From Ignisphaera sp. (GTDB lineage: Archaea > Thermoproteota > Thermoprotei_A > Sulfolobales > Ignisphaeraceae), in NCBI GenBank assembly GCA_038821645.1, contig JAWBDT010000003.1:42016-106015 (forward strand): a stretch of 64,000 bases of DNA, read 5' to 3'. Below, piece after piece: positions 1-64,000 of this stretch. Numbering within the stretch: the first letter of the stretch is position 1; each line of letters begins with the position of its first letter. A program made the position numbers and the translations under genes. The notes under the pieces were generated by a model. It searched no databases. It saw only the letters and a list, made by a program, of their open reading frames with translations, and was not told the DNA's origin.

Positions 1-529
1 TAGGTATACACATTATCTCAGCATATCTAGGTCCCCCTGGTTTTCTCACAATCGTTATACCGTTACATGGCTTCATGATACCGACAACTGTTCCCAGACC
101 TGTTTTACAGACTATGTCTGCCTCATGAGCTATCTCTGTAATAGTGTAAAAGTCTAGAGGAACATTTAGAGCCTTAGCTAATGCGAAAGATATAGCAATA
201 GCTGATCCTCCACTTGTGCCATATCCACCACCTATTGGTACAGAAATACTCTGTTTTATAATTATTCTATTGCCTTTCTCCTTGGATATGGATAATATTT
301 TCTCGACTATGTATCTAGCTAAACAGCTATCTACTTCAACACCATTGATTATATTCAATATAGTCATAGATCCTTGGTCTCTATCCAGAGCCTCTAGAGA
401 AATCTCTACAGTAATAGCACTGTCTATACCAAGACCTCCTCCAGCAGCACCTGTCGTCTCCAGACTACCTGTTATATGAGGTACAAAAAAGCCTGAAAGA
501 CCTGAAGAAGCTCTAGCTCTTACTTTCAC
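1..529 (-). CDS. GHMP-family kinase, probably pantoate kinase (runs off window start; not in ORF track)
   Basis: Manual translation from GTG 529 (GAGGAG upstream): MKVRARASSGLSGFFVPHITGSLETTGAAGGGLG...SVPIGGGYGTSGGSAIA. Contains the GHMP P-x-G-x-G-x-G-x-S motif and a PoK-like N-terminus. Confidence 0.75.
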   Translation of the reverse strand, partial: MKVRARASSGLSGFFVPHITGSLETTGAAGGGLGIDSAITVEISLEALDRDQGSMTILNIINGVEVDSCLARYIVEKILSISKEKGNRIIIKQSISVPIGGGYGTSGGSAIAISFALAKALNVPLDFYTITEIAHEADIVCKTGLGTVVGIMKPCNGITIVRKPGGPRYAEIMCIP

Positions 530-539
530 TATTTCTCCT

Positions 540-1289
540 CTATCCATATTTCTTCATCCACATCTCTATAGCTCTTGCTATAGGTGGTGCTAGATATATC
601 ATAAATGGTATCTCTGTATAGTATGTCCAGAGGAACCATGCTAATGCAGCAGCAAAAGGTGCTTTGACCTGAAATTCGGGAGGTATTGTAGCTATATCTA
701 GTCTAGCTATATAGCTGTAGAGCCATAGTCCCAAGCCTATGTAGAGAGAGCCTATCATAAGCCCTAAACTATATGCTAGAGCTTCATTTGGATAGATGTA
801 GCTTTTCTTACGAAACATTAAAATAATTAATGAGGTAGCTATAGCTATCGCAGATATTAATGCAACACCAATAAATACTATAGTTGTGGCAAGATCTATG
901 AAACCTACGCTATAGAGATAGTAGAGAGCTATTCCGGGAACAAACTGTATAGCTATGGCTAATAAAGCCAAAGATTTAGATTCTCTTGATCCTTTTTTAG
1001 CTATGAATCCAAGGGTATAGAAACCTATAAAGTTTGCAGGAACACCTATTGTTAGACTGATCAATGCATTACCATGAACAACCATATCGCTTACAAATAT
1101 CCCTATAGCTGCACCAAGACCACCCACTAAAGCTCCAAAAACTTCAGCAAAAACAGCTGGTATAAAAACCGAGGGCCAGAATCTGACACCTCCAACAGCA
1201 ATAGCGAAAATCCCAAAAGTAGTAGCTACGCCAACCAATGCATAAAGAGCGGCATTTACAACAGCTAACACTATATCTCTTATCCTCAT
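540..1289 (-). CDS. ECF transporter S component-like membrane protein
   Basis: Multi-TM; pattern AALYA...RFWPSVFIPAVFAEVFGALVGGLGAAIG..VSD typical of S components. Confidence 0.7.
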   Translation of the reverse strand: MRIRDIVLAVVNAALYALVGVATTFGIFAIAVGGVRFWPSVFIPAVFAEVFGALVGGLGAAIGIFVSDMVVHGNALISLTIGVPANFIGFYTLGFIAKKGSRESKSLALLAIAIQFVPGIALYYLYSVGFIDLATTIVFIGVALISAIAIATSLIILMFRKKSYIYPNEALAYSLGLMIGSLYIGLGLWLYSYIARLDIATIPPEFQVKAPFAAALAWFLWTYYTEIPFMIYLAPPIARAIEMWMKKYG

Positions 1290-1433
1290 AACTATAACAC
1301 CTCTAAACCTAACAAGAAGTGAATTAAAATTATTTAAATATAACTATTAGTGAAGTTTAAATAAATTAAATACTGAAGGTTAGCTCTCTGTAGAAATACG
1401 ATCATTAATATAGATAGATGGTATACGAACTTT

Positions 1434-1476
1434 ACAGACTATGACAAGTTTGTTAACATAACTAGTCATAGTCAGT
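1434..1476. promoter_or_regulatory. ~40-bp imperfect palindrome in divergent intergenic region (candidate operator or hairpin)
   Basis: GACTATGAC-A-AGTT-TGTT|AACA-T-AACT-A-GTCATAGTC at 1437-1473, with one mismatch and one bulge. Confidence 0.4.
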
Positions 1477-1609
1477 GAGAATAAAATCAATAACACAGCA
1501 TGTTTTATTTATTAGCTCTATGTCTATGTGGTATTGTTCTGCAGTATTCATTTAATGGTGCTTCTGATTAAAGGTTAAATTTGTGTTACTTGATATTTGA
1601 TATAAGTCA

Positions 1610-3859
1610 ATGAATAAGAATGTGAATTATATGGTTAAAGGTAGAGAATTTGTTGAAGTAGATTTTGGTCTCGGTAAACTTAGGATCTATGTGTATCGTT
1701 CAAATATTGTTCGTGTAACTCATATACCCTATGGAGGAAGTGTTGAAGATAGTTTTGTGATCATTAGTAGACCTATGCTCTATGGATATAGTATTGATGA
1801 TAGAGAAGGTTGTATAGAAGTTTGTACTGATGAAGTATGTGTCTATATTGATAGACATAGAAACTCTATAGATTTTGAAACCAGAGATGTAAAGCTTTCT
1901 GAAGTTGATAGAAAAGCTGTTGATCTTAAGAATTATGGTGAAGCTCTCTATAGTTTTGAACATACATTTGTTATAGATGTGGATGAAGCTCTCTATGGAT
2001 TAGGTCAACATGCTGGCTACTCATCGCATTCGGGTTTTAATTATAGGAATAGAACTGTTTATCTAGCTCAAAGGAATACAGATATAGCTGTACCTTTCAT
2101 GGTTTCAAGCAAAGGTTATGGCATTCTATGGGATATGTATTCTATGGGGGTCTTCAGCTCTAGAGGTAATAAGTTGAGGATGTGGTTTGAAGCTGGAAAG
2201 GTACTAGATTACTACTTTATTTATGGACCTGATATAGATCGTGTTATACAAGGATATAGATATTTAACAGGTAAAGCACCTCTACTACCTAGGTATGCTC
2301 TTGGATATTGGCAATCTAAGGAAAGATATGCATCTCAAGAAGAGATAGTTTCTGTAGTTAAGATGTTTAGAGACAGAGGTATACCAATAGATATTATTGT
2401 TCAAGACTGGAGATACTGGGGTAAATATGGGTGGAATGCCTTTAAATTTGATGAAGAGTATTATCCAGATCCAAAGAAAATGATTGAAGAAATTCGTAGC
2501 ATGGGTGTTAGATTAGCTATATCTATATGGCCTATTTTCGAGAAGAATACCGATATCTATAAGGAGATTAAAGAGATAGGGTGTATTATGACTGGAGGTG
2601 ATAGAGACTTTGGTCTTCTGAATGTATTCAATGAAAAGTGTAGAGAATGGTTCTGGAAGAAGATTGAAGAATCGTTCTTCAGTATAGGTGTTGATGGTTG
2701 GTGGCTAGATGCATCGGAACCAGAAGTAAAACCCCTACTTATATACACAACATGGCAAAAGGATCTAGATACAGGTAAAGGTAAGATGATTAAGTATCTA
2801 AACCTTTATCCACTTCTTGAATCTAAAGCTGTTTACGAAGGTCAAAGAAAAGTTTCGAACAAAAGAGTAGTTATACTGACTCGATCTGGTTTTGCTGGTA
2901 TACAAAGGTATGGTGTAATTAATTGGTCTGGTGATGTAACAGGTGATTGGACTACATTTAGGTCACAGATACAGGCTGGACTAAATTACTCTATCTCAGG
3001 CTTACCTTATTGGACAACAGATATAGGTGGTTTCTTTAGCGGTAACCCGGATACAGAAGGCTATAGAGAGTTATTTATTAGATGGTTCCAATTTGGAGTC
3101 TTTAACCCTATTTTTAGAGTCCATGGAACCTATTATCCAAAAGAGCCATGGAGATTTGGCGAAGAAGTAGAAAAGATACTTACGAAATTCATTAAGCTAC
3201 GATACAGATTATTGCCATATATTTACACACTTATGTGGAAGGTCTATAGCGAAGATTATACAATCATAAGGCCTCTAGTGATGGATTTTAGAGAAGATCC
3301 TGAAGTTCTAGATATAGATGATCAATATATGTTCGGACCCTATATCATGGTCTCCCCCATCACAACACCATCAACATATGAAAGAGAAGTCTATATACCA
3401 AAAGGTCTTTGGTATGACTTTTGGTCTGGAGAGAAATTCTATGGAGGAAAATACATTAGAGTTGAAGCTCCACTAGACAGAATACCACTACATATAAGAG
3501 CAGGTTCTCTTATTCCTATGGCTTCTCCAGGTATCAAGAACTCTATGGAAGAGGTGAATGAGATAGAGCTTAGGGTTTATAGAGGAAGAGATTCAGAATT
3601 CTACATATATATAGATGATGGTGAAACCTATAGATACGAGCTAGGAGAATACACATTAATACCCTTGAAATGGTCTGAAGAAGAATCCAAGCTGATTATA
3701 GATAACAAGGTAGGTAAATACAGCATAAATGATATTGTCTTCAAAATAGTTATAGTTGATAGAGAGAGAGGTGGAGGCATCGAAGAAGCTCAACCAGATA
3801 CAGAGGTTATATATAGAGGAGATAAAATAATTATTGAATTGAAAAACAACAAGTCATAG
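1610..3859 (+). CDS. GH31 glycoside hydrolase, alpha-xylosidase (XylS-like)
   Basis: GH31 motifs WLDASEP (nucleophile), WSGD (acid/base), DIGGF, RWFQFG, RVHG. Confidence 0.88.
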   Translation: MNKNVNYMVKGREFVEVDFGLGKLRIYVYRSNIVRVTHIPYGGSVEDSFVIISRPMLYGYSIDDREGCIEVCTDEVCVYIDRHRNSIDFETRDVKLSEVDRKAVDLKNYGEALYSFEHTFVIDVDEALYGLGQHAGYSSHSGFNYRNRTVYLAQRNTDIAVPFMVSSKGYGILWDMYSMGVFSSRGNKLRMWFEAGKVLDYYFIYGPDIDRVIQGYRYLTGKAPLLPRYALGYWQSKERYASQEEIVSVVKMFRDRGIPIDIIVQDWRYWGKYGWNAFKFDEEYYPDPKKMIEEIRSMGVRLAISIWPIFEKNTDIYKEIKEIGCIMTGGDRDFGLLNVFNEKCREWFWKKIEESFFSIGVDGWWLDASEPEVKPLLIYTTWQKDLDTGKGKMIKYLNLYPLLESKAVYEGQRKVSNKRVVILTRSGFAGIQRYGVINWSGDVTGDWTTFRSQIQAGLNYSISGLPYWTTDIGGFFSGNPDTEGYRELFIRWFQFGVFNPIFRVHGTYYPKEPWRFGEEVEKILTKFIKLRYRLLPYIYTLMWKVYSEDYTIIRPLVMDFREDPEVLDIDDQYMFGPYIMVSPITTPSTYEREVYIPKGLWYDFWSGEKFYGGKYIRVEAPLDRIPLHIRAGSLIPMASPGIKNSMEEVNEIELRVYRGRDSEFYIYIDDGETYRYELGEYTLIPLKWSEEESKLIIDNKVGKYSINDIVFKIVIVDRERGGGIEEAQPDTEVIYRGDKIIIELKNNKS

Positions 3860-4185
3860 TCTAATCATCATGATAACCATGAGCTCTACATCAATACTCA
3901 GTATCTAACCACTTTTATTCAGTTTTAAACACAGCTCTACACTTCATTAAATCTTGCAATAGATTACCTAGATATTCAAATAATTCTATTGAATAACATT
4001 CAAATAATTATAAATATACATGTTCTAATTTCACAGAATTACCTAAAAACAATACAGCTTTAGAAACTGATAAAAGATTCTAAAGATACATTCTATCTCA
4101 ATTAAAACAACAAGAGAATCAGAAAATACATAAAGTCTAAGCACAATTACGGATATACTCGAATACACAATTCAATGTTAATTTA

Positions 4186-4237
4186 TCAGAACAGGCCGAC
4201 ATCATCATAATACTTCAGCACGGAGCGAATACATCAT
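4186..4237 (-). ncRNA. Box C/D methylation-guide sRNA
   Basis: Minus strand: ATGATGT (C) - ATTCGCTCCGTG - CTGA (D') - AGTATT - ATGATGA (C') - TGTCGGCCTGTT - CTGA (D). Both guides are 12 nt and GC-rich in an AT-rich gap. Confidence 0.8.
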
Positions 4238-4590
4238 CTAGCAAATCTCTAGCTCCAACTAACTATAAATAATTATTAACTTATCACAATTAGTATCTTA
4301 AATCGTGTAGAGCTAAATAAAAAGAGCTACACTTTATCATGTCTATCTATTATATCTGTTTGTTATATCTGTCTATAGTTCTCAGGATCTCGAGATTAAT
4401 GAAACAGAAGATTGAATCTAAATAATTCATTATATTTCTTCAGGTATAGATGCTCTAAGTAAGAGATAGTAGTTCTCAATACTCTATATAGAAAATCAGT
4501 AATCCTTGATTTTGTTTACCAAACTCTATATACAATGCAGTTTTGACTTTCTATAACTATGTTCTATGTTTACAAAATCTTTTACATTAT

Positions 4591-4619
4591 GAAGCCATCC
4601 TTTAGGGTGGAGAGGATCA
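4591..4619 (+). mobile_element. Degenerate IS200/IS605-type end hairpin remnant
   Basis: GAAGCCATCCTTTAGGGTGGAGAGGATCA resembles archaeal IS605-family right ends (GAAGCC..CCTTTAGGG..GGAGGTCA). No transposase nearby. Confidence 0.4.
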
Positions 4620-4956
4620 AATCATAATACTATATGTTCAATAAATTTAACGCTCTTTATTTCAATGTATATGAACAAAAATAATGAAAATAAAATAATC
4701 ACAACAAGATCTTCATAAACATCAAAGATATAGACATTTTAATAAACAGATGTAGTTTTCGACATCAAGATGATTATCAATATTGTAAGTAGCGTATTGA
4801 AGCTATATACATTGTTTATATATGTGTCTTCTGAATATTTGTATAGAAGGATCGCATCTGTATAGATAGATTAATCTAAGCTTATCTAGTTTCTCTGTAT
4901 GATATTTGAACTTCAAGACTTATAACCTGTTATGTACAGATATTTTGGGTATACCT

Positions 4957-5865
4957 ATGCGGAGAAGATCTCTCTTTATAGTCATAGGAATAGCGGTAGG
5001 AATAGCGATTGTTATATCTTATCTACTTGTCTGGAGTTTTGTACAGATATCTATAGGGTATATTGCTATTGTGAAGCTTGAGGGAACTATAGGATATAGT
5101 AGAGGTTTTCTGAGTTCTGTGGGTATTACTCCTGATGATGTTAGACGATATGTTGAGATACTAATTTCAGATCCAGCTGCAAAAGCTGTCGTAGTTATCG
5201 TTAATAGTCCTGGAGGTTCTGCCTCAGCTTCAGAAGAAATCTATCAATACATTAAGAAGTTAGCTGAAGTGAAAACTGTTGTAGTGTATTCTCCCGAGAC
5301 TTTAGCTAGTGGAGGTTACTACATTGCATTACCAGCCCATAAGATTATAGTATCTCCATACGCATTCGTAGGTTCTATAGGAGCTGTATCCATAGTTCTT
5401 GATGTTGAAGATCTTCTTAAGAATATAGGGATTAACGTAACCATAATAAAATCGGGTGAATATAAAGATATAGGCTCTATATATAGATCGCTTACAGCTG
5501 ATGAATATAAGATATTTAGCGAGTTGGTGAACAAATCTGCAGAACTATTTATAGAGAGAGTAAAAGAGAATAGACCTAATGTGGCTAGCGAAGTATTTAC
5601 AGCTAGAGTATACTTAGGGATAGATTCTGTTAAAGTGGGTTTAGCAGATGATATTGGAACACTCGAATACGCTATAAGTATTGCAAGAAAACTTGCAAAT
5701 CTACCTCAATATACGCCCACAAGAATTATAGAGAGACCTAAAGGTCTTCTAGAGATATTGCTAAGTCTTCAAACAAGTTTTACTGAAAATACATTACATA
5801 GAGCTACTGAAGAGTTATTCCTATCCGAATTTCAAAACAAGATATTGTTCCTGTGGATAAAATAA
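4957..5865 (+). CDS. sppA: Signal peptide peptidase SppA (S49)
   Basis: NSPGG, ASGGYYIA, GSIG and KSGEYKD motifs; N-terminal TM. Start moved to ATG 4957 (MRRRSL). Confidence 0.88.
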   Translation: MRRRSLFIVIGIAVGIAIVISYLLVWSFVQISIGYIAIVKLEGTIGYSRGFLSSVGITPDDVRRYVEILISDPAAKAVVVIVNSPGGSASASEEIYQYIKKLAEVKTVVVYSPETLASGGYYIALPAHKIIVSPYAFVGSIGAVSIVLDVEDLLKNIGINVTIIKSGEYKDIGSIYRSLTADEYKIFSELVNKSAELFIERVKENRPNVASEVFTARVYLGIDSVKVGLADDIGTLEYAISIARKLANLPQYTPTRIIERPKGLLEILLSLQTSFTENTLHRATEELFLSEFQNKILFLWIK

Positions 5866-5892
5866 CCGAGTAAGATGATAAAGTAGGACGTA

Positions 5893-6636
5893 CTACGAGA
5901 GTAAGAGCAATAGTATGAAGGACAATATAATCGATACAACCGTAACCATCACTATAGATTTTGTAATACTCCTCTCAACTCTATACCCATTTTTTATTAT
6001 ACGTCTTTCTTTGGATAATCTTGTAAACTTTTCATCTACTTCCATGGGAACATCTCTCCATGATTTATACCATAGATTATCGCATGTTGTATAATGTACC
6101 ATAGAAACATCATGTCTATGAATCCTTGATTTATTGAGTCCAAGACCTAGACGCCATATAGAGGGTCTCACAATCTCTAATTCTTTTTTAGATGTAGTGG
6201 TATGTAGAATTTTGGTTAATGTACTGATTATCAAGGAGAGATAGGGTCTAAGTGGTTTATGTCTAGGATCTTTGGTAATAAGTGTTGTTACTTCATCTAT
6301 GTAGTAAGCTAAAGGCTCAAGAGCTTTAATAACTTCTCGACATGATAGAACATAACTAATAACTCTGGTATTACCTCTATAGGATTCTAGAACCATCTGT
6401 ATAAGAGATGTTAATTTGATGAGATAACCATCAATACTTCTAACTCCTGAAATACCCGATAAGAATTTCTCTATGGCTTCAGAAAAAGATGAGACTGAAG
6501 AATCATTTGAGAAACAGCTTACAGAATCTAGATCAACATGTTGTAGATTTATGGTACACAAATCACGATTAGAATTACCATGTTCTCTTTTTATAGCTAC
6601 ATAATTTTGCACCAACACAACACCAAGGAAGTACAA
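5893..6636 (-). CDS. Hypothetical protein with C-terminal TM anchor
   Basis: 247-aa ORF with hydrophobic C-terminus; no recognised motif; start uncertain. Confidence 0.55.
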   Translation of the reverse strand: MYFLGVVLVQNYVAIKREHGNSNRDLCTINLQHVDLDSVSCFSNDSSVSSFSEAIEKFLSGISGVRSIDGYLIKLTSLIQMVLESYRGNTRVISYVLSCREVIKALEPLAYYIDEVTTLITKDPRHKPLRPYLSLIISTLTKILHTTTSKKELEIVRPSIWRLGLGLNKSRIHRHDVSMVHYTTCDNLWYKSWRDVPMEVDEKFTRLSKERRIIKNGYRVERSITKSIVMVTVVSIILSFILLLLLS

Positions 6637-7217
6637 TATACTTTCATCTATTTAAGGATGTAGGTGTCAGGCGTTTGCTAGTCTCAATTACGCCGAAGTA
6701 CCATTTAAAATAAGTTACAAAAATTACAAATATTTTAACAATTACTTAGCTCTAGCTACAGTCTATAACAGTATTGAATATAGTGACTCAGTAAATCATT
6801 TACTAGATAACGCATTTAGTTAAATTAAATATGTAGAAATATGTATTTACCTCACGGCTCAGATAACGTCAGCATCAAACATATAGCTAAGGTTATTAGA
6901 CATAAAATCTACATCTATTCTATATTGTAGCTATATCTCTTTAATTTTATTAGAAAGAATACCTATAGAGGTGGAGATTCCATAATTGTTAATAGAAACA
7001 ACATCGATATGAGGTTTCAGAAACTAGTAAACCGATTTACTGGAATAATATTATTACTAGAATCATAGGAGAACTAGTTCCATACATTAATTAGAATTGA
7101 AGTAGATTAGAGTAGATCTAAGAACATAAGCCATACACTCTTTCTAACAAAACAATTGTTGAAATAACATTAAGCTTTATTAGGTGTATAGAGTAATCAC
7201 TATTCGGTGATGTTATT

Positions 7218-8051
7218 ATGAGACTTGAGTTTGTGGCTTATCTAATTGTATTGGTTATAGTTATAGCTATAGTTGCATACACCTTGTCTCTTATTTATGG
7301 TAAACCATATATTCAGCCATCCGATAAAGAGTATAGAGAAGGTGTATCCCTGGTCTCTATCGTTGGGGATATAATATATCTACCTCCACCTAGAAAGGTG
7401 ACTAATGTTAGTGTTGAAGAGGCTATTCTATGGAGGAGAAGTATAAGGGATTACACAGCAGATCCGTTAACAATTGATCAACTTTCTATGCTTCTTTGGG
7501 CTGCTTATGGAGTAACAGAAACTACATGGGGTCTTAGAGCTGCTCCAAGTGCTGGAGCTACATATCCTCTAGAAATATATGTTGTTGTTGGGAATAGAAG
7601 TGTTCTTCTAGACTTAAACAAGTATCTTGATGCGGGGGTCTACAAGTATCATATACATAGCCATAGCTTGGAGCTCGTAAAAAGAGGTGATTTTAGAAAC
7701 GAGTTAGCTAGAGCTGCTCTAGACCAGAGATGGGTTAGAGAAGCTCCTGTAAATATAGTCATTACGGCTGTGTTTGAGAGAACAACATCAGTTTATGGAG
7801 CTAGAGGTAGAGAAAGGTATGTACCTATGGAAGTAGGCCATGTGGGGCAAAACATATATCTTATGGCTACAGCATTGAGGCTTGGAACGGTTGTTGTTGG
7901 TGCCTTTATCGATGATTGGGTAGCTAGAGTTGTATCTGCTTCAGAGGATGAAGTGCCTATGTATATAGTGCCTGTGGGTGTTCCTAGAGAATTTAGGGAG
8001 ACGTCTTTTGAGGAAATATATAGATTTATAGAAAGGAATAGAAGGAGATAG
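7218..8051 (+). CDS. SagB/ThcOx-type FMN nitroreductase-family protein with N-terminal TM
   Basis: RRSIRDY, RAAPSAGATYPLE, EVGHVGQNIYL motifs; GGTGA SD. Confidence 0.85.
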   Translation: MRLEFVAYLIVLVIVIAIVAYTLSLIYGKPYIQPSDKEYREGVSLVSIVGDIIYLPPPRKVTNVSVEEAILWRRSIRDYTADPLTIDQLSMLLWAAYGVTETTWGLRAAPSAGATYPLEIYVVVGNRSVLLDLNKYLDAGVYKYHIHSHSLELVKRGDFRNELARAALDQRWVREAPVNIVITAVFERTTSVYGARGRERYVPMEVGHVGQNIYLMATALRLGTVVVGAFIDDWVARVVSASEDEVPMYIVPVGVPREFRETSFEEIYRFIERNRRR

Positions 8052-8053
8052 AT

Positions 8054-8383
8054 ATGGTTAAATCGCTTAGGTTAGCATTAGCTATAGTCGAGACAACATC
8101 CATACCATTGATAATACTTACAGCTCTATACATTCTATCTGGATACCAGTTACTCTATCCCCAAGTATACTTCATGCCATCAGCAAGAATTATACATACC
8201 GACTTCTACCTTAGATTGGTGTTCCTGATGTTAGTGTATCTACACTCTCTAGCAGGTATAATAATAATTTGTGAAAGAAGATTAAGTAATAAGTTGCTCA
8301 AATACATTCTGGAATACATAGCTGTAGCCCTATTATCAATACTTGTAGCAATTCCCTTGGCACTAGAAATAATCTACAAATGA
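8054..8383 (+). CDS. Small 3-TM membrane protein with His residues (cytochrome-b-anchor-like)
   Basis: Three hydrophobic segments, IIHTDF and YLHSLAG; 2 bp after the nitroreductase stop. Confidence 0.55.
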   Translation: MVKSLRLALAIVETTSIPLIILTALYILSGYQLLYPQVYFMPSARIIHTDFYLRLVFLMLVYLHSLAGIIIICERRLSNKLLKYILEYIAVALLSILVAIPLALEIIYK

Positions 8384-8444
8384 AATCCAGATTAAGTAGA
8401 GTTCATTCAATGAGCCATCAACTATCGAAAAATAATGAAGACCA

Positions 8445-9278
8445 TTATGTTTCTTGATCTTCTGGTTCTATATGTATGGACACATCTATACCACTCTTCC
8501 TAAGCTCTTTCTCGACAGTATCAACAATGCTGTGAGCTTCTTCAACCAATGTTCCTGAAGAAACTTTTACAATTACATCTCCGTGATATACATTCTCTAC
8601 AACCTTTCTAAGTCTAATCCTATCAACGTTTAGACCATATCTCTTTACAGTTTCAGAAACCATTTCTACAACATCATGTGAAACAGTATCACTCACAACT
8701 TCTACAACTTCTCTAAAGTTTCTTACAAGCTCTATAAAGAGATACAGTGTCAATCCTATAGATCCCACTAAATCCACCATATAGCTAATTGCTATACCGC
8801 CTAACGATGATACTATCGATACAGCACTCTCAATTAACTCTATAGCTGTAAATCCTGCATAACCTACAACAATAGGATGGACTCTCTTAGAGATAAATAT
8901 AGCCAGTCCATAGGGGATAAGAGCTAATGTAGCATAGATAGGAGATTCATAGCCAACTCTGTATTCTTTGCCAAGCGTATTGACTATATCCAGTATAACT
9001 AATCCTGCAACAAAAGAATATAACATAAGCATAGATATGGGTCCTCCAAGAGCTATGCGGTGATGTCCATAGTGATGATCTTTATCGGGAGGGATCATTC
9101 CCGCCTTAAAGAATTTGAGTATAAGAATTATAGCTAGAGTATTAGCTATAGACGTCATTGCATCAACAAACACAGATTTAGACCCACCTACAACACTTCC
9201 ATATATTTTTAGAGACCCACCTACAACACTTAATACTATCAATACGGCTATGGTATTCCCAACTTTTTTCATAGCCAT
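8445..9278 (-). CDS. Cation diffusion facilitator (CDF) transporter
   Basis: PPDKDHHYGHHR and C-terminal EAHSIVD...VSIHIEP. Confidence 0.85.
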   Translation of the reverse strand: MAMKKVGNTIAVLIVLSVVGGSLKIYGSVVGGSKSVFVDAMTSIANTLAIILILKFFKAGMIPPDKDHHYGHHRIALGGPISMLMLYSFVAGLVILDIVNTLGKEYRVGYESPIYATLALIPYGLAIFISKRVHPIVVGYAGFTAIELIESAVSIVSSLGGIAISYMVDLVGSIGLTLYLFIELVRNFREVVEVVSDTVSHDVVEMVSETVKRYGLNVDRIRLRKVVENVYHGDVIVKVSSGTLVEEAHSIVDTVEKELRKSGIDVSIHIEPEDQET

Positions 9279-9388
9279 TCACGAAAAATTTGATTTCTAG
9301 TCAATATAAGTATTCTTTAAGATATTCTTTAGTTAAACACCATAGAACATATATACTCTACCTCATTCATAGATTCTGGGATCGATAA

Positions 9389-10111
9389 ATGATAGGACCC
9401 ATACATATAAAGGCAAAGAAAGGTGAAGTAGCTGAAAGAGTTATTGTTGCTGGCGATCCAGCTAGAGTAGAACAAGTTGCATCAATTCTAGATAATCCTG
9501 TTCTCGTTAATAGAAACAGAGGCTTACTAGTCTATACAGGCAACTACAAGGGTATACCAATATCTGTTGCAATGCATGGTGTAGGTCATCCTTCGTCAAT
9601 GCTAGTTATAGAGGAACTGATAATGCTTGGCGCAAAAGCAATCATTAGATTCGGTACATGTGGAGCAATGGTGAAGGGACTCAAAATAGGTGATCTAATA
9701 ATACCTACTGGAGCTGCATATCACCCAGGAGGAGCATTCTATCAATACCTAAGAGATAACGTCTGTATGGCTTGTTCTCCACATTACGAGATACTTAAAG
9801 CTCTTGTTGAAGAAACTGAAAAAGCAGCTGTAAAATACGCTATAGGCCCTATAGTAAGTAGCGATGCATTCTATGCAGAAGACCCAGAATTCGTTAAGAG
9901 ATGGAGCAGTAGAGGTATAATAGCTGTAGAAATGGAGTGTGCAGGTCTATTCATGTTAGGTGCTATGAGGGGTGTGAAAACAGGTGCTCTACTACTTGTA
10001 AGTGATTCACTTGTAGAAGAATTAGGATTTGCAACAGCAGAAGAATTAAAATACTATGTAGATAGAGCATCAAGAATAGTACTTGAGGCATTAATAAAGG
10101 TTAAAGTATGA
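9389..10111 (+). CDS. deoD: Purine nucleoside phosphorylase (DeoD-type / MTAP-I)
   Basis: GDPARV, HGVGHPS, RFGTCG, SSDAFY, VEMECA. Confidence 0.88.
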   Translation: MIGPIHIKAKKGEVAERVIVAGDPARVEQVASILDNPVLVNRNRGLLVYTGNYKGIPISVAMHGVGHPSSMLVIEELIMLGAKAIIRFGTCGAMVKGLKIGDLIIPTGAAYHPGGAFYQYLRDNVCMACSPHYEILKALVEETEKAAVKYAIGPIVSSDAFYAEDPEFVKRWSSRGIIAVEMECAGLFMLGAMRGVKTGALLLVSDSLVEELGFATAEELKYYVDRASRIVLEALIKVKV

Positions 10112-10850
10112 ATTAAACCTCTAGATCATTACTAAAACATTCATATACTCTATCAACTAATTTTTATCTAGAAACAACAATAGAGGTCCCTCATGAGCGA
10201 AATTCTATAGCTGATACCTCCAGATGATGTGAATCTTAAGTATATCTTATAGATATATTAAAAATTGCTATACATCCATGTTAATTCTTATCTTATTGAA
10301 ATTCATCAACAGTAATTAATTATTAACAGTATTAAGAGTGATGTGATCACTAAAGCGATTCATTCAGTAATTAGTAATACAAGATTGTGGTCTTCTACCC
10401 ATTTAGATCTTGTGTATAGAACATAGATAGTGGAGCATTAGCATTAATATTTATCTCAATCGGTCGGTATCATATGTAAAGTTGGTTAGTAACATTGATC
10501 GCTTAGCTTTTGCATATTATCTTTATCATCTGATTTAAGTAGCACTATATACAGAAATTGAAAATTAGCAATGAATTCAATTTATCTTCGTATAGACACA
10601 TCTTATTAGTCTTCATATACTGATTTAAATAGTGTTAGAGTGTTTAAGAAGATAGCCTTAGTGAATTTGTTGAAATATAGATGGATATTTCTATATAATG
10701 TTAGGAGGTACTGATGTTGAGGATCTATATATCGTTCTCTTGAGGTTTTTGTTTTCTTTTACATTTCAGACTTTAACATCTATTAAAAAGTTCATAGACT
10801 ATACACTTATAGTCTGCTAGATCATAACCTCTACTAAGATGGTGTAAGCT

Positions 10851-11555
10851 ATGGAGGTACTGAAAATTGATAATCTTAGCGTAGTTGTTGGTGGAAGATT
10901 TGTTGTTAAAGATGTCTCTCTAACTATAGATAGAAATGAAATTGTGTTTCTCTTAGGACCTAATGGAGCTGGTAAATCATCTCTTCTTAAGGCTTTGATA
11001 GGATATCCAGGTTATACAATTGTTTCAGGGAGACTTTATTTTGATTCAGAAGATATAACTGATTCATCTATGGAGGTTAGGGTTAGTAAAGGTCTTGCTC
11101 TTGCTCATCAGATACCACCTAAATTACTTGGAGTTAAGGTTAGAAGTCTTTTAGAAGCTCTTTGTAGAAGAACGGGTTGTGATGTATATGAGATAGCTAA
11201 TGAGTTAGGCATAATACATCTTCTGGATAGAGAGTTTGGTAAAGGATTTTCTGGTGGTGAGTTAAAGAGAATCGAAATGTCTATGCTATTAGCTCAGAAA
11301 CCGAAGCTAGCTCTCATAGATGAGCCAGATAGTGGTGTAGATGTAGATTCTATAGCTGTTATAGCTAAAGCCATTAAGAGGATTATAGATATTTCGCCAT
11401 ACAAGTCAATAGTTATAGTTACTCATTCAGCATTGATATCTAAGTATATAGAGCCTACAAAGGTATGTATACTCATTTCAGGTAATGTAAAGGTTTGTGG
11501 TGGTAGGGAACTTATAGATGAGGTGTTTAGTCATGGGTTTAGAGAACTGGCTTAA
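10851..11555 (+). CDS. sufC: Fe-S assembly ATPase SufC-like
   Basis: GPNGAGKS, FSGGELKR, DEPDSGVDVD; overlaps the sufB-like gene. Confidence 0.88.
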   Translation: MEVLKIDNLSVVVGGRFVVKDVSLTIDRNEIVFLLGPNGAGKSSLLKALIGYPGYTIVSGRLYFDSEDITDSSMEVRVSKGLALAHQIPPKLLGVKVRSLLEALCRRTGCDVYEIANELGIIHLLDREFGKGFSGGELKRIEMSMLLAQKPKLALIDEPDSGVDVDSIAVIAKAIKRIIDISPYKSIVIVTHSALISKYIEPTKVCILISGNVKVCGGRELIDEVFSHGFRELA

Positions 11556-12723
11556 AATTATTGAGTCAAGAGCGAGAGAAGGCTTAGCATTATCATCGCC
11601 TTACGGTATAGATATTGATATATCTCAATTCATAAACTATTCTAGAGAAGGTTCTACAGCTATAGATGAATCGAAAGTTAGAGAAGTAGGTGTAGATCTA
11701 TCTGCTAAAGCTATCTATACTCAAGTAGATCAAACATACTTTAGATATCTAAGTAAGATACCTGGTGTAGAGGTTATGAGGCTTGAGGACTTTATAGAAT
11801 CTAGACCAGATGAAGCAAAAGAATATGTATGGAGATTAATTGATCCGGGGAAGGATAAATATACTGCTTTAGCTGCATTAAAGGGTAGAGGAGGATATTT
11901 TATAAAGATTAAGAGTGGTACCAAAGTTACTGAACCGGTAATGGCATGCCTATTCATGAGCATAGGCGGTATACAGGCACCACACAATATAGTCATAGTT
12001 GAGAAAAATGCTGAAGCAACTGTCTATACTGGATGCACAATAGCTCCAGAATCTTTTGGTCTCCACATAGGTATATCTGAATTCTATGTCGAAGAGAATG
12101 CAACTCTACGATTCGTTATGGTACATTCATGGAATAGGGTAGCTCATGTGAGGCCTAGAACAGCTGTACAAGTAAAGCGTGGAGGTAGATACATATCCTA
12201 TTACGTGAATATAGGTAAAGTTAAGTCTATCCAAACATATCCCATAGTTACTCTAGAAAGTAATGCGTACACCTATCTAGCTTCCATAGTTCTTGGACTA
12301 GATGATGCACACATAGACGTTGGTAGTGGTATCAACATAGAAGGTGAAGACGCTGTAGCAGAAATAGTCTCCAGGTCTCTAGCAAGAGATAATTCTAAAA
12401 TTATTGCCAGAGCCTCTATAATAGGTAGATCTGGTAAAGGACATATAGACTGTCGAGGGCTTATGCTCTCAGATAAAGCATACATATATACAGTGCCAGA
12501 ACTAGGCGCTCTATCACCAAATACCATACTAACACATGAAGCATCTATAGGTAGACTGGCTGAAGAAGAGATCAACTACATTATCAGTAGAGGATTCTCG
12601 AGAGAAGAAGCTATAGGTATACTGCTAAGAGGCTTCATAAGCATAGATATAAAAGACATACCCCCACAAATAAAGAACTACATAGAAACAATAGAGAAAC
12701 TTACTGTTGAAAAAGCCATGTAG
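11518..12723 (+). CDS. sufB: SufB/SufD-family Fe-S scaffold
   Basis: GHIDCRGL, THEASIGRLAEEEINYIISRG; true start probably ATG 11533. Confidence 0.85.
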   Translation: MRCLVMGLENWLKIIESRAREGLALSSPYGIDIDISQFINYSREGSTAIDESKVREVGVDLSAKAIYTQVDQTYFRYLSKIPGVEVMRLEDFIESRPDEAKEYVWRLIDPGKDKYTALAALKGRGGYFIKIKSGTKVTEPVMACLFMSIGGIQAPHNIVIVEKNAEATVYTGCTIAPESFGLHIGISEFYVEENATLRFVMVHSWNRVAHVRPRTAVQVKRGGRYISYYVNIGKVKSIQTYPIVTLESNAYTYLASIVLGLDDAHIDVGSGINIEGEDAVAEIVSRSLARDNSKIIARASIIGRSGKGHIDCRGLMLSDKAYIYTVPELGALSPNTILTHEASIGRLAEEEINYIISRGFSREEAIGILLRGFISIDIKDIPPQIKNYIETIEKLTVEKAM

Positions 12724-12964
12724 ATAGCTTTCCAAACTACCCCTAACTTAAGAAAGACCATAATTAGCTCTTTAATTAAGCATCATAGACAATGCCAATA
12801 ACATATTGTTGTCAAACCAGATGCTATAGCTTTGATACATTAATTTATTTAAATGTTGAAAACATATTCATTTAGTGTCTAGACCATACTATTAATTCTT
12901 ATTAATTCTTGAGAGCTCAATCTATACCTCAAATCAATAACTATTTAGACACAAAATGTACACT

Positions 12965-13106
12965 AAATGGTTAGGCACCGTCCTAAAGGGCAAATGTATT
13001 GCCAACCACCCCAAGAAACATTATCCTATCTCCATATCTCCCATGTCCTTCCACCAATAGTTACTTCACTAATTTTTCTTCCTGCTGGACTAAGGTTCTG
13101 AATATT
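12965..13106 (-). pseudogene. Relic fragment of a GH12 endoglucanase gene
   Basis: Minus strand reads NIQNLSPAGRKISEVTIGGRTWEIWR*DNVSWGGWQYI, then (after frameshifts) AFRTVP. Matches the GH12 PAG..WEVW..GW.YIAFR segment. Confidence 0.65.
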
Positions 13107-13342
13107 TTCACAAAGAACTTATATAAACTTAGCAAATTTCATTAAGTCAATTAATTATCAAGACACTTTATTTTCTTACAATTCCATATGCATACTAAAC
13201 ATTCAGCTTCATCAAATCTTATTCATTATTTAGTAAATAGTGACTAGACTCATTAAACAAATATAGTTTATGATTCATTAAGATCTATATCAGCTACCTC
13301 TGGTCCAAACTACACAGAATACAAGTTAAAAAAATGGCTTTG

Positions 13343-14689
13343 TTATGTAGTTGAAGCTTCTTTCCAAGCTGTCTTTGCGAAGTAGAATACTATAGGTATT
13401 AATACTACTGCAAAAGCTATAGCTATACCCCATCCAACCGTTCTTAGAACTTCTGATGCTCCTGGTATCTGCAACAATATTGCTGACATACCTACGTACG
13501 CAAATACTAACGCTATAGTGACTCCTACTACTGGTACTAGTTTTTCATAGGCTGGATGTACTTCTTTGAGCATTCTTGTTAGAACATCTACAACCATTAT
13601 GCCTATGACTAACACTATTGAACCCATAATTAATGCATATACTAGGTTTCCAAGAAGTCCAAGTATGTTTAGAGCTATGGTAACTAGTACTGCTACTAAT
13701 CCTATAGCTATAAGGTTTTCAGCTAAATGTGCCAATGGCTCGAATTTCTCTTTGGCTACGGCTCTAAACAATCTACCTATGTATTTAGCTAGTATCACTA
13801 CTAAAGCCAAACCTAGAGTCAGTAATGCTGCTGTAGCTAGAATTCTAGGTAGATAGAATGCTACTGTAGACAGAATATCTCCAACAAGACCTGTTGCCCC
13901 TATCATACCTAAGCCTACAGCAATCGCTATAACTATTACTGTTGCTTTAACAAGACCTGCTACAAGTGATGGTGTCTCTATACCTGCATCTTTAAGTGCT
14001 TTGCCTACATCTGTTCCCTCGAGAGGTTTAGATACAGATTCCACGATACTTTTAACAAATTTTCCAACAATATCGGCAATAATGTAGCCTATAACAACTA
14101 TAATACCGGCCATAATTCCTGATGGTAGAGCTGTTGTTAAGGTGGTTAGTAGATTTGGTGTAGCAAACATAATCGATATAGCAATTCCAAAGACAAACAG
14201 TATTAGGATTACTGATAGAGCTGTTGAAGTAAGATTCTCGAAAACTTCGTGCTTATCTCTTAGAGGTAGAGCTACAAGTTTAGCTAAATATTCTGCACCA
14301 AGTACTGCTAGAGGTATACCTATCGATAATACGACAAATCCTCCAAGAACATTAATAACAATTCTTATAAACGTTCTTATAAACTCTCCACCAGGAAGTC
14401 CAGCAGCGTCTATAGCGAACATAATCGATATCGCTACAATAAGTACGAATATAAATGTACCTATGAGGCGACCTAAATCAATACCAGCTTCCTTAAGCCT
14501 TATTCCTACAGCTGTTCTCTCTAGAAATCTTCCTAGAACTCTATTAAATAGTAACCTGATTGCTCCTTTAACAACAACACCAATTCCATAACCAATTAAT
14601 ATGATTACTAGTGCAAGAACAACTGAGGGTATAGCTGCAATAATCTGTGTAGCTACTCTAGTTAACTCATCTACTAATCTCTCTATCAT
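13343..14689 (-). CDS. Polytopic membrane protein with repeated TM-helix units (MscS-associated TM repeat type)
   Basis: Repeats such as AIPSVVLALVIILIGY, ALPSGIMAGIIVVIGY, YLPRILATAALLTLG. Start placed at MIERL (14689). Confidence 0.7.
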   Translation of the reverse strand: MIERLVDELTRVATQIIAAIPSVVLALVIILIGYGIGVVVKGAIRLLFNRVLGRFLERTAVGIRLKEAGIDLGRLIGTFIFVLIVAISIMFAIDAAGLPGGEFIRTFIRIVINVLGGFVVLSIGIPLAVLGAEYLAKLVALPLRDKHEVFENLTSTALSVILILFVFGIAISIMFATPNLLTTLTTALPSGIMAGIIVVIGYIIADIVGKFVKSIVESVSKPLEGTDVGKALKDAGIETPSLVAGLVKATVIVIAIAVGLGMIGATGLVGDILSTVAFYLPRILATAALLTLGLALVVILAKYIGRLFRAVAKEKFEPLAHLAENLIAIGLVAVLVTIALNILGLLGNLVYALIMGSIVLVIGIMVVDVLTRMLKEVHPAYEKLVPVVGVTIALVFAYVGMSAILLQIPGASEVLRTVGWGIAIAFAVVLIPIVFYFAKTAWKEASTT

Positions 14690-14846
14690 ATCCCTACCCC
14701 TATACCTATACTGTACCACTACCTATTTAAATATTTTATAGTAGTAGCTACATTAATTTAATCAAGTATAAGAAATTCAAGAACATTTAGAGCTTATTAT
14801 CTAGAGCTTATTAGCGGTCAGTGCCTTCGATAAACTTGGGTGAAAT

Positions 14847-15125
14847 ATGGTGAGTCTACTAGAGATCACAATTATGCTAATTGTTGTAGCCTTTGCATTA
14901 ATATTTATAGGTGTGGCTCTTTTGATTGTAGATAACTTGAAGAATTCTGAGAAGGATAGTAAAGTTAAGGGTGGAGGGGTTATAGTTATAGGCCCTATAC
15001 CGATAGTTATTGGAACTAGTGAGAAAGCATCCAAAGTTTTAATCATACTTGCAATAATTTTAACACTCGTAACATTGATTACTTTTCTTATTACAACTGG
15101 ATTAATTGGGATAAGAGGTCCATAG
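14847..15125 (+). CDS. DUF131/TIGR00304-family membrane protein
   Basis: GGGVIVIGPIPIVIGT signature. Confidence 0.8.
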   Translation: MVSLLEITIMLIVVAFALIFIGVALLIVDNLKNSEKDSKVKGGGVIVIGPIPIVIGTSEKASKVLIILAIILTLVTLITFLITTGLIGIRGP

Positions 15126-15127
15126 AT

Positions 15128-15430
15128 ATGAAGTTAATTACACTAAGTTTCATACTTATAGTACTGGGATTCCTTATAGCTATGGTTGCTACATTAATAC
15201 CACTATTTATCGTCATCTCCAATAATTCGAGAATCGATATTAATGTAGGTGGATGTATACTTGTATCCTTTGTTCCCATATGTTTTGGCTATGGTACAAC
15301 ACCTCTACATTTAATAATGATTATACTGCTACTCGTTATAGTCATCGTGTTAATAACCATAGATTTGAACATATTTATTAGAATGAAGAATACCCTTAAT
15401 AGAATGTACGAAGAGAAGGAATTCGTATAA
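15128..15430 (+). CDS. DUF131-like paralog
   Basis: GGCILVSFVPICFG variant of the same motif; tandem with the previous gene. Confidence 0.65.
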   Translation: MKLITLSFILIVLGFLIAMVATLIPLFIVISNNSRIDINVGGCILVSFVPICFGYGTTPLHLIMIILLLVIVIVLITIDLNIFIRMKNTLNRMYEEKEFV

Positions 15431-15490
15431 TGCATGAACCAAAACAATACTTATTTTTGTGTCTAAAGTGCTAGCTATAGGTGCACATGT

Positions 15491-15991
15491 ATGATTGAAT
15501 TAGATCCTCTTGAAGCATTAGATCTAATACCACACCCATTAACAATAGTTACTGCTGGAGATCCTGAGAAACCGGGTAAGAGAGGTGGCATGACAGCTGC
15601 ATGGGTTTCCAGAGTTTCCTGGAATCCACCTCTGATAGCAGTCTCAATGACTAGATCACGATACACATACCAACTCATAAAGGAGTACAAAGCATTTGTT
15701 GTTCATGTAGTCTCTAAGAGATTTGAGAAAATGGCATTAGAGATCTTTGGAAGTTTGAGTGGTAGAGATAGAGATAAGTTTGAGTTAGCTGGCATACAGC
15801 CAATTAAAGCAGAAAAAGTAGTTGCACCAATAATTCCAGGCATGCCTCTATCAATAGAATGTATATTTGTGGCAGAGCATGTTGCTGGAGATCATGTAAT
15901 AGTTATTGGTGAAGTAGTTAAAGGTCATAAAGGTTCTGAAGAACCATTGCTAGTCTGGATGAATGGATCAAGTTATGAAATAAAGATGTAA
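15491..15991 (+). CDS. Flavin reductase-like (DIM6/NTAB) protein
   Basis: GGMTAAW..VSWNPP, SGRDRDKF, GDHVIVIGEV. Confidence 0.85.
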   Translation: MIELDPLEALDLIPHPLTIVTAGDPEKPGKRGGMTAAWVSRVSWNPPLIAVSMTRSRYTYQLIKEYKAFVVHVVSKRFEKMALEIFGSLSGRDRDKFELAGIQPIKAEKVVAPIIPGMPLSIECIFVAEHVAGDHVIVIGEVVKGHKGSEEPLLVWMNGSSYEIKM

Positions 15992-16317
15992 GAACCATCT
16001 ATACTTTGTATACATTTTTTATATACAATGATATCTATAATCTCTGTGCCATACCTATAGCTAACTTCGTTATTTAATGTAGAAATTATGAGATGGATAA
16101 TAATGCTGTTAGAGAGTTTTAGCTATTCATATTTTATGGTATTCATATGAAGAGTAATAGAAGATATCATATGTGTCTTAATCTAGCGATACAAGATTAA
16201 TTAATTTCTAAGCTCTTCTTGATGTGTCTATACTAAACTTTAGAACCTATGAATCTATACAGTATTGCCTGCTAAAGGTATAATGTATTTGTCTCTTCAT
16301 ATCTTTAGGTTATAGAT

Positions 16318-17601
16318 CTAGATATACCCTACAACTTTTCCTCTAAGGTCATAAAAAGTTGCATCAACTATTTCTGCATAAGCTCTCTTACCTAGAGCTT
16401 CTATACCAACATCTAATACAACAGGCTTGTAGTTATATAATCTCCCTATAGCTTTCCCTCTATTTGTATCGATTTCTGTTATCCAGATTTTAGCCATAGA
16501 GCCTACATACTCCTTGTTTACATCTAGTGCTATAGCTTCATATATTTTCTCTAGATAGCTGCTTCGGCTCTTCTTTATAGGGTCTGGTATCTGTGGCATT
16601 AATGCTGATAGGGTTTGGGGCCTAGGGGAGAAGCGAGCTATATGAACACGATCTATATAGTTTTCAACTATAAGTTTAATGCTTTCTGTAAAAGCTTCTT
16701 CATCTTCACCTGGATGACCAACGATAATATCTGTGGCTATCTGTATACCTTCTATCTTTTTCTTAAGCTCTTTAACTACTTCTAGAAAAAGTTCGATATT
16801 GTGTTTTCTATTCATATATCGTAGAACCTTGTTGCTTCCACTTTGAACAGGTATATGGAGATGTTTATAGACTTTGGGATTCTTTATGATAGCTATAAGA
16901 TCGTCTAAGAAGTTCACAATGTGTCGAGGATTCATTTGACCTAATCTAATCACATATTCTCTACTATCTATGTTTAGTAGTTCATTTAGAAGGTCTGGTA
17001 ATGCGTATCTACTATATATATCATAGCCATAGACAGCTAGATCTTGTGCTGTTATCTCGATCTCCACAGCCCCTTTCTCTAGAGCTCTCTTGAAAACAGA
17101 TACAACCTTCTCTATGGGAACACTTCTCAAATGAGGTCTAGCTATCTTTACTATACAGAAAGAACATTCATCAAGACAGCCTTCGGCTACAGGTATTGTC
17201 GCTCTTATACCTTCAACTATATCCGGTAGAACTTGGAATGACTTATACTCATCGAACAGACTTACAGGCTGTTGAGATTCTACAGCTTCTATAACTCTAT
17301 TGATGCTTTGAGGAGCTATAAGCGAAATTGACTGGCTTAGTGATCTTATTCTATATGGATAGACTTTGGTAATACATCCAGCGACAATAAGCTTTTTACC
17401 TAGTTTTGACAGCTGATCAATTCTTTTAAACATTCTAACCTCAGTATCGTACCTAACAACACAAGTATTCACTATGATGATATTCGCTTCCTCAGGAGTA
17501 TCAACAATCTCATATCCCTTCTCGATTAAGATGGTTTTCATAATCAGGGAATCTGCCTTATTTACTGCACAACCATATGTTTCTATATAGATCTTCGTCA
17601 T
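16318..17601 (-). CDS. tRNA t6A methylthiotransferase (archaeal MtaB/CDKAL1-like radical SAM)
   Basis: TYGCAVN, NTCVV, AGC (UPF0004 domain); CLDECSFC radical SAM motif; TRAM-like C-terminus. Confidence 0.88.
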   Translation of the reverse strand: MTKIYIETYGCAVNKADSLIMKTILIEKGYEIVDTPEEANIIIVNTCVVRYDTEVRMFKRIDQLSKLGKKLIVAGCITKVYPYRIRSLSQSISLIAPQSINRVIEAVESQQPVSLFDEYKSFQVLPDIVEGIRATIPVAEGCLDECSFCIVKIARPHLRSVPIEKVVSVFKRALEKGAVEIEITAQDLAVYGYDIYSRYALPDLLNELLNIDSREYVIRLGQMNPRHIVNFLDDLIAIIKNPKVYKHLHIPVQSGSNKVLRYMNRKHNIELFLEVVKELKKKIEGIQIATDIIVGHPGEDEEAFTESIKLIVENYIDRVHIARFSPRPQTLSALMPQIPDPIKKSRSSYLEKIYEAIALDVNKEYVGSMAKIWITEIDTNRGKAIGRLYNYKPVVLDVGIEALGKRAYAEIVDATFYDLRGKVVGYI

Positions 17602-17675
17602 ATCATTTAAAACCTCAAGTTGTAGCCTATCAAGTTATAAGCAGTATAAATCTATATGAGGTTAGGGATAGAATA

Positions 17676-18107
17676 TTGGTGGACAACGAGCTTAAGATAC
17701 TCTACGACTATGACTACATGCTAGATAGAGCGTATAGTCTACTACCGGTCAAGAAATCTAGTAGAGCCTATGATATACCATTTCCCGAGGTAGAGTACAT
17801 AGGAGATCATACTGTTATCAAAAACTTCAACCATATATGTGAGAGACTAAGAAGAGATCCTAGGATAGTAATGAGGTATATACTTAAAGAACTTGGTAAA
17901 CCCGGTGGTCTTGATGAAAGAAATGTGTTGACAATATATAGTTCTATAAAGGCTCAAAGCATAAGAGAACTCTATAATAGATTTCTCGAAACATATGTTA
18001 AATGCCCAACATGTGGTAGCTACGATACAGAACTTGGTAAGGAAGGAAAAGTGTACTATATAAAGTGTTTAGCATGTGGTGCAAAATCTTTTGTTAAACC
18101 AATATAG
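17676..18107 (+). CDS. eif2b: Translation initiation factor aIF2 subunit beta
   Basis: YDYMLDRAY, CPTCGSYDT...CLACGA zinc ribbon. Start moved to TTG 17676 / GTG 17679 to avoid overlap with the divergent gene. Confidence 0.9.
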   Translation: MVDNELKILYDYDYMLDRAYSLLPVKKSSRAYDIPFPEVEYIGDHTVIKNFNHICERLRRDPRIVMRYILKELGKPGGLDERNVLTIYSSIKAQSIRELYNRFLETYVKCPTCGSYDTELGKEGKVYYIKCLACGAKSFVKPI

Positions 18108-18112
18108 TATTT

Positions 18113-18442
18113 ATGAAGGAATACATCATGGAAGGTATGTACTACGTTAAGATACATCATATAAACAACAATAGTATTGTGGCTATATGTGATGAAGAAA
18201 TCTTGGGTAAAGTTTTTAAAGAAGGTGATATAATTCTCGATGTCTCACCAAATTTCTACAAAGGTGAAAGAGTAGATTTTGAGACAGTTCTCAGGATTAT
18301 AGAGGAAGGCGAAATAGTAGTTGTGACTGGGCGTCGAATAATAAAGAAGCTTTCTCAGTTGGGGCTTGTGAACGAAGATTATGCTCTAAAAGTTGAAGAT
18401 CAACTCCATATACAGATAATTAGAGAGGTATACAGAGATTGA
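18113..18442 (+). CDS. DUF424-family protein
   Basis: IVAICDEEILGK..F.EG...FY.GE pattern; usual position in this cluster. Confidence 0.75.
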   Translation: MKEYIMEGMYYVKIHHINNNSIVAICDEEILGKVFKEGDIILDVSPNFYKGERVDFETVLRIIEEGEIVVVTGRRIIKKLSQLGLVNEDYALKVEDQLHIQIIREVYRD

Positions 18443-19302
18443 GGAAATTCTGTTCGAAATGCGGTAAAGAAGAGGACTTAGAAACACCTATAATAGATAA
18501 TTTGTGTGTGAAATGCTATACTCAGACTAAGAAACTCTTAGAGATCCCTAGACTAATAGAAGTTACTTCATGTAGTAGATGTGGAGCTATATCGATAGGT
18601 AATAGATGGTTTTATCCCGATACATCATCTAAAGCAAGATATATAATTGAACAGTATATAGCATCACTAGTAGAGAAGGAAACAGATATAGATATAGAAA
18701 ATCTTAGCATAGAACTTGATGATACGTCAAGCAAGTGGGCTAAAATCTATGTAGATATTCTGATAAAGAATACAATTAGGTATACAATAGAGAACACTAC
18801 AGAGATAAAGTGGAAGAAAAGTTTATGTCCAATATGCTTCAAGAGAGCTGGAGGTGGTTTCGAAGCTATTGTTCAACTTAGGTTCATGAATTATGAAGAT
18901 CGTGTTGAGAAATTTAAGAATGAGATCTTACAGCTCTTTCACGACTATGTTGTGGAAATTAGTGATGTTAAAAATGGCATCGACATAAAGATTGCTTCAC
19001 GAAGTATTGCAAAGAAAATAGCAGATATAGCTTTAAGGATGTGGAGAAATGTTAGGATTGTGGAATCTTTTGGCGATGTCAGAAGAATGAAGAATGGCTC
19101 TAGACACGGCAAACAATATATATCAATTAAGATAATAAACCCTAGAGAAGGTGACTACATAGTTTTGGATGGAAAGGCCTATATAGTTGACAAGGTATAT
19201 GAGAACGGTATAGATGTTGTTAATAGTAATGGAGAAAAGATTTTCGTATCTCTAGATGAGCTACTGAACATGTGTAGCAAAATGAGAAAGAGAACTAGAT
19301 AA
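18439..19302 (+). CDS. nmd3: NMD3-family ribosome export/biogenesis protein
   Basis: Four CxxC pairs and EAIVQLR motif; TTG start overlapping the upstream TGA. Confidence 0.85.
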   Translation: MRKFCSKCGKEEDLETPIIDNLCVKCYTQTKKLLEIPRLIEVTSCSRCGAISIGNRWFYPDTSSKARYIIEQYIASLVEKETDIDIENLSIELDDTSSKWAKIYVDILIKNTIRYTIENTTEIKWKKSLCPICFKRAGGGFEAIVQLRFMNYEDRVEKFKNEILQLFHDYVVEISDVKNGIDIKIASRSIAKKIADIALRMWRNVRIVESFGDVRRMKNGSRHGKQYISIKIINPREGDYIVLDGKAYIVDKVYENGIDVVNSNGEKIFVSLDELLNMCSKMRKRTR

Positions 19303-19369
19303 ATATGTCGAAAAACAATAAGTTAATAAAGTAGCGACAAGAGTAATTAGATACAAGGGTGAGGAATTT

Positions 19370-19687
19370 ATAGCAAAGAAAAAACAGAGTGAACCAGTAC
19401 AAAAGGACATTATATTGCCTAGTGAAGGTCAGACTATATGTGTGGTAGAAGAGATAATAGGTGCTGACTACACAAAAGTTAGATGTTCTGATGGTGTAAC
19501 AAGAATATGTAGAATACCGGGTAGATTCAGGAGAAGGGCATGGCTATCTGAAGGAGATGTTGTTCTTGTAGCACCATGGGATTTTCAGCCAAATAAGGGA
19601 GATATAGTACATAGATATGAAAAAGATGAAATTCGAAAACTTATAAATATGAATATCGTTGCAAAAGAGTTTATAGAGGGGAGCTGA
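19370..19687 (+). CDS. eif1a: Translation initiation factor aIF1A (proposed ATA start)
   Basis: CRIPGRFRR.W...GDVVLVAPWDFQ..KGDI. Frame is open back to ATA 19370 (xAKKKQSEP), 7 nt after GGTGA. Confidence 0.9.
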   Translation: MAKKKQSEPVQKDIILPSEGQTICVVEEIIGADYTKVRCSDGVTRICRIPGRFRRRAWLSEGDVVLVAPWDFQPNKGDIVHRYEKDEIRKLINMNIVAKEFIEGS

Positions 19688-19690
19688 TAG

Positions 19691-20521
19691 CTGGTTCAAA
19701 AAGACGTTATTGATAGCGAAGTTGATAGAGAAATCAGAAAGGAGATACGAGAACCTAGACTAAAAGATAAAGATCTTTTTGAGGTTGTTGAAGAAGTTTT
19801 CGATAGACGAACTATTCTTGCTATTCTAGACCTTAGGAAGAAGAAATGCATAAAGACTTTGAAAGGTGTAGTCGCTACGGGTAAAGAAGCTAGGGTTTAC
19901 TGGGCTAAAGGATTCGATGGATCTGATCTTGCTGTAAAGATATACCTTACAGCAACAGCTGAATTCAGAAAAGGTATCTGGAAGTATATACATGGTGATC
20001 CAAGATACGAATGGGTAGCTTCACTTCCTTCACATAAACTCATGGCTATTTGGGCTAGAAAAGAGTTTGCAAATCTTAAGAGAATGTATAGTGTAGGCAT
20101 AAATGTTCCTGAACCTTTGTGTGTTAATAAAAATGTCTTGGTTATGAGATTTATAGGTGAAAATGGTGTAAGAGCTCCACTTCTTAAGGAGCTTTACGAA
20201 AATGATGAACTTGGTGAGGAAATTGCTAAAAAGATTTTTAATAAAGTTGTATACTTTATTTACAAGCTTTACTGGGAAGCAAGACTCGTTCATGGTGATA
20301 TGAGTGAATACAATATCATGGTATTTATGGGTGAACCATACATAATAGATGTAAGTCAAGCTGTTAAAGTTGATCATCCCAATGCTATCCAGTTCCTATA
20401 TAGAGATATACACAATATTGTGAGATTCTTTAGTAATGAAGTTGGTATAGAGGTTCCTCCGGCTAAAGATATACTTGAGTTAATAATAGAGAAAAAGCTT
20501 AATCAAGACCAGTTACAGTAG
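19691..20521 (+). CDS. rio1: RIO1 kinase (proposed CTG start)
   Basis: TGKEARVY, LVHGDMSEYN, IIDVSQAV. The conserved KDKDLFEVVEEVFDRRT lies upstream of the first TTG (19859). Confidence 0.9.
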   Translation: MVQKDVIDSEVDREIRKEIREPRLKDKDLFEVVEEVFDRRTILAILDLRKKKCIKTLKGVVATGKEARVYWAKGFDGSDLAVKIYLTATAEFRKGIWKYIHGDPRYEWVASLPSHKLMAIWARKEFANLKRMYSVGINVPEPLCVNKNVLVMRFIGENGVRAPLLKELYENDELGEEIAKKIFNKVVYFIYKLYWEARLVHGDMSEYNIMVFMGEPYIIDVSQAVKVDHPNAIQFLYRDIHNIVRFFSNEVGIEVPPAKDILELIIEKKLNQDQLQ

Positions 20522-20582
20522 GTAAATAACGACTAATTAAGCCTAATATCCCGTGAAACTCTTATACCTAGGTGGAACAAAA

Positions 20583-21242
20583 ATGGTTGAGGAGTTGAAC
20601 ATAAGTTCAAGAGAATCTACAACTAACGTTAAAATCAGTAGTTCTAGTGTTTCGAAAAGAAACGTAATTATTGGTATGACTAAGCTATACACAACAATAC
20701 CTCTTGATCGAGTAGGTGTTGTTATAGGTAAGAATGGAGAAACCATTAAGAAGATAATGGAGGCTACAAAAACTAAAATAACTATTGATGAAACTAATGG
20801 TGTAGCCGTAATAGAGCCCGCATCACCTCATACAACACCTTACGACCTTATGAAGGCTCAAGACATTATAAAAGCTATAGGCTATGGATTTTCTCCAGAT
20901 AAAGCGTTTAAGCTACTTGATGAAGATAGTGTCCTTATAGTTATAGATCTTACACAATACGTCAAAGATTCTGAAAACCATTTAACAAGAGTTAAAGGTA
21001 GGATAATAGGTGAAGAAGGTAAAGCACGAAAGAATATAGAGGAAATGACCGATACGTATATATCTGTTTATGGAGAAACAGTATCAATTATAGGAAGCTA
21101 TGAAAATGCCAATATTGCACGTGAAGCTATAATGATGCTTATTGAGGGTAGACAACATTCAACAGTATACAGACACATAGATAGACTTATGAAACAAATC
21201 AGAAGAATGCGTGCAACAAGTATGTGGATAAAAGAACCCTGA
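20583..21242 (+). CDS. KH-domain pre-rRNA processing protein (Dim2/Pno1/Krr1-like)
   Basis: GVVIGKNG and KGRIIGEEGK KH motifs, GRQHSTVY. Start at ATG 20583. Confidence 0.88.
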   Translation: MVEELNISSRESTTNVKISSSSVSKRNVIIGMTKLYTTIPLDRVGVVIGKNGETIKKIMEATKTKITIDETNGVAVIEPASPHTTPYDLMKAQDIIKAIGYGFSPDKAFKLLDEDSVLIVIDLTQYVKDSENHLTRVKGRIIGEEGKARKNIEEMTDTYISVYGETVSIIGSYENANIAREAIMMLIEGRQHSTVYRHIDRLMKQIRRMRATSMWIKEP

Positions 21243-21357
21243 TTGTTGTTTCCATTTGTAGATAGTTAAATCCTCATCATAATTATTCATCTATAGTGCT
21301 ATAAACCTTTAAAACCTCTAAAAATATACAGAGTTCTGTGTATTGATGATAGCTAGC

Positions 21358-21513
21358 GGGCCCGTAGCTCAGCTAGGTAGAGCGGCGGACCATGTAGAAA
21401 GGCCGAAGCTCCAGCAGCTACGGGTCTTATGACCGTATGGGATGAAATAATGCTGGAGCGTTGAAGAGATTGGAGAGACCCGTAGGTCGGGGGTTCGAAT
21501 CCCCCCGGGCCCA
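21358..21513 (+). tRNA. tRNA-Trp(CCA) with two introns (30/31: 21389-21407; 37/38: 21415-21477); CCA end not encoded
   Basis: Acceptor GGGCCCG/CGGGCCC, D stem GCTC/GAGC, anticodon stem GCGG+G/CCCGT, anticodon CCA 21411-13, T arm GGGGG-TTCGAAT-CCCCC. Both introns form BHB motifs. Confidence 0.93.
21415..21477 (+). ncRNA. Intron-encoded box C/D guide RNA for tRNA-Trp C34 and C39
   Basis: CTACGGGTCT-T-ATGA (D') and GGGATGA (C')...TGCTGGAGC-G-TTGA (D). The N+5 rule gives C39 and C34. Confidence 0.8.
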
Positions 21514-21537
21514 CTACATATATACTGTATCATTACA

Positions 21538-22197
21538 TTACGATATATGTTTGATAGATGCTTCAATGATTTTCTTTATCCTTTCTTCTATATATGGATG
21601 AGATCTAAATATACTTGTAAGGCTTTTTCTAGATGGTCTTGCTTCAAATATTTTCAATTTTTTAAGCATATCTATATACACAACAGGATTTCTAGAAGCT
21701 TCTACTGCTATAAGATCTGCTTCAAACTCAAATCTTCTTGTCAGATATCTAGCAATAGATAGCATAATAATGTATGCAGTACAGATCATTAGCGCTAATA
21801 ACGATATTGAAATTAGCTCGTTATCGATCTCTAGAAATATTAGGGATGTAGGTAACATCGTTAGTATTAATATTAGTAATGATATTGTTAGTAACTTGGT
21901 TTGGTGTTTCTGCTTACAGTGCGCATATTCGTGAAGGAATATTGCTTTAAGTTCTTCAATATTCATTAATTCTAATAAAGTTTCTGTTAATACAATAGTT
22001 CTACATCTAAATCCTACAACAGCTGCATTGACTAGAGGAAATTTATCAGAAATTTTGATTTTATTGAAAGGTCTAACATTTAGGGCAGAGGCTGCCTCTA
22101 GTGATATGTTTTTCAATATTGGATTATTTACCTCGTATGAGTAGAGCCACCAAATCCTTAGTAACATCTTTTCGATACTGTTCATAAGCCTCTTCAT
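21538..22197 (-). CDS. M48/HtpX-like membrane zinc metallopeptidase
   Basis: VNAA, HEYAH, EFEADL, SHPYIEERI. Confidence 0.85.
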   Translation of the reverse strand: MKRLMNSIEKMLLRIWWLYSYEVNNPILKNISLEAASALNVRPFNKIKISDKFPLVNAAVVGFRCRTIVLTETLLELMNIEELKAIFLHEYAHCKQKHQTKLLTISLLILILTMLPTSLIFLEIDNELISISLLALMICTAYIIMLSIARYLTRRFEFEADLIAVEASRNPVVYIDMLKKLKIFEARPSRKSLTSIFRSHPYIEERIKKIIEASIKHIS

Positions 22198-22360
22198 TTA
22201 ACCATCATATTCAGCTTAATACACATCTATATAATAAAGCTTAAAGCCTATTCAGTACTAAAGATTGTGCATAGTGTGAATATCTTAGATAAAATAATTT
22301 GTCCACGATACACTACGATCATCTATAACGATAAGATAATATTGATGAAGTGATGTAACT

Positions 22361-23065
22361 ATGAGAAAGATATTTATTAGAAGGTACTTAATGGTTAAAG
22401 GACGTTTTGCTCGACTAATTCTTGAAGGCGTTAAAACTACAACGACTAGATTAGGCAAGGTTATACCTAGGCTTAGGACTGTTATAATACATAGCGATGG
22501 TAAACCTATAGCTGAAGCCCTGATAAAGAATGTTACGTATAAGAAGGTATGTGAACTTACAGATGAGGATGCTAAACGTGATGGCTATAATTCTGTTGAA
22601 GAACTTCTTAATGATCTAAGAAATATCTATGGACGTGATATACATCAAGAGGATGTGGTATCCATAATAGAGTTTGAGATTACCAAGAAGTTTAGCGATA
22701 TAAATCCTAAGGATATTTATCTGGGTTTTTCTCCCCACACTATAGCTATTTTAGCTAATAGATATCTAAAGGACGTTCTCGATGAAGAAGAGAAAAGAAT
22801 TGTAGAGTACATCCTTAGATATAGAAGCATTAGAACAACAGCACTCAAACTATTTGGATCTCTTGAGAAGAGATGGATTATAAGAAAGACTCTAAGGAAA
22901 CTATTAGCTAAACTACTAGACAGAAAGGTGATAAATGTTGACGATAATACTATCGAGAAGCTAGCAGAAATATCGACATTTTGGAGGAGATATCTCATGG
23001 AAAAGAAAAACAGATATAGCTTTGAACAGAATAGTGGTTTTGGTGGAAGTAATGACTCAAAGTAA
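22361..23065 (+). CDS. ASCH-domain protein with C-terminal helical (HTH-like) extension
   Basis: ILEGVKTTTTR and ELTDEDAKRDGY..VEELL ASCH motifs. Confidence 0.8.
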   Translation: MRKIFIRRYLMVKGRFARLILEGVKTTTTRLGKVIPRLRTVIIHSDGKPIAEALIKNVTYKKVCELTDEDAKRDGYNSVEELLNDLRNIYGRDIHQEDVVSIIEFEITKKFSDINPKDIYLGFSPHTIAILANRYLKDVLDEEEKRIVEYILRYRSIRTTALKLFGSLEKRWIIRKTLRKLLAKLLDRKVINVDDNTIEKLAEISTFWRRYLMEKKNRYSFEQNSGFGGSNDSK

Positions 23066-23134
23066 AGAAAAAGATGAAAAACCTAAGAAAAAATCCAGGA
23101 AATCTAGTACTCCTCGAGATACATTCTGTTAGCA

Positions 23135-24196
23135 TTAGCCGCTATCTGACACTAGATTAACTACGTTGCCCTGTTTACCTACAACTATATCAAAAATCAT
23201 TTCTGTAGCTGCCTGAAGATTATAACATATTAATTGTAGTCTTTCGAAGAATGCTTTTGCATTAAGGTAGTCATCTATAGACTTGTATTTGGGTATGACA
23301 TCCATCTCCATTCGGGCTATAAATTTTGAAGATTCTTGAGCTAAGTCTATCGCTCTACTAGCAACATATACATTGTTCTTTGTCATTGTATCCAGCATTA
23401 TGTCTAATAGGTACTGTATATGCATATTGAGTTCATCGAGTTTATCCTCGATAAACATCTTCACTACGTTCATTAAATGTGGTTTATCTATGAATATCGA
23501 TGATGCTTGTGTTAAAGCGTCTCCTACATCCTCTAACGCTTTTATCAACGCTCTATATTCTGTAATGAAAGGTGTTGATCCTAACAAGCTCAACACATAT
23601 ACATATCTTATGGCTAATGCATAAACACGATCCATCTCTACCTCTAGTTCCGCTATTTCCTTCAAATGATCCACACTACTATTCTTTATCGAGAGTGTTA
23701 GGAAGTTGAACATATTCTTTAGTGTAGATATTACTCTAGAGACAAGTGCATCAAGACTGTATCTATTTATATCAACAAATATCTGTATAGCTACTCTTCC
23801 AGGTGTTTGATCAACTATTTCAGAGCCTATCAGTAATCTAACAAGAGATCTTATAGCCTGCATATGAGATGGCGAAAGTATTCCTTCATTACTCTCTACA
23901 ATAATTCTATCGTATCCAGCTATATATGATGCATAAAGAGATCTTAGAAGAATATCTTCAGGAGTTGTTTGAGAAACAATAAGTCTGACCTCCTTACCTT
24001 TAGCCTTCTGTTCGAGAATACTCTGCGGAATTATAACAAGAGAACCATCTTCTTTAGATTCAAGTCTAACCATATCTGAAGGCTTGAGATTCACAAATTT
24101 AACCCATTCAGCTGGAAGAGATATCATTAGCGTTGATTTTCCAAACTTTTGAACCCTTCTTGTTTCAACAATTTTAGTAGTGTTCATACAGCCCAA
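23135..24196 (-). CDS. AbrB-PhoU fusion regulator (phosphate-uptake regulator family)
   Basis: RRVQKFGKSTLMISLPAEWV AbrB domain; ELEVEMDR and LEDVGD PhoU repeats. Confidence 0.82.
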   Translation of the reverse strand: MGCMNTTKIVETRRVQKFGKSTLMISLPAEWVKFVNLKPSDMVRLESKEDGSLVIIPQSILEQKAKGKEVRLIVSQTTPEDILLRSLYASYIAGYDRIIVESNEGILSPSHMQAIRSLVRLLIGSEIVDQTPGRVAIQIFVDINRYSLDALVSRVISTLKNMFNFLTLSIKNSSVDHLKEIAELEVEMDRVYALAIRYVYVLSLLGSTPFITEYRALIKALEDVGDALTQASSIFIDKPHLMNVVKMFIEDKLDELNMHIQYLLDIMLDTMTKNNVYVASRAIDLAQESSKFIARMEMDVIPKYKSIDDYLNAKAFFERLQLICYNLQAATEMIFDIVVGKQGNVVNLVSDSG

Positions 24197-24311
24197 TACC
24201 TATAGTTACTCTAAGTTATTAAGGTTTAAAAATGTTAATAGTTTATATGAAGCTTCACACATTTTTTAACATATTCAGAAGAAAGTAGAGACTATAAAGA
24301 GATGTTAAACT

Positions 24312-24539
24312 CTAGCCATGTCTCATTACATTTGGTATAGAGAACCCTATGATAGATCCTTTTTTTAATTGAACTATAACTCCATTTTCAAGTAGCACAA
24401 CTTCATCAGCTTCTTCATCAGATAAGGTTATATGTAAAGTATCTGTAGCTCCATCGTACACTATAAATGCTTGTCCTAATTTATCTAGATCTATAGACAC
24501 CTTTCTCTCATTTAAATCTGTAGACATCCTCTCATCCAT
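24312..24539 (-). CDS. Small DUF2283-like protein
   Basis: YDGATDTLHI...IIGFSI pattern. Confidence 0.55.
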   Translation of the reverse strand: MDERMSTDLNERKVSIDLDKLGQAFIVYDGATDTLHITLSDEEADEVVLLENGVIVQLKKGSIIGFSIPNVMRHG

Positions 24540-25523
24540 CTATATCACCACAATACCTTCTTTAACGATAATAAGTTTAGGTAAATATATAAGTTTCCTC
24601 AACACAACATTAATTACTAAAGCCATACCGCTGTCTAAAGTACAATCACCATATAGAAAATCCGATAAAGAGGGATATTCACATACTTCTGTACCTACAC
24701 CACAAACATCTATGTATACGTTCTTTCCACTATACATATCTAGTCTAGACACAATATTTCTATAGACATCACTACACTTACTTCCTGTAATAACATTTTT
24801 GAGCAATTTCTCCAAAATATCATCAGTAATCTCTATGATTCTTTTGACATCTTCACTTAGTGGTATGGATACCTTAAAGCTCAATCTATATATACCTTTC
24901 TTTATGTATGTATAGATCGAAACAAAATCTTTAGAAATAGCTAAAGGTTCGATATAGATTGCGTTAACAATTTTTGCTACATGTTTAAAATATTCTTCGA
25001 TTATATTATGGTTTTGAAGCTCTCGTAATTCTCTCAAAATCTTTAGGATGAATCTAAATATCTCAGCTATGTTCTCTAGATCTTCGTAACTTTTTTTAGC
25101 TCTTATAGAAATTAGTGATTTAGTTATATCCTTTATTTTCCAATACTTGTGAAGTATTTGAGCTAGAGCTGAATCAATGTATCTAAACGGTACACCTATT
25201 TCTGTATTAGGTTCTATAAAAGACTTCAAGAAACCTATCAATATCTCCTCAAAGTTTCTACCTATTACGTAACCTTCTCTCTCACGTAAATCAAATGAAT
25301 AGTATACAATACTACACTTACCCTGAAGAGATATAGGAAGCTTCTCTTTAGCATCAATAGGGACAAGCATTTTACATTCATCAGTAGTTCGTCTATATGC
25401 AATTACTATGTTGTCTCGATCTATATCAACTCTAGCTATAAAGCATACATTTGGTGTACCTATAATCATTATGGAGTCAGAATTTGTAGCGTTAGCTAAA
25501 GATTTTAGTAACTCTATATTCAC
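24540..25523 (-). CDS. Degenerate M24 (Xaa-Pro peptidase-fold) protein
   Basis: IRAKKSYEDLE linker; CGVGTEVCEYP in place of HGVGLEVHExP; metal ligands not found. Confidence 0.6.
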   Translation of the reverse strand: MNIELLKSLANATNSDSIMIIGTPNVCFIARVDIDRDNIVIAYRRTTDECKMLVPIDAKEKLPISLQGKCSIVYYSFDLREREGYVIGRNFEEILIGFLKSFIEPNTEIGVPFRYIDSALAQILHKYWKIKDITKSLISIRAKKSYEDLENIAEIFRFILKILRELRELQNHNIIEEYFKHVAKIVNAIYIEPLAISKDFVSIYTYIKKGIYRLSFKVSIPLSEDVKRIIEITDDILEKLLKNVITGSKCSDVYRNIVSRLDMYSGKNVYIDVCGVGTEVCEYPSLSDFLYGDCTLDSGMALVINVVLRKLIYLPKLIIVKEGIVVI

Positions 25524-25675
25524 ACTAACACCTAAAGTCCATAGCTACTGAAAGATACATAAATTGTTTGCCTCATAATTTATTCAATTCCTCTAATTAT
25601 TGAATCTCTCCCAGCATGTATACTTATAAACTTTCAGAACAAAAAGAGGTCAACCAAATCTTCGGTTCGATTTGA

Positions 25676-26101
25676 ATGTCCGAAAAAATAAAGATAATAA
25701 ACCTTAAACCAGGAATGGAAAACGTAAATGTTGAAGTAAGAGTTCTGGAAAATCTTGGTGTAAGAACAATCAATACAAAAGCTGGTGTAAGAACTCTTGG
25801 AGAATATATTGTTGGTGACGAAAGTGGTAGAGTGAAGCTAGTCTTATGGGGGGCGAAAGCAGCAACGCTTACTTCCGGAGATACTGTGTTTATAAAGAAT
25901 GCCTGGGTAACGTCATTCAAAGGAGAAGTACAACTTAATGCTGGTAAGAACAGTAGTATAGATAAGGTTCCGGATGAGAATCTTCCTCCAGTAGAATCTA
26001 TACCTGAAGATACGCCTAAATCTTCTGAAGGTTATCAGTCTGAAAGAAGATCTTTTAGAAGAGGAGAAGGAAGAGGACGTAGTGGTAGAAGGTTTAGGTG
26101 A
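25676..26101 (+). CDS. ssb: Crenarchaeal single-stranded DNA-binding protein
   Basis: LKPGMENVNV, VGDESGRVKLVLWG, NAWVTSFKGEVQLNAG; Arg/Gly-rich tail. Confidence 0.9.
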   Translation: MSEKIKIINLKPGMENVNVEVRVLENLGVRTINTKAGVRTLGEYIVGDESGRVKLVLWGAKAATLTSGDTVFIKNAWVTSFKGEVQLNAGKNSSIDKVPDENLPPVESIPEDTPKSSEGYQSERRSFRRGEGRGRSGRRFR

Positions 26102-26108
26102 ATAGATC

Positions 26109-26396
26109 ATGAGTAAGGAATCAAAACCTAGATGGAATGAAATGTATAGAAAGAAAGGTGTTGAAGTGGGAGTAGATAAAGATGAATTTATAGTTGCTGT
26201 AAATGAAGAGAAAGCATATGCATTAGCGCCTATCGTGTACTACATATGGTCACATTGTGATGGAGAAACAAGTATTGGTCACATAGTTGAAGATATAATG
26301 TCTAATGTTGAAGGACTAGATATAGATACTGTATACAACGCTGTTATAGATATCGTGGATAGACTTGTTGAAGCTGAACTACTAGAGAAGGTATAG
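26109..26396 (+). CDS. PqqD-family (RRE-like winged-helix) protein
   Basis: YALAP..YYIWSHCDGETSIGHIV...VDRLVEAELL; 7 bp after ssb. Confidence 0.7.
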   Translation: MSKESKPRWNEMYRKKGVEVGVDKDEFIVAVNEEKAYALAPIVYYIWSHCDGETSIGHIVEDIMSNVEGLDIDTVYNAVIDIVDRLVEAELLEKV

Positions 26397-26539
26397 ACAT
26401 AAACTCAAACCCTTCACATATATAAACTCTCTTTTGTTTTTTATTCGATACTGATGTTCTATATGAGTTATCAACAGCTTATAGCTTTAGTATATCTTCA
26501 TCAATCCAGTAACTTAATTGCTAGAGGTGAGACTATACC

Positions 26540-28270
26540 ATGGTTAACATTAGCAATATATATAATTCTCTAGAGTCTTTCTACTCTAAACAAGAACTCA
26601 TATGGATGATCTCATCTATATCTAGATTTCATCGAATCCAGGGAAGTAGCGAACTTGAAAAAGCTGTAGACTATATAGCTGAAAATCTTCTTGATCTAGA
26701 GAACTTTGAGATAAAGACATATAGATTCAGTTATGGCGAACGTTACGGTATTCATTACGATATTGTTGGATGGGATGTAGAAGACGGATTTGTGTCCATA
26801 GTCAAACCAAAACACAAAATATTAAGTAGATTTCTATCATCTAAAACAGCTGTAGTTGCTCATAGCCCTAAAGGTGATGTAGAAGCAGAAGTTGTTTATG
26901 TAGCTGATGGTCTTGATATCAATAGGTATAGAGATGTTGATGATAAGATAGTCTTAAGTTATGGATCTCCATATATAGTTTATAGAACTGGTTGTAGATT
27001 TGGAGCTTCTGGATTCATATTTTTTAAGAGAGATGCTTATGAAGAAGCTGTACCATACATAGGACTCTTTCTGTCTAGAGAAGACACAAAAACATGTAAA
27101 GCACCAGCTGTATCGATATCTAGACATGCCGCTATACATATTATTAACAGTATAGAGAAGGGACATAAGGTTGTTGCAAGAATATATGTAGAATCTAGCT
27201 TTAGAGCAGAAGCCTATATACCAGTACTTGAGCTATCGCTAGGTGATGGAGAAAGAGAAATTCATGCATATGCACATATATGTCATCCTGCTGGGACAGT
27301 TAACGATAATGTTAGCGGCGTAGTAGCACTTATAGAGCTTGCTAAAGCAATTGATAAAGCACTCAATAAAGATAGGATTAGCTATCCGAGGTATAGAAAA
27401 ATAATGTTTGTTCTATTCCCTGAATACTATGGTCCACTTCCATATCTACTTGAAAAAACAAAATTCAGCGATATAGAATTTAGCATAAATCTCGATATGA
27501 TTGGAGAAAGACAATGGATAACAAACTCTACGCTTCATTTCATATCTCCTCCCACCATTTTATCAAACAAACTATACGAAGGATTGATACTAAAGCTACT
27601 AAACTATAGTCTCTGTAAAGTCTCGACATTCTCGTCATCTATAAAGACACTATCATATAGATTTGATGTGGTACCTTACGATAGTGGAAGTGATCATGAT
27701 GTTTATCTTCAGTTCCAAATACCATCAGTAATGATTAATCAGTGGCCTGATACCTACTATCATACGGATATGGATGCTATAGATAAATTTGATCCAGAGA
27801 TAACATCATATATATCGATAGCCATAGGTGTAGCCATATATACACAATCTTTAAATCAGTTAAGTGAATCTACAAAAAAGGATATTGAAGATATGTATAC
27901 ACATATTATCGAAGGTTATAGAGAATTAAGAAAAGAGAAAGAAGATACTATTTTCAAGAAAGCTGAAGACATTGAAGACACAGCTATCTATAGATATGTA
28001 GCACCTAAAGGCATCATCTCTGTGAGACATCTATACAACTACATAGGTTTTGAAGATGTGTTAAACATAATGAGCGATCTAGAGAACAAGTTTATGTATC
28101 ATCTGTTCTCTAGATACATACCATTGATTCTTTTAGTAAGACCCATGAATATCTATGAGATTGCTAGACACATAGAGCAAGATTATGGAAAATCAATAGC
28201 ATTTAAAGATATTAAAAAGATACTCAATTATCTATACAGAATGGGTATTATAGTGAAAGACCAAGGGTAG
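26540..28270 (+). CDS. DUF4910 / M28-like aminopeptidase with PA domain
   Basis: HICHP..NDNVSG, PEYYG, NLDMIG, GSDHD, YYHTDMD. Confidence 0.8.
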   Translation: MVNISNIYNSLESFYSKQELIWMISSISRFHRIQGSSELEKAVDYIAENLLDLENFEIKTYRFSYGERYGIHYDIVGWDVEDGFVSIVKPKHKILSRFLSSKTAVVAHSPKGDVEAEVVYVADGLDINRYRDVDDKIVLSYGSPYIVYRTGCRFGASGFIFFKRDAYEEAVPYIGLFLSREDTKTCKAPAVSISRHAAIHIINSIEKGHKVVARIYVESSFRAEAYIPVLELSLGDGEREIHAYAHICHPAGTVNDNVSGVVALIELAKAIDKALNKDRISYPRYRKIMFVLFPEYYGPLPYLLEKTKFSDIEFSINLDMIGERQWITNSTLHFISPPTILSNKLYEGLILKLLNYSLCKVSTFSSSIKTLSYRFDVVPYDSGSDHDVYLQFQIPSVMINQWPDTYYHTDMDAIDKFDPEITSYISIAIGVAIYTQSLNQLSESTKKDIEDMYTHIIEGYRELRKEKEDTIFKKAEDIEDTAIYRYVAPKGIISVRHLYNYIGFEDVLNIMSDLENKFMYHLFSRYIPLILLVRPMNIYEIARHIEQDYGKSIAFKDIKKILNYLYRMGIIVKDQG

Positions 28271-28272
28271 CT

Positions 28273-29088
28273 CTATACATTATCTCCTCTAATCACTTCA
28301 TCACTCTTAAACACTCCACACACAGGGCATCGTACATTTCTTTTGATTTCTATAGTTCTAAATTCCATATAGAGAAGATCCACTATGAGAAGCTTGTTTA
28401 ATAATGAAGGACCTATACCGAGAAGATATTTTATTGCTTCAGCTGCCTCGATTACGCCGAGGATCCCTGGCGTCACACCTATAACCGGTATCTTCTTCTT
28501 AGGCAAGGGTTTAGGTATTATACATGATAGACACGGGGTTCTATTCGGTATGACTGTTGTGGCTTGACCATACCAACCAATTATACCAGCATGAACAAGA
28601 GGTTTCTTTAGCTCAACACATAATTTGTTTAATATATATCTAGTTTCCCAATTATCGACAGCATCAATCACTATATCAACATCTTTGACTATTTCTCTAC
28701 CATTAGATTCACTAAATTCTTCATCTTTGCATAATACATCAATTGTGCTGTTTAATCTCATGATTTTCTCGCATACAACATCAGCTTTCTTTCTACCTAT
28801 ATCTTTTTCAGTATATAGTATTTGTCTATTTAGGTCTGAAATCGATACGATATCTCTATCAACAACGTATATTCTACCTACACCAGCAGCAGCTAAATAA
28901 AGTATAGCTGGAGAACCCAGTCCACCAGCACCTACTACAGCTACACTAGAGTTGGATAGCCTTTTCTGGCCTTCGAGACCAAAAATCATGATTTGGCGAT
29001 CGTATCTCTCGTAAACATCCATTGGTTTCACATCAGGATCCTGTTTTACTATCCTATTAAGCATCAGATATATAACTCTATTTATCAT
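28273..29088 (-). CDS. ThiF/MoeB/UbaA E1-like adenylyltransferase
   Basis: RYDRQ, GAGGLG, SDLNRQ, DAVDN, CxxC pairs. Confidence 0.9.
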   Translation of the reverse strand: MINRVIYLMLNRIVKQDPDVKPMDVYERYDRQIMIFGLEGQKRLSNSSVAVVGAGGLGSPAILYLAAAGVGRIYVVDRDIVSISDLNRQILYTEKDIGRKKADVVCEKIMRLNSTIDVLCKDEEFSESNGREIVKDVDIVIDAVDNWETRYILNKLCVELKKPLVHAGIIGWYGQATTVIPNRTPCLSCIIPKPLPKKKIPVIGVTPGILGVIEAAEAIKYLLGIGPSLLNKLLIVDLLYMEFRTIEIKRNVRCPVCGVFKSDEVIRGDNV

Positions 29089-29150
29089 GTATCTTATGCA
29101 TTAAGCTTATATTGTATTTATTCCTCTATTTATCTTGAATGTGAATAGCT

Positions 29151-30743
29151 ATGAGGATAGTAGGAACGCTTGAGATAGTATTTAGTAAAGCTCTACCTAT
29201 GGAAGCTAAGGATGATATAGAGAAAGTTATTGAGTATCTTAATAATGACTACCTTAAGAAGGGTACAAAAGATCCAAATGAAGCAGCCAATATAGAGAGT
29301 TTCGAGATTGGTGAAGATAGACTAATCATAAAATTGAATACAGGTTCTAAAGTACGTATCGATGAAGCTTCGCTCAGAATAAGAAACGTTCTTTCTTCTA
29401 TACTTGGGAGAAACTATAAGATTGGTGTGAGAAATCTAAAACTTACTGAACCCAAGATACTTCTCGACGGCATTATATCAGTATCCATATCACTTCCATT
29501 CATAAAAAAAGTTTACTCTGAGGAGAGAAGAACTATTGTTGAACTTAACGATTTATTTGAAAGCGATCTTAAGAAACCTATATTCCTTAGACTTCTTAGA
29601 CTTATAGAGGAAAAAGAAAAGAGATATAGGTGGGGTGGTAAAGCTGAACATTGGATTCTACTTAAGAACAGTTCTACTAAACCAGTTCTATTCTACGAAG
29701 ATCCGAACAAGATTCTCGAAGAAATTGGATGGATTAAGAGGACCTCCATAGGTCAGTGGATCTATACTCCACCGCTTACACATCTACTTAACTCGCTTAA
29801 AGAACTATTCCTAGACGAGGTTATCAAGCCCCTAGGTTTTGAAGAAGCCATATTTCCGAAGATGTATCCACTAGAAGTAGGTTTAAAGACAGGACATCTC
29901 AAAGGCGTTATAAACTCTATGGTTTTTGCCTCTCTACCTAAGAGCTACAATATATCTGAATTCGAGCCATTAATAGACTACATGACCGTAATGGATGAAG
30001 CTCCACCAAAAGAATTACAAAAATATGTAGAACCACCATCATATTTTCTATGTTTTGCTCAATGTGAACCTTTCTACTGGTTCTTTGAGAACGAAATATT
30101 AGATGATAACCTGTTACCTGTTAAGTGGTATGATATGAGTGGACCATCATTTAGATGGGAAGCTGGCGGCATACACGGTATAGAGAGAATTATAGAATTT
30201 CATAGAATAGAAGTTGTTTGGCTTGGAAAACCTGAACAAGTTATAGATATCAGGAATAGGCTTCTAGAAAAATACGAATACTTCTTAGACAAAGTTCTAG
30301 ATCTTGAGTGGAGACTCGCTTGGGTAACTCCATGGTTTTATGAACACAGCGGCATAGTCGAAGAGAAAATTGAGATAGATATAGATAGACCTGGTACAGT
30401 AGATATAGAGGTATGGCTTCCATATAAAGGTAGTAGAGAAGAAAATAAGAATTGGCTAGAAGTAGGCAATATATCTATACACGGAACAAAGTTTACACAA
30501 TCATTTAGAATAAAACACAATAAAGATGAAACTCTATGGACTGGGTGCTCAGGTTTTGGAAGTGAGAGATGGCTGATAGCACTTCTAGCTCAAAAAGGTT
30601 TTGATCCATCTAGCTGGCCTAAAAAATATCTAGAGTATGTTAAGCGTAAACCATTTCCAAAATCCATATCAACAATTACTTATCCAAAAACTAAAGAAGG
30701 TAGAGAAGCTCTTCATCAAATAGACACAAAGATGAGGGTATAA
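29151..30743 (+). CDS. serS: Seryl-tRNA synthetase, methanogen-type (type 2, Zn-dependent)
   Basis: AQCEPFY, FRWEAGG.HGIERIIEFHRIE, WTGCSGFG (Cys/Glu/Cys Zn ligands); alpha/beta N-terminal domain. Confidence 0.85.
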   Translation: MRIVGTLEIVFSKALPMEAKDDIEKVIEYLNNDYLKKGTKDPNEAANIESFEIGEDRLIIKLNTGSKVRIDEASLRIRNVLSSILGRNYKIGVRNLKLTEPKILLDGIISVSISLPFIKKVYSEERRTIVELNDLFESDLKKPIFLRLLRLIEEKEKRYRWGGKAEHWILLKNSSTKPVLFYEDPNKILEEIGWIKRTSIGQWIYTPPLTHLLNSLKELFLDEVIKPLGFEEAIFPKMYPLEVGLKTGHLKGVINSMVFASLPKSYNISEFEPLIDYMTVMDEAPPKELQKYVEPPSYFLCFAQCEPFYWFFENEILDDNLLPVKWYDMSGPSFRWEAGGIHGIERIIEFHRIEVVWLGKPEQVIDIRNRLLEKYEYFLDKVLDLEWRLAWVTPWFYEHSGIVEEKIEIDIDRPGTVDIEVWLPYKGSREENKNWLEVGNISIHGTKFTQSFRIKHNKDETLWTGCSGFGSERWLIALLAQKGFDPSSWPKKYLEYVKRKPFPKSISTITYPKTKEGREALHQIDTKMRV

Positions 30744-30747
30744 AGAC

Positions 30748-31425
30748 ATGAGATCCAGATTAGTTGAAGAAGCCCGTAAAAGACCTCTTCTCCAGGTAGC
30801 TCTAGACTTCATAGACCTAGAGGAGGCATTGAGGATAGCTACAAAAGTTGTTGATGCTGGTGCACATATAATTGAAATAGGGACTCCTCTGGTTAAGACC
30901 TTCGGCTTCTTAGCTCTAGACAAAATTAAAAGTGTATCCAAAAACAACTTAATTGTTGTTGATCTAAAGACTGTTGATGCTACAGAGTTAGAATTTTCAG
31001 CGTACCTTAGCAAAGGTGTTGATGGTGTTACATTACTCGGTATAGTTGATGAAGATGTTGTTCAAGATGCGATAAATCTGTGCAGAAGATATGGTTCAGC
31101 TCTAATAGTAGACATGATCTATACTCCCAATCCTGTCGATAAAGCACTAAGATTAGCAGAACTTGGTGTAGATATTGTGGCTATGCATCTAGGGGTAGAT
31201 GTACAGAAAAAACGAGGTTTAACAGCTAGAGAACTACTTAGAGAAGTAGCGGAAGTGGCAGCGAGTGATGTTATTGTTATGGTTGCAGGAGGAATCAAAC
31301 CTCATGAAGTAGAGGTATTTGTATCTCATGGGGCAAGAATAATAGTGATAGGTTCAGCTATAACACGAGATCTAGATCCCTATAAAGCTACTTTAACAGC
31401 TCTAAGTATATTGAAACCTCCTTAG
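30748..31425 (+). CDS. hps: 3-hexulose-6-phosphate synthase (OMPDC/HPS family)
   Basis: LQVALD, EIGTPL, DLKTVD, HLGVDVQ, VAGGI. Confidence 0.8.
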   Translation: MRSRLVEEARKRPLLQVALDFIDLEEALRIATKVVDAGAHIIEIGTPLVKTFGFLALDKIKSVSKNNLIVVDLKTVDATELEFSAYLSKGVDGVTLLGIVDEDVVQDAINLCRRYGSALIVDMIYTPNPVDKALRLAELGVDIVAMHLGVDVQKKRGLTARELLREVAEVAASDVIVMVAGGIKPHEVEVFVSHGARIIVIGSAITRDLDPYKATLTALSILKPP

Positions 31426-31497
31426 AACTTGTATATTGTTTTATGTACGTTAAACCTAAAATTCTTTATAAGAGTATCCAGAGAACAGACAATAGAT

Positions 31498-31851
31498 ATG
31501 TTGAGTGAATATAGTATGGCTGATGAAGTTAAACAGAAAGTTATAGAGATACTAAAAAATGTGTATGATCCAGAAATACCTATAAATATCTACGATTTAG
31601 GTTTAATTTATGAAATTAATGTAAATGATACCGATATAGAGGTTGTCTTAGGGCTCACAACACCTTTCTGTCCTATTGCACATCTAGTTGTTTATCAAGC
31701 AGAATCCATGCTCAAGGAGCACTTCAAAAATAAGAACATCAGTATAAGGCTCGATTTAGGTAGACAGTGGACACCAGAGAGAATGACAGAAGAAGGTAGA
31801 AAGATTTTTAAAGCTCTCTATGGCTATGATCCCGCTGAAAAAATAGTATAG
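31498..31851 (+). CDS. DUF59/MIP18 metal-sulfur cluster assembly factor
   Basis: VYDPEIPINIYDLGLIY, TTPFCP, WTPERMT. Start at ATG 31498 or 31516. Confidence 0.85.
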   Translation: MLSEYSMADEVKQKVIEILKNVYDPEIPINIYDLGLIYEINVNDTDIEVVLGLTTPFCPIAHLVVYQAESMLKEHFKNKNISIRLDLGRQWTPERMTEEGRKIFKALYGYDPAEKIV

Positions 31852-31981
31852 TAAGAATGAATAAGAATACTATATTTTGTGTATATCTTACTGATTTTCT
31901 AGATAAGGTGTTTGCTTAGATGTTGAGTTATTATAGATTTTTAATTTCTTATCCCTATTATCGTAGATGGTGACTCTAATT

Positions 31982-32587
31982 ATGGCTTATGAAAGAGCTC
32001 TGATAGGTGCCACAGCTGTAGGTATAAAGATAAACAACGGTATAGTTATTGGTGCAGAGAAGAGGGTTAGCTACGGTGGGTTTGTCCTTAGCAAGGTTGG
32101 TAAGAAGGTTTTTGTTATAGGCGATAGAATGGCTATGGCTGCAGCAGGTCTCTTTGGAGATATGCAGACTATAAGCAGATTAATTGTAGCTGAAATTATG
32201 TATAGAGAGAGACTAACTTCAAGAAAGATAAGTGTTAGAGCTGCTGCTAAACTTTTATCAGCTATCCTCTATAGCTATAAGCTTATGCCATTCATATCAG
32301 AAATCATCTTTGCTGGATATGATTCTGATGGATATCATCTCTACGTTCTTGATCCTATAGGATCGTTGATAGAAGATGATTATGCTGCTGTAGGTACTGG
32401 GGGAGCTATAGCTATAGGTATCATAGAGAGTAATTATAACAAGAATATGACTCTAGATGAAGCTGAAGAATTGTGCATAAAGTCTATCAAAGCTGCTGCA
32501 TCTAGAGATGCTGTTTCTGGTGATGGTATAGATATAGCTGTTATTACTAGTAATGGTATTAGGGAGAAGACTATACCTTTAACCTAG
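31982..32587 (+). CDS. psmB: Proteasome beta subunit (Ala in place of catalytic Thr1)
   Basis: [25 protein letters not shown]. Start at MAYER after GGTGA. Confidence 0.88.
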
Positions 32588-32647
32588 TTAACCTTATGAT
32601 TTGGAACAAGTTCTTATAGTATATAGTATTAATTCCTGGTGTAATTT

Positions 32648-33313
32648 ACGAAAATAGGTATACTTGATTTTAATATATCAAGAGCTAAATCTCTACAAGA
32701 ACATTTAAGCACTTTTGTAAGAATTGAGCCTCTTACTCTAGAAGCTGTAGAGATTATTGTAGGTGTTGATGTAGGATATAGAGAGTCTATAGGTGTAAGT
32801 GTCGCTGTAGCATATAGCGTTAAAAGAAATAGAGAGGTGTGCCATACTGCTGTAATAAGCGATGTTGCTGTACCCTATATTCCGGGTCTTTTAGCATTTA
32901 GAGAAGCACCAATAATGATTGCAGCAATTAAGGAACTCATACATAAGTGTACTGATTTTGATATAGTTATGGTTAATGGACATGGGATTACACATCCAAG
33001 AAAATTCGGTATAGCATCACATATAGGTGTAGCTCTAGAAAAACCATCAATTGGTGTAGCTAGAAGTATTCTTTACGGAGATATAGTGATTGTAGAGAAT
33101 AAGAAAATAATTGTTGTTGATGGAATTAAAGCTGGATACATTATCGAGACTGGATGGAGTGGAGAAATATATATATCTGTAGGCCATAGAATAACACCAG
33201 ATGAAGCTTTAACTGTTGTTGAAGCTACATGGAATAAGGAGCTTCCTCTACCAAATCCCTTATATATGGCAGATAGTCTAACTAAGAAGTACAGAAAATA
33301 TATCAAAAGATAA
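32648..33313 (+). CDS. nfi: Endonuclease V (proposed ACG or ATA start)
   Basis: PYIPGLLAFRE, NGHGITHPRKFGIASH, YISVG. The catalytic GVDVGY lies upstream of the first GTG (32837). Confidence 0.85.
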   Translation, partial: TKIGILDFNISRAKSLQEHLSTFVRIEPLTLEAVEIIVGVDVGYRESIGVSVAVAYSVKRNREVCHTAVISDVAVPYIPGLLAFREAPIMIAAIKELIHKCTDFDIVMVNGHGITHPRKFGIASHIGVALEKPSIGVARSILYGDIVIVENKKIIVVDGIKAGYIIETGWSGEIYISVGHRITPDEALTVVEATWNKELPLPNPLYMADSLTKKYRKYIKR

Positions 33314-33443
33314 TTAAGCATTATAACTATCTTCTATTAGTTCTCTATGCATATTAATTCCATAAGCTTTGCAAATAGGTTCTAGACTTCGATACATAAT
33401 CATGTGAAAAATATATAAAACTAAAATTATAGAATCTTGTTTG

Positions 33444-34544
33444 TTATTCATATTCTATTGTTGCAGGTGGTTTAGGTGTCACATCAAATGCTATGGTCTT
33501 TATCTTGGGTAGAGATAGAAGTTCTTCAGCTAACTCATTAAGCTCTTTATAGATATCTATTCTAGGCACTTCTGCAACCATATAGTCTTCAGTTTTAACA
33601 ATCCTTATAGCTATAACGAATTCTCCATCTTCTTTTTCTCTAAGCTGTAGGAGTATATGTGGATAATTCTCTGAATTGAATTGTTTATAGAGTGTATATA
33701 CATCCGTAACTTGATTATATCTTCTAACCATAACTGGATGACCATAGATCCTTCTACCATCTATAACACCTGTTGCTTTAACTTTGAATACCAAATATTC
33801 GATATCACCTATGACACCTTTGTCTATGATATCGTGTTCCCATATAGCTGGGAAGTATTGACTATATCCTCTTCCGTTAAGTCTTTCTTCAACAATAGCT
33901 GTAGCTTTTCTAACAAGTTCCAACTTTTCTCTATATAGTTTACCAACAGTACGAACGAGTAGACCTGGTCCAGGAAATGGCTGTCTTTCTGCAAGCCACT
34001 TAGGAAGACCTAGCTGTTTAGCTAAAGCTCTAACCTCATGTTTGTATAGATCTATCACAGGTTCGATAACCTTTAATCCATAGCGCTTAAGAAGTTCATC
34101 AGACAATACATTGTGCTGTGTCTTAATTTTGCCTACAGTTTCAACAACATCAGCCTTGATAGTTCCTTGAACAATCCATCCACATTTCTTTTCCTCTGCT
34201 ATCTTCTTTACAGACATATAGAAGGCATCTCTAAATGCTATCCTCTTTTCTTCAGCATCTTCAAGACCTTCGATTCTAGATATGATTTCTTCAGAAAAAT
34301 CGTATATCTCTAGATCTAGAATACCCTTTAAAGCTTCTCTAACCCTGGCTCCTTCATTCATTCTCATAAAACCTGTGTTAATGAATACTGGATACACCTT
34401 ATCCCCTAAGGCTTTCTTTGCTAAGACAGCCGAAGTTGTGCTATCAACACCACCACTTACACAAGCGACAGCACAATCTATATCTCTATATAGAGCTCTG
34501 AGTCTATTGATAAGCTCATCTATAGATATACCTAATTCAGACAT
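33444..34544 (-). CDS. guaAB: GMP synthase subunit B (ATP pyrophosphatase)
   Basis: SGGVDST, IKTQHNV, RQPFPGPGL, KPPATIEYE. Confidence 0.9.
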   Translation of the reverse strand: MSELGISIDELINRLRALYRDIDCAVACVSGGVDSTTSAVLAKKALGDKVYPVFINTGFMRMNEGARVREALKGILDLEIYDFSEEIISRIEGLEDAEEKRIAFRDAFYMSVKKIAEEKKCGWIVQGTIKADVVETVGKIKTQHNVLSDELLKRYGLKVIEPVIDLYKHEVRALAKQLGLPKWLAERQPFPGPGLLVRTVGKLYREKLELVRKATAIVEERLNGRGYSQYFPAIWEHDIIDKGVIGDIEYLVFKVKATGVIDGRRIYGHPVMVRRYNQVTDVYTLYKQFNSENYPHILLQLREKEDGEFVIAIRIVKTEDYMVAEVPRIDIYKELNELAEELLSLPKIKTIAFDVTPKPPATIEYE

Positions 34545-34835
34545 AGTCTCACTCTTTTCATAAGTGATGCTACTGCTACTGAGGAAATAAAAATCTAGCT
34601 GAAAATAATTATATACATAACAATGTAAATATAGTGCTTATGTTATACAGCAACATTCAAAAATGAACCTAAACATTGCAATCAGATTAATGTAGTTAAC
34701 AGATTCAATACAATTTTCAACCTATAGGACTTAAGATAGTTATTTTGTATCCATATAGTTAATGAATATCTGAACCTATGTGACAACTGAATTATGATAT
34801 GTATTAGTATCTGACTTGCAAGTAGATGGAGATCT

Positions 34836-35522
34836 CTACTTCAATTTTTTGACTATGGATTTAACAGCATTAGATACTTCAGCTCTATTGATGAGATTTA
34901 CAGGAACTCTTTTACCCTTGTAACTTGCATCTAGAGAAGCTGAACAAAACATAGCTTCGCTTACTACTTCAAAGAATATAATGGGAGGTAGAATAGCTAT
35001 ACCTCTGATTTCTCCTTTCTTTATGTCTGATATATTTGTGACAACAGTAAATGAGAAATGCTCTGTACCTACTCTAGCTATCCACAGTTTATCAGCTTTA
35101 GGATGCTTCTTCAGGAATCCAACTTCAACTCCAACGATATCCACAGCATATTCAGGGAAATTATCGTCACCAAGAGCCAATCTAGCTCTAAGACCTAATA
35201 GGATAGATAAGGCATAACGTAATTCTGCTACAGTAAATTTCATCGATACTCCATCAATTCTAATGTTTCTAGGTGGTAGAAGGAAAGATGATAATTCTCT
35301 CACCTGCGCCTCTAGCTGCCTAAGTTCGTCTGAATTGATAAGCATGGTATGTGGAAGATACATGTACTTTAACTTCATCAGAAGAGATCTAACTCTTTTA
35401 ACACACTCTAGAGCATGTCCTCTATTTAGTGGATAAGGTAAACTCCAGCCTTTAATCCTATTCTCTATTCTGTTGACAGCATCTTCAGCTACTAGAAATC
35501 TATAGTCTTCAGCAATAACCAT
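34836..35522 (-). CDS. OB-fold tRNA-binding domain protein
   Basis: KHPKADKL, VVTNI, SEAMF. Confidence 0.75.
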   Translation of the reverse strand: MVIAEDYRFLVAEDAVNRIENRIKGWSLPYPLNRGHALECVKRVRSLLMKLKYMYLPHTMLINSDELRQLEAQVRELSSFLLPPRNIRIDGVSMKFTVAELRYALSILLGLRARLALGDDNFPEYAVDIVGVEVGFLKKHPKADKLWIARVGTEHFSFTVVTNISDIKKGEIRGIAILPPIIFFEVVSEAMFCSASLDASYKGKRVPVNLINRAEVSNAVKSIVKKLK

Positions 35523-35711
35523 ATATTCAACACCATAGTGTAGAGAACGTGTAGACTAAATATGTTTTGCAACTCCATAGCTACATAGATTGATATACAC
35601 CACGCTACTGACTTACTTAGCTCCATAGGTTACTCTGTTTCTGAATCTAATTAGAAAACAAAATGATGTATTATATTCAACACATTGATATGGTAACTAT
35701 ATACAAAATGT

Positions 35712-37046
35712 TTAGATGAAATGTTTAGATGTCCTTATGTTTCTTACCAATACATATGGTGCTCTTACTGGTGTCTCTATTTCCCACCATTGCATACTAT
35801 ATAGGTCTCTTCCAATCATGTCTATGTTGCTCAATAAGTTATTGAGATTATCTGCTATTCTTATCTTGTTAACAGCTCCTACTACTCTATTGTTTTCAAT
35901 TAAAAATATTGCGTCTCTAGCTATAGTCGAAAATGTTCCTTCTACATAGTTTTGTAATCTAGTGTACCAATTGTTAGTTATTACCAGACCTTTACACACA
36001 TTCGCAATCATTTCATCTACAGTAGCATCTCCAGATTCTACAGCTATGCTCCAAGGCCTTGGTTGAATCCATCCAGCATTACCAGTACTTCTAGTCTTCA
36101 TAATTGTTGCTGTTTTTGTATTATGTAGCAGAGTCTTTAGTGTTCCTTTCTCGATAACAGGTTTATTGAATGTCTTCATAGCTTCGTCATCAAAACCTGT
36201 GACTCCTGGAAGCTCTATATCTCTAGGTACATCATGTATCGTAAGGTTTTCTGAAGCAACTTTATCACCTATTGCTCTATTCATAAATATCGATGCACCC
36301 ATCATTACCGAGAAAGCTGAAGCCATATCGACTATGTAATTGAGTAAATTTCCAAACACCATAGGGCTTAATATAATGTCATATCTATCAGGCTCTATCT
36401 CTCTCTTGTTCCTAGAGTCTACAGCAAATCTAGAGGCCATTAGAGCTACCTCTCTAATATTATTTAGATCGAGTTTTGTTGATGTATGGCACCATTGTCC
36501 TGATCCTTGTCCAGAAAACGCTCTTACATAGATAGTTGTACTTGTTTTTCGTTCTGTTGCTGAAGCACCTTTTGATGAAGATAGCGATCTCTCTGTATAG
36601 TTTAATTGAATCATACCTGCAACACTATCTATTCTTTCTCTGTGACTAACCTCAATAACTTGTTCAGCAATATCATCAATTCTATCCATAGCTTCTATTA
36701 CCAAAGTATCTACAACATTTAGAGGCTCTATCGATTCTAGTTGAGGTAGTGGTGCATAAAGTTGCGACTCAAGGATTTTTGGAGCAATAGACAGAAGATC
36801 CTTTATCGATTTATCTATATCTTCCGTACTACTAGGTTCTAGTGATACTATAATTATCTTTCTATCTTTTGCTAAATACAGGTCTATACCTAGGGTATTC
36901 CATCTCTGTATAACGCTTATCTCACTATTTGCTAACTTGGTCATAACGGTACTTCTCTTCGTAACAATAGCTATAGCTTCATCAAAACCTTCTCTAAGAG
37001 CTTTCTCTGTAAGTTTAACCGATAAATCATGCGCATCTATTTCCAT
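35712..37046 (-). CDS. TldE/PmbA-family protein
   Basis: FDDEA, STGNAGW, NNWYTRLQNY; no HExxxH. Start at ATG 37046. Confidence 0.85.
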   Translation of the reverse strand: MEIDAHDLSVKLTEKALREGFDEAIAIVTKRSTVMTKLANSEISVIQRWNTLGIDLYLAKDRKIIIVSLEPSSTEDIDKSIKDLLSIAPKILESQLYAPLPQLESIEPLNVVDTLVIEAMDRIDDIAEQVIEVSHRERIDSVAGMIQLNYTERSLSSSKGASATERKTSTTIYVRAFSGQGSGQWCHTSTKLDLNNIREVALMASRFAVDSRNKREIEPDRYDIILSPMVFGNLLNYIVDMASAFSVMMGASIFMNRAIGDKVASENLTIHDVPRDIELPGVTGFDDEAMKTFNKPVIEKGTLKTLLHNTKTATIMKTRSTGNAGWIQPRPWSIAVESGDATVDEMIANVCKGLVITNNWYTRLQNYVEGTFSTIARDAIFLIENNRVVGAVNKIRIADNLNNLLSNIDMIGRDLYSMQWWEIETPVRAPYVLVRNIRTSKHFI

Positions 37047-37047
37047 T

Positions 37048-38484
37048 CTATGCCACACCCAGTCTAATCTTCTTAAGCCTCACATCAGGGCCACCGAACC
37101 ACACAGGCACACCCTGCATTGGCTCACCTTTACCACAGGTACCTGCACTAAACCTTAGCTTTCTGCCTACAGCATCTATAGAGCTATAGAATGCTTTAGT
37201 GGTTAGCTCTAATACAGGGTTTCTAACGTATTTAGTGAGCTCGCCTTTCTCTACCAGATACGCTTCAAGACCTACATATCTCTGGCTCCATCTCTCGTCA
37301 TCAATATTCCACTCCATATAGCTTTTAATATAGACTCCTAGATCTATGTCCTCTATAAGTTCTTCAAATCTGTAGTCACATGGCTTTAGGTATGTATTAG
37401 ACATCCTTATTATAGGTTCACCCATATAGCTCATAGATCTAGCTGAACCATTACTTTCTACACCAAAGATATATGCAGTCCAGCGGTTGTGTAGAAATTC
37501 ATTTATTACACCTTCCTTGTATAGATACTTTGGTCTTGCTGGAACACCTTCATCATCGTATAGATAGAAACCAAAACCTCCAGGTATTGTGGGATCATCT
37601 ATGACTGTGGCATACTCGTTACCGATTCTGTAACCAATCATGTCCTGCCTTATGAAGCTTTTACCAGCTTGCGCTGCTTCTCTACCCAATATACGGTCAG
37701 CTTCACTAGGATGACCACAACTTTCATGCACAACTAGACCAACAATTTCGCTACCAACAACAACAGGTATCTCCTCTTTTGGAGGCTCTATAGCTGATAA
37801 CAGTATCTGTTCGTATATCTTGATATTTTTCGGGATCTCTTCCTCGAGTCTCCATGTATCTAGCTGCTCTACTCCTCCACTACCTCCAATTTCCTCAAAT
37901 CTTTGTAGAAAACCTTTCTGTGGATGAGCTACAACAATATTGTAGTAAACCATAAGTCTGGGTATGTAACTTTTAACGAAAGCACCATCACTATTTACAA
38001 CAACTTTTTCTTCAATAGACTCGTTATAACCTAAAAAGAATGTTGCTACTTTGGCTTCTGAAACAACACTATGTAGTGCACTCCATAACCTGTTGTGTAG
38101 AGCTATCTTCTCGTCTAGCGAGATATCTGTAAACTTCTTCTTTTCAATAACATTATAACTAGCTCTACCAACTTTAGCTGGTGAAAAAACTATAGGTTTC
38201 TTCATGATTTTTGCATGAGCTTTAGCATAACTGTATGCTTTTTCAATAATATTTCTAACAGACTCTCTATTTAGCATGTTTGTTGATGCGAAACCTAGAG
38301 CTCCATCAACTAAAACTCTTACACCAATACCATGACTGACACCTTTTCCTGCACCAATGATTGAACCATTTCTTGAAACTATAGTGAAACCATCAATTCT
38401 ATGTAGCCTAGCCTCAGCGTAATACGCTCCTAGTTTGCAGGCATAATCGATAGCATAGAGAGCTAAGTCTTCATCCATATACAT
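37048..38484 (-). CDS. tldD: TldD-family metalloprotease
   Basis: HESCGHPSEAD, YDDEG, RMSNT, CGKGEP. Confidence 0.9.
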   Translation of the reverse strand: MYMDEDLALYAIDYACKLGAYYAEARLHRIDGFTIVSRNGSIIGAGKGVSHGIGVRVLVDGALGFASTNMLNRESVRNIIEKAYSYAKAHAKIMKKPIVFSPAKVGRASYNVIEKKKFTDISLDEKIALHNRLWSALHSVVSEAKVATFFLGYNESIEEKVVVNSDGAFVKSYIPRLMVYYNIVVAHPQKGFLQRFEEIGGSGGVEQLDTWRLEEEIPKNIKIYEQILLSAIEPPKEEIPVVVGSEIVGLVVHESCGHPSEADRILGREAAQAGKSFIRQDMIGYRIGNEYATVIDDPTIPGGFGFYLYDDEGVPARPKYLYKEGVINEFLHNRWTAYIFGVESNGSARSMSYMGEPIIRMSNTYLKPCDYRFEELIEDIDLGVYIKSYMEWNIDDERWSQRYVGLEAYLVEKGELTKYVRNPVLELTTKAFYSSIDAVGRKLRFSAGTCGKGEPMQGVPVWFGGPDVRLKKIRLGVA

Positions 38485-38625
38485 TCGCCATCAATCCACT
38501 ATTCTCTGGCTCTTAACCACTAAACAATATATATTATTATGCTTCATAAGACAATAAAATACATTATCGAAGTATTACGGAAAGAATATAAATAAAAATT
38601 TATGTTAATTGGCTCCCTACTACCT

Positions 38626-38961
38626 CTACTTCTTAATCATGCCTATCACGATACCGACAATAAAGCCTATGCTAACAGGTCCTACAGACATAAGTCCAAG
38701 TACTATGGCTAGTCTTTTAGCTGCTTCAGCAGCTATACCAAGTGTTGATAAGACTTCTGCTGGTGTTGTCCCTAAACTCCATATCGATAGAAATGTACCT
38801 AAAACCAATATAGCTACAAATGCAAGTATATATTTAACAATCTTTGTTGATATATAGCCTAATGCTAGACCTAACAGAAACTGTATTGCGATTGCTATTA
38901 ATACTGGTGGTTGTGATAGAAGAGTTGCTATTGTTTCTTCAAGTGGAGCTACAGTTGACAT
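38626..38961 (-). CDS. Small membrane protein (FUN14-like)
   Basis: Hydrophobic; GLALGYISTKIVKY and GFIVG pattern. Confidence 0.55.
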   Translation of the reverse strand: MSTVAPLEETIATLLSQPPVLIAIAIQFLLGLALGYISTKIVKYILAFVAILVLGTFLSIWSLGTTPAEVLSTLGIAAEAAKRLAIVLGLMSVGPVSIGFIVGIVIGMIKK

Positions 38962-39040
38962 TGTTTCCTACCACCTAAGAATATGCTTTCTGGTGATATA
39001 TATACGTATTTGATGCACTAAGTAAAGAATGCTATAGGGA

Positions 39041-40414
39041 TCAAGACTGTTTCTCTAAGCCGAAGAGTTTTTCAGCTAGAATCAACATTTTTTCAACAAC
39101 TTCTGTAGCTGTTCTACCAAAGATGTTTATCATTGGTTCTTTCCCCCAATCCCCTCTATGGTAAACTATATCAGGAACCTTATTGTTTAACATCTTGATA
39201 GCCTGCTCTATACCCCACGGTATAGATCCTCCTTCAATACTCTTTATCTCTGGAGGTTCTTTAGATCTGTCATAGAAAGCTACTGTAAAACCTAGTTCTC
39301 TAGCTATCTCAATGATTTTTTCGCTGAACTTTATATTGGCTACAGCTCTTACATTCTCATTGTACTCTATAGCTTTTAGGATAGCTCTAGCCATGTGTTT
39401 AGATGCCCCAAATTCTGGAGAAGAAACAACCTTAATCTTGTTTCCAGCTCTCACAATTCTACCCGGTATTGCTGCTACATCGTTTAAGCTTCTAGCATAT
39501 GGTTTAGGAAGAGATACAGCTATATTCATACCAACTTCAGGGATGAGAGACACCACAATATTGCTGTTAGCTTCAAGAATATCTATAGCTTTCTTTAAAT
39601 CCTCTAGAACCTTATACCTTTCCGCCGGTATATATAGCCATGCCATAGGATTCACAGGACCATGACCCTTGCCTATGGGTAATCCATGCTCTATAGCTAT
39701 GGTTATGAACTCTTTGGCTGTCTTGACAGCTTCAACAATGTTCTTGCCTTTGGCAAGTTCTGCTGCTATAGCTGCAGAAAAGCTACATCCAGTTCCATGA
39801 GTATTCCTAGTCTCTATCCTTTTGGCTCTGAACTCTCTATAAACTCCATCTACGTAGAGAATATCTATAGACTCTTCACCCTCCATATGTCCACCTTTAA
39901 CAATAGCTGCACGAGCACCAAGATCTTCAACTATCTTTCTAGCAGCTCTTTTAGCATCATCTATACTTTTTATTGCTATACTTGTGAGCTTTTCTGCCTC
40001 AAATCTATTTGGTGTAACAACTGTTGCTATAGGTATTAGATATTTGATTAAAGCTTCAACAGCATTTTCCTTAAGGAGAGGAGCACCACTTTTAGCAACC
40101 ATAACCGGGTCTACAACAACAGGTATACTATAGCTCTTTATTAGAGAAGAGACTAGTTCAACTACTTCATATCTGCTAAGCATCCCCGTTTTAGCAGCAT
40201 CAACACCTATATCTTCTACAACAGCTTCAAACTGAGCTTTTATTATGTCTAGAGGAATATCGTGAACAGCTCTAACCTCGTAAGTATTTTGAGCAGTTAC
40301 AGAAGTTATCACGCTCATTCCATGAACACCTAGAGCAGCAAATGTCTTTAGATCTGCTTGTATACCTGCACCTCCACCTGAATCACTACCAGCTATAGTT
40401 AAAGCCTTCTTCAT
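39041..40414 (-). CDS. thiDN: Bifunctional HMP/HMP-P kinase - thiamine-phosphate synthase ThiDN
   Basis: [21 protein letters not shown], plus C-terminal ThiN domain (IPEVGMN, FGASKH, GDWGKEP). Confidence 0.9.
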
Positions 40415-40583
40415 TATGTACCACCACAACTTCTAAAGCTATAAAAGATTATAAATATAAAATTGTCATAAAAACTGTATAAATTTCTATTTGACTTGAT
40501 TCAAAAAGTTAATACATCATTTTAGTTTATCTAAGAAACATTTATAAGTATTCGCTAGAGATATCTTTTGGTAGGGTGAACGT

Positions 40584-41282
<699 letters not shown>

Positions 41283-41649
41283 CTTAATTATTAAAGTTTT
41301 TTTGACATATTATTCCATAAAACTTTATTAATATAAAGGTTAACCATAATCTGCTTCATCTATATTTCTTCCATAACCATCTGAAAACGTATAACTATAG
41401 CTAGATGAACCAAATTTGCGATACAGTTGTTGTTATGATTCGCTAGCACAAGAATATGAACAATTTAATGAAAGTAGCAGCATAAATGATAGACTCTGTA
41501 ACTATAGAATAGATAGAGATCAAACACAAAGAGGTATCTCTCGTTGTTAATACAAAAATCCAGTAACATCAATACATCCCTGGGGTTGCTGATAGATAGT
41601 AGTGAAGTTGTACAGGAATCAATATTTGTGAAGATAGTGGTAAAATCTA

Positions 41650-41684
41650 AATACCTGGAGGTTTTGGTTTCTATCTATATGATG
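41650..41684. repeat. 35-bp inverted duplicate of tldD internal sequence 37554-37588
   Basis: AATACCTGGAGGTTTTGGTTTCTATCTATA(T/C)GATG, 34/35 identical to the tldD sense strand. Confidence 0.85.
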
Positions 41685-41713
41685 CTTCAGTAAGACTAAA
41701 AGTTCATAATTTT

Positions 41714-41747
41714 TGACCTCATTTCTACTCTAAATAAGGGAGCTTTC
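41714..41747 (-). mobile_element. Degenerate IS200/IS605-type end remnant
   Basis: Minus strand GAAAGCTCCCTTATTTAGAGTAGAAATGAGGTCA; same skeleton as 4591-4619 with GC-to-AT decay. Confidence 0.35.
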
Positions 41748-41937
41748 AGGATATAGATCTCGTCAAATCAGTTAGTATATATTGGTAACTAATTTATTCT
41801 CGCTACTGTATATGCATTACATCACAATATATGTCTTAATTAATTTAGACATAATTGAGTTGAGGTGTATTTGATATAAAGTTCTTTATCTACACAAGAT
41901 TTTGTGAGATGAATAGTGGCAGGTATAGCTGATTTTT

Positions 41938-43104
41938 ATGCCTGAACTTGTGATAAATGTTAGCAATATTATATCATCTCTATGCTATACTATACTTAAG
42001 CTAGAGCCTTACACAATATGTCCATTTAGATGTGTCTATTGTTACTCTAGATGGTATATGAAGTCTCCTTCAAGGTATGTATATCCAAGACCTAAGGCTT
42101 TAGGTATGTTTAGAGAAGTGATTCTAAAGATTTATAGAAGAAGTTTAAAGCCTATTCCTTTCAGACTTTCAACACTTGTTGATCCTTTCCCTCCCCATGA
42201 ACAGCTCTATAGAGTATCAGAAAATATATTGAGAGTAGCTCTTGAATACAGCTATCCCTTGGTTATCAACACAAAAAGTATCTATTTTCTTCATCAACCT
42301 CTAAAAAGTTATGTAGAGAAACTATTAGATGATAGATTGGCTATTCTACAGATATCTATATCGACACTTAACGATGATATTGCTCAAGTAATTGAACCAA
42401 GGGCACCAGAAGTGAAAAAGAGATTGGATACAATTAAACAACTCGGTTCTACAGATATCCCGTTGGTCTTAAGGATTTCTCCATATATACCTTACGCATC
42501 ACCTACACAATCAAGAGATATAGAGCATCTAGTTTATCTAGCTAGAGATCTAGGCTTTAAACATATAATTGTTGAAGCACTTAGAATGGAAACAAATAAC
42601 ATAAGAAATCTTCTTGAATATCTAAACATCACTGAAATAGATATAGATAGCTACAGCTTAAGAAAAGTAGAGGGTTTGAAGCCTTTAGTGAGAATATCTC
42701 TTCACCTACTAGAGAAAACATATACTATGTTAAGTAATGAACTGAAAAAACATGGAATAACGTTTGCTACATGTAAAGAAGGTTTATTTGATCTTCATAC
42801 AGCTTCTGATTGTTGTGGTTTATACCTATTGAGAGAATACATTGTTAGAGCAACACTACAAGATGTGTATAGATATGTCACAGAAATGAATATAAATTCT
42901 CATCAAGAACTCCAGAATATTGAAGTAGTTGAAAATTTATGCAAGAAGTACTCTAGGCTATGCTTGGATGAATTACATCTATATCCAAAAAACATTTCGA
43001 AAACATTAAGATATCACGAGAAAAAGATGTTTAAAGTTCTTCAAAATATAGACCTCTTAAAGCATATAGCTCCTCATCTAGCTAAAGAATTTATAGCTAC
43101 TTAG
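41938..43104 (+). CDS. Radical SAM protein (SPL-like family), function unknown
   Basis: CPFRCVYC, DPF, NTKS, EPRAP; C-terminal TCKE...DCCG. Confidence 0.8.
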   Translation: MPELVINVSNIISSLCYTILKLEPYTICPFRCVYCYSRWYMKSPSRYVYPRPKALGMFREVILKIYRRSLKPIPFRLSTLVDPFPPHEQLYRVSENILRVALEYSYPLVINTKSIYFLHQPLKSYVEKLLDDRLAILQISISTLNDDIAQVIEPRAPEVKKRLDTIKQLGSTDIPLVLRISPYIPYASPTQSRDIEHLVYLARDLGFKHIIVEALRMETNNIRNLLEYLNITEIDIDSYSLRKVEGLKPLVRISLHLLEKTYTMLSNELKKHGITFATCKEGLFDLHTASDCCGLYLLREYIVRATLQDVYRYVTEMNINSHQELQNIEVVENLCKKYSRLCLDELHLYPKNISKTLRYHEKKMFKVLQNIDLLKHIAPHLAKEFIAT

Positions 43105-43174
43105 CTTGACTCCCTCTAATCCATTAATGTATCTTGAAAACAATGTACATAGAGTTCTTGTTGTCTCCTATAAC

Positions 43175-44101
43175 CTAGACAGCTTCCCAAAGATATTCAA
43201 CTACATCGCTATGTCTAGGAGCTTCATGAGATCCTAACTTCGTTATTTTTAGAGCTGCTACAGCATTTGCGTAGAGAGCCGCCTTCTTTACCGTATAACC
43301 CCTTATGAATCCAGATATAAGGCCTGATATAAAGGCATCTCCAGCACCAGTCCTATCGACTACTTTATCTGTCTTTACAGCTGGTACTTCTTCATCTATT
43401 CCATCACCCAGGATATAAACCCCTCTTGGACCAAGCTTTACTGCTACTAGTTCGGGTCCTAAGTTCTTCAAGATTCTCGCAGCTTCTCTATAGTTATCAG
43501 ATTCTATTTGTGTTAGGGCTGCAGCTTCTCTATAATTGAGTGTAACTATATCTACCTGCTTAATCAGGGTTTCAAGTTCTTTTAATCCTTTTGTTGAAAG
43601 CACTCTACCTGGATCCCAGGAAACTTTAACATTATTCTTCTTAGCTATTTCGATAACCCTTAATGATGTATCTACCCTAAGACTGGCTATATGTACATAT
43701 CTAGAGCTAGCAATAATGTCATCCACAATATCGTTTGGTTCTAGTTCTTCTGCAACACCTTTATAACCATACATAGCTATATCACCATTACTGTCTATAA
43801 CAACTATGGTGAACCCTGTTTGTCCTTTCGATGAAACCCTTAAACCAGTTATATCTACACCTTCCTTAAGAAGTTCATCAACAATAATTCTTCCAAAACT
43901 GTCAAAACCTATCTTGGCTATAACAGCCGTTTTTAAGCCAAGTCTACAACCATCGATGGCAACATTTACAGCTGATCCTCCCGCACCCCAAACCTGGCTA
44001 ACAACCTTGGCTTCTTCATCAGCTTGTGGAAACCTATCTACAACTATCCTTATATCTACTAGAGCATGACCTACAGCAACAAGATCATATCTCTTAGACA
44101 A
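43175..44101 (-). CDS. PfkB-family sugar kinase, probably ATP-dependent 6-phosphofructokinase
   Basis: GGSAVN, DRTGAGDAF; directly downstream of class I aldolase, as in Desulfurococcales glycolysis. Confidence 0.75.
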   Translation of the reverse strand: MSKRYDLVAVGHALVDIRIVVDRFPQADEEAKVVSQVWGAGGSAVNVAIDGCRLGLKTAVIAKIGFDSFGRIIVDELLKEGVDITGLRVSSKGQTGFTIVVIDSNGDIAMYGYKGVAEELEPNDIVDDIIASSRYVHIASLRVDTSLRVIEIAKKNNVKVSWDPGRVLSTKGLKELETLIKQVDIVTLNYREAAALTQIESDNYREAARILKNLGPELVAVKLGPRGVYILGDGIDEEVPAVKTDKVVDRTGAGDAFISGLISGFIRGYTVKKAALYANAVAALKITKLGSHEAPRHSDVVEYLWEAV

Positions 44102-44112
44102 TACTCAAACCC

Positions 44113-44937
44113 CTACTCAAGATATTTCACAACATCTTCAGGATGCTTATCTTCGTGCACAATAGCCATTATGGCTTTAATCATTCCTCTGGGATTCTTA
44201 TGTTGAAACACATTTCTACCTACTACAACACCTTGGGCACCTACCTCAATAACATTTCTAACATCTCGTAGAAACTCTAGAGGATTCTCTCTAGCAGGTC
44301 CTCCACTCATAAGGATAGGCACACCCGAAGCTATCTTAACAACTTCCGAGAACGATTCTTTAGATCCTGTATAGTAAGTCTTGATTAGATCAGCTCCACT
44401 CTCTACAGCAGCTCTTACACCATACTTAACGATTTCCACATCATACATATTCTTTATAGCTGGACCTCGAGGATACGCTAGCTGTAGACATGGTAAACCA
44501 TATCTTTCAGCAGCTTCACGTATACTAAACCATAGATCCATCATAACACCTTCGTAAGGACTTCCCCAGTAGACAGTTGCAGCAACAGCATCAGCACCAA
44601 GAGCAACAGCATCTTCAACATAACCAAAGACATTTTGGAGCAATCTCTGATCCTCTGGTCTTAGGTTAGTTTTACCTGTTACTTTTACGATAAGAGCAGT
44701 TCTATTAGCCCATACATCATGGGTTAAAGAAGCTAAACCAGGTAAAAGCATAATAGCATCAACACCAGCATCAACAACCTTCTTCAGAATAACCTTGGGA
44801 TCAATATGCTCTAGAGGGAAATCTTTTGGTCCATGCTCTACACCATGATCAAAAGCAAATACAACAGCTTTACTATCTCTCAGTATTCTCGAGAGTCTAA
44901 TCTTCTTACCCACGTAATTAAAAGTCATATGCAACAC
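44113..44937 (-). CDS. fba: Archaeal class I fructose-bisphosphate aldolase (DhnA type)
   Basis: [32 protein letters not shown]. Confidence 0.9.
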
Positions 44938-45016
44938 ATATCTAGCCTACTCTTTCGAAATTAAAAAACTGAACTATTTATTATTAGAGATTATGGTATT
45001 AAAGACTCTAATTGTT

Positions 45017-46375
45017 CTACAGTTTAGGTATATACGTTAAATCTATTTCTTTTGGTTCATAATCTTTCAATCTCCCTTCTAGATACTCTTGGTAACCAGT
45101 TAGATCTAGCAACCCATGACCACTCATATTGAATAATATTACTATCTTTTCGTTCTTTTTCTTCGCTTCTAAAGCAATATCTATCACACTTTTGACTGCG
45201 TGAGCAGATTCTGGTGCAGGTACAATTCCCTCTACTTGTGCAAAAATTTTCGCCGCCTCAAACACCTCTGTTTGATGATATGCTATTGGTGCAACTATTT
45301 TGTTTTTAACTAGTAAGGCAAGTGTGGGTGCCACTCCATGATACCTTAAACCGCCTGCGTGAATTGGCGGTGGTATGTATTTGTGGCCTACGGTGTGCAT
45401 TTTTATCAATGGTGTTAATCTAGCTGTATCTCCATAATCGTATGTATAGACCCCTCTAGTCATTGATGGAACTGCCTTGGGTTCTACAGCTACGAACTTT
45501 ATGTCTCGCTTCTTACCTCTAACTATACCATCATGGTAAAACGGATACGCTAGACCTGCAAAATTACTTCCACCACCGACGCATCCAACTATATAGTCTG
45601 GAAGCTCTTCTCCCATTAGCTCTAGCTGTTTTAATGCCTCTAGACCTATTACTGTTTGATGCATGAGCACATGATTTAGTACAGACCCAAGACTATACTT
45701 AGTTTTTGGGGTAGTTACAGCATCCTCTATAGCCTCACTTATGGCTATACCTAGAGATCCTGGATGATTCGGATTCTGCTCAAGAATGGCTCTACCAGAA
45801 TTAGTATAGAGGCTGGGGCTAGGAACTACTTCTGCTCCATATAGTTGCATAAGTATCCTTCTATAGGGTTTCTGTTCATAGCTTGCACGAACCATATATA
45901 TCCTGACCTTGAGTCCGAATACTGCACCAGCTAAAGCTAGAGCAGAACCCCATTGACCTGCACCAGTTTCTGTTGTGAGTCTTTCAATACCCTCTAGTCT
46001 GTTATAATAAGCTTGAGCTAGAGCTGTATTGACTTTATGGGAACCTGTGGGCATGACACCTTCATATTTAAAGTATATCTTAGCTGGTGTATCTAGATAT
46101 CTCTCGAGTCTATATGCTCTTAATAGTGGTGTAGGTCTACCAATCTCTAGATAGAGTTGACGCAGATCTTCAGGGATAGGGATAAATCTATCTGTAGAGA
46201 ATTCTTGTAACACTAGCGATTTAGGGAATAACACCTCTAGATCCTTTTGCTCAACTACTGATCCATCTGGTTTAATCATTGGCGGTAGCTGTTCAGGAAG
46301 ATCGGGAACAATGTTATACCAGTATTTTGGTGTTATATCATCTGATTGAATAGATCTAACGAAATTTAACTCCAT
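45017..46375 (-). CDS. trpB2: Tryptophan synthase beta chain type 2
   Basis: [35 protein letters not shown]. Confidence 0.9.
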
Positions 46376-46802
46376 TGGCGCATGATATCACCGTTTCTTC
46401 ATCACATTGAACAAAATTAAAAGTTTTTCGCTATAACTAGACGATAGAATAACCATACTTAATTAAATATAGCTATATAATACAACATTAATTATCATAT
46501 CATAGAATCTATAGTTAAGCTACAAATAAATACTGACATGAGATTATATTAGAGTATACCCTATGGATACAATTAATACCAAATGTTTTGTCTAGTAAAG
46601 TAATACAAAGGACATGCAGAATCAATATTAATAGGGATTCAATGCACTTCTAAACAAACTGTATGTATATATGCCTAAGATAAGTAACTAAATATCTATA
46701 CCTAATCATAATTTCAATTACTCTAACCAATTATCAATTGAGTCATTAACTTGATCATTGCATAAATCAATCCTTTTTCTAATACTCAATAGGATGTATT
46801 GT

Positions 46803-47603
46803 CTATAATCTCGTCACCTTTCTTGCAAACATTATATACCCTGTATGTCCAATCATTAATGATGATGGTCTTATAGATTCTTTAGTTAGCATTATTTCAC
46901 GTAGCAATACTTCGTAACATCTGATATCTATGTATCCTCCATGCTCTACTAAAGAATTATACAGTTTTTCAATCTGATTAATCGATGGTACGAAGAATAC
47001 TACTGGAGCTGAAGGTTTTAAGGTTGTATGTAAATGTTCCAATAGATTCCATGGATCAGCTACATCAACTACTGCTCCATCTATCTCTTTCTCATCTATA
47101 CCTTCTTTAGCGTCTTTAAGTTTTAGAGTTACATAGCTCGCTAAACCTAATATCTCAAGGTTTTTTCTAGCGATATTCAGAAATTCTTCTCTTATTTCAT
47201 AGCCATAAACATGACCCGTAGGTCTAACTATATTAGCTAGTACAGCCGTAGTATTACCCGTACCTACACCTACCTCAACAATTCTTAATCCTGGTGAAAG
47301 CCCTAAGAGCATTACTATGAATCCTTGATCTTTAGGGTATATGACTTGTGTTACTCTAGTAAAACCTTTTTCAAGAAAATCTATGAGAAGCGGTTTTAGG
47401 ATATATGCATTAAACTTAGTACTGGTTTTGACTCTAGATCCGTATTCAAGACCAATAACATCATCAAGATGTATAGAGCCTCTATCTGATGTAAAGACTC
47501 TATCTTTCTCTACTTTTGTAATCCATCTACGCCTACGATCCATATATATGAGTATCTTGTCATCTGGATGAACATAAATATTTTCACTCAGAGCTGATGT
47601 CAT
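46803..47603 (-). CDS. trmI: tRNA (adenine-N1)-methyltransferase
   Basis: TQVIYPKD, EVGVGTG, DPW, MIGHTGY. Confidence 0.9.
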   Translation of the reverse strand: MTSALSENIYVHPDDKILIYMDRRRRWITKVEKDRVFTSDRGSIHLDDVIGLEYGSRVKTSTKFNAYILKPLLIDFLEKGFTRVTQVIYPKDQGFIVMLLGLSPGLRIVEVGVGTGNTTAVLANIVRPTGHVYGYEIREEFLNIARKNLEILGLASYVTLKLKDAKEGIDEKEIDGAVVDVADPWNLLEHLHTTLKPSAPVVFFVPSINQIEKLYNSLVEHGGYIDIRCYEVLLREIMLTKESIRPSSLMIGHTGYIMFARKVTRL

Positions 47604-47637
47604 TCTTCATCACATCAACATTACCAGCCTTCATCAT
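47588..47637 (-). ncRNA. Box C/D sRNA overlapping the trmI 5' end
   Basis: Minus strand: ATGATGA (C) - AGGCTGGTAATG - TTGA (D') - T - GTGATGA (C') - AGAATGACATCAGCT - CTGA (D). Confidence 0.7.
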
Positions 47638-47851
47638 CGCGTAACGTAACTATATTTAACACTATATCTATGAAGTTCATAACTCTTCATGCTCTACTGA
47701 CTAAGATTTGCTATAATAATGATTAAAACAAGTGATTTGTTATGGAATTGACAAAGCTCTACAAATACTTTACATGAAGTAGATTATCGATATTCTATGT
47801 CTCCTTAAAAACTTATCACATTTTTACGTAACTCAAATTAAAGTCTGTAAT

Positions 47852-48070
47852 TCAAAAATCCTCTATAACCTCTATAACTCTACTTTTGTTACTCTTTCCC
47901 TCAATAACCCTATTACCACTAGACCAAAGTTCTTTCTTAAGTAATTCTCTAATGGCAGCTCTAATAACTTCTGATCTAGATGTATACCTACCTATTCTAA
48001 CAAGTTCATCTATTGCCTCAATGTATGATTCCGGTATTTTTACTGTAACTATACGCAAAGGTATCACCAT
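47852..48070 (-). CDS. Ribbon-helix-helix (CopG/Arc/MetJ) DNA-binding protein
   Basis: [33 protein letters not shown]. Confidence 0.85.
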
Positions 48071-48133
48071 AAGCGTTATACTAAAGATAATAATTTATAA
48101 GCTAGGGGAGATATTCACAGTAGTGGGTTGGCT

Positions 48134-48433
48134 ATGGGTACAAAAGGAGGTAAACCTATATCATCTATAGAGAAGAGACAGAAAAAAGTAGAGAAGAGAG
48201 AAGAAAAGAGAGAAGAAAAGAAAGAGATGAAATTAGGTATAGTAGATCAATCAATGGTCAAAAAAATTATAGAGGAACTTAAAGGTCAGACTCACATAAC
48301 CACATTTCAAGTAGCTCAGAAATACAATATAAGATACAGTATGGCTAAGAAATTACTAAGAGCCGCTGTATCTCAAGGAGCTGAAATAGTTGCTAAGAAT
48401 AGGCGGGTTATTGTGGTTTCATTACGTAAGTAA
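48134..48433 (+). CDS. rps25e: 30S ribosomal protein S25e
   Basis: MGTKGGKPISSIEKRQ; ITTFQVAQKYNIRYSMAKKLLR winged helix. Confidence 0.8.
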   Translation: MGTKGGKPISSIEKRQKKVEKREEKREEKKEMKLGIVDQSMVKKIIEELKGQTHITTFQVAQKYNIRYSMAKKLLRAAVSQGAEIVAKNRRVIVVSLRK

Positions 48434-48492
48434 CAAGTTTTTACTCTAGATAACATTTAATGAACTATGTGACACTATTCTAAATGTCTCTA

Positions 48493-49323
48493 TTACTTGA
48501 TGTAGTATGATATAGCTTTGCTCAATACCTTTAATAGTTTTTTACGTGATGGAGAAAGAATAGACTCTGTACCTATCTTTGATTTCGATCTCTCTTTATC
48601 TAGATTAACTTTGATTATTTTTGGTGATTTATCTAATACTTCATGAATAACAGCACCATTTTCATCAACTATTGATGTAGGCATAAACATTACTTCTTCA
48701 TCTTTTTTTCTAATAGTGTATCCGATACTTATAATCATTGAGTTAAGCTCTAGTGATCTGGTTTTCATTATAGCGGTTATCTTATCTACTGATATTTGTG
48801 GATATGGATAGAAAATCACTACATCAACATTCGTTATCTTCATCAAGAGCGAAAGCTCTGGTAGATGTATATCTTCTGCTATGAATATACCTATGGTGAG
48901 ACCACAGATATTGATTATAGGTGGTGAAGAGCTTTGTCCAAATTTTGAAGGCGTGTTTACTTGACTTATAACTGATTTAATGTTCATTGACGGATCTACT
49001 AGAAATGCTGATCTATATATTTTTGAACCTCTTCTTTCAAGTATGGGTCCGCTTAGTATATATATTTTGAATTTATTAGCTAATCTTGCTAATTGCTCAG
49101 AAGTTCTTCCAGGTATAGTTTCTGTAATCCTCCTAGTCTTCAGATTCTTCTTTAAATCAAAAATAGGTATACCATTTATCATGGCCGGCAATAAAACTAC
49201 TTCAGCACCCTCGTTTTTTGCTCGCTCTATCATTTCTTCAATTCTCTGAATATTTTGATCATATTTACCGAGATCTATAACGCTATGAAGAACAGACATA
49301 ACGTTTTTTACATTGTTTGACAT
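48493..49323 (-). CDS. Carbon-nitrogen hydrolase (nitrilase-fold) protein lacking the catalytic triad
   Basis: GAEVVLLPA, ETIPG, GPILER, IGIFIAEDIHLPE; E/K/C positions substituted. Confidence 0.7.
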   Translation of the reverse strand: MSNNVKNVMSVLHSVIDLGKYDQNIQRIEEMIERAKNEGAEVVLLPAMINGIPIFDLKKNLKTRRITETIPGRTSEQLARLANKFKIYILSGPILERRGSKIYRSAFLVDPSMNIKSVISQVNTPSKFGQSSSPPIINICGLTIGIFIAEDIHLPELSLLMKITNVDVVIFYPYPQISVDKITAIMKTRSLELNSMIISIGYTIRKKDEEVMFMPTSIVDENGAVIHEVLDKSPKIIKVNLDKERSKSKIGTESILSPSRKKLLKVLSKAISYYIK

Positions 49324-52300
49324 ACCTTCACACCTTCACCATATAGTTCAGAAATTACATGCTTACATACTTCTTTAAATAACTCTTGTATTACATCTAT
49401 ATAATTGACTTTACCTGATTCTACAGCCTGTATCTTTGTATAGAGTTCCTGTGTTCTCTTGACACTCACCATCCTCCTTAGTTCATTACGAACCATGTTG
49501 AGTATCTTGGTAACATTTTCGACAATATTTTCACTTCTTCTGTATACAGACCTTATGGTGTTTAGAAACATCTCGAAATCGATATCTTTATCATCAAAAC
49601 TCGCTCCAGCAAGAAGAAGATACACATATATCCCTTCTATATCAGGTATAAGTATACCGCCTTTTACACTCATCGTATAGCCTCTCTTAATAATCGTATC
49701 TATGATTTTAGCATATGTACTGGGTCTACCTATACCTACCTCCTTCATCCACCTAATTATATCACCTTGAGTTGGCATCGTATATTCACTCAAAACAACA
49801 GTTCTTATCTTTAAAGGTTTTAGAGAAAATGTTGTATTAGGTACAGAGATAACTTTTATTGGCATATACATCAATAGGAATCCTGGGTCAATTACATTCG
49901 TTACGAGCTCTATAGTATGTGAGAATACTTCGTTATTATCGATATAGACTGTTGCAATGTATCTAGTTTTCTCCACAATGCCAGGCTTCATCTGACTTGC
50001 CATAAACCTTCTGAATATAAGATCATAGAGTTTGAAATGTTTAGCAGTAAGTCTTAATGGAGTCTCTATAATACCTTCAGCTATAAGCTCTTTAAGTCTG
50101 TCCACATCTATAGGTTTTGTTGGACGTATACCTTCGTGAGCTCCTCCGCTACCCCAAGTTCTAGGTTCAAAGACTTCAGAAAGTTTATCGCCATAGATAC
50201 TAGATATATACTCTTTAGCTACACCTATACCGGCCGACGATATTCTTGTTGAATCTGTTCTATGGTAAGTTATAAATCCAAGCTCGAAAAGATCTTGAGC
50301 AAGTCTCATAGCCTCTACAGCATCGATCTTCAGAACTCTATATGCTTCAGCTATCATTTCATCTGTTGTAAATGGTGGTAATGGATATAGTCTCTCAATA
50401 CTTACTGATATAGGTCTAAAAACAACTTCCACACGTGATGGAGAAAGCCTTTTGATCTCTTCGCCAAGAGCCTTCTCTAGTAAATCTTGAGGAACTTCTA
50501 TAGATATCCCATCAAGATATATGATCTTGGTTTTTCTAGCTGTTGTTAGCTTCTTGATATAGAGCTCTATGATCCTGCCAAGAACAGGTGTCTGAACCCT
50601 GCCTGCACTTAACCTTCCTTCTCTTTCTCGCAAACCTATATCGAGAGTCTTCAGCTTGTTCGTCACATATTCAGAAAGTGCAAACCCCAATAACCTATCC
50701 TCTATCCTTCTAGTTATCTGAGCTTCAACAAGCGATAAATTGACTTCCCTGGGATTCCTAAAAGCATTCATTACAGCTTTTCTAGTAACCTCATGGAACT
50801 CTATCCTCATAATTGATTTAGCGAAAGGTGCTAAGGATATCGCTATATCGTATCCTATCTTCTCGCCTTCAGCATCAGGATCTGTAGCTATAAATATCTC
50901 GTCAACTTCCATAGCTATTTTCTGAAGTACCTCAATAACAGATCTAGATGATTTTACTCTATCACTCCCACAGATAGGACATGTTTCTCCTTTTACGAAT
51001 TGTGTACCGCATCTAAGGCATCTTTTAATGTAATCATATTTTGGTAGAAAGAGTGTCTTTTCCTTGTGTTTAGCAATAGCTATTCCATAGACACTATCTT
51101 CCTGAATACCTTCTTCAACTAATTCAAAAACATGACCACCAGTAGAGGTTATAAGCAGATGTATATCGCCTACATTAGTTTCATAAATTCTTAGACCATC
51201 TATTTCCCTAAACGTTGGTCTTCCAAAGAATGATGCTATAGTTCTAGCTTTATTAGGAGATTCAACTATAAATAAAGCTGTTCTAACTCTAAGCTCCTTG
51301 GGTACTTCACGAAGATCTAGTTTACCAGATCTAATTGCTTTCAATAGTTCTCTATCATCATCAATACGTTTGATTACATTATCAATATCTACTGTTTCTA
51401 AGGAACTCATTGAAAAATCCTCTATAAAGTACTTTACTCTGTCTACAAGTCCATTAAGCAGTCTAATATCATCGACTAATACTATGGAAAGTCCTGTCGT
51501 TATACCTCCAACAAAAAGTCTCGAAGTTCTGCCGCTAGCCTGTATATATGTAGGTGCATCTGGTATCAATATGTAAAGTGTGTTGTTTTCTTCAACAATA
51601 GATGCTTTCTGATATTTCTTGAGGGCCTCAACTATATTCTTATCAGATAGAAGAGATGTAACGAAATTGTGGGCTTCGGTTATTATGGAGGCTATAGGTT
51701 CTTCTATAGGTTCTTGTGAAGATATCTTATCAACTATAATCTTAATTCTTTCAGCAGACATCTGTCGAAGGATTCTTCTGAGCTGTGCTATAAGTCTAAT
51801 TGCCTTATCTTTCTGTTTCTCATCCTCTATTACATCTAAAAGTACTGTTAAAAGCCTCAGTAAGTTCTGTGGATTAAATCCTATTTGTGTTATCGAAATT
51901 TTGTGCCTAGGGACTCCAATAAATATGGCATATCTGATCCTCTCCGGGATATCTATTCCTCTCACAAGAAGACCATAGTACGTGGCTACACCTATTAGAG
52001 CCTTTATCTCACCTAAGATGAATCGTTCTAGAGTGTCTGTTCTCCTGCTCGAGAGCACTTCAACATCTATACCTCTATCTCTAAGTTCATTACAGAGTTT
52101 GTTAGCGTATTCTAATCCTCGATCAATTGTTACATATATTAGACATCCATCGCCTAATTTATTGATAAGTTTTGCAACAATATCTGCTACTTCCTCTTCT
52201 TTAGGCATCAACATGTAGGTATCTACAACATTTCTATAAACTTCAACAGCAGATCCTATATTGAATCCCAATAATTCTCTAAATAATCTGATCCTCTTGC

Positions 52301-53345
52301 CTCTAGCTCTTCCTGTAGCAGAGCTAATTGCAAGTATTCCACATTTCCTTCTTGTAGCTAGAATTTCGCGCTGAAGATCATTAAAAATATCTCTGATATG
52401 TTTCTCGCCTTCATAACACATACCTCTAGTTTTTTCATTTTCAGATGAGTCACACTTCATTACTCTCTGACGAAGAGCCATGAGTTTATACGCTTTCTCT
52501 ATATCCCTTTCACCAAATCCTATAAGCTTCAAAATCATGTCTATGGCTTTACTACCCTTCATTACAGCATCAACATCGTCTACAAAAACAAAATCTATCT
52601 TATATCCTTTGGAGAGAAATTCATTGAACACATCATTAAAGTTTCTCATGAGGTACTTAGACGTTGTGATAATTATATCAAAATAACCCTCACGTATAGC
52701 TTTTTCATATTCTTCTCTTTTCTTTGGTGAAAGCTTTGAATGCATAGCTATAATCTGAACTATTATACCTGCTCTTTCTGCAAACTCTCTTAACCTTTCT
52801 TCACACTGTTTCACAAGGATAGATGTTGGAACGATTATGTATGCCTTTTTACCTAATCTATAGGATAGATAGAGAGCTACTATCAATCCAAACGTTGTTT
52901 TACCTACACCTGTAGGAGCTATAAGTGCAAAACTCTGGTTTTGAGCAATTCTTACAGCCCAGCTTATCTGGAGATGCCAAGGAGAACTCTTCAAACATTT
53001 GACAAAAAATTCACTAAAGTCATGCACAAATTTTTGAACATCAACAACTTTTCTAATGCTACTTTCAGTGAATACTTCCTTAACATGTTTTGTTAGTTCA
53101 ATCATATTACTAACAGGTATTATCTCGTTAGTACCCATACATTTTGAGCAAGCATTCTTAAACAACAATCTACTATCTTCTATAGGACCACCACAATTGG
53201 GACATAAATGTAGATATATACCTCTAGGAAGCAAGAGCTTGTTAATGTGATTTTCATCTACTTTATGTAGAGAAACCTTAACACTTAATGCAGGTAATAC
53301 CATAGAAAATCCAGCTGAATCATATCCTCGAGAACCTATATTCAT
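49308..53345 (-). CDS. rgy: Reverse gyrase
   Basis: CPNC..C zinc finger, APTGVGKT, DDVD, QASGRTSR, VESPNKA, DPDAEGE, SAGRVQT, catalytic ITYHRTD. Confidence 0.95.
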   Translation of the reverse strand: MNIGSRGYDSAGFSMVLPALSVKVSLHKVDENHINKLLLPRGIYLHLCPNCGGPIEDSRLLFKNACSKCMGTNEIIPVSNMIELTKHVKEVFTESSIRKVVDVQKFVHDFSEFFVKCLKSSPWHLQISWAVRIAQNQSFALIAPTGVGKTTFGLIVALYLSYRLGKKAYIIVPTSILVKQCEERLREFAERAGIIVQIIAMHSKLSPKKREEYEKAIREGYFDIIITTSKYLMRNFNDVFNEFLSKGYKIDFVFVDDVDAVMKGSKAIDMILKLIGFGERDIEKAYKLMALRQRVMKCDSSENEKTRGMCYEGEKHIRDIFNDLQREILATRRKCGILAISSATGRARGKRIRLFRELLGFNIGSAVEVYRNVVDTYMLMPKEEEVADIVAKLINKLGDGCLIYVTIDRGLEYANKLCNELRDRGIDVEVLSSRRTDTLERFILGEIKALIGVATYYGLLVRGIDIPERIRYAIFIGVPRHKISITQIGFNPQNLLRLLTVLLDVIEDEKQKDKAIRLIAQLRRILRQMSAERIKIIVDKISSQEPIEEPIASIITEAHNFVTSLLSDKNIVEALKKYQKASIVEENNTLYILIPDAPTYIQASGRTSRLFVGGITTGLSIVLVDDIRLLNGLVDRVKYFIEDFSMSSLETVDIDNVIKRIDDDRELLKAIRSGKLDLREVPKELRVRTALFIVESPNKARTIASFFGRPTFREIDGLRIYETNVGDIHLLITSTGGHVFELVEEGIQEDSVYGIAIAKHKEKTLFLPKYDYIKRCLRCGTQFVKGETCPICGSDRVKSSRSVIEVLQKIAMEVDEIFIATDPDAEGEKIGYDIAISLAPFAKSIMRIEFHEVTRKAVMNAFRNPREVNLSLVEAQITRRIEDRLLGFALSEYVTNKLKTLDIGLREREGRLSAGRVQTPVLGRIIELYIKKLTTARKTKIIYLDGISIEVPQDLLEKALGEEIKRLSPSRVEVVFRPISVSIERLYPLPPFTTDEMIAEAYRVLKIDAVEAMRLAQDLFELGFITYHRTDSTRISSAGIGVAKEYISSIYGDKLSEVFEPRTWGSGGAHEGIRPTKPIDVDRLKELIAEGIIETPLRLTAKHFKLYDLIFRRFMASQMKPGIVEKTRYIATVYIDNNEVFSHTIELVTNVIDPGFLLMYMPIKVISVPNTTFSLKPLKIRTVVLSEYTMPTQGDIIRWMKEVGIGRPSTYAKIIDTIIKRGYTMSVKGGILIPDIEGIYVYLLLAGASFDDKDIDFEMFLNTIRSVYRRSENIVENVTKILNMVRNELRRMVSVKRTQELYTKIQAVESGKVNYIDVIQELFKEVCKHVISELYGEGVKVCQTM

Positions 53346-53471
53346 GTTTTCTCTCCTGGACTAGCTATTCACACTTACTATAAAAATTTTCATTACATAA
53401 AGTTCTAGTCTAGAGCTTAAAGTTAGGTGAATTAAGCTAGAAATGAAAGATGAAAAGATATGGGTAAAAAT

Positions 53472-54814
53472 TTACCTTCTCTTAATGAAATATCCAAGAA
53501 TTACTCCAATAACAACAACAACTATACCAATGCCTATTGTTGCTACCCAGTTCTGCTCTACCAAAGTGGTAGTAGTTGGGTATGTTGCTGTAGAAGTAAC
53601 AATATTTGTCTTAACAGACGTTTGTATTATAGTGGTTTCTTGAGTTACAGTAGTAAACATTGTTTTAGTAGTTTGTTGAGTTACAGTAGTAGTTGTTGGT
53701 TTGGTTATAGTTTCAGTTTTCATTATTGTTTCTGTAATCCTTATTTCAGATACTTTCGGTACACTTACTGTTGTTGTAATACTCTTCTCTATTGTTGTTG
53801 TAATCTTCTCAACTATTACAGTTGTTAGTGTTGTAGTAATTTGGTGTGTTACTTCAACGGTTACTATAGTAGGAGTCGGTGTAGGAGTTGTAGGTGGTAA
53901 TGCCACATTTAATTCATAGTAGTATTCATAGAATGTCCAGCAGAATTTAGCTGTAGCTTGCGTACTTGAGAAAAATTCGCCAAATAGATCTATCATCTGT
54001 ATTATATACTCCTTTAATGCATCTAAACTCCATTTATCTGGATGCATAGAATTTAGTAATCTTAAGGTTTCATCTATAAATATATTGATGTATAAGCCTA
54101 TCTTTGCTTTGGGATATTGTTCCTTTGCTAGAAATGTTATTTCGGTATGATCTGCTAATGACTGATCTGTATTTCTTCCATATACATCAAATTCTATGCA
54201 TCTTAATGTATCGTTGATCTAGACTGGAATAATATAGCTACCTACTAAAGTGCCCCTGGCGCATCAGCTTCCGGACTACAGTACATTTGTATACTGATCA
54301 ATATATCTCCTCGTGATGTTCCACCACTTCTCAAAGTCTTGGGTATCCATAGGTAGTAGTTTATAGCTATTGGTGTAAGTGTTTTTGTAAAGTCCACAGA
54401 TACATTAAATACTGCCTTGACAGTTGGTAATTCACTTAACTTTATAGGCAATTTGAAATATGGATGAGGATCTGGATTACTTCCCCAAATGTTTATCCCG
54501 TATCTAAAGCCTGGTCCAGCTATAAGTCTTACTCTTGTTGGATAAAGCTCGCTGAAATCACCTTCACCTGTAACACTTTCTTCAGTAACAGTAAGTGTTA
54601 TACTTCCAACAGCTGTATCTGGTATATTCCATAAATTCGCTACAACATCTACATAAGTTAACCTGATCGTAGCCCACTTATTGCCAGCACTTCCTACTGC
54701 CTGACCAGTAATCTTATTTGGATCTGGAAATATAGTTGCTATTTGTACTTGTTGTTGAGTGTATGAGTTGTATGAGTTGATGGATGCTGTAAGTAACAGC
54801 ATTATAGAGAGCAC
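53472..54814 (-). pseudogene. Disrupted GH12-fold cell-surface protein (signal peptide, GH12-like domain, Thr-rich stalk, C-terminal TM)
   Basis: ORFs 54245-54814 and 53472-54047 join via one frameshift in the G4 run (54253-54256) and an in-frame TAG (54219-54221): APG/TLVGSYIIPV*INDTLRCIEFDVY...ITFLAK...MHPDKW. Confidence 0.75.
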
Positions 54815-55010
54815 TAAAAACTGTTTTAGTTCTTTTATTTAGCGTTATGCAAATCAACAAGTTACACTCTGTCATACTGTCTATAAATAGAATTTAAAAA
54901 CTTAGCTTAAATCGTACTCGTAAGTTACCTCAGACATCAACAATAACGTAACAATTAGTAGTTAAAAAGCAGAGCTTAAGTTTTATATTGTATCACTCAA
55001 GTATTAATTC

Positions 55011-55970
55011 GTGGTGTTTAGTATGTGTATAGCTGTTGTCGGTAGTATACATGCTGATTTTTATATAAAGACCAAGAAATTTCCACAACCAGATGAAACG
55101 GTTATCGGTAACGATTTCGCAATACACCCAGGTGGTAAAGGTGCTAACCAAGCTGTAGGATGTGCTCGTCTAGGTATTGAGACATATATGATAGGAGCTG
55201 TAGGCAATGATTATATAGGTCGTCTGCTCATAGAAAATCTTGCAAAGAATGGTATAAAGGTAGATTACATCTTTACAGCAGAATGTAGTAGTGGAGTAGC
55301 ATTTATAATTCTTAACGAAGAAACTGGCGAAAATATGATAATAGTTTCATCTGGTGCTGATAACGCTCTTACACCAAATTATGTAGAGGATGTTCTTGAA
55401 AATCTAAAGAATAGAGCTAGAACTCTTTTAGTTCAACTTGAGATACCTATAGAGACAGTATATAAAGCAATTGAAATAGCTAAAGAGATGGGTATGACTA
55501 CAATACTGAATCCCGCACCAGCAAGATCTTTAGATAGGTATATCTACAGCTACATAGATGTGATTGTTCCAAATAGAGTTGAGCTTCAGCAACTTACAAA
55601 CATCAAGATAGCTACCATTGATGATGTTTTTAAGGCTAGCGAAGAACTACTAAACTATGGCTGTAACGCTGTAGTGACTACACTTGGATCTATGGGAGCA
55701 GCAGTAGTTACTCCATCAATAAGAGTTATTGTTCCAGCATTCAAGACCCAGATAGTAGATACAGTTGGAGCTGGCGATGCCTTTGTAGCAGGTCTTGCAG
55801 TATCGCTATATGAAAATAGAGATATAGTTGAAGCTGTCAAATATGCTAATGCAACAGCTGCTTTAAAGATTATGCGCATGGGTGCTCAAAGTATGCCAAC
55901 ACGCAGTGAAGTTGAAGAGTTTCTAAAGAAGTATTCACAAAACAGTAATGAAATATTAAAGATATATTGA
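55011..55970 (+). CDS. rbsK: Ribokinase
   Basis: GGKGANQAV, GENMI, QLEIP, NPAPA, DTVGAGDAF. Confidence 0.85.
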   Translation: MVFSMCIAVVGSIHADFYIKTKKFPQPDETVIGNDFAIHPGGKGANQAVGCARLGIETYMIGAVGNDYIGRLLIENLAKNGIKVDYIFTAECSSGVAFIILNEETGENMIIVSSGADNALTPNYVEDVLENLKNRARTLLVQLEIPIETVYKAIEIAKEMGMTTILNPAPARSLDRYIYSYIDVIVPNRVELQQLTNIKIATIDDVFKASEELLNYGCNAVVTTLGSMGAAVVTPSIRVIVPAFKTQIVDTVGAGDAFVAGLAVSLYENRDIVEAVKYANATAALKIMRMGAQSMPTRSEVEEFLKKYSQNSNEILKIY

Positions 55971-56312
55971 TACCCCATACATAGACATCACATATCTCGA
56001 TCAAAATGCCATGACCATATGCATGAATTTATCTCAACAAGATTCGCTAGCATGCTCTATACATAAATTTTCTAGTAGTTCTAGATGTCGTGAAGCTCTC
56101 CTATTTTAACATTCATTACATAATTCAAAACCTTACTTGGATAACGTTTCGATCGTAACTACATCAGATTCAACTCTAATTATACTCTTACTGAAACCTT
56201 GTGAATAGTTATCCTCTGGAAACATTTTAAGTTTCTACAAAGATTATGTTAAGTCAGGATATTCCTCATGATTTCATTTACTGCTGAATAAAAATGAATT
56301 ATTAGTATTCAG

Positions 56313-57821
56313 TTAAGCCTTACCGTAAAGTAGTTCAAGAAATCTTGTGTATGCTTCATCATGTTCTTTACTGTGATTAGGTTCATATACACTGATCTGA
56401 TATGAATTCTGAACATATTCTCTTAATTCTCTCAAAGACTTTATTATACCTAAGCCTGCTACTTGTAGAAGTACATTACCTATCGATGTAGCTTCTTCAG
56501 GACCTGCATACACTTTTTTGTTAGTGAAGTCAGCAGTAAGTTGGTTGAGTAGCCAGTTTCTAGAACCTCCTCCAAATATGTTTATATGTGTTAGTTTTCT
56601 ACCTATAAGATCTTCTGCTTGTTCAAAAACAAGTCTATATTTTAGAGCAAGACTTTCGAATACTATTCTGAAGAGTTCGCCAATATTTGATGGTTTTTCT
56701 TGTTTTGTTTCCTCGAGGTACTGCATTATAGCGTCAACCATGTTCAATGGTGCTACAAACCTATCATCATCAGGATCTATGAATGCCTTAAATGGTTTTG
56801 CTTCTAGAGCCATCTTGAGTATCTCTGGATAAGAGAGTTGCTGACCTTGCTCACTTAGTACTCTTCTAACTTCCTCAACTATCCACATACCTTGGATGTT
56901 TCTGAGAAATGTTATAGTATTGAACGCCCCTCCCTCATTAGTAAAGTTGTACTCCATAGCTTTCCTGTTTATTAGAGGTTCTGGAAGCTCTACACCTACT
57001 AGAGACCATGTACCAGAACTCACATAACCAGCACTCTCATTAACCATAGGTCCTGCTGCTATTGCTGAAGCAGTATCATGGGTTGCTGGCGCAATTATCT
57101 CTATATCTTTTGGTACATCAAGTTCCGAGACGAGTTTTGGAGATATTTTACCTAATTTTGTGGTTGGCTCGATAACTGGAGGAAATATATGTGTAGGTAT
57201 TCCCAACGCCTCAAGTATATCATATGCCCAGTTCTTTGCCTTGGGATCGAGAAACTGTGTTGTTGTTGCTTCAGTAAATTCTGCAAAGGCTTCACCGCTT
57301 AACCAGTAGTTGAATAGATCGGGTATCATTAGGAAGGTTTTGGCTATCTTCAGCTGTGGAGAACCTTTCTTAACCATTGAATATATTTGAAACAATGTAT
57401 TTATCCTTATGAACTGTATACCTGTTCTCTCATATATCTTCTCTTTTGGAACTATCTTCAGAACTTCTTCAAGTATACCCTCAGTTCTAGGATCTCTATA
57501 TGTGTGTGGATTACCGATGAGTTCACCTTTCTCGTCTAAAAGAGCATAATCTATTCCCCAAGTATCTACACCTATAGATAGAAGCCTATTACCATACCTT
57601 CTATAGGCAAGCTTTATCGCATACTTCATCTCGTGCCATATCCTGAGAACATCCCAATGAAGACTCTCGCCTACCCTAACCATATAGTTAGGCCAACGGT
57701 AAAGCTCTTCAACACGTACCTTCTTTTCCTTCTCATCAATAAATCCAACCATAGCTCTACAACTACTAGCACCTAAATCAAAGGCTAGTACAACAATTTC
57801 GCTCATGATACATACACCCAC
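56313..57821 (-). CDS. FGGY-family sugar kinase, rhamnulokinase/fuculokinase-like
   Basis: DLGASSCR, DTWGIDY, YRDPRT, THDTASA, SSGTWS, FTNEGG. Confidence 0.85.
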   Translation of the reverse strand: MGVCIMSEIVVLAFDLGASSCRAMVGFIDEKEKKVRVEELYRWPNYMVRVGESLHWDVLRIWHEMKYAIKLAYRRYGNRLLSIGVDTWGIDYALLDEKGELIGNPHTYRDPRTEGILEEVLKIVPKEKIYERTGIQFIRINTLFQIYSMVKKGSPQLKIAKTFLMIPDLFNYWLSGEAFAEFTEATTTQFLDPKAKNWAYDILEALGIPTHIFPPVIEPTTKLGKISPKLVSELDVPKDIEIIAPATHDTASAIAAGPMVNESAGYVSSGTWSLVGVELPEPLINRKAMEYNFTNEGGAFNTITFLRNIQGMWIVEEVRRVLSEQGQQLSYPEILKMALEAKPFKAFIDPDDDRFVAPLNMVDAIMQYLEETKQEKPSNIGELFRIVFESLALKYRLVFEQAEDLIGRKLTHINIFGGGSRNWLLNQLTADFTNKKVYAGPEEATSIGNVLLQVAGLGIIKSLRELREYVQNSYQISVYEPNHSKEHDEAYTRFLELLYGKA

Positions 57822-58028
57822 AATACTATCTTCTGCTGAGTAGATATAAACCTTCCTATCAGTTTAATACACCAAATGTATGCATCATGTACTGTATTTC
57901 CATACGCCTTATCAGAATCATGACGAGTAGTTAAATATTAGTAAATAATCTAGGCTAGCATATCGATATGACTAGACTTTAATAAAGATTTTAAACCGAG
58001 AACACAAGGCATAACAATAGGTGTAATT

Positions 58029-59051
58029 GTGACTAAATTAAATCCATTCATAGTTTTTGTGATAAAGAGAGTTAGCATGATGATTTTAACATTTTTTGTA
58101 GCAGCAACACTGATATTCCTATTGCCACGTCTTATCCCAGGAAACCCGCTAGCCATGTTAATATATTCTCTAGTTCAGACTGGTGCATCTGATCCAGAAA
58201 GACTTAAAGCAGTTGAGAGAATGCTTTTAGAGTACTTCCAGCTCGATAAACCTCTATACGAACAATACTTCAGATTTATTCAAGACCTCTTTAGAGGAGA
58301 TTTAGGGAGATCTATAATGTTCTTTCCAAATACTGTTAATGATATTATCGCCAGATACCTTCCATGGACTTTAGCTCTACTTATACCAGCAATAGTGGCT
58401 TCATGGAGTGTAGGAAACATCATAGGAGTTGTAGCAGCTATAAATAGAGGAAAAATTACCGATAAAGTTGTTCTACCACTACTTGCAGTTCTTCAAGGTA
58501 CACCTCCATACATATTCGCCATGTATCTGTTGCTAATCTTTGGCGTGTACCTTAAGATTCTACCTACTGGAGGTGGATGGTCTCCAACTTTAAGACCTAG
58601 CCTATCTGCAACATTTGTTCTAGACTACCTAAGACACTATATACTACCATTCACATCAATATTCCTAACATCTTTAGGTGGATGGGGACTAAGTATGAGG
58701 AATATCGCTTTACAAGAATTGACAACAGATTACATGGACTACGTCAGAGTTCTAGCACTTTCACAGAAAAAGACCATAAGATATCTCTTTAAGTGTTCAG
58801 CTTTACCACAAATAGTTGGTTTAGCGATAGTTTTAGGATGGAGTGTGGCTGGTTCAGTTATAACTGAAATAGTGTTCAATTACCCTGGTATAGGTACAGC
58901 TCTCTGGAGAGCACTACAGTCTACAGACTATATGTTGATACAGGGCTTCTTCGTAATACTGATAGGGACGATAATACTAGCCAACTTTATATCAGAGATC
59001 ATGTTTGCTGTTATCGATCCACGAGTTAGATATGCATATGTAGGTGCATAA
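58029..59051 (+). CDS. ABC transporter permease (DppB/OppB type)
   Basis: LPRLIPGNP, GDLGRS, TEIVFNYPGIG, IDPRVR. Confidence 0.9.
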   Translation: MTKLNPFIVFVIKRVSMMILTFFVAATLIFLLPRLIPGNPLAMLIYSLVQTGASDPERLKAVERMLLEYFQLDKPLYEQYFRFIQDLFRGDLGRSIMFFPNTVNDIIARYLPWTLALLIPAIVASWSVGNIIGVVAAINRGKITDKVVLPLLAVLQGTPPYIFAMYLLLIFGVYLKILPTGGGWSPTLRPSLSATFVLDYLRHYILPFTSIFLTSLGGWGLSMRNIALQELTTDYMDYVRVLALSQKKTIRYLFKCSALPQIVGLAIVLGWSVAGSVITEIVFNYPGIGTALWRALQSTDYMLIQGFFVILIGTIILANFISEIMFAVIDPRVRYAYVGA

Positions 59052-59053
59052 AG

Positions 59054-59887
59054 TTGAAGATACCCGGTATACTAAGGATAAAAAAGTTTGTCATAGGTAT
59101 CGCGATATTCGCTGCCATAGTTATTACAGGACTCATAGGTCCAATTTTCTATAAAGTTGATCCCGGCAGAATGGTTGATAGAAGATATCTACCACCATCA
59201 ACAAAATATCCATTGGGAACAGACGCTCTAGGAAGAGATGTTTTAGCACAATTCCTTCACGGTATAAGAGGATCTCTGTTGGTGGGTTCAGTAGCTTCCG
59301 GTATAGCTTTAGCATTAGCGATATTTCTTGGAACTATAGCAGCAGTATTCGGGGGATTAGTGGATAAAGTTATACTGACGGTTTCAGAAATCTTCATAAT
59401 AATACCAGCTATCCTACTAATGATGGTTTTAGCTGCATATCTACCAGAAAGAAATCTATGGCTTGTAGCATTTGTTATAGGTATAACATCATGGGGTGGA
59501 TGGGCAAGAGGATTCAGATCCAGATCTATGAGCATACTCTCGTCAGAGTACATAAATATGGCTATTCTCTCTGGAGCTTCTAGGCTTAGTATAATTGTTA
59601 AAGATATCCTACCGGTCATCTCCCCATACATATTAGCGGCTTTCGCAATGATATTTTCTTACGCAGTCATGTCTGAAGTTGGTTTAACAGTAATAGGCAT
59701 AGGTATGACTAAAGACATCACCCTAGGACTTGTACTATATATAGCTCAGCTATATGCAAACATTACACAAGGCATATGGTGGACATTCGTACCACCAACA
59801 ATAGCAATAATAGCTATATATCTCTCCCTCTACATGATAGCTATATCGTTGGATGAATACTTCTCACCAAAAGTAGGCTCTATGTAA
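59054..59887 (+). CDS. ABC transporter permease (DppC/OppC type)
   Basis: PPSTKYPLGTDALGRD; EAA-like loop. Confidence 0.9.
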   Translation: MKIPGILRIKKFVIGIAIFAAIVITGLIGPIFYKVDPGRMVDRRYLPPSTKYPLGTDALGRDVLAQFLHGIRGSLLVGSVASGIALALAIFLGTIAAVFGGLVDKVILTVSEIFIIIPAILLMMVLAAYLPERNLWLVAFVIGITSWGGWARGFRSRSMSILSSEYINMAILSGASRLSIIVKDILPVISPYILAAFAMIFSYAVMSEVGLTVIGIGMTKDITLGLVLYIAQLYANITQGIWWTFVPPTIAIIAIYLSLYMIAISLDEYFSPKVGSM

Positions 59888-59901
59888 ATTGAGGTGAAGA
59901 T

Positions 59902-60888
59902 GTGATGGTGGTTTTAGAGACTAGAGGATTAAAAGCTTACTACATCCTACGCAAGGGTACAGTAAAAGCTGTTGATAATGTAGATCTTATAGTAAATGAG
60001 AAAAGTATTGTAGGTATTGTTGGTGAATCTGGATGTGGTAAATCAACATTAGCAAAAACTTTAGCACTCGATATAGTTCCACCACTTAAACTTATTGACG
60101 GTAGGATAGTTATAGACGGTATTGATGTTACAGAAATGCCTCTTAATCAAGCTAGAAAAAAGATAGCTGGAGTTAAAGTTTCTATAATACCGCAATCAGC
60201 TATGAATGCTCTAGTGCCTACAGTCAAGATAAAGAACTTTATAGTTGATGTATTGTCGGAGAAAATCAGTATTGATTCAGAGAAGATAATAGAACTAGCA
60301 GAAAAAAGACTAAAGGAGCTAAACTTACCAGTAGAAAGTTTGAATATGTATCCCTTCGAACTTTCGGGTGGTATGAGACAAAGAATACTAATAGCATTAG
60401 CAACACTACTTAATCCATCGCTACTGATAGCTGATGAACCAACATCAGCATTGGACGTATCAACACAAAAAATAGTGCTCTCCACAATGCACAGCATTTT
60501 CATAAAAGGATTGGTGAAGAGTATTCTATTCATATCACATGACATAGCTACTGTAAGGCAGATTGCTGATAGGATCGTAGTTATGTATGCAGGTAAAATA
60601 GTTGAAGATGGTCCAACAGAAGAAATCATACATAACCCATTACATCCATACTCTAAAGCACTTATGTTCTCGATACTCACACCAGAAATACAGATAGTAG
60701 AAAGAGTAAAAAAAGCACTCACACTAGCATTAGCTGGTGAACCTCCGAGCCTAATAAATCCTCCACCTGGTTGTAGATTTCATCCAAGATGTCCCTTCGC
60801 TATGGATATATGTAGAAGAGAAGAACCAAAACTTGAAAAACTAGAACAGAATAGATATGCTGCATGTTGGTTATATCTAAAGAGATGA
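59902..60888 (+). CDS. ABC transporter ATPase (DppD type)
   Basis: GESGCGKS, LSGGMRQR, DEPT, C-terminal GCRFHPRCP. Confidence 0.92.
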   Translation: MMVVLETRGLKAYYILRKGTVKAVDNVDLIVNEKSIVGIVGESGCGKSTLAKTLALDIVPPLKLIDGRIVIDGIDVTEMPLNQARKKIAGVKVSIIPQSAMNALVPTVKIKNFIVDVLSEKISIDSEKIIELAEKRLKELNLPVESLNMYPFELSGGMRQRILIALATLLNPSLLIADEPTSALDVSTQKIVLSTMHSIFIKGLVKSILFISHDIATVRQIADRIVVMYAGKIVEDGPTEEIIHNPLHPYSKALMFSILTPEIQIVERVKKALTLALAGEPPSLINPPPGCRFHPRCPFAMDICRREEPKLEKLEQNRYAACWLYLKR

Positions 60889-60898
60889 GGTAATACAT

Positions 60899-61705
60899 AT
60901 GGCTCTACTTAACATTAAAAACCTAACGAAAATCTATAGATCTGGCTTAATTACACACAAATTAATCCTAGCTGTAGACAATGTGAATTTTGATATAAAG
61001 GAGGGCGAAATAGTATCTCTCGTAGGTGAAAGCGGGTCAGGTAAAACAACAACAGCAAGAATTATTCTAAGGTTATTAAAACCTACATCAGGTTCCATAG
61101 TCTTTATGGGTAAAGATATATGGCGTGATCTTAAATCAAAAAATGATCTTAAGTGGTATTGGAGAAATGTTAATGGAGTTTTTCAGGATCCTTTCTCCTC
61201 ATTTAATCCAACACATAGAATCAGAGACGATCTATTAAGAGTTTTCAACCTATTTGAGCATAACTATGATAATGAAACAAAAATGAACTTAGTTAGAGAA
61301 GCTCTACAATCAGTTGGACTTATACCAGAAGAAGTTCTCGAACGAAGACCTTTCGAGCTCTCTGGAGGTATGAGGCAAAGGATACTGATAGCCAGAATAT
61401 TTCTAATAAAGCCAAAGCTGGTAATAGCTGATGAACCTACAAGTATGATAGATGCTACACTAAGACTCAATATACTAAATCTATTCACGAGACTTAGAGA
61501 AGAATTGAAAACATCGATAATGTTTATAACACACGATCTAGGACTAGCCACATATGTAAGTGATAGAATATTGGTTATGTATAAAGGTAGAATAGTTGAA
61601 GAAGGAACTCCAGAGGAAATCCTTAACAATCCAAAACATGAGTATACACAAAACCTACTAAACTCAGTACCAAAACTCTATACCTCATGGTTCAAACAGT
61701 TATGA
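60899..61705 (+). CDS. ABC transporter ATPase (DppF type)
   Basis: GESGSGKT, FQDP, LSGGMRQR, DEPTSMID. Confidence 0.92.
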   Translation: MALLNIKNLTKIYRSGLITHKLILAVDNVNFDIKEGEIVSLVGESGSGKTTTARIILRLLKPTSGSIVFMGKDIWRDLKSKNDLKWYWRNVNGVFQDPFSSFNPTHRIRDDLLRVFNLFEHNYDNETKMNLVREALQSVGLIPEEVLERRPFELSGGMRQRILIARIFLIKPKLVIADEPTSMIDATLRLNILNLFTRLREELKTSIMFITHDLGLATYVSDRILVMYKGRIVEEGTPEEILNNPKHEYTQNLLNSVPKLYTSWFKQL

Positions 61706-61789
61706 ACCACTTCTACACCCTACATACTTTCATCAATATTTTTAAAGAAAACTCATAATAATATAGTTACTCTGGGGTGAAGTGTAAAT

Positions 61790-63853
61790 ATGAAAAACAA
61801 AATGTTTATGGTATCATTAATCCTATTGCTAGCACTAGCACTAATATTGCCTACTCTCTCACCCATCCTCTATGCACAAGAATTTCCACGAGATCAAACA
61901 GCAATAATATCACAACAATGGGGAACCCCTGGAGGTTTCAATCCATTAGTTTCTGGAAGATACGCTTGGGGTACAGATATACTGATGTATCCTAGACCCT
62001 TTGTCTATGGACCCTACTCTGACGACTTTGTACCTTATCTAGCTACAAGCTTTAGATGGGTAGATCAATACACATTAGAAATTACTTTAAAGACAGATGC
62101 TTACTGGTCTGATGGAACACCCATTACTGCTGCTGATGTTGTATGGTCATTTGAAGTAAACAAGTTATGTTCAACAGCTGGAAGCTATATATGGAACTAT
62201 ATATTAGCTGTAGAAGCAGTTAACCCACAGACAGTCAGATTCCATATAAATAGAACCAATGTTAACTACTATAGAATAGTAGATGTACTTACATGGCTTA
62301 TTCTACCTAAGCATAGATGGGAAAGATTATACAATGAAATGGGCTGCAAAATAGCTACAGAGTTTATGGATACAGAATTCGATAAAATTGTTGTAGGAGG
62401 TCCATATAGACCTGTTTACTGGGTTGGAGATACATGGGTCTATGAAAGAATTGATAATTGGTGGGGTAGGGAATACTTTGGGTTACCTGCACCTAAATAT
62501 GTAATGCACATATCACCTAAGAGCGATGAACAGGTAAGACTCGAATGGATACAAGGAAACAGAGACCATATGTCCCACTTTGTTGATAGATTATGGGAGA
62601 TAATTGCGACAGATCCAACAAAAGGAACATTCGATAACAAGAACTGTCCACCTTGTATGTTCGGAGGTAGCGTTGTATTCTTTGCATTCAATCTAGAGAA
62701 ATACCCATTTAATGATGTAAGAGTTAGAAAAGCTCTATACTACGTTATGCTTGCAAACAACATGGAAGCACTTAAAAAAGCTTCTGAAGCTGCTTTCTCA
62801 GGTTACCTTATTCCCGCAAGAATATATCCTGTTCCTATAATACCTCTTCTCGAAAGAACAGAAAAGTATCTAGCTAAAGATCTCATAGAGAGCTTTTTGA
62901 AAGAAGCTACAATAGAGAATGCTAAAAAGTTGCTTGATGAAGCTGGTATAATTGATAGAAATGGTGATGGGATTAGGGAGCTACCTGATGGAACATCATT
63001 CAGATTCTCAATACTAGTTCCAGCAGGTTGGGTGCCAGTAATAGGTTCAGCAACAGTATTTGCAGAAATATGGAGAAAAGAACTAGGAGTAGATGTTATA
63101 GTTGATCAGAAAGATTTCAGCGTAGTATGGGATAAAGTTAGTAAAGGAGATTATGAAGCTACATGGTGGTTGCATAGCACGAGAATGGGTCCAGCTTCAC
63201 CATGGATAAACTTTGATGTAGCTATGGACTCAAGGTTACCAACAAATCCATGGGGAGGACCCATATCTAGGTACAAGAACCCTGTAGCTGATTGGTTGCT
63301 AGACGAAATTGGTAGAACATGGGATGAAAGCAGAAGGGCATATCTCTATAGACTGTTGCAAGAGATATGGCTTAGAGATTTACCATTCCTTATATTTGGT
63401 CAAGATCCTCACTGGTACCAGTATTCTGAACAATACTGGGTTGGATGGCCAAACATAGACAGAATAAACAAGTATGGAGCATTCTATGCCACAAACTGGG
63501 ATCCAGGATTCCTATTCGTTCTCTTCCAGATCAAATCATCTAAAGAGATTTCACCAGGAGCTGATGTGGATACTGTTCCAGAGTTCCTAAAGCCACATAA
63601 TAGAATACCAGCTTCCGTATTCTTTGATGAACTTCAGAAGGTTGCAGGAGTTGTAGCTCCAGTAACAGTTACCGTTACACAAGCTGCAGCAACTGTAACA
63701 ACAACATTGATATCTACAAAGACAGAAGTGAGAACCTCTGTTGTAACAACTACAACAGAAGTAACCGTTACTGATTGGACAATGACTATAGCAATAGGTG
63801 TAGTGTTACTTATCGTTGGTTTAGCTATAGGTTGGTTCATTAAGAAGAAGTAA
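61790..63853 (+). CDS. Family-5 extracellular solute-binding protein (probably oligosaccharide) with Thr-rich stalk and C-terminal TM
   Basis: Signal peptide, WSDGTPITAADVVWSF, VPAGW, YWVGWP; sugar kinases adjacent. Confidence 0.88.
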   Translation: MKNKMFMVSLILLLALALILPTLSPILYAQEFPRDQTAIISQQWGTPGGFNPLVSGRYAWGTDILMYPRPFVYGPYSDDFVPYLATSFRWVDQYTLEITLKTDAYWSDGTPITAADVVWSFEVNKLCSTAGSYIWNYILAVEAVNPQTVRFHINRTNVNYYRIVDVLTWLILPKHRWERLYNEMGCKIATEFMDTEFDKIVVGGPYRPVYWVGDTWVYERIDNWWGREYFGLPAPKYVMHISPKSDEQVRLEWIQGNRDHMSHFVDRLWEIIATDPTKGTFDNKNCPPCMFGGSVVFFAFNLEKYPFNDVRVRKALYYVMLANNMEALKKASEAAFSGYLIPARIYPVPIIPLLERTEKYLAKDLIESFLKEATIENAKKLLDEAGIIDRNGDGIRELPDGTSFRFSILVPAGWVPVIGSATVFAEIWRKELGVDVIVDQKDFSVVWDKVSKGDYEATWWLHSTRMGPASPWINFDVAMDSRLPTNPWGGPISRYKNPVADWLLDEIGRTWDESRRAYLYRLLQEIWLRDLPFLIFGQDPHWYQYSEQYWVGWPNIDRINKYGAFYATNWDPGFLFVLFQIKSSKEISPGADVDTVPEFLKPHNRIPASVFFDELQKVAGVVAPVTVTVTQAAATVTTTLISTKTEVRTSVVTTTTEVTVTDWTMTIAIGVVLLIVGLAIGWFIKKK

Positions 63854-64000
63854 GAATCTGTATTACGTTACATCAATTCATTTTTTAATTCCTAATTGTG
63901 TTAATTACACAGATTTCTATGATTTCATTAAGAGTACATTTTTATAGTAGTTCACAACATTTAACTGGATGGGTTAAGAAATATGGGGATAAAGTTTTCC

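Follow-up and report, generated by a model that had tools for sequence, protein, structure and literature searches.

In archaea, tRNA-Trp introns are the textbook example of an intron guiding the modification of its own host, and in the euryarchaeal pre-tRNA-Trp guide all four boxes of the box C/D RNA lie within the intron. As described for Haloferax volcanii and for Pyrococcus sR50, this intron is located at position 37/38, carries a pair of guides directed at positions 34 and 39 whose duplexes cross the exon-intron junctions, alternates between mutually exclusive guide and splicing folds, and is circularised (PMC3326292, PMC4090602, PMC7994747). The tRNA-Trp intron of Sulfolobus solfataricus is reported to be 65 nt long and to persist as a highly stable circle; its authors noted complementarity over 7 bp at two sites, around positions 34 and 39, and saw no C or D box matching the consensus (Danan et al. 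2012, PMC3326292). The crenarchaeal case was left open because the box C/D consensus could not be found. The locus described here shares each of the listed features with the euryarchaeal guide, and differs from it in having a C instead of a U as the predicted position-39 target and a box C that appears to lie outside the intron, in the 5' leader.

The window that we analysed is a stretch of 64,000 nt from Ignisphaera sp. (GenBank assembly GCA_038821645.1, contig JAWBDT010000003.1) that contains a tRNA-Trp gene interrupted by two introns (Table 1). Rfam searches of the locus returned tRNA only, both at the gathering cut-off and at E values up to 10, with zero hits to C/D families. ARAGORN called no tRNA at this locus when run without introns and, with introns allowed, miscalled it as tRNA-Phe with a single 70-nt intron; in all eight tested relatives devoid of intron 1 the latter setting gave tRNA-Trp(cca) with a 54–63-nt intron after position 37. 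Intron 1 is missing from 18 of 30 related loci, which read GGCGG/GCTCCAG at this point, and had gone unmentioned in the first-pass annotation. Each intron can form, by hand folding, a bulge-helix-bulge motif with two 3-nt bulges around a 4-bp helix, the cuts in which leave a valid tRNA. The central helix is CGGC (21383–86)/GCCG (21402–05) with bulges GG/A and AA/G in intron 1, and CUCC (21409–12)/GGAG (21472–75) with bulges AG/C and AG/A in intron 2. A sequence similar to the candidate TATA box, AACCTT(T/A)TAAAAC, is found upstream of the gene in three relatives (L008, L011 and L013).

Table 1. Features of the tRNA-Trp locus, in window coordinates; box and guide assignments are predictions.
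Feature	Position	Strand	Basis or remark
Candidate TATA box TTTAAAA of the tRNA-Trp promoter	21308-21314	+	Read from the sequence; putative promoter role
Putative leader box C	21345-21352	+	Conserved GAUGA 21345-49; kink-turn frame AUGAUAG 21346-52
Last four leader bases, UAGC	21354-21357	+	Pair with A73 and trailer (21513-21516), extending the acceptor stem
tRNA-Trp(CCA) gene, two introns	21358-21513	+	Rfam RF00005 match, 50.1 bits
Exon 1, tRNA positions 1-30	21358-21388	+	Rfam tRNA match and comparison with relatives
Intron 1, 19 nt, position 30/31	21389-21407	+	Comparison with relatives and splicing helix by hand
Exon 2, tRNA positions 31-37, anticodon CCA at 21411-13	21408-21414	+	
Intron 2, 63 nt, canonical position 37/38	21415-21477	+	Splicing helix by hand, ARAGORN, circular-junction reads
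D' guide	21418-21427	+	Pairs with 21476-85; G21424 opposite C39
Box D' (AUGA)	21429-21432	+	NNGA one nt after guide 1
Hairpin stem of internal kink-turn, CC-GUAU-GG	21433-21440	+	Stem abuts GAUGA in relatives
Box C'	21441-21448	+	Conserved GAUGA 21441-45; kink-turn frame AUGAAAU 21442-48
D guide	21451-21459	+	Duplex with 21408-16 bridges the 5' splice site; G21456 opposite C34
Box D (UUGA)	21461-21464	+	Would pair with the leader box C
GGAG, 3' strand of the intron 2 central splicing helix, core of TGGAGAG	21472-21475	+	Pairs with CUCC 21409-12
Exon 3, tRNA positions 38-73	21478-21513	+	Sequence and Rfam tRNA match

For comparison, we collected 92 related tRNA-Trp loci, 81 from the same order (23 of them from the family of the window) and 11 from other orders. 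The loci were handled by positional parsing; the MAFFT alignment misplaced GCTCCAG between loci with and without intron 1. L082 and L083, which have the anticodon CAT, were left out; L028 failed to match the first pattern, L029 is partial, and six of the 92 loci have no parsable C'.

Both guides of intron 2, read by hand, span a junction with an exon. The D' guide CTACGGGTCT is complementary to AGACCCGTAG, and the fifth nucleotide before box D' faces C21479, which is C39; the D guide TGCTGGAGC is complementary to GCTCCAGCA, and the fifth nucleotide before box D faces C21411, which is C34. Thus, both targets obey the N+5 rule, by which the modified base lies opposite the fifth nucleotide upstream of D or D'. 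The two guide-plus-box patterns occur only once each in the 64-kb window, both strands taken together, where 0.00 and 0.04 occurrences would be expected (100 shuffles). The dual-guide layout was found again in most of the 92 loci, and the guides change together with their targets. Guide 1 covaries with exon positions 42–44 in other families, ACCCAG occurring with CATTGGGTCT, ACCCGG with CATCGGGTCT and ACCCGC with CTGCGGGTCT. Intron positions +1, +2 and +3 pair with their guide 2 partners in 72, 69 and 60 of 82 loci, respectively, and +1 does so by three Watson-Crick types (A-U in 39 loci, C-G in 18 and U-A in 15). The guides, boxes and complementarities named in the first-pass annotation are all present at the coordinates it gave, and its reading of intron 2 as a putative dual guide for sugar methylation of C34 and C39 of its own tRNA, including the guide covariation that it proposed to look for across Trp introns, is confirmed by the sequence comparison.

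One could argue that these complementarities have no guide function and merely aid folding or processing of a long intron, the boxes being relics. The methylations of this tRNA are indeed predictions from sequence, and guide 2 has been lost in one family (f2) and in part of another (f3). However, families retain the N+5 register to both position 34 and position 39, along with covarying guides, and the guide duplexes cannot coexist with the splicing fold and hence cannot serve it. Furthermore, both positions are proven targets in H. volcanii (cited in PMC3326292, PMC4090602), and Cm34 has been reported in tRNA-Trp of Sulfolobus acidocaldarius (PMC7668247). We consider a lack of guide function very improbable.

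The boxes within intron 2 follow a regular arrangement. In all 28 parsed loci a single nucleotide separates guide 1 from an NNGA motif, and GGGATGA, which contains box C', is invariant across 29 aligned loci. The hairpin between the two has a stem of 2–6 bp in relatives, directly adjoining GAUGA, and its sequence differs while pairing is kept (GCC/GGC, CUCUC/GAGAG, CCUCCC/GGGAGG, CUCC/GGAG). The second nucleotide of D' (N2) pairs with the base after the C' GAUGA (C'+1) in 58 of 86 loci. Six pair types are represented, and it is this covariation that sets the kink-turn frame of C'; a loop-closed C'/D' motif, with sheared pairs formed by the first GA of GAUGA and a 15-nt spacer, was dropped on the same ground. 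An internal C'/D' pair is thus present. Box D is placed just as strictly, with NNGA exactly 15 nt past the C' GAUGA in 22 of the 23 family loci, which corresponds to a 12-nt spacer with a 7-nt box frame. The same 12 nt is the mode (10 of 17) among the ordinary C/D RNA candidates of this genome, all of which follow the standard plan.

What is missing from the 5' end of the intron is a box C. In the window guide 1 is preceded by CAG alone, as the first-pass annotation had pointed out; none of the 92 loci read has a box C there, and the parsed loci, 28 in number, have between 2 and 28 nt before guide 1. Unlike the euryarchaeal type, this intron does not hold all four boxes. Two candidates further upstream, CCGAAGC at the junction of intron 1 with the exon and AUGUAGA within intron 1, were ruled out, since intron 1 is missing in most relatives bearing the system.

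It had been suggested in the first-pass annotation that the guide RNA is circularly permuted, such that TGGAGAG at the intron end would serve as box C only after circularisation and splicing would build the RNP. Excision of the intron as a circle, for which junction reads had been named as the check, was borne out: nine metatranscriptome reads with nine distinct starts (run X3, sister species) join 21477 to 21415, exactly at the predicted cuts, and carry the four base differences of locus L002 in the sister genome. The circle outnumbers exon reads, no box C exists at the 5' end of the intron, the GAGAG-to-D' spacing would be 14 nt in the window, and a C/D RNA that needs circularisation has been described in Nanoarchaeum equitans (PMC3491384), all of which would suit a permuted RNA. 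As with N. equitans C/D sRNA24 (PMC3491384) and the Thermoproteus SRP RNA (cited in PMC7994747), the splicing machinery yields a circle, and as in these permuted RNAs the order in the gene would differ from the functional order. However, in contrast to sRNA24, no credible box C that circularisation could move before guide 1 lies downstream of box D. Comparison of the loci largely refutes the proposal. At 21474, the base that would have to be A for a sheared G.A pair, 15 of the 23 family loci have A and eight have G, which fits A-U or G.U pairing with U33 and not a kink-turn; the 3' GA whose conservation across Trp introns the first-pass annotation proposed to check thus varies within the family. 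Conservation of TGGAGAG is instead explained by pairing of GGAG with the invariant anticodon-loop CUCC. Moreover, box D abuts GGAGAG or GGGGAG in five of the 23 family loci, leaving no loop, and in other families the spacing places box D within GGAGAG itself. The stretch before guide 1 varies as given above, and changes at N1 and N2 of box D are matched in the leader, with a constant intron end. A permuted guide RNA is accordingly most unlikely.

A candidate for the missing box was found in the 5' leader, where GAUGA ends 8 nt upstream of tRNA position 1 (leader positions -13 to -9). At the same positions GATGA is present in 51 of the 81 loci of the order, leaving 30 without an exact copy, in 21 of the 23 loci of the window's family and in none of the 11 loci from other orders. 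Upstream sequence information peaks only at -13 to -9 and at -4 to -1. The distance of the motif to the tRNA is fixed, whereas that to the TATA-like boxes is variable, and only one of the 46 predicted tRNA genes of this genome is preceded by it. Losses of the initial GA of the leader motif and of the GA of box D coincide in locus L018. Both guides occur with no leader motif in some loci, for example in the Saccharolobus-type loci L066, L068 and L236 (the last from Saccharolobus itself). The second peak, -4 to -1, has a different partner: among 79 distinct loci, it pairs with N73–N76 at all four positions in 47 and at three of the four in 26, three pairs being formed in the window, and the covarying types include UGGU/ACCA, UAAU/AUUA, UAGU/ACUA, UGAU/AUCA and CAGU/ACUG. 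No box D opposite the leader box was found by eye in the 3' trailer.

The leader motif and box D of intron 2 covary at the two positions that flank the GA dinucleotides. Among 46 loci, leader -8 pairs with box D N2 in 39 (A-U 11, U-A 10, U.U 8, C-G 8, G.U 1, G-C 1) and leader -7 with N1 in 41 (A-U 21, C-G 16, G-C 2, U-A 1, U.G 1), with doubly compensated leader:box D types (A/U)A:UU, UC:GA, CA:UG, CG:CG, GC:GU and CC:GG. None of 10,000 shuffles of the 46 loci matched the observed value, a significance that is overstated as kin are not independent. Without the motif filter, Watson-Crick pairs are formed in 51 of 75 loci between -8 and N2 and in 58 of 75 between -7 and N1, compared to only 5–23 for leader -6 to -4. 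In one family (f13) both pairs are present in 12 of 12 loci, equalled by one of 10,000 shuffles, and a further batch of records, named Ignisphaera or Sulfolobaceae, gave 24 of 27 rows for -8/N2 and 27 of 27 for -7/N1, adding the type AC:GU. In the window's own family 16 of 19 loci pair, box D is nearly invariant and 1,988 of 10,000 shuffles reach the observed value, so that the test is without power there; in family f10, with an irregular box D (AGUG/A), none of the four loci passing the filter has both pairs.

The boxes AUGAUAG and UUGA are able to form tandem sheared G.A pairs, although both are off consensus and box C is not beside its guide. In the window, G21348 and A21349 of the leader would form these pairs with A21464 and G21463 of box D, followed by U21350.U21462 and A21351-U21461. 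We therefore propose that the primary transcript of tRNA-Trp is an atypical split box C/D methylation-guide RNA with box C in the leader, a reading to which we assign a probability of roughly 60%.

Alternatively, the contact between leader and box D might be real and yet constitute not a C/D kink-turn but a precursor-specific clamp that keeps the transcript folded in a non-tRNA shape and times RNase P cleavage and splicing, any methylation using the internal C'/D' kink-turn only, either in the precursor or from a trans-acting free circle. Half-size guide RNAs and assemblies devoid of L7Ae keep some activity in vitro, and lineages without the leader motif still have both guides. In addition, the search beside the leader box and box D revealed no terminal stem, positions there pairing in 13–28 of 46, which is close to chance. 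On the other hand, efficient archaeal methylation as a rule requires both box pairs, and two covarying pairs next to a conserved GA/GA are what characterises a box C/D pair, the frame being the same in C'/D'. A clamp would also leave a box D without partner that nevertheless holds the exact N+5 distance to C34 and the 12-nt spacer. The abundance of the circle, and the great stability of the one formed by the S. solfataricus intron (PMC3326292), would suit a clamp; all in all we regard such a role as unlikely, albeit worth keeping in mind.

Transcripts of the sister species bear on the split RNA as well. Depth in run X3 was 12–13 over intron 2, 1–3 over the exons, 2 over intron 1 and 0.85–1.8 over the leader (1.8 at box C). 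The reads extend back to approximately 21330. Since the run covers both the leader and intron 1, an unspliced precursor bearing the leader exists, with the leader covered by only 2–3 reads that derive from the sister genome rather than from that of the window. Another run (X4) yielded one contig, on the 3' exon only.

With box C in the leader, the RNA would be complete only before RNase P cleavage, and the complete box C/D RNA is probably the unprocessed, unspliced precursor. Intron 2 would contribute the D' guide for C39, the internal kink-turn made of D', the short hairpin and C', the D guide for C34, and box D. The course of events that we infer from these elements begins with assembly of L7Ae, Nop5 and fibrillarin on a fold available to the precursor only. 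The assembled proteins would methylate C34 and C39, presumably in cis, and action in trans on unspliced precursor, as suggested in the first-pass annotation, may occur instead. The precursor would then refold into the cloverleaf with its bulge-helix-bulge motifs, RNase P would cut off the leader, box C included, and the splicing endonuclease and ligase would take out both introns, upon which intron 2 would build up as the 63-nt circle retaining the internal kink-turn only. The guide would survive neither RNase P cleavage nor splicing, and an order of 'methylate first, then process' would thereby be enforced. Box D would span the splice junction in some Sulfolobaceae and Desulfurococcaceae, its last A being exon base 38. 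That a split, self-dismantling box C/D RNP with C in the leader and D in the intron is used in Ignisphaera and much of this order (Sulfolobales/Desulfurococcales) seems to us marginally better than an even bet.

The proposed RNA resembles ordinary archaeal C/D sRNAs in the order C, D' guide, D', C', D guide, D, in the N+5 rule, in the 12-nt C'-to-D spacer, in the tandem GA pairs and in having no terminal stem. It differs from them in that the spacer between C and guide 1 holds the tRNA 5' exon and intron 1, GAUGA and D' being 69 nt apart in the window. This intervening 5' exon, for which the fold would have to find room, speaks against a split guide, as do the missing terminal stem and the loci that lack the leader motif. 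Other differences are the boxes AUGAUAG and UUGA in place of RUGAUGA and CUGA, the absence of an Rfam C/D match, and the fact that the RNA would guide its own modification. Relative to the S. solfataricus paper, in which the boxes are left unexplained as far as its account goes (PMC3326292), C', D' and D are here identified by conservation and covariation, and a leader C is proposed. An L7Ae RIP-seq study counts '1 tRNA' among the RNAs bound by L7Ae (PMC5539422). In the literature searched we came across no account of a box C in the pre-tRNA-Trp leader, and one may exist outside it.

If the split arrangement is true, it would explain the apparent lack of box C in crenarchaeal tRNA-Trp introns and give these introns a full guide architecture. 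The pre-tRNA 5' leader would gain a function, and methylation, 5' processing and splicing would be coupled by a single RNA switch. Partners of a box C/D pair would be separable by a folded tRNA half, a layout which automated guide-RNA finders would overlook. Finally, the proposal would make testable predictions for the genetically tractable Sulfolobaceae.

The tRNA-Trp gene carries two introns, because of which ARAGORN either missed or miscalled it; with introns allowed, the program returned tRNA-Trp(cca) with a 54-63-nt intron in 8/8 relatives lacking intron 1. The same intron layout occurs in records named Ignisphaera and in related uncultured archaea. The GGAG/CUCC element of intron 2 is a regular bulge-helix-bulge splicing motif in which, aligned by hand, GGAG (21472-75) faces CUCC (21409-12), with bulges AG/C and AG/A (here and in the sequences below, a slash before a final base marks the splice site). 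Intron 1 has its own bulge-helix-bulge-like motif (CGGC with GCCG) and is present in some relatives only (L001-L007, L012, L027-L029, L071-L074, L085-L090); 18 of the 30 loci first collected lack it and read GGCGG/GCTCCAG, uninterrupted at the slash. At the same 30/31 site, genome G040 (locus L029, 1613-2388, minus strand) holds an intron of ~775 nt with two adjacent LAGLIDADG-like reading frames, of 184 aa (PF14528, E 1.8e-11) and 61 aa (weak), which look like a broken homing-endonuclease gene within the tRNA intron.

Features of the tRNA-Trp locus, in window coordinates
Feature	Position	Strand	Remarks
tRNA gene	21358-21513	+	Rfam RF00005, 50.1 bits
Intron 1	21389-21407	+	19 nt, non-canonical position 30/31
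Intron 2	21415-21477	+	63 nt, canonical position 37/38; the intron of the first-pass annotation
Leader GATGA	21345-49	+	TTGATGA, then TAGCTAGC, then tRNA
Proposed leader box C, 7-nt frame	21346-52	+	AUGAUAG; frame set by covariation; proposed partner box D is UUGA

We compared 92 tRNA-Trp loci, 81 from the order of the window and 11 from other orders of its class. A DNA search of 41 genomes contributed 29 (the partial L029 was left out), covariance model R1 contributed 25 from 151 genomes of the class, and 38 of 40 were kept from further fetched regions, L082 and L083 (anticodon CAT) being dropped. In one Sulfolobaceae-type genome, G149, the same locus occurs three times (contigs C8, C57 and C58), each near a contig end, which suggests a repeat or assembly duplication.

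Intron 2 had been read as a dual guide for C39 and C34, and the comparison supports this, since the guides vary in step with their targets across relatives. Checked by hand, the D' guide CTACGGGTCT (21418-27; guide 1) is complementary to AGACCCGTAG (21476-85), with the fifth base upstream of AUGA (21429-32) pairing with C39, and the D guide TGCTGGAGC (21451-59; guide 2) to GCTCCAGCA (21408-16), with the fifth base upstream of UUGA (21461-64) pairing with C34. Each guide-plus-box pattern has one match within the window, against 0.00 (guide 1) and 0.04 (guide 2) expected. Guide 1 tracks changes in the 3' exon: ACCCAG is found with CATTGGGTCT, ACCCGG with CATCGGGTCT and ACCCGC with CTGCGGGTCT. 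Guide 2 pairs with intron bases +1, +2 and +3 in 72/82, 69/82 and 60/82 loci, at +1 by three Watson-Crick types (A-U 39, C-G 18, U-A 15); its substrate must accordingly be the unspliced precursor. Judged by sequence comparison, both guides are real. Guide 2 has been lost, with guide 1 and the internal kink-turn kept, in L077-L080, L084-L087 and L027 (locus family f2 and part of f3); the f3 loci without guide 2 still retain the leader GAUGA. In the introns of L026 and L036/L037/L089/L090, guide 1 is preceded by a copy of its own target (AGACCCGTAG or ACCCG...), which could pair with it intramolecularly, acting as a decoy or helping the intron to fold.

Raw reads of three metatranscriptomes from the same study (X1-X3) were searched; X1 and X2 gave 0 reads and thus no test, and X3 gave 16 reads at the locus. 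The proposed intron circle was borne out by nine X3 reads with nine different starts crossing the junction 21477-21415; each steps back by 63 bases (21475 to 21413), which with a 2-base ambiguity corresponds to that junction. Depth was 12-13 in intron 2 versus 1-3 in the exons. Every X3 read in the intron shows the four bases by which the sister-genome locus L002 differs (gene 97% identical), so the circle is shown for the sister species and not for the genome of the window itself. A depth of 0.85-1.8 across 21328-21353, and of 2 across intron 1, demonstrates the existence of an unspliced precursor that bears the leader. Four loose X3 read ends span the circular junction as TATATCGGAAAGCAG (21465-21477), with GGAAAG, not GGAGAG; they may come from a different strain, or from an error of reverse transcription at the junction or close to it.

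As the first-pass annotation had observed at this locus, no box C precedes guide 1; nor does any of the other loci have one, the stretch there measuring 2-28 nt. Its further proposal, that circularisation completes a box C from TGGAGAG at the intron 3' end, is not supported by the locus comparison. TGGAGAG is conserved because it pairs with the invariant CUCC. The A that would form the sheared pair (21474) is G in 8/23 loci of the window's family, as expected from A-U/G.U pairing with U33; box D directly adjoins GGAGAG or GGGGAG in 5/23; and other families place NNGA inside GGAGAG, at the right distance from both C' and the C34 partner.

Upstream regions aligned on the tRNA 5' end are conserved only at -13..-9 (GAUGA) and -4..-1, the latter pairing and covarying with N73-N76 and so lengthening the acceptor stem. 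GATGA lies exactly at -13..-9 in 51/81 loci of the order and 21/23 of the window's family, and TGA at -11..-9 in 64/81 loci of the order; both are found in 0/11 loci of other orders. The motif keeps a constant distance to the tRNA and a variable one to TATA-like boxes. Among 46 ARAGORN-predicted tRNA genes of the genome, only this tRNA-Trp has GATGA within the last 20 upstream bases.

The leader covaries with box D of the intron. In 46 loci with TGA at -11..-9 and NNGA 15 nt past the C' GAUGA, leader -8 pairs with N2, the base directly before the box D GA, in 39/46 (A-U 11, U-A 10, U.U 8, C-G 8, G.U 1, G-C 1) and leader -7 with N1 in 41/46 (A-U 21, C-G 16, G-C 2, U-A 1, U.G 1). Doubly compensated types comprise (A/U)A:UU, UC:GA, CA:UG, CG:CG, GC:GU and CC:GG, and 0/10,000 shuffles matched the observed value. 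When the motif filter was removed, Watson-Crick pairs formed at -8 and -7 in 51/75 and 58/75 loci, and at -6 to -4 in 5-23. In family f13, Sulfolobaceae by its record names, both pairs form in 12/12 distinct loci by four combinations (equalled by 1/10,000 shuffles), and in f10 in 0/4 loci. The window's family pairs in 16/19 (1,988/10,000 shuffles equal), where the test has no power because box D shows almost no variation. Named records formed a second batch, in which two rows are flagged as duplicates and some are genomes of the first set; leader and box D pair there in 24/27 (-8) and 27/27 (-7) rows, and the type AC:GU is added. In L018 two GA dinucleotides are lost, the first one in the leader box and the one in box D.

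This covariation assigns the sheared pairs to the second GA of GAUGA, giving the predicted pairs G21348.A21464, A21349.G21463, U21350.U21462 and A21351-U21461. The same frame applies within the intron, where D' N2 pairs with the base that follows the C' GAUGA in 58/86 loci by six types, and a 2-6 bp hairpin stem, variable in sequence with pairing kept, adjoins this GAUGA; C'/D' thus qualifies as a true kink-turn, hairpin stem included. Counted in the 7-nt frame, C' and D are separated by a 12-nt spacer, which is the mode among 17 ordinary C/D RNA candidates of the genome (10/17). Those 17 candidate genes (for example C2:58710 and C13:17872, minus strand) came from a simple pattern, with RUGAUGA, CUGA and mostly 12-nt spacers. 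A terminal stem was looked for beside box C and box D, and none was found.

Earlier studies describe an intron complementary to positions 34 and 39 without consensus boxes, that of Sulfolobus solfataricus tRNA-Trp (Danan et al., PMC3326292), a permuted C/D RNA dependent on circularisation (Randau, PMC3491384), Cm34 in S. acidocaldarius tRNA-Trp (Wolff et al., PMC7668247) and one tRNA among the RNAs enriched by L7Ae RIP-seq (PMC5539422). A full-text literature search, with the founding papers outside its reach, turned up no account of a box C in the pre-tRNA-Trp leader.

In the AC:GU loci of the second batch, box D is GUG/A, its final A being exon base 38. A spacing-defined box D ending in the last G of the intron and A38 (GUG/A, GCG/A or GAG/A) occurs in L232-L235, L028, L038 and L064, and in the Desulfurococcaceae-type L039, L045, L053 and L072-L074 it also spans the junction, with an extra U first (AGUG/A). 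Such a predicted box D is present only before splicing. Methylation, protein binding, action in cis or in trans and the order of maturation steps we infer throughout. The observation of the first-pass annotation stands, its dual guides are supported and the circle is real; its permuted box C is not supported. The best explanation, to which we give a probability of about 0.6, is a box C/D RNA split between leader and intron, which would be whole only as long as the precursor is unprocessed.
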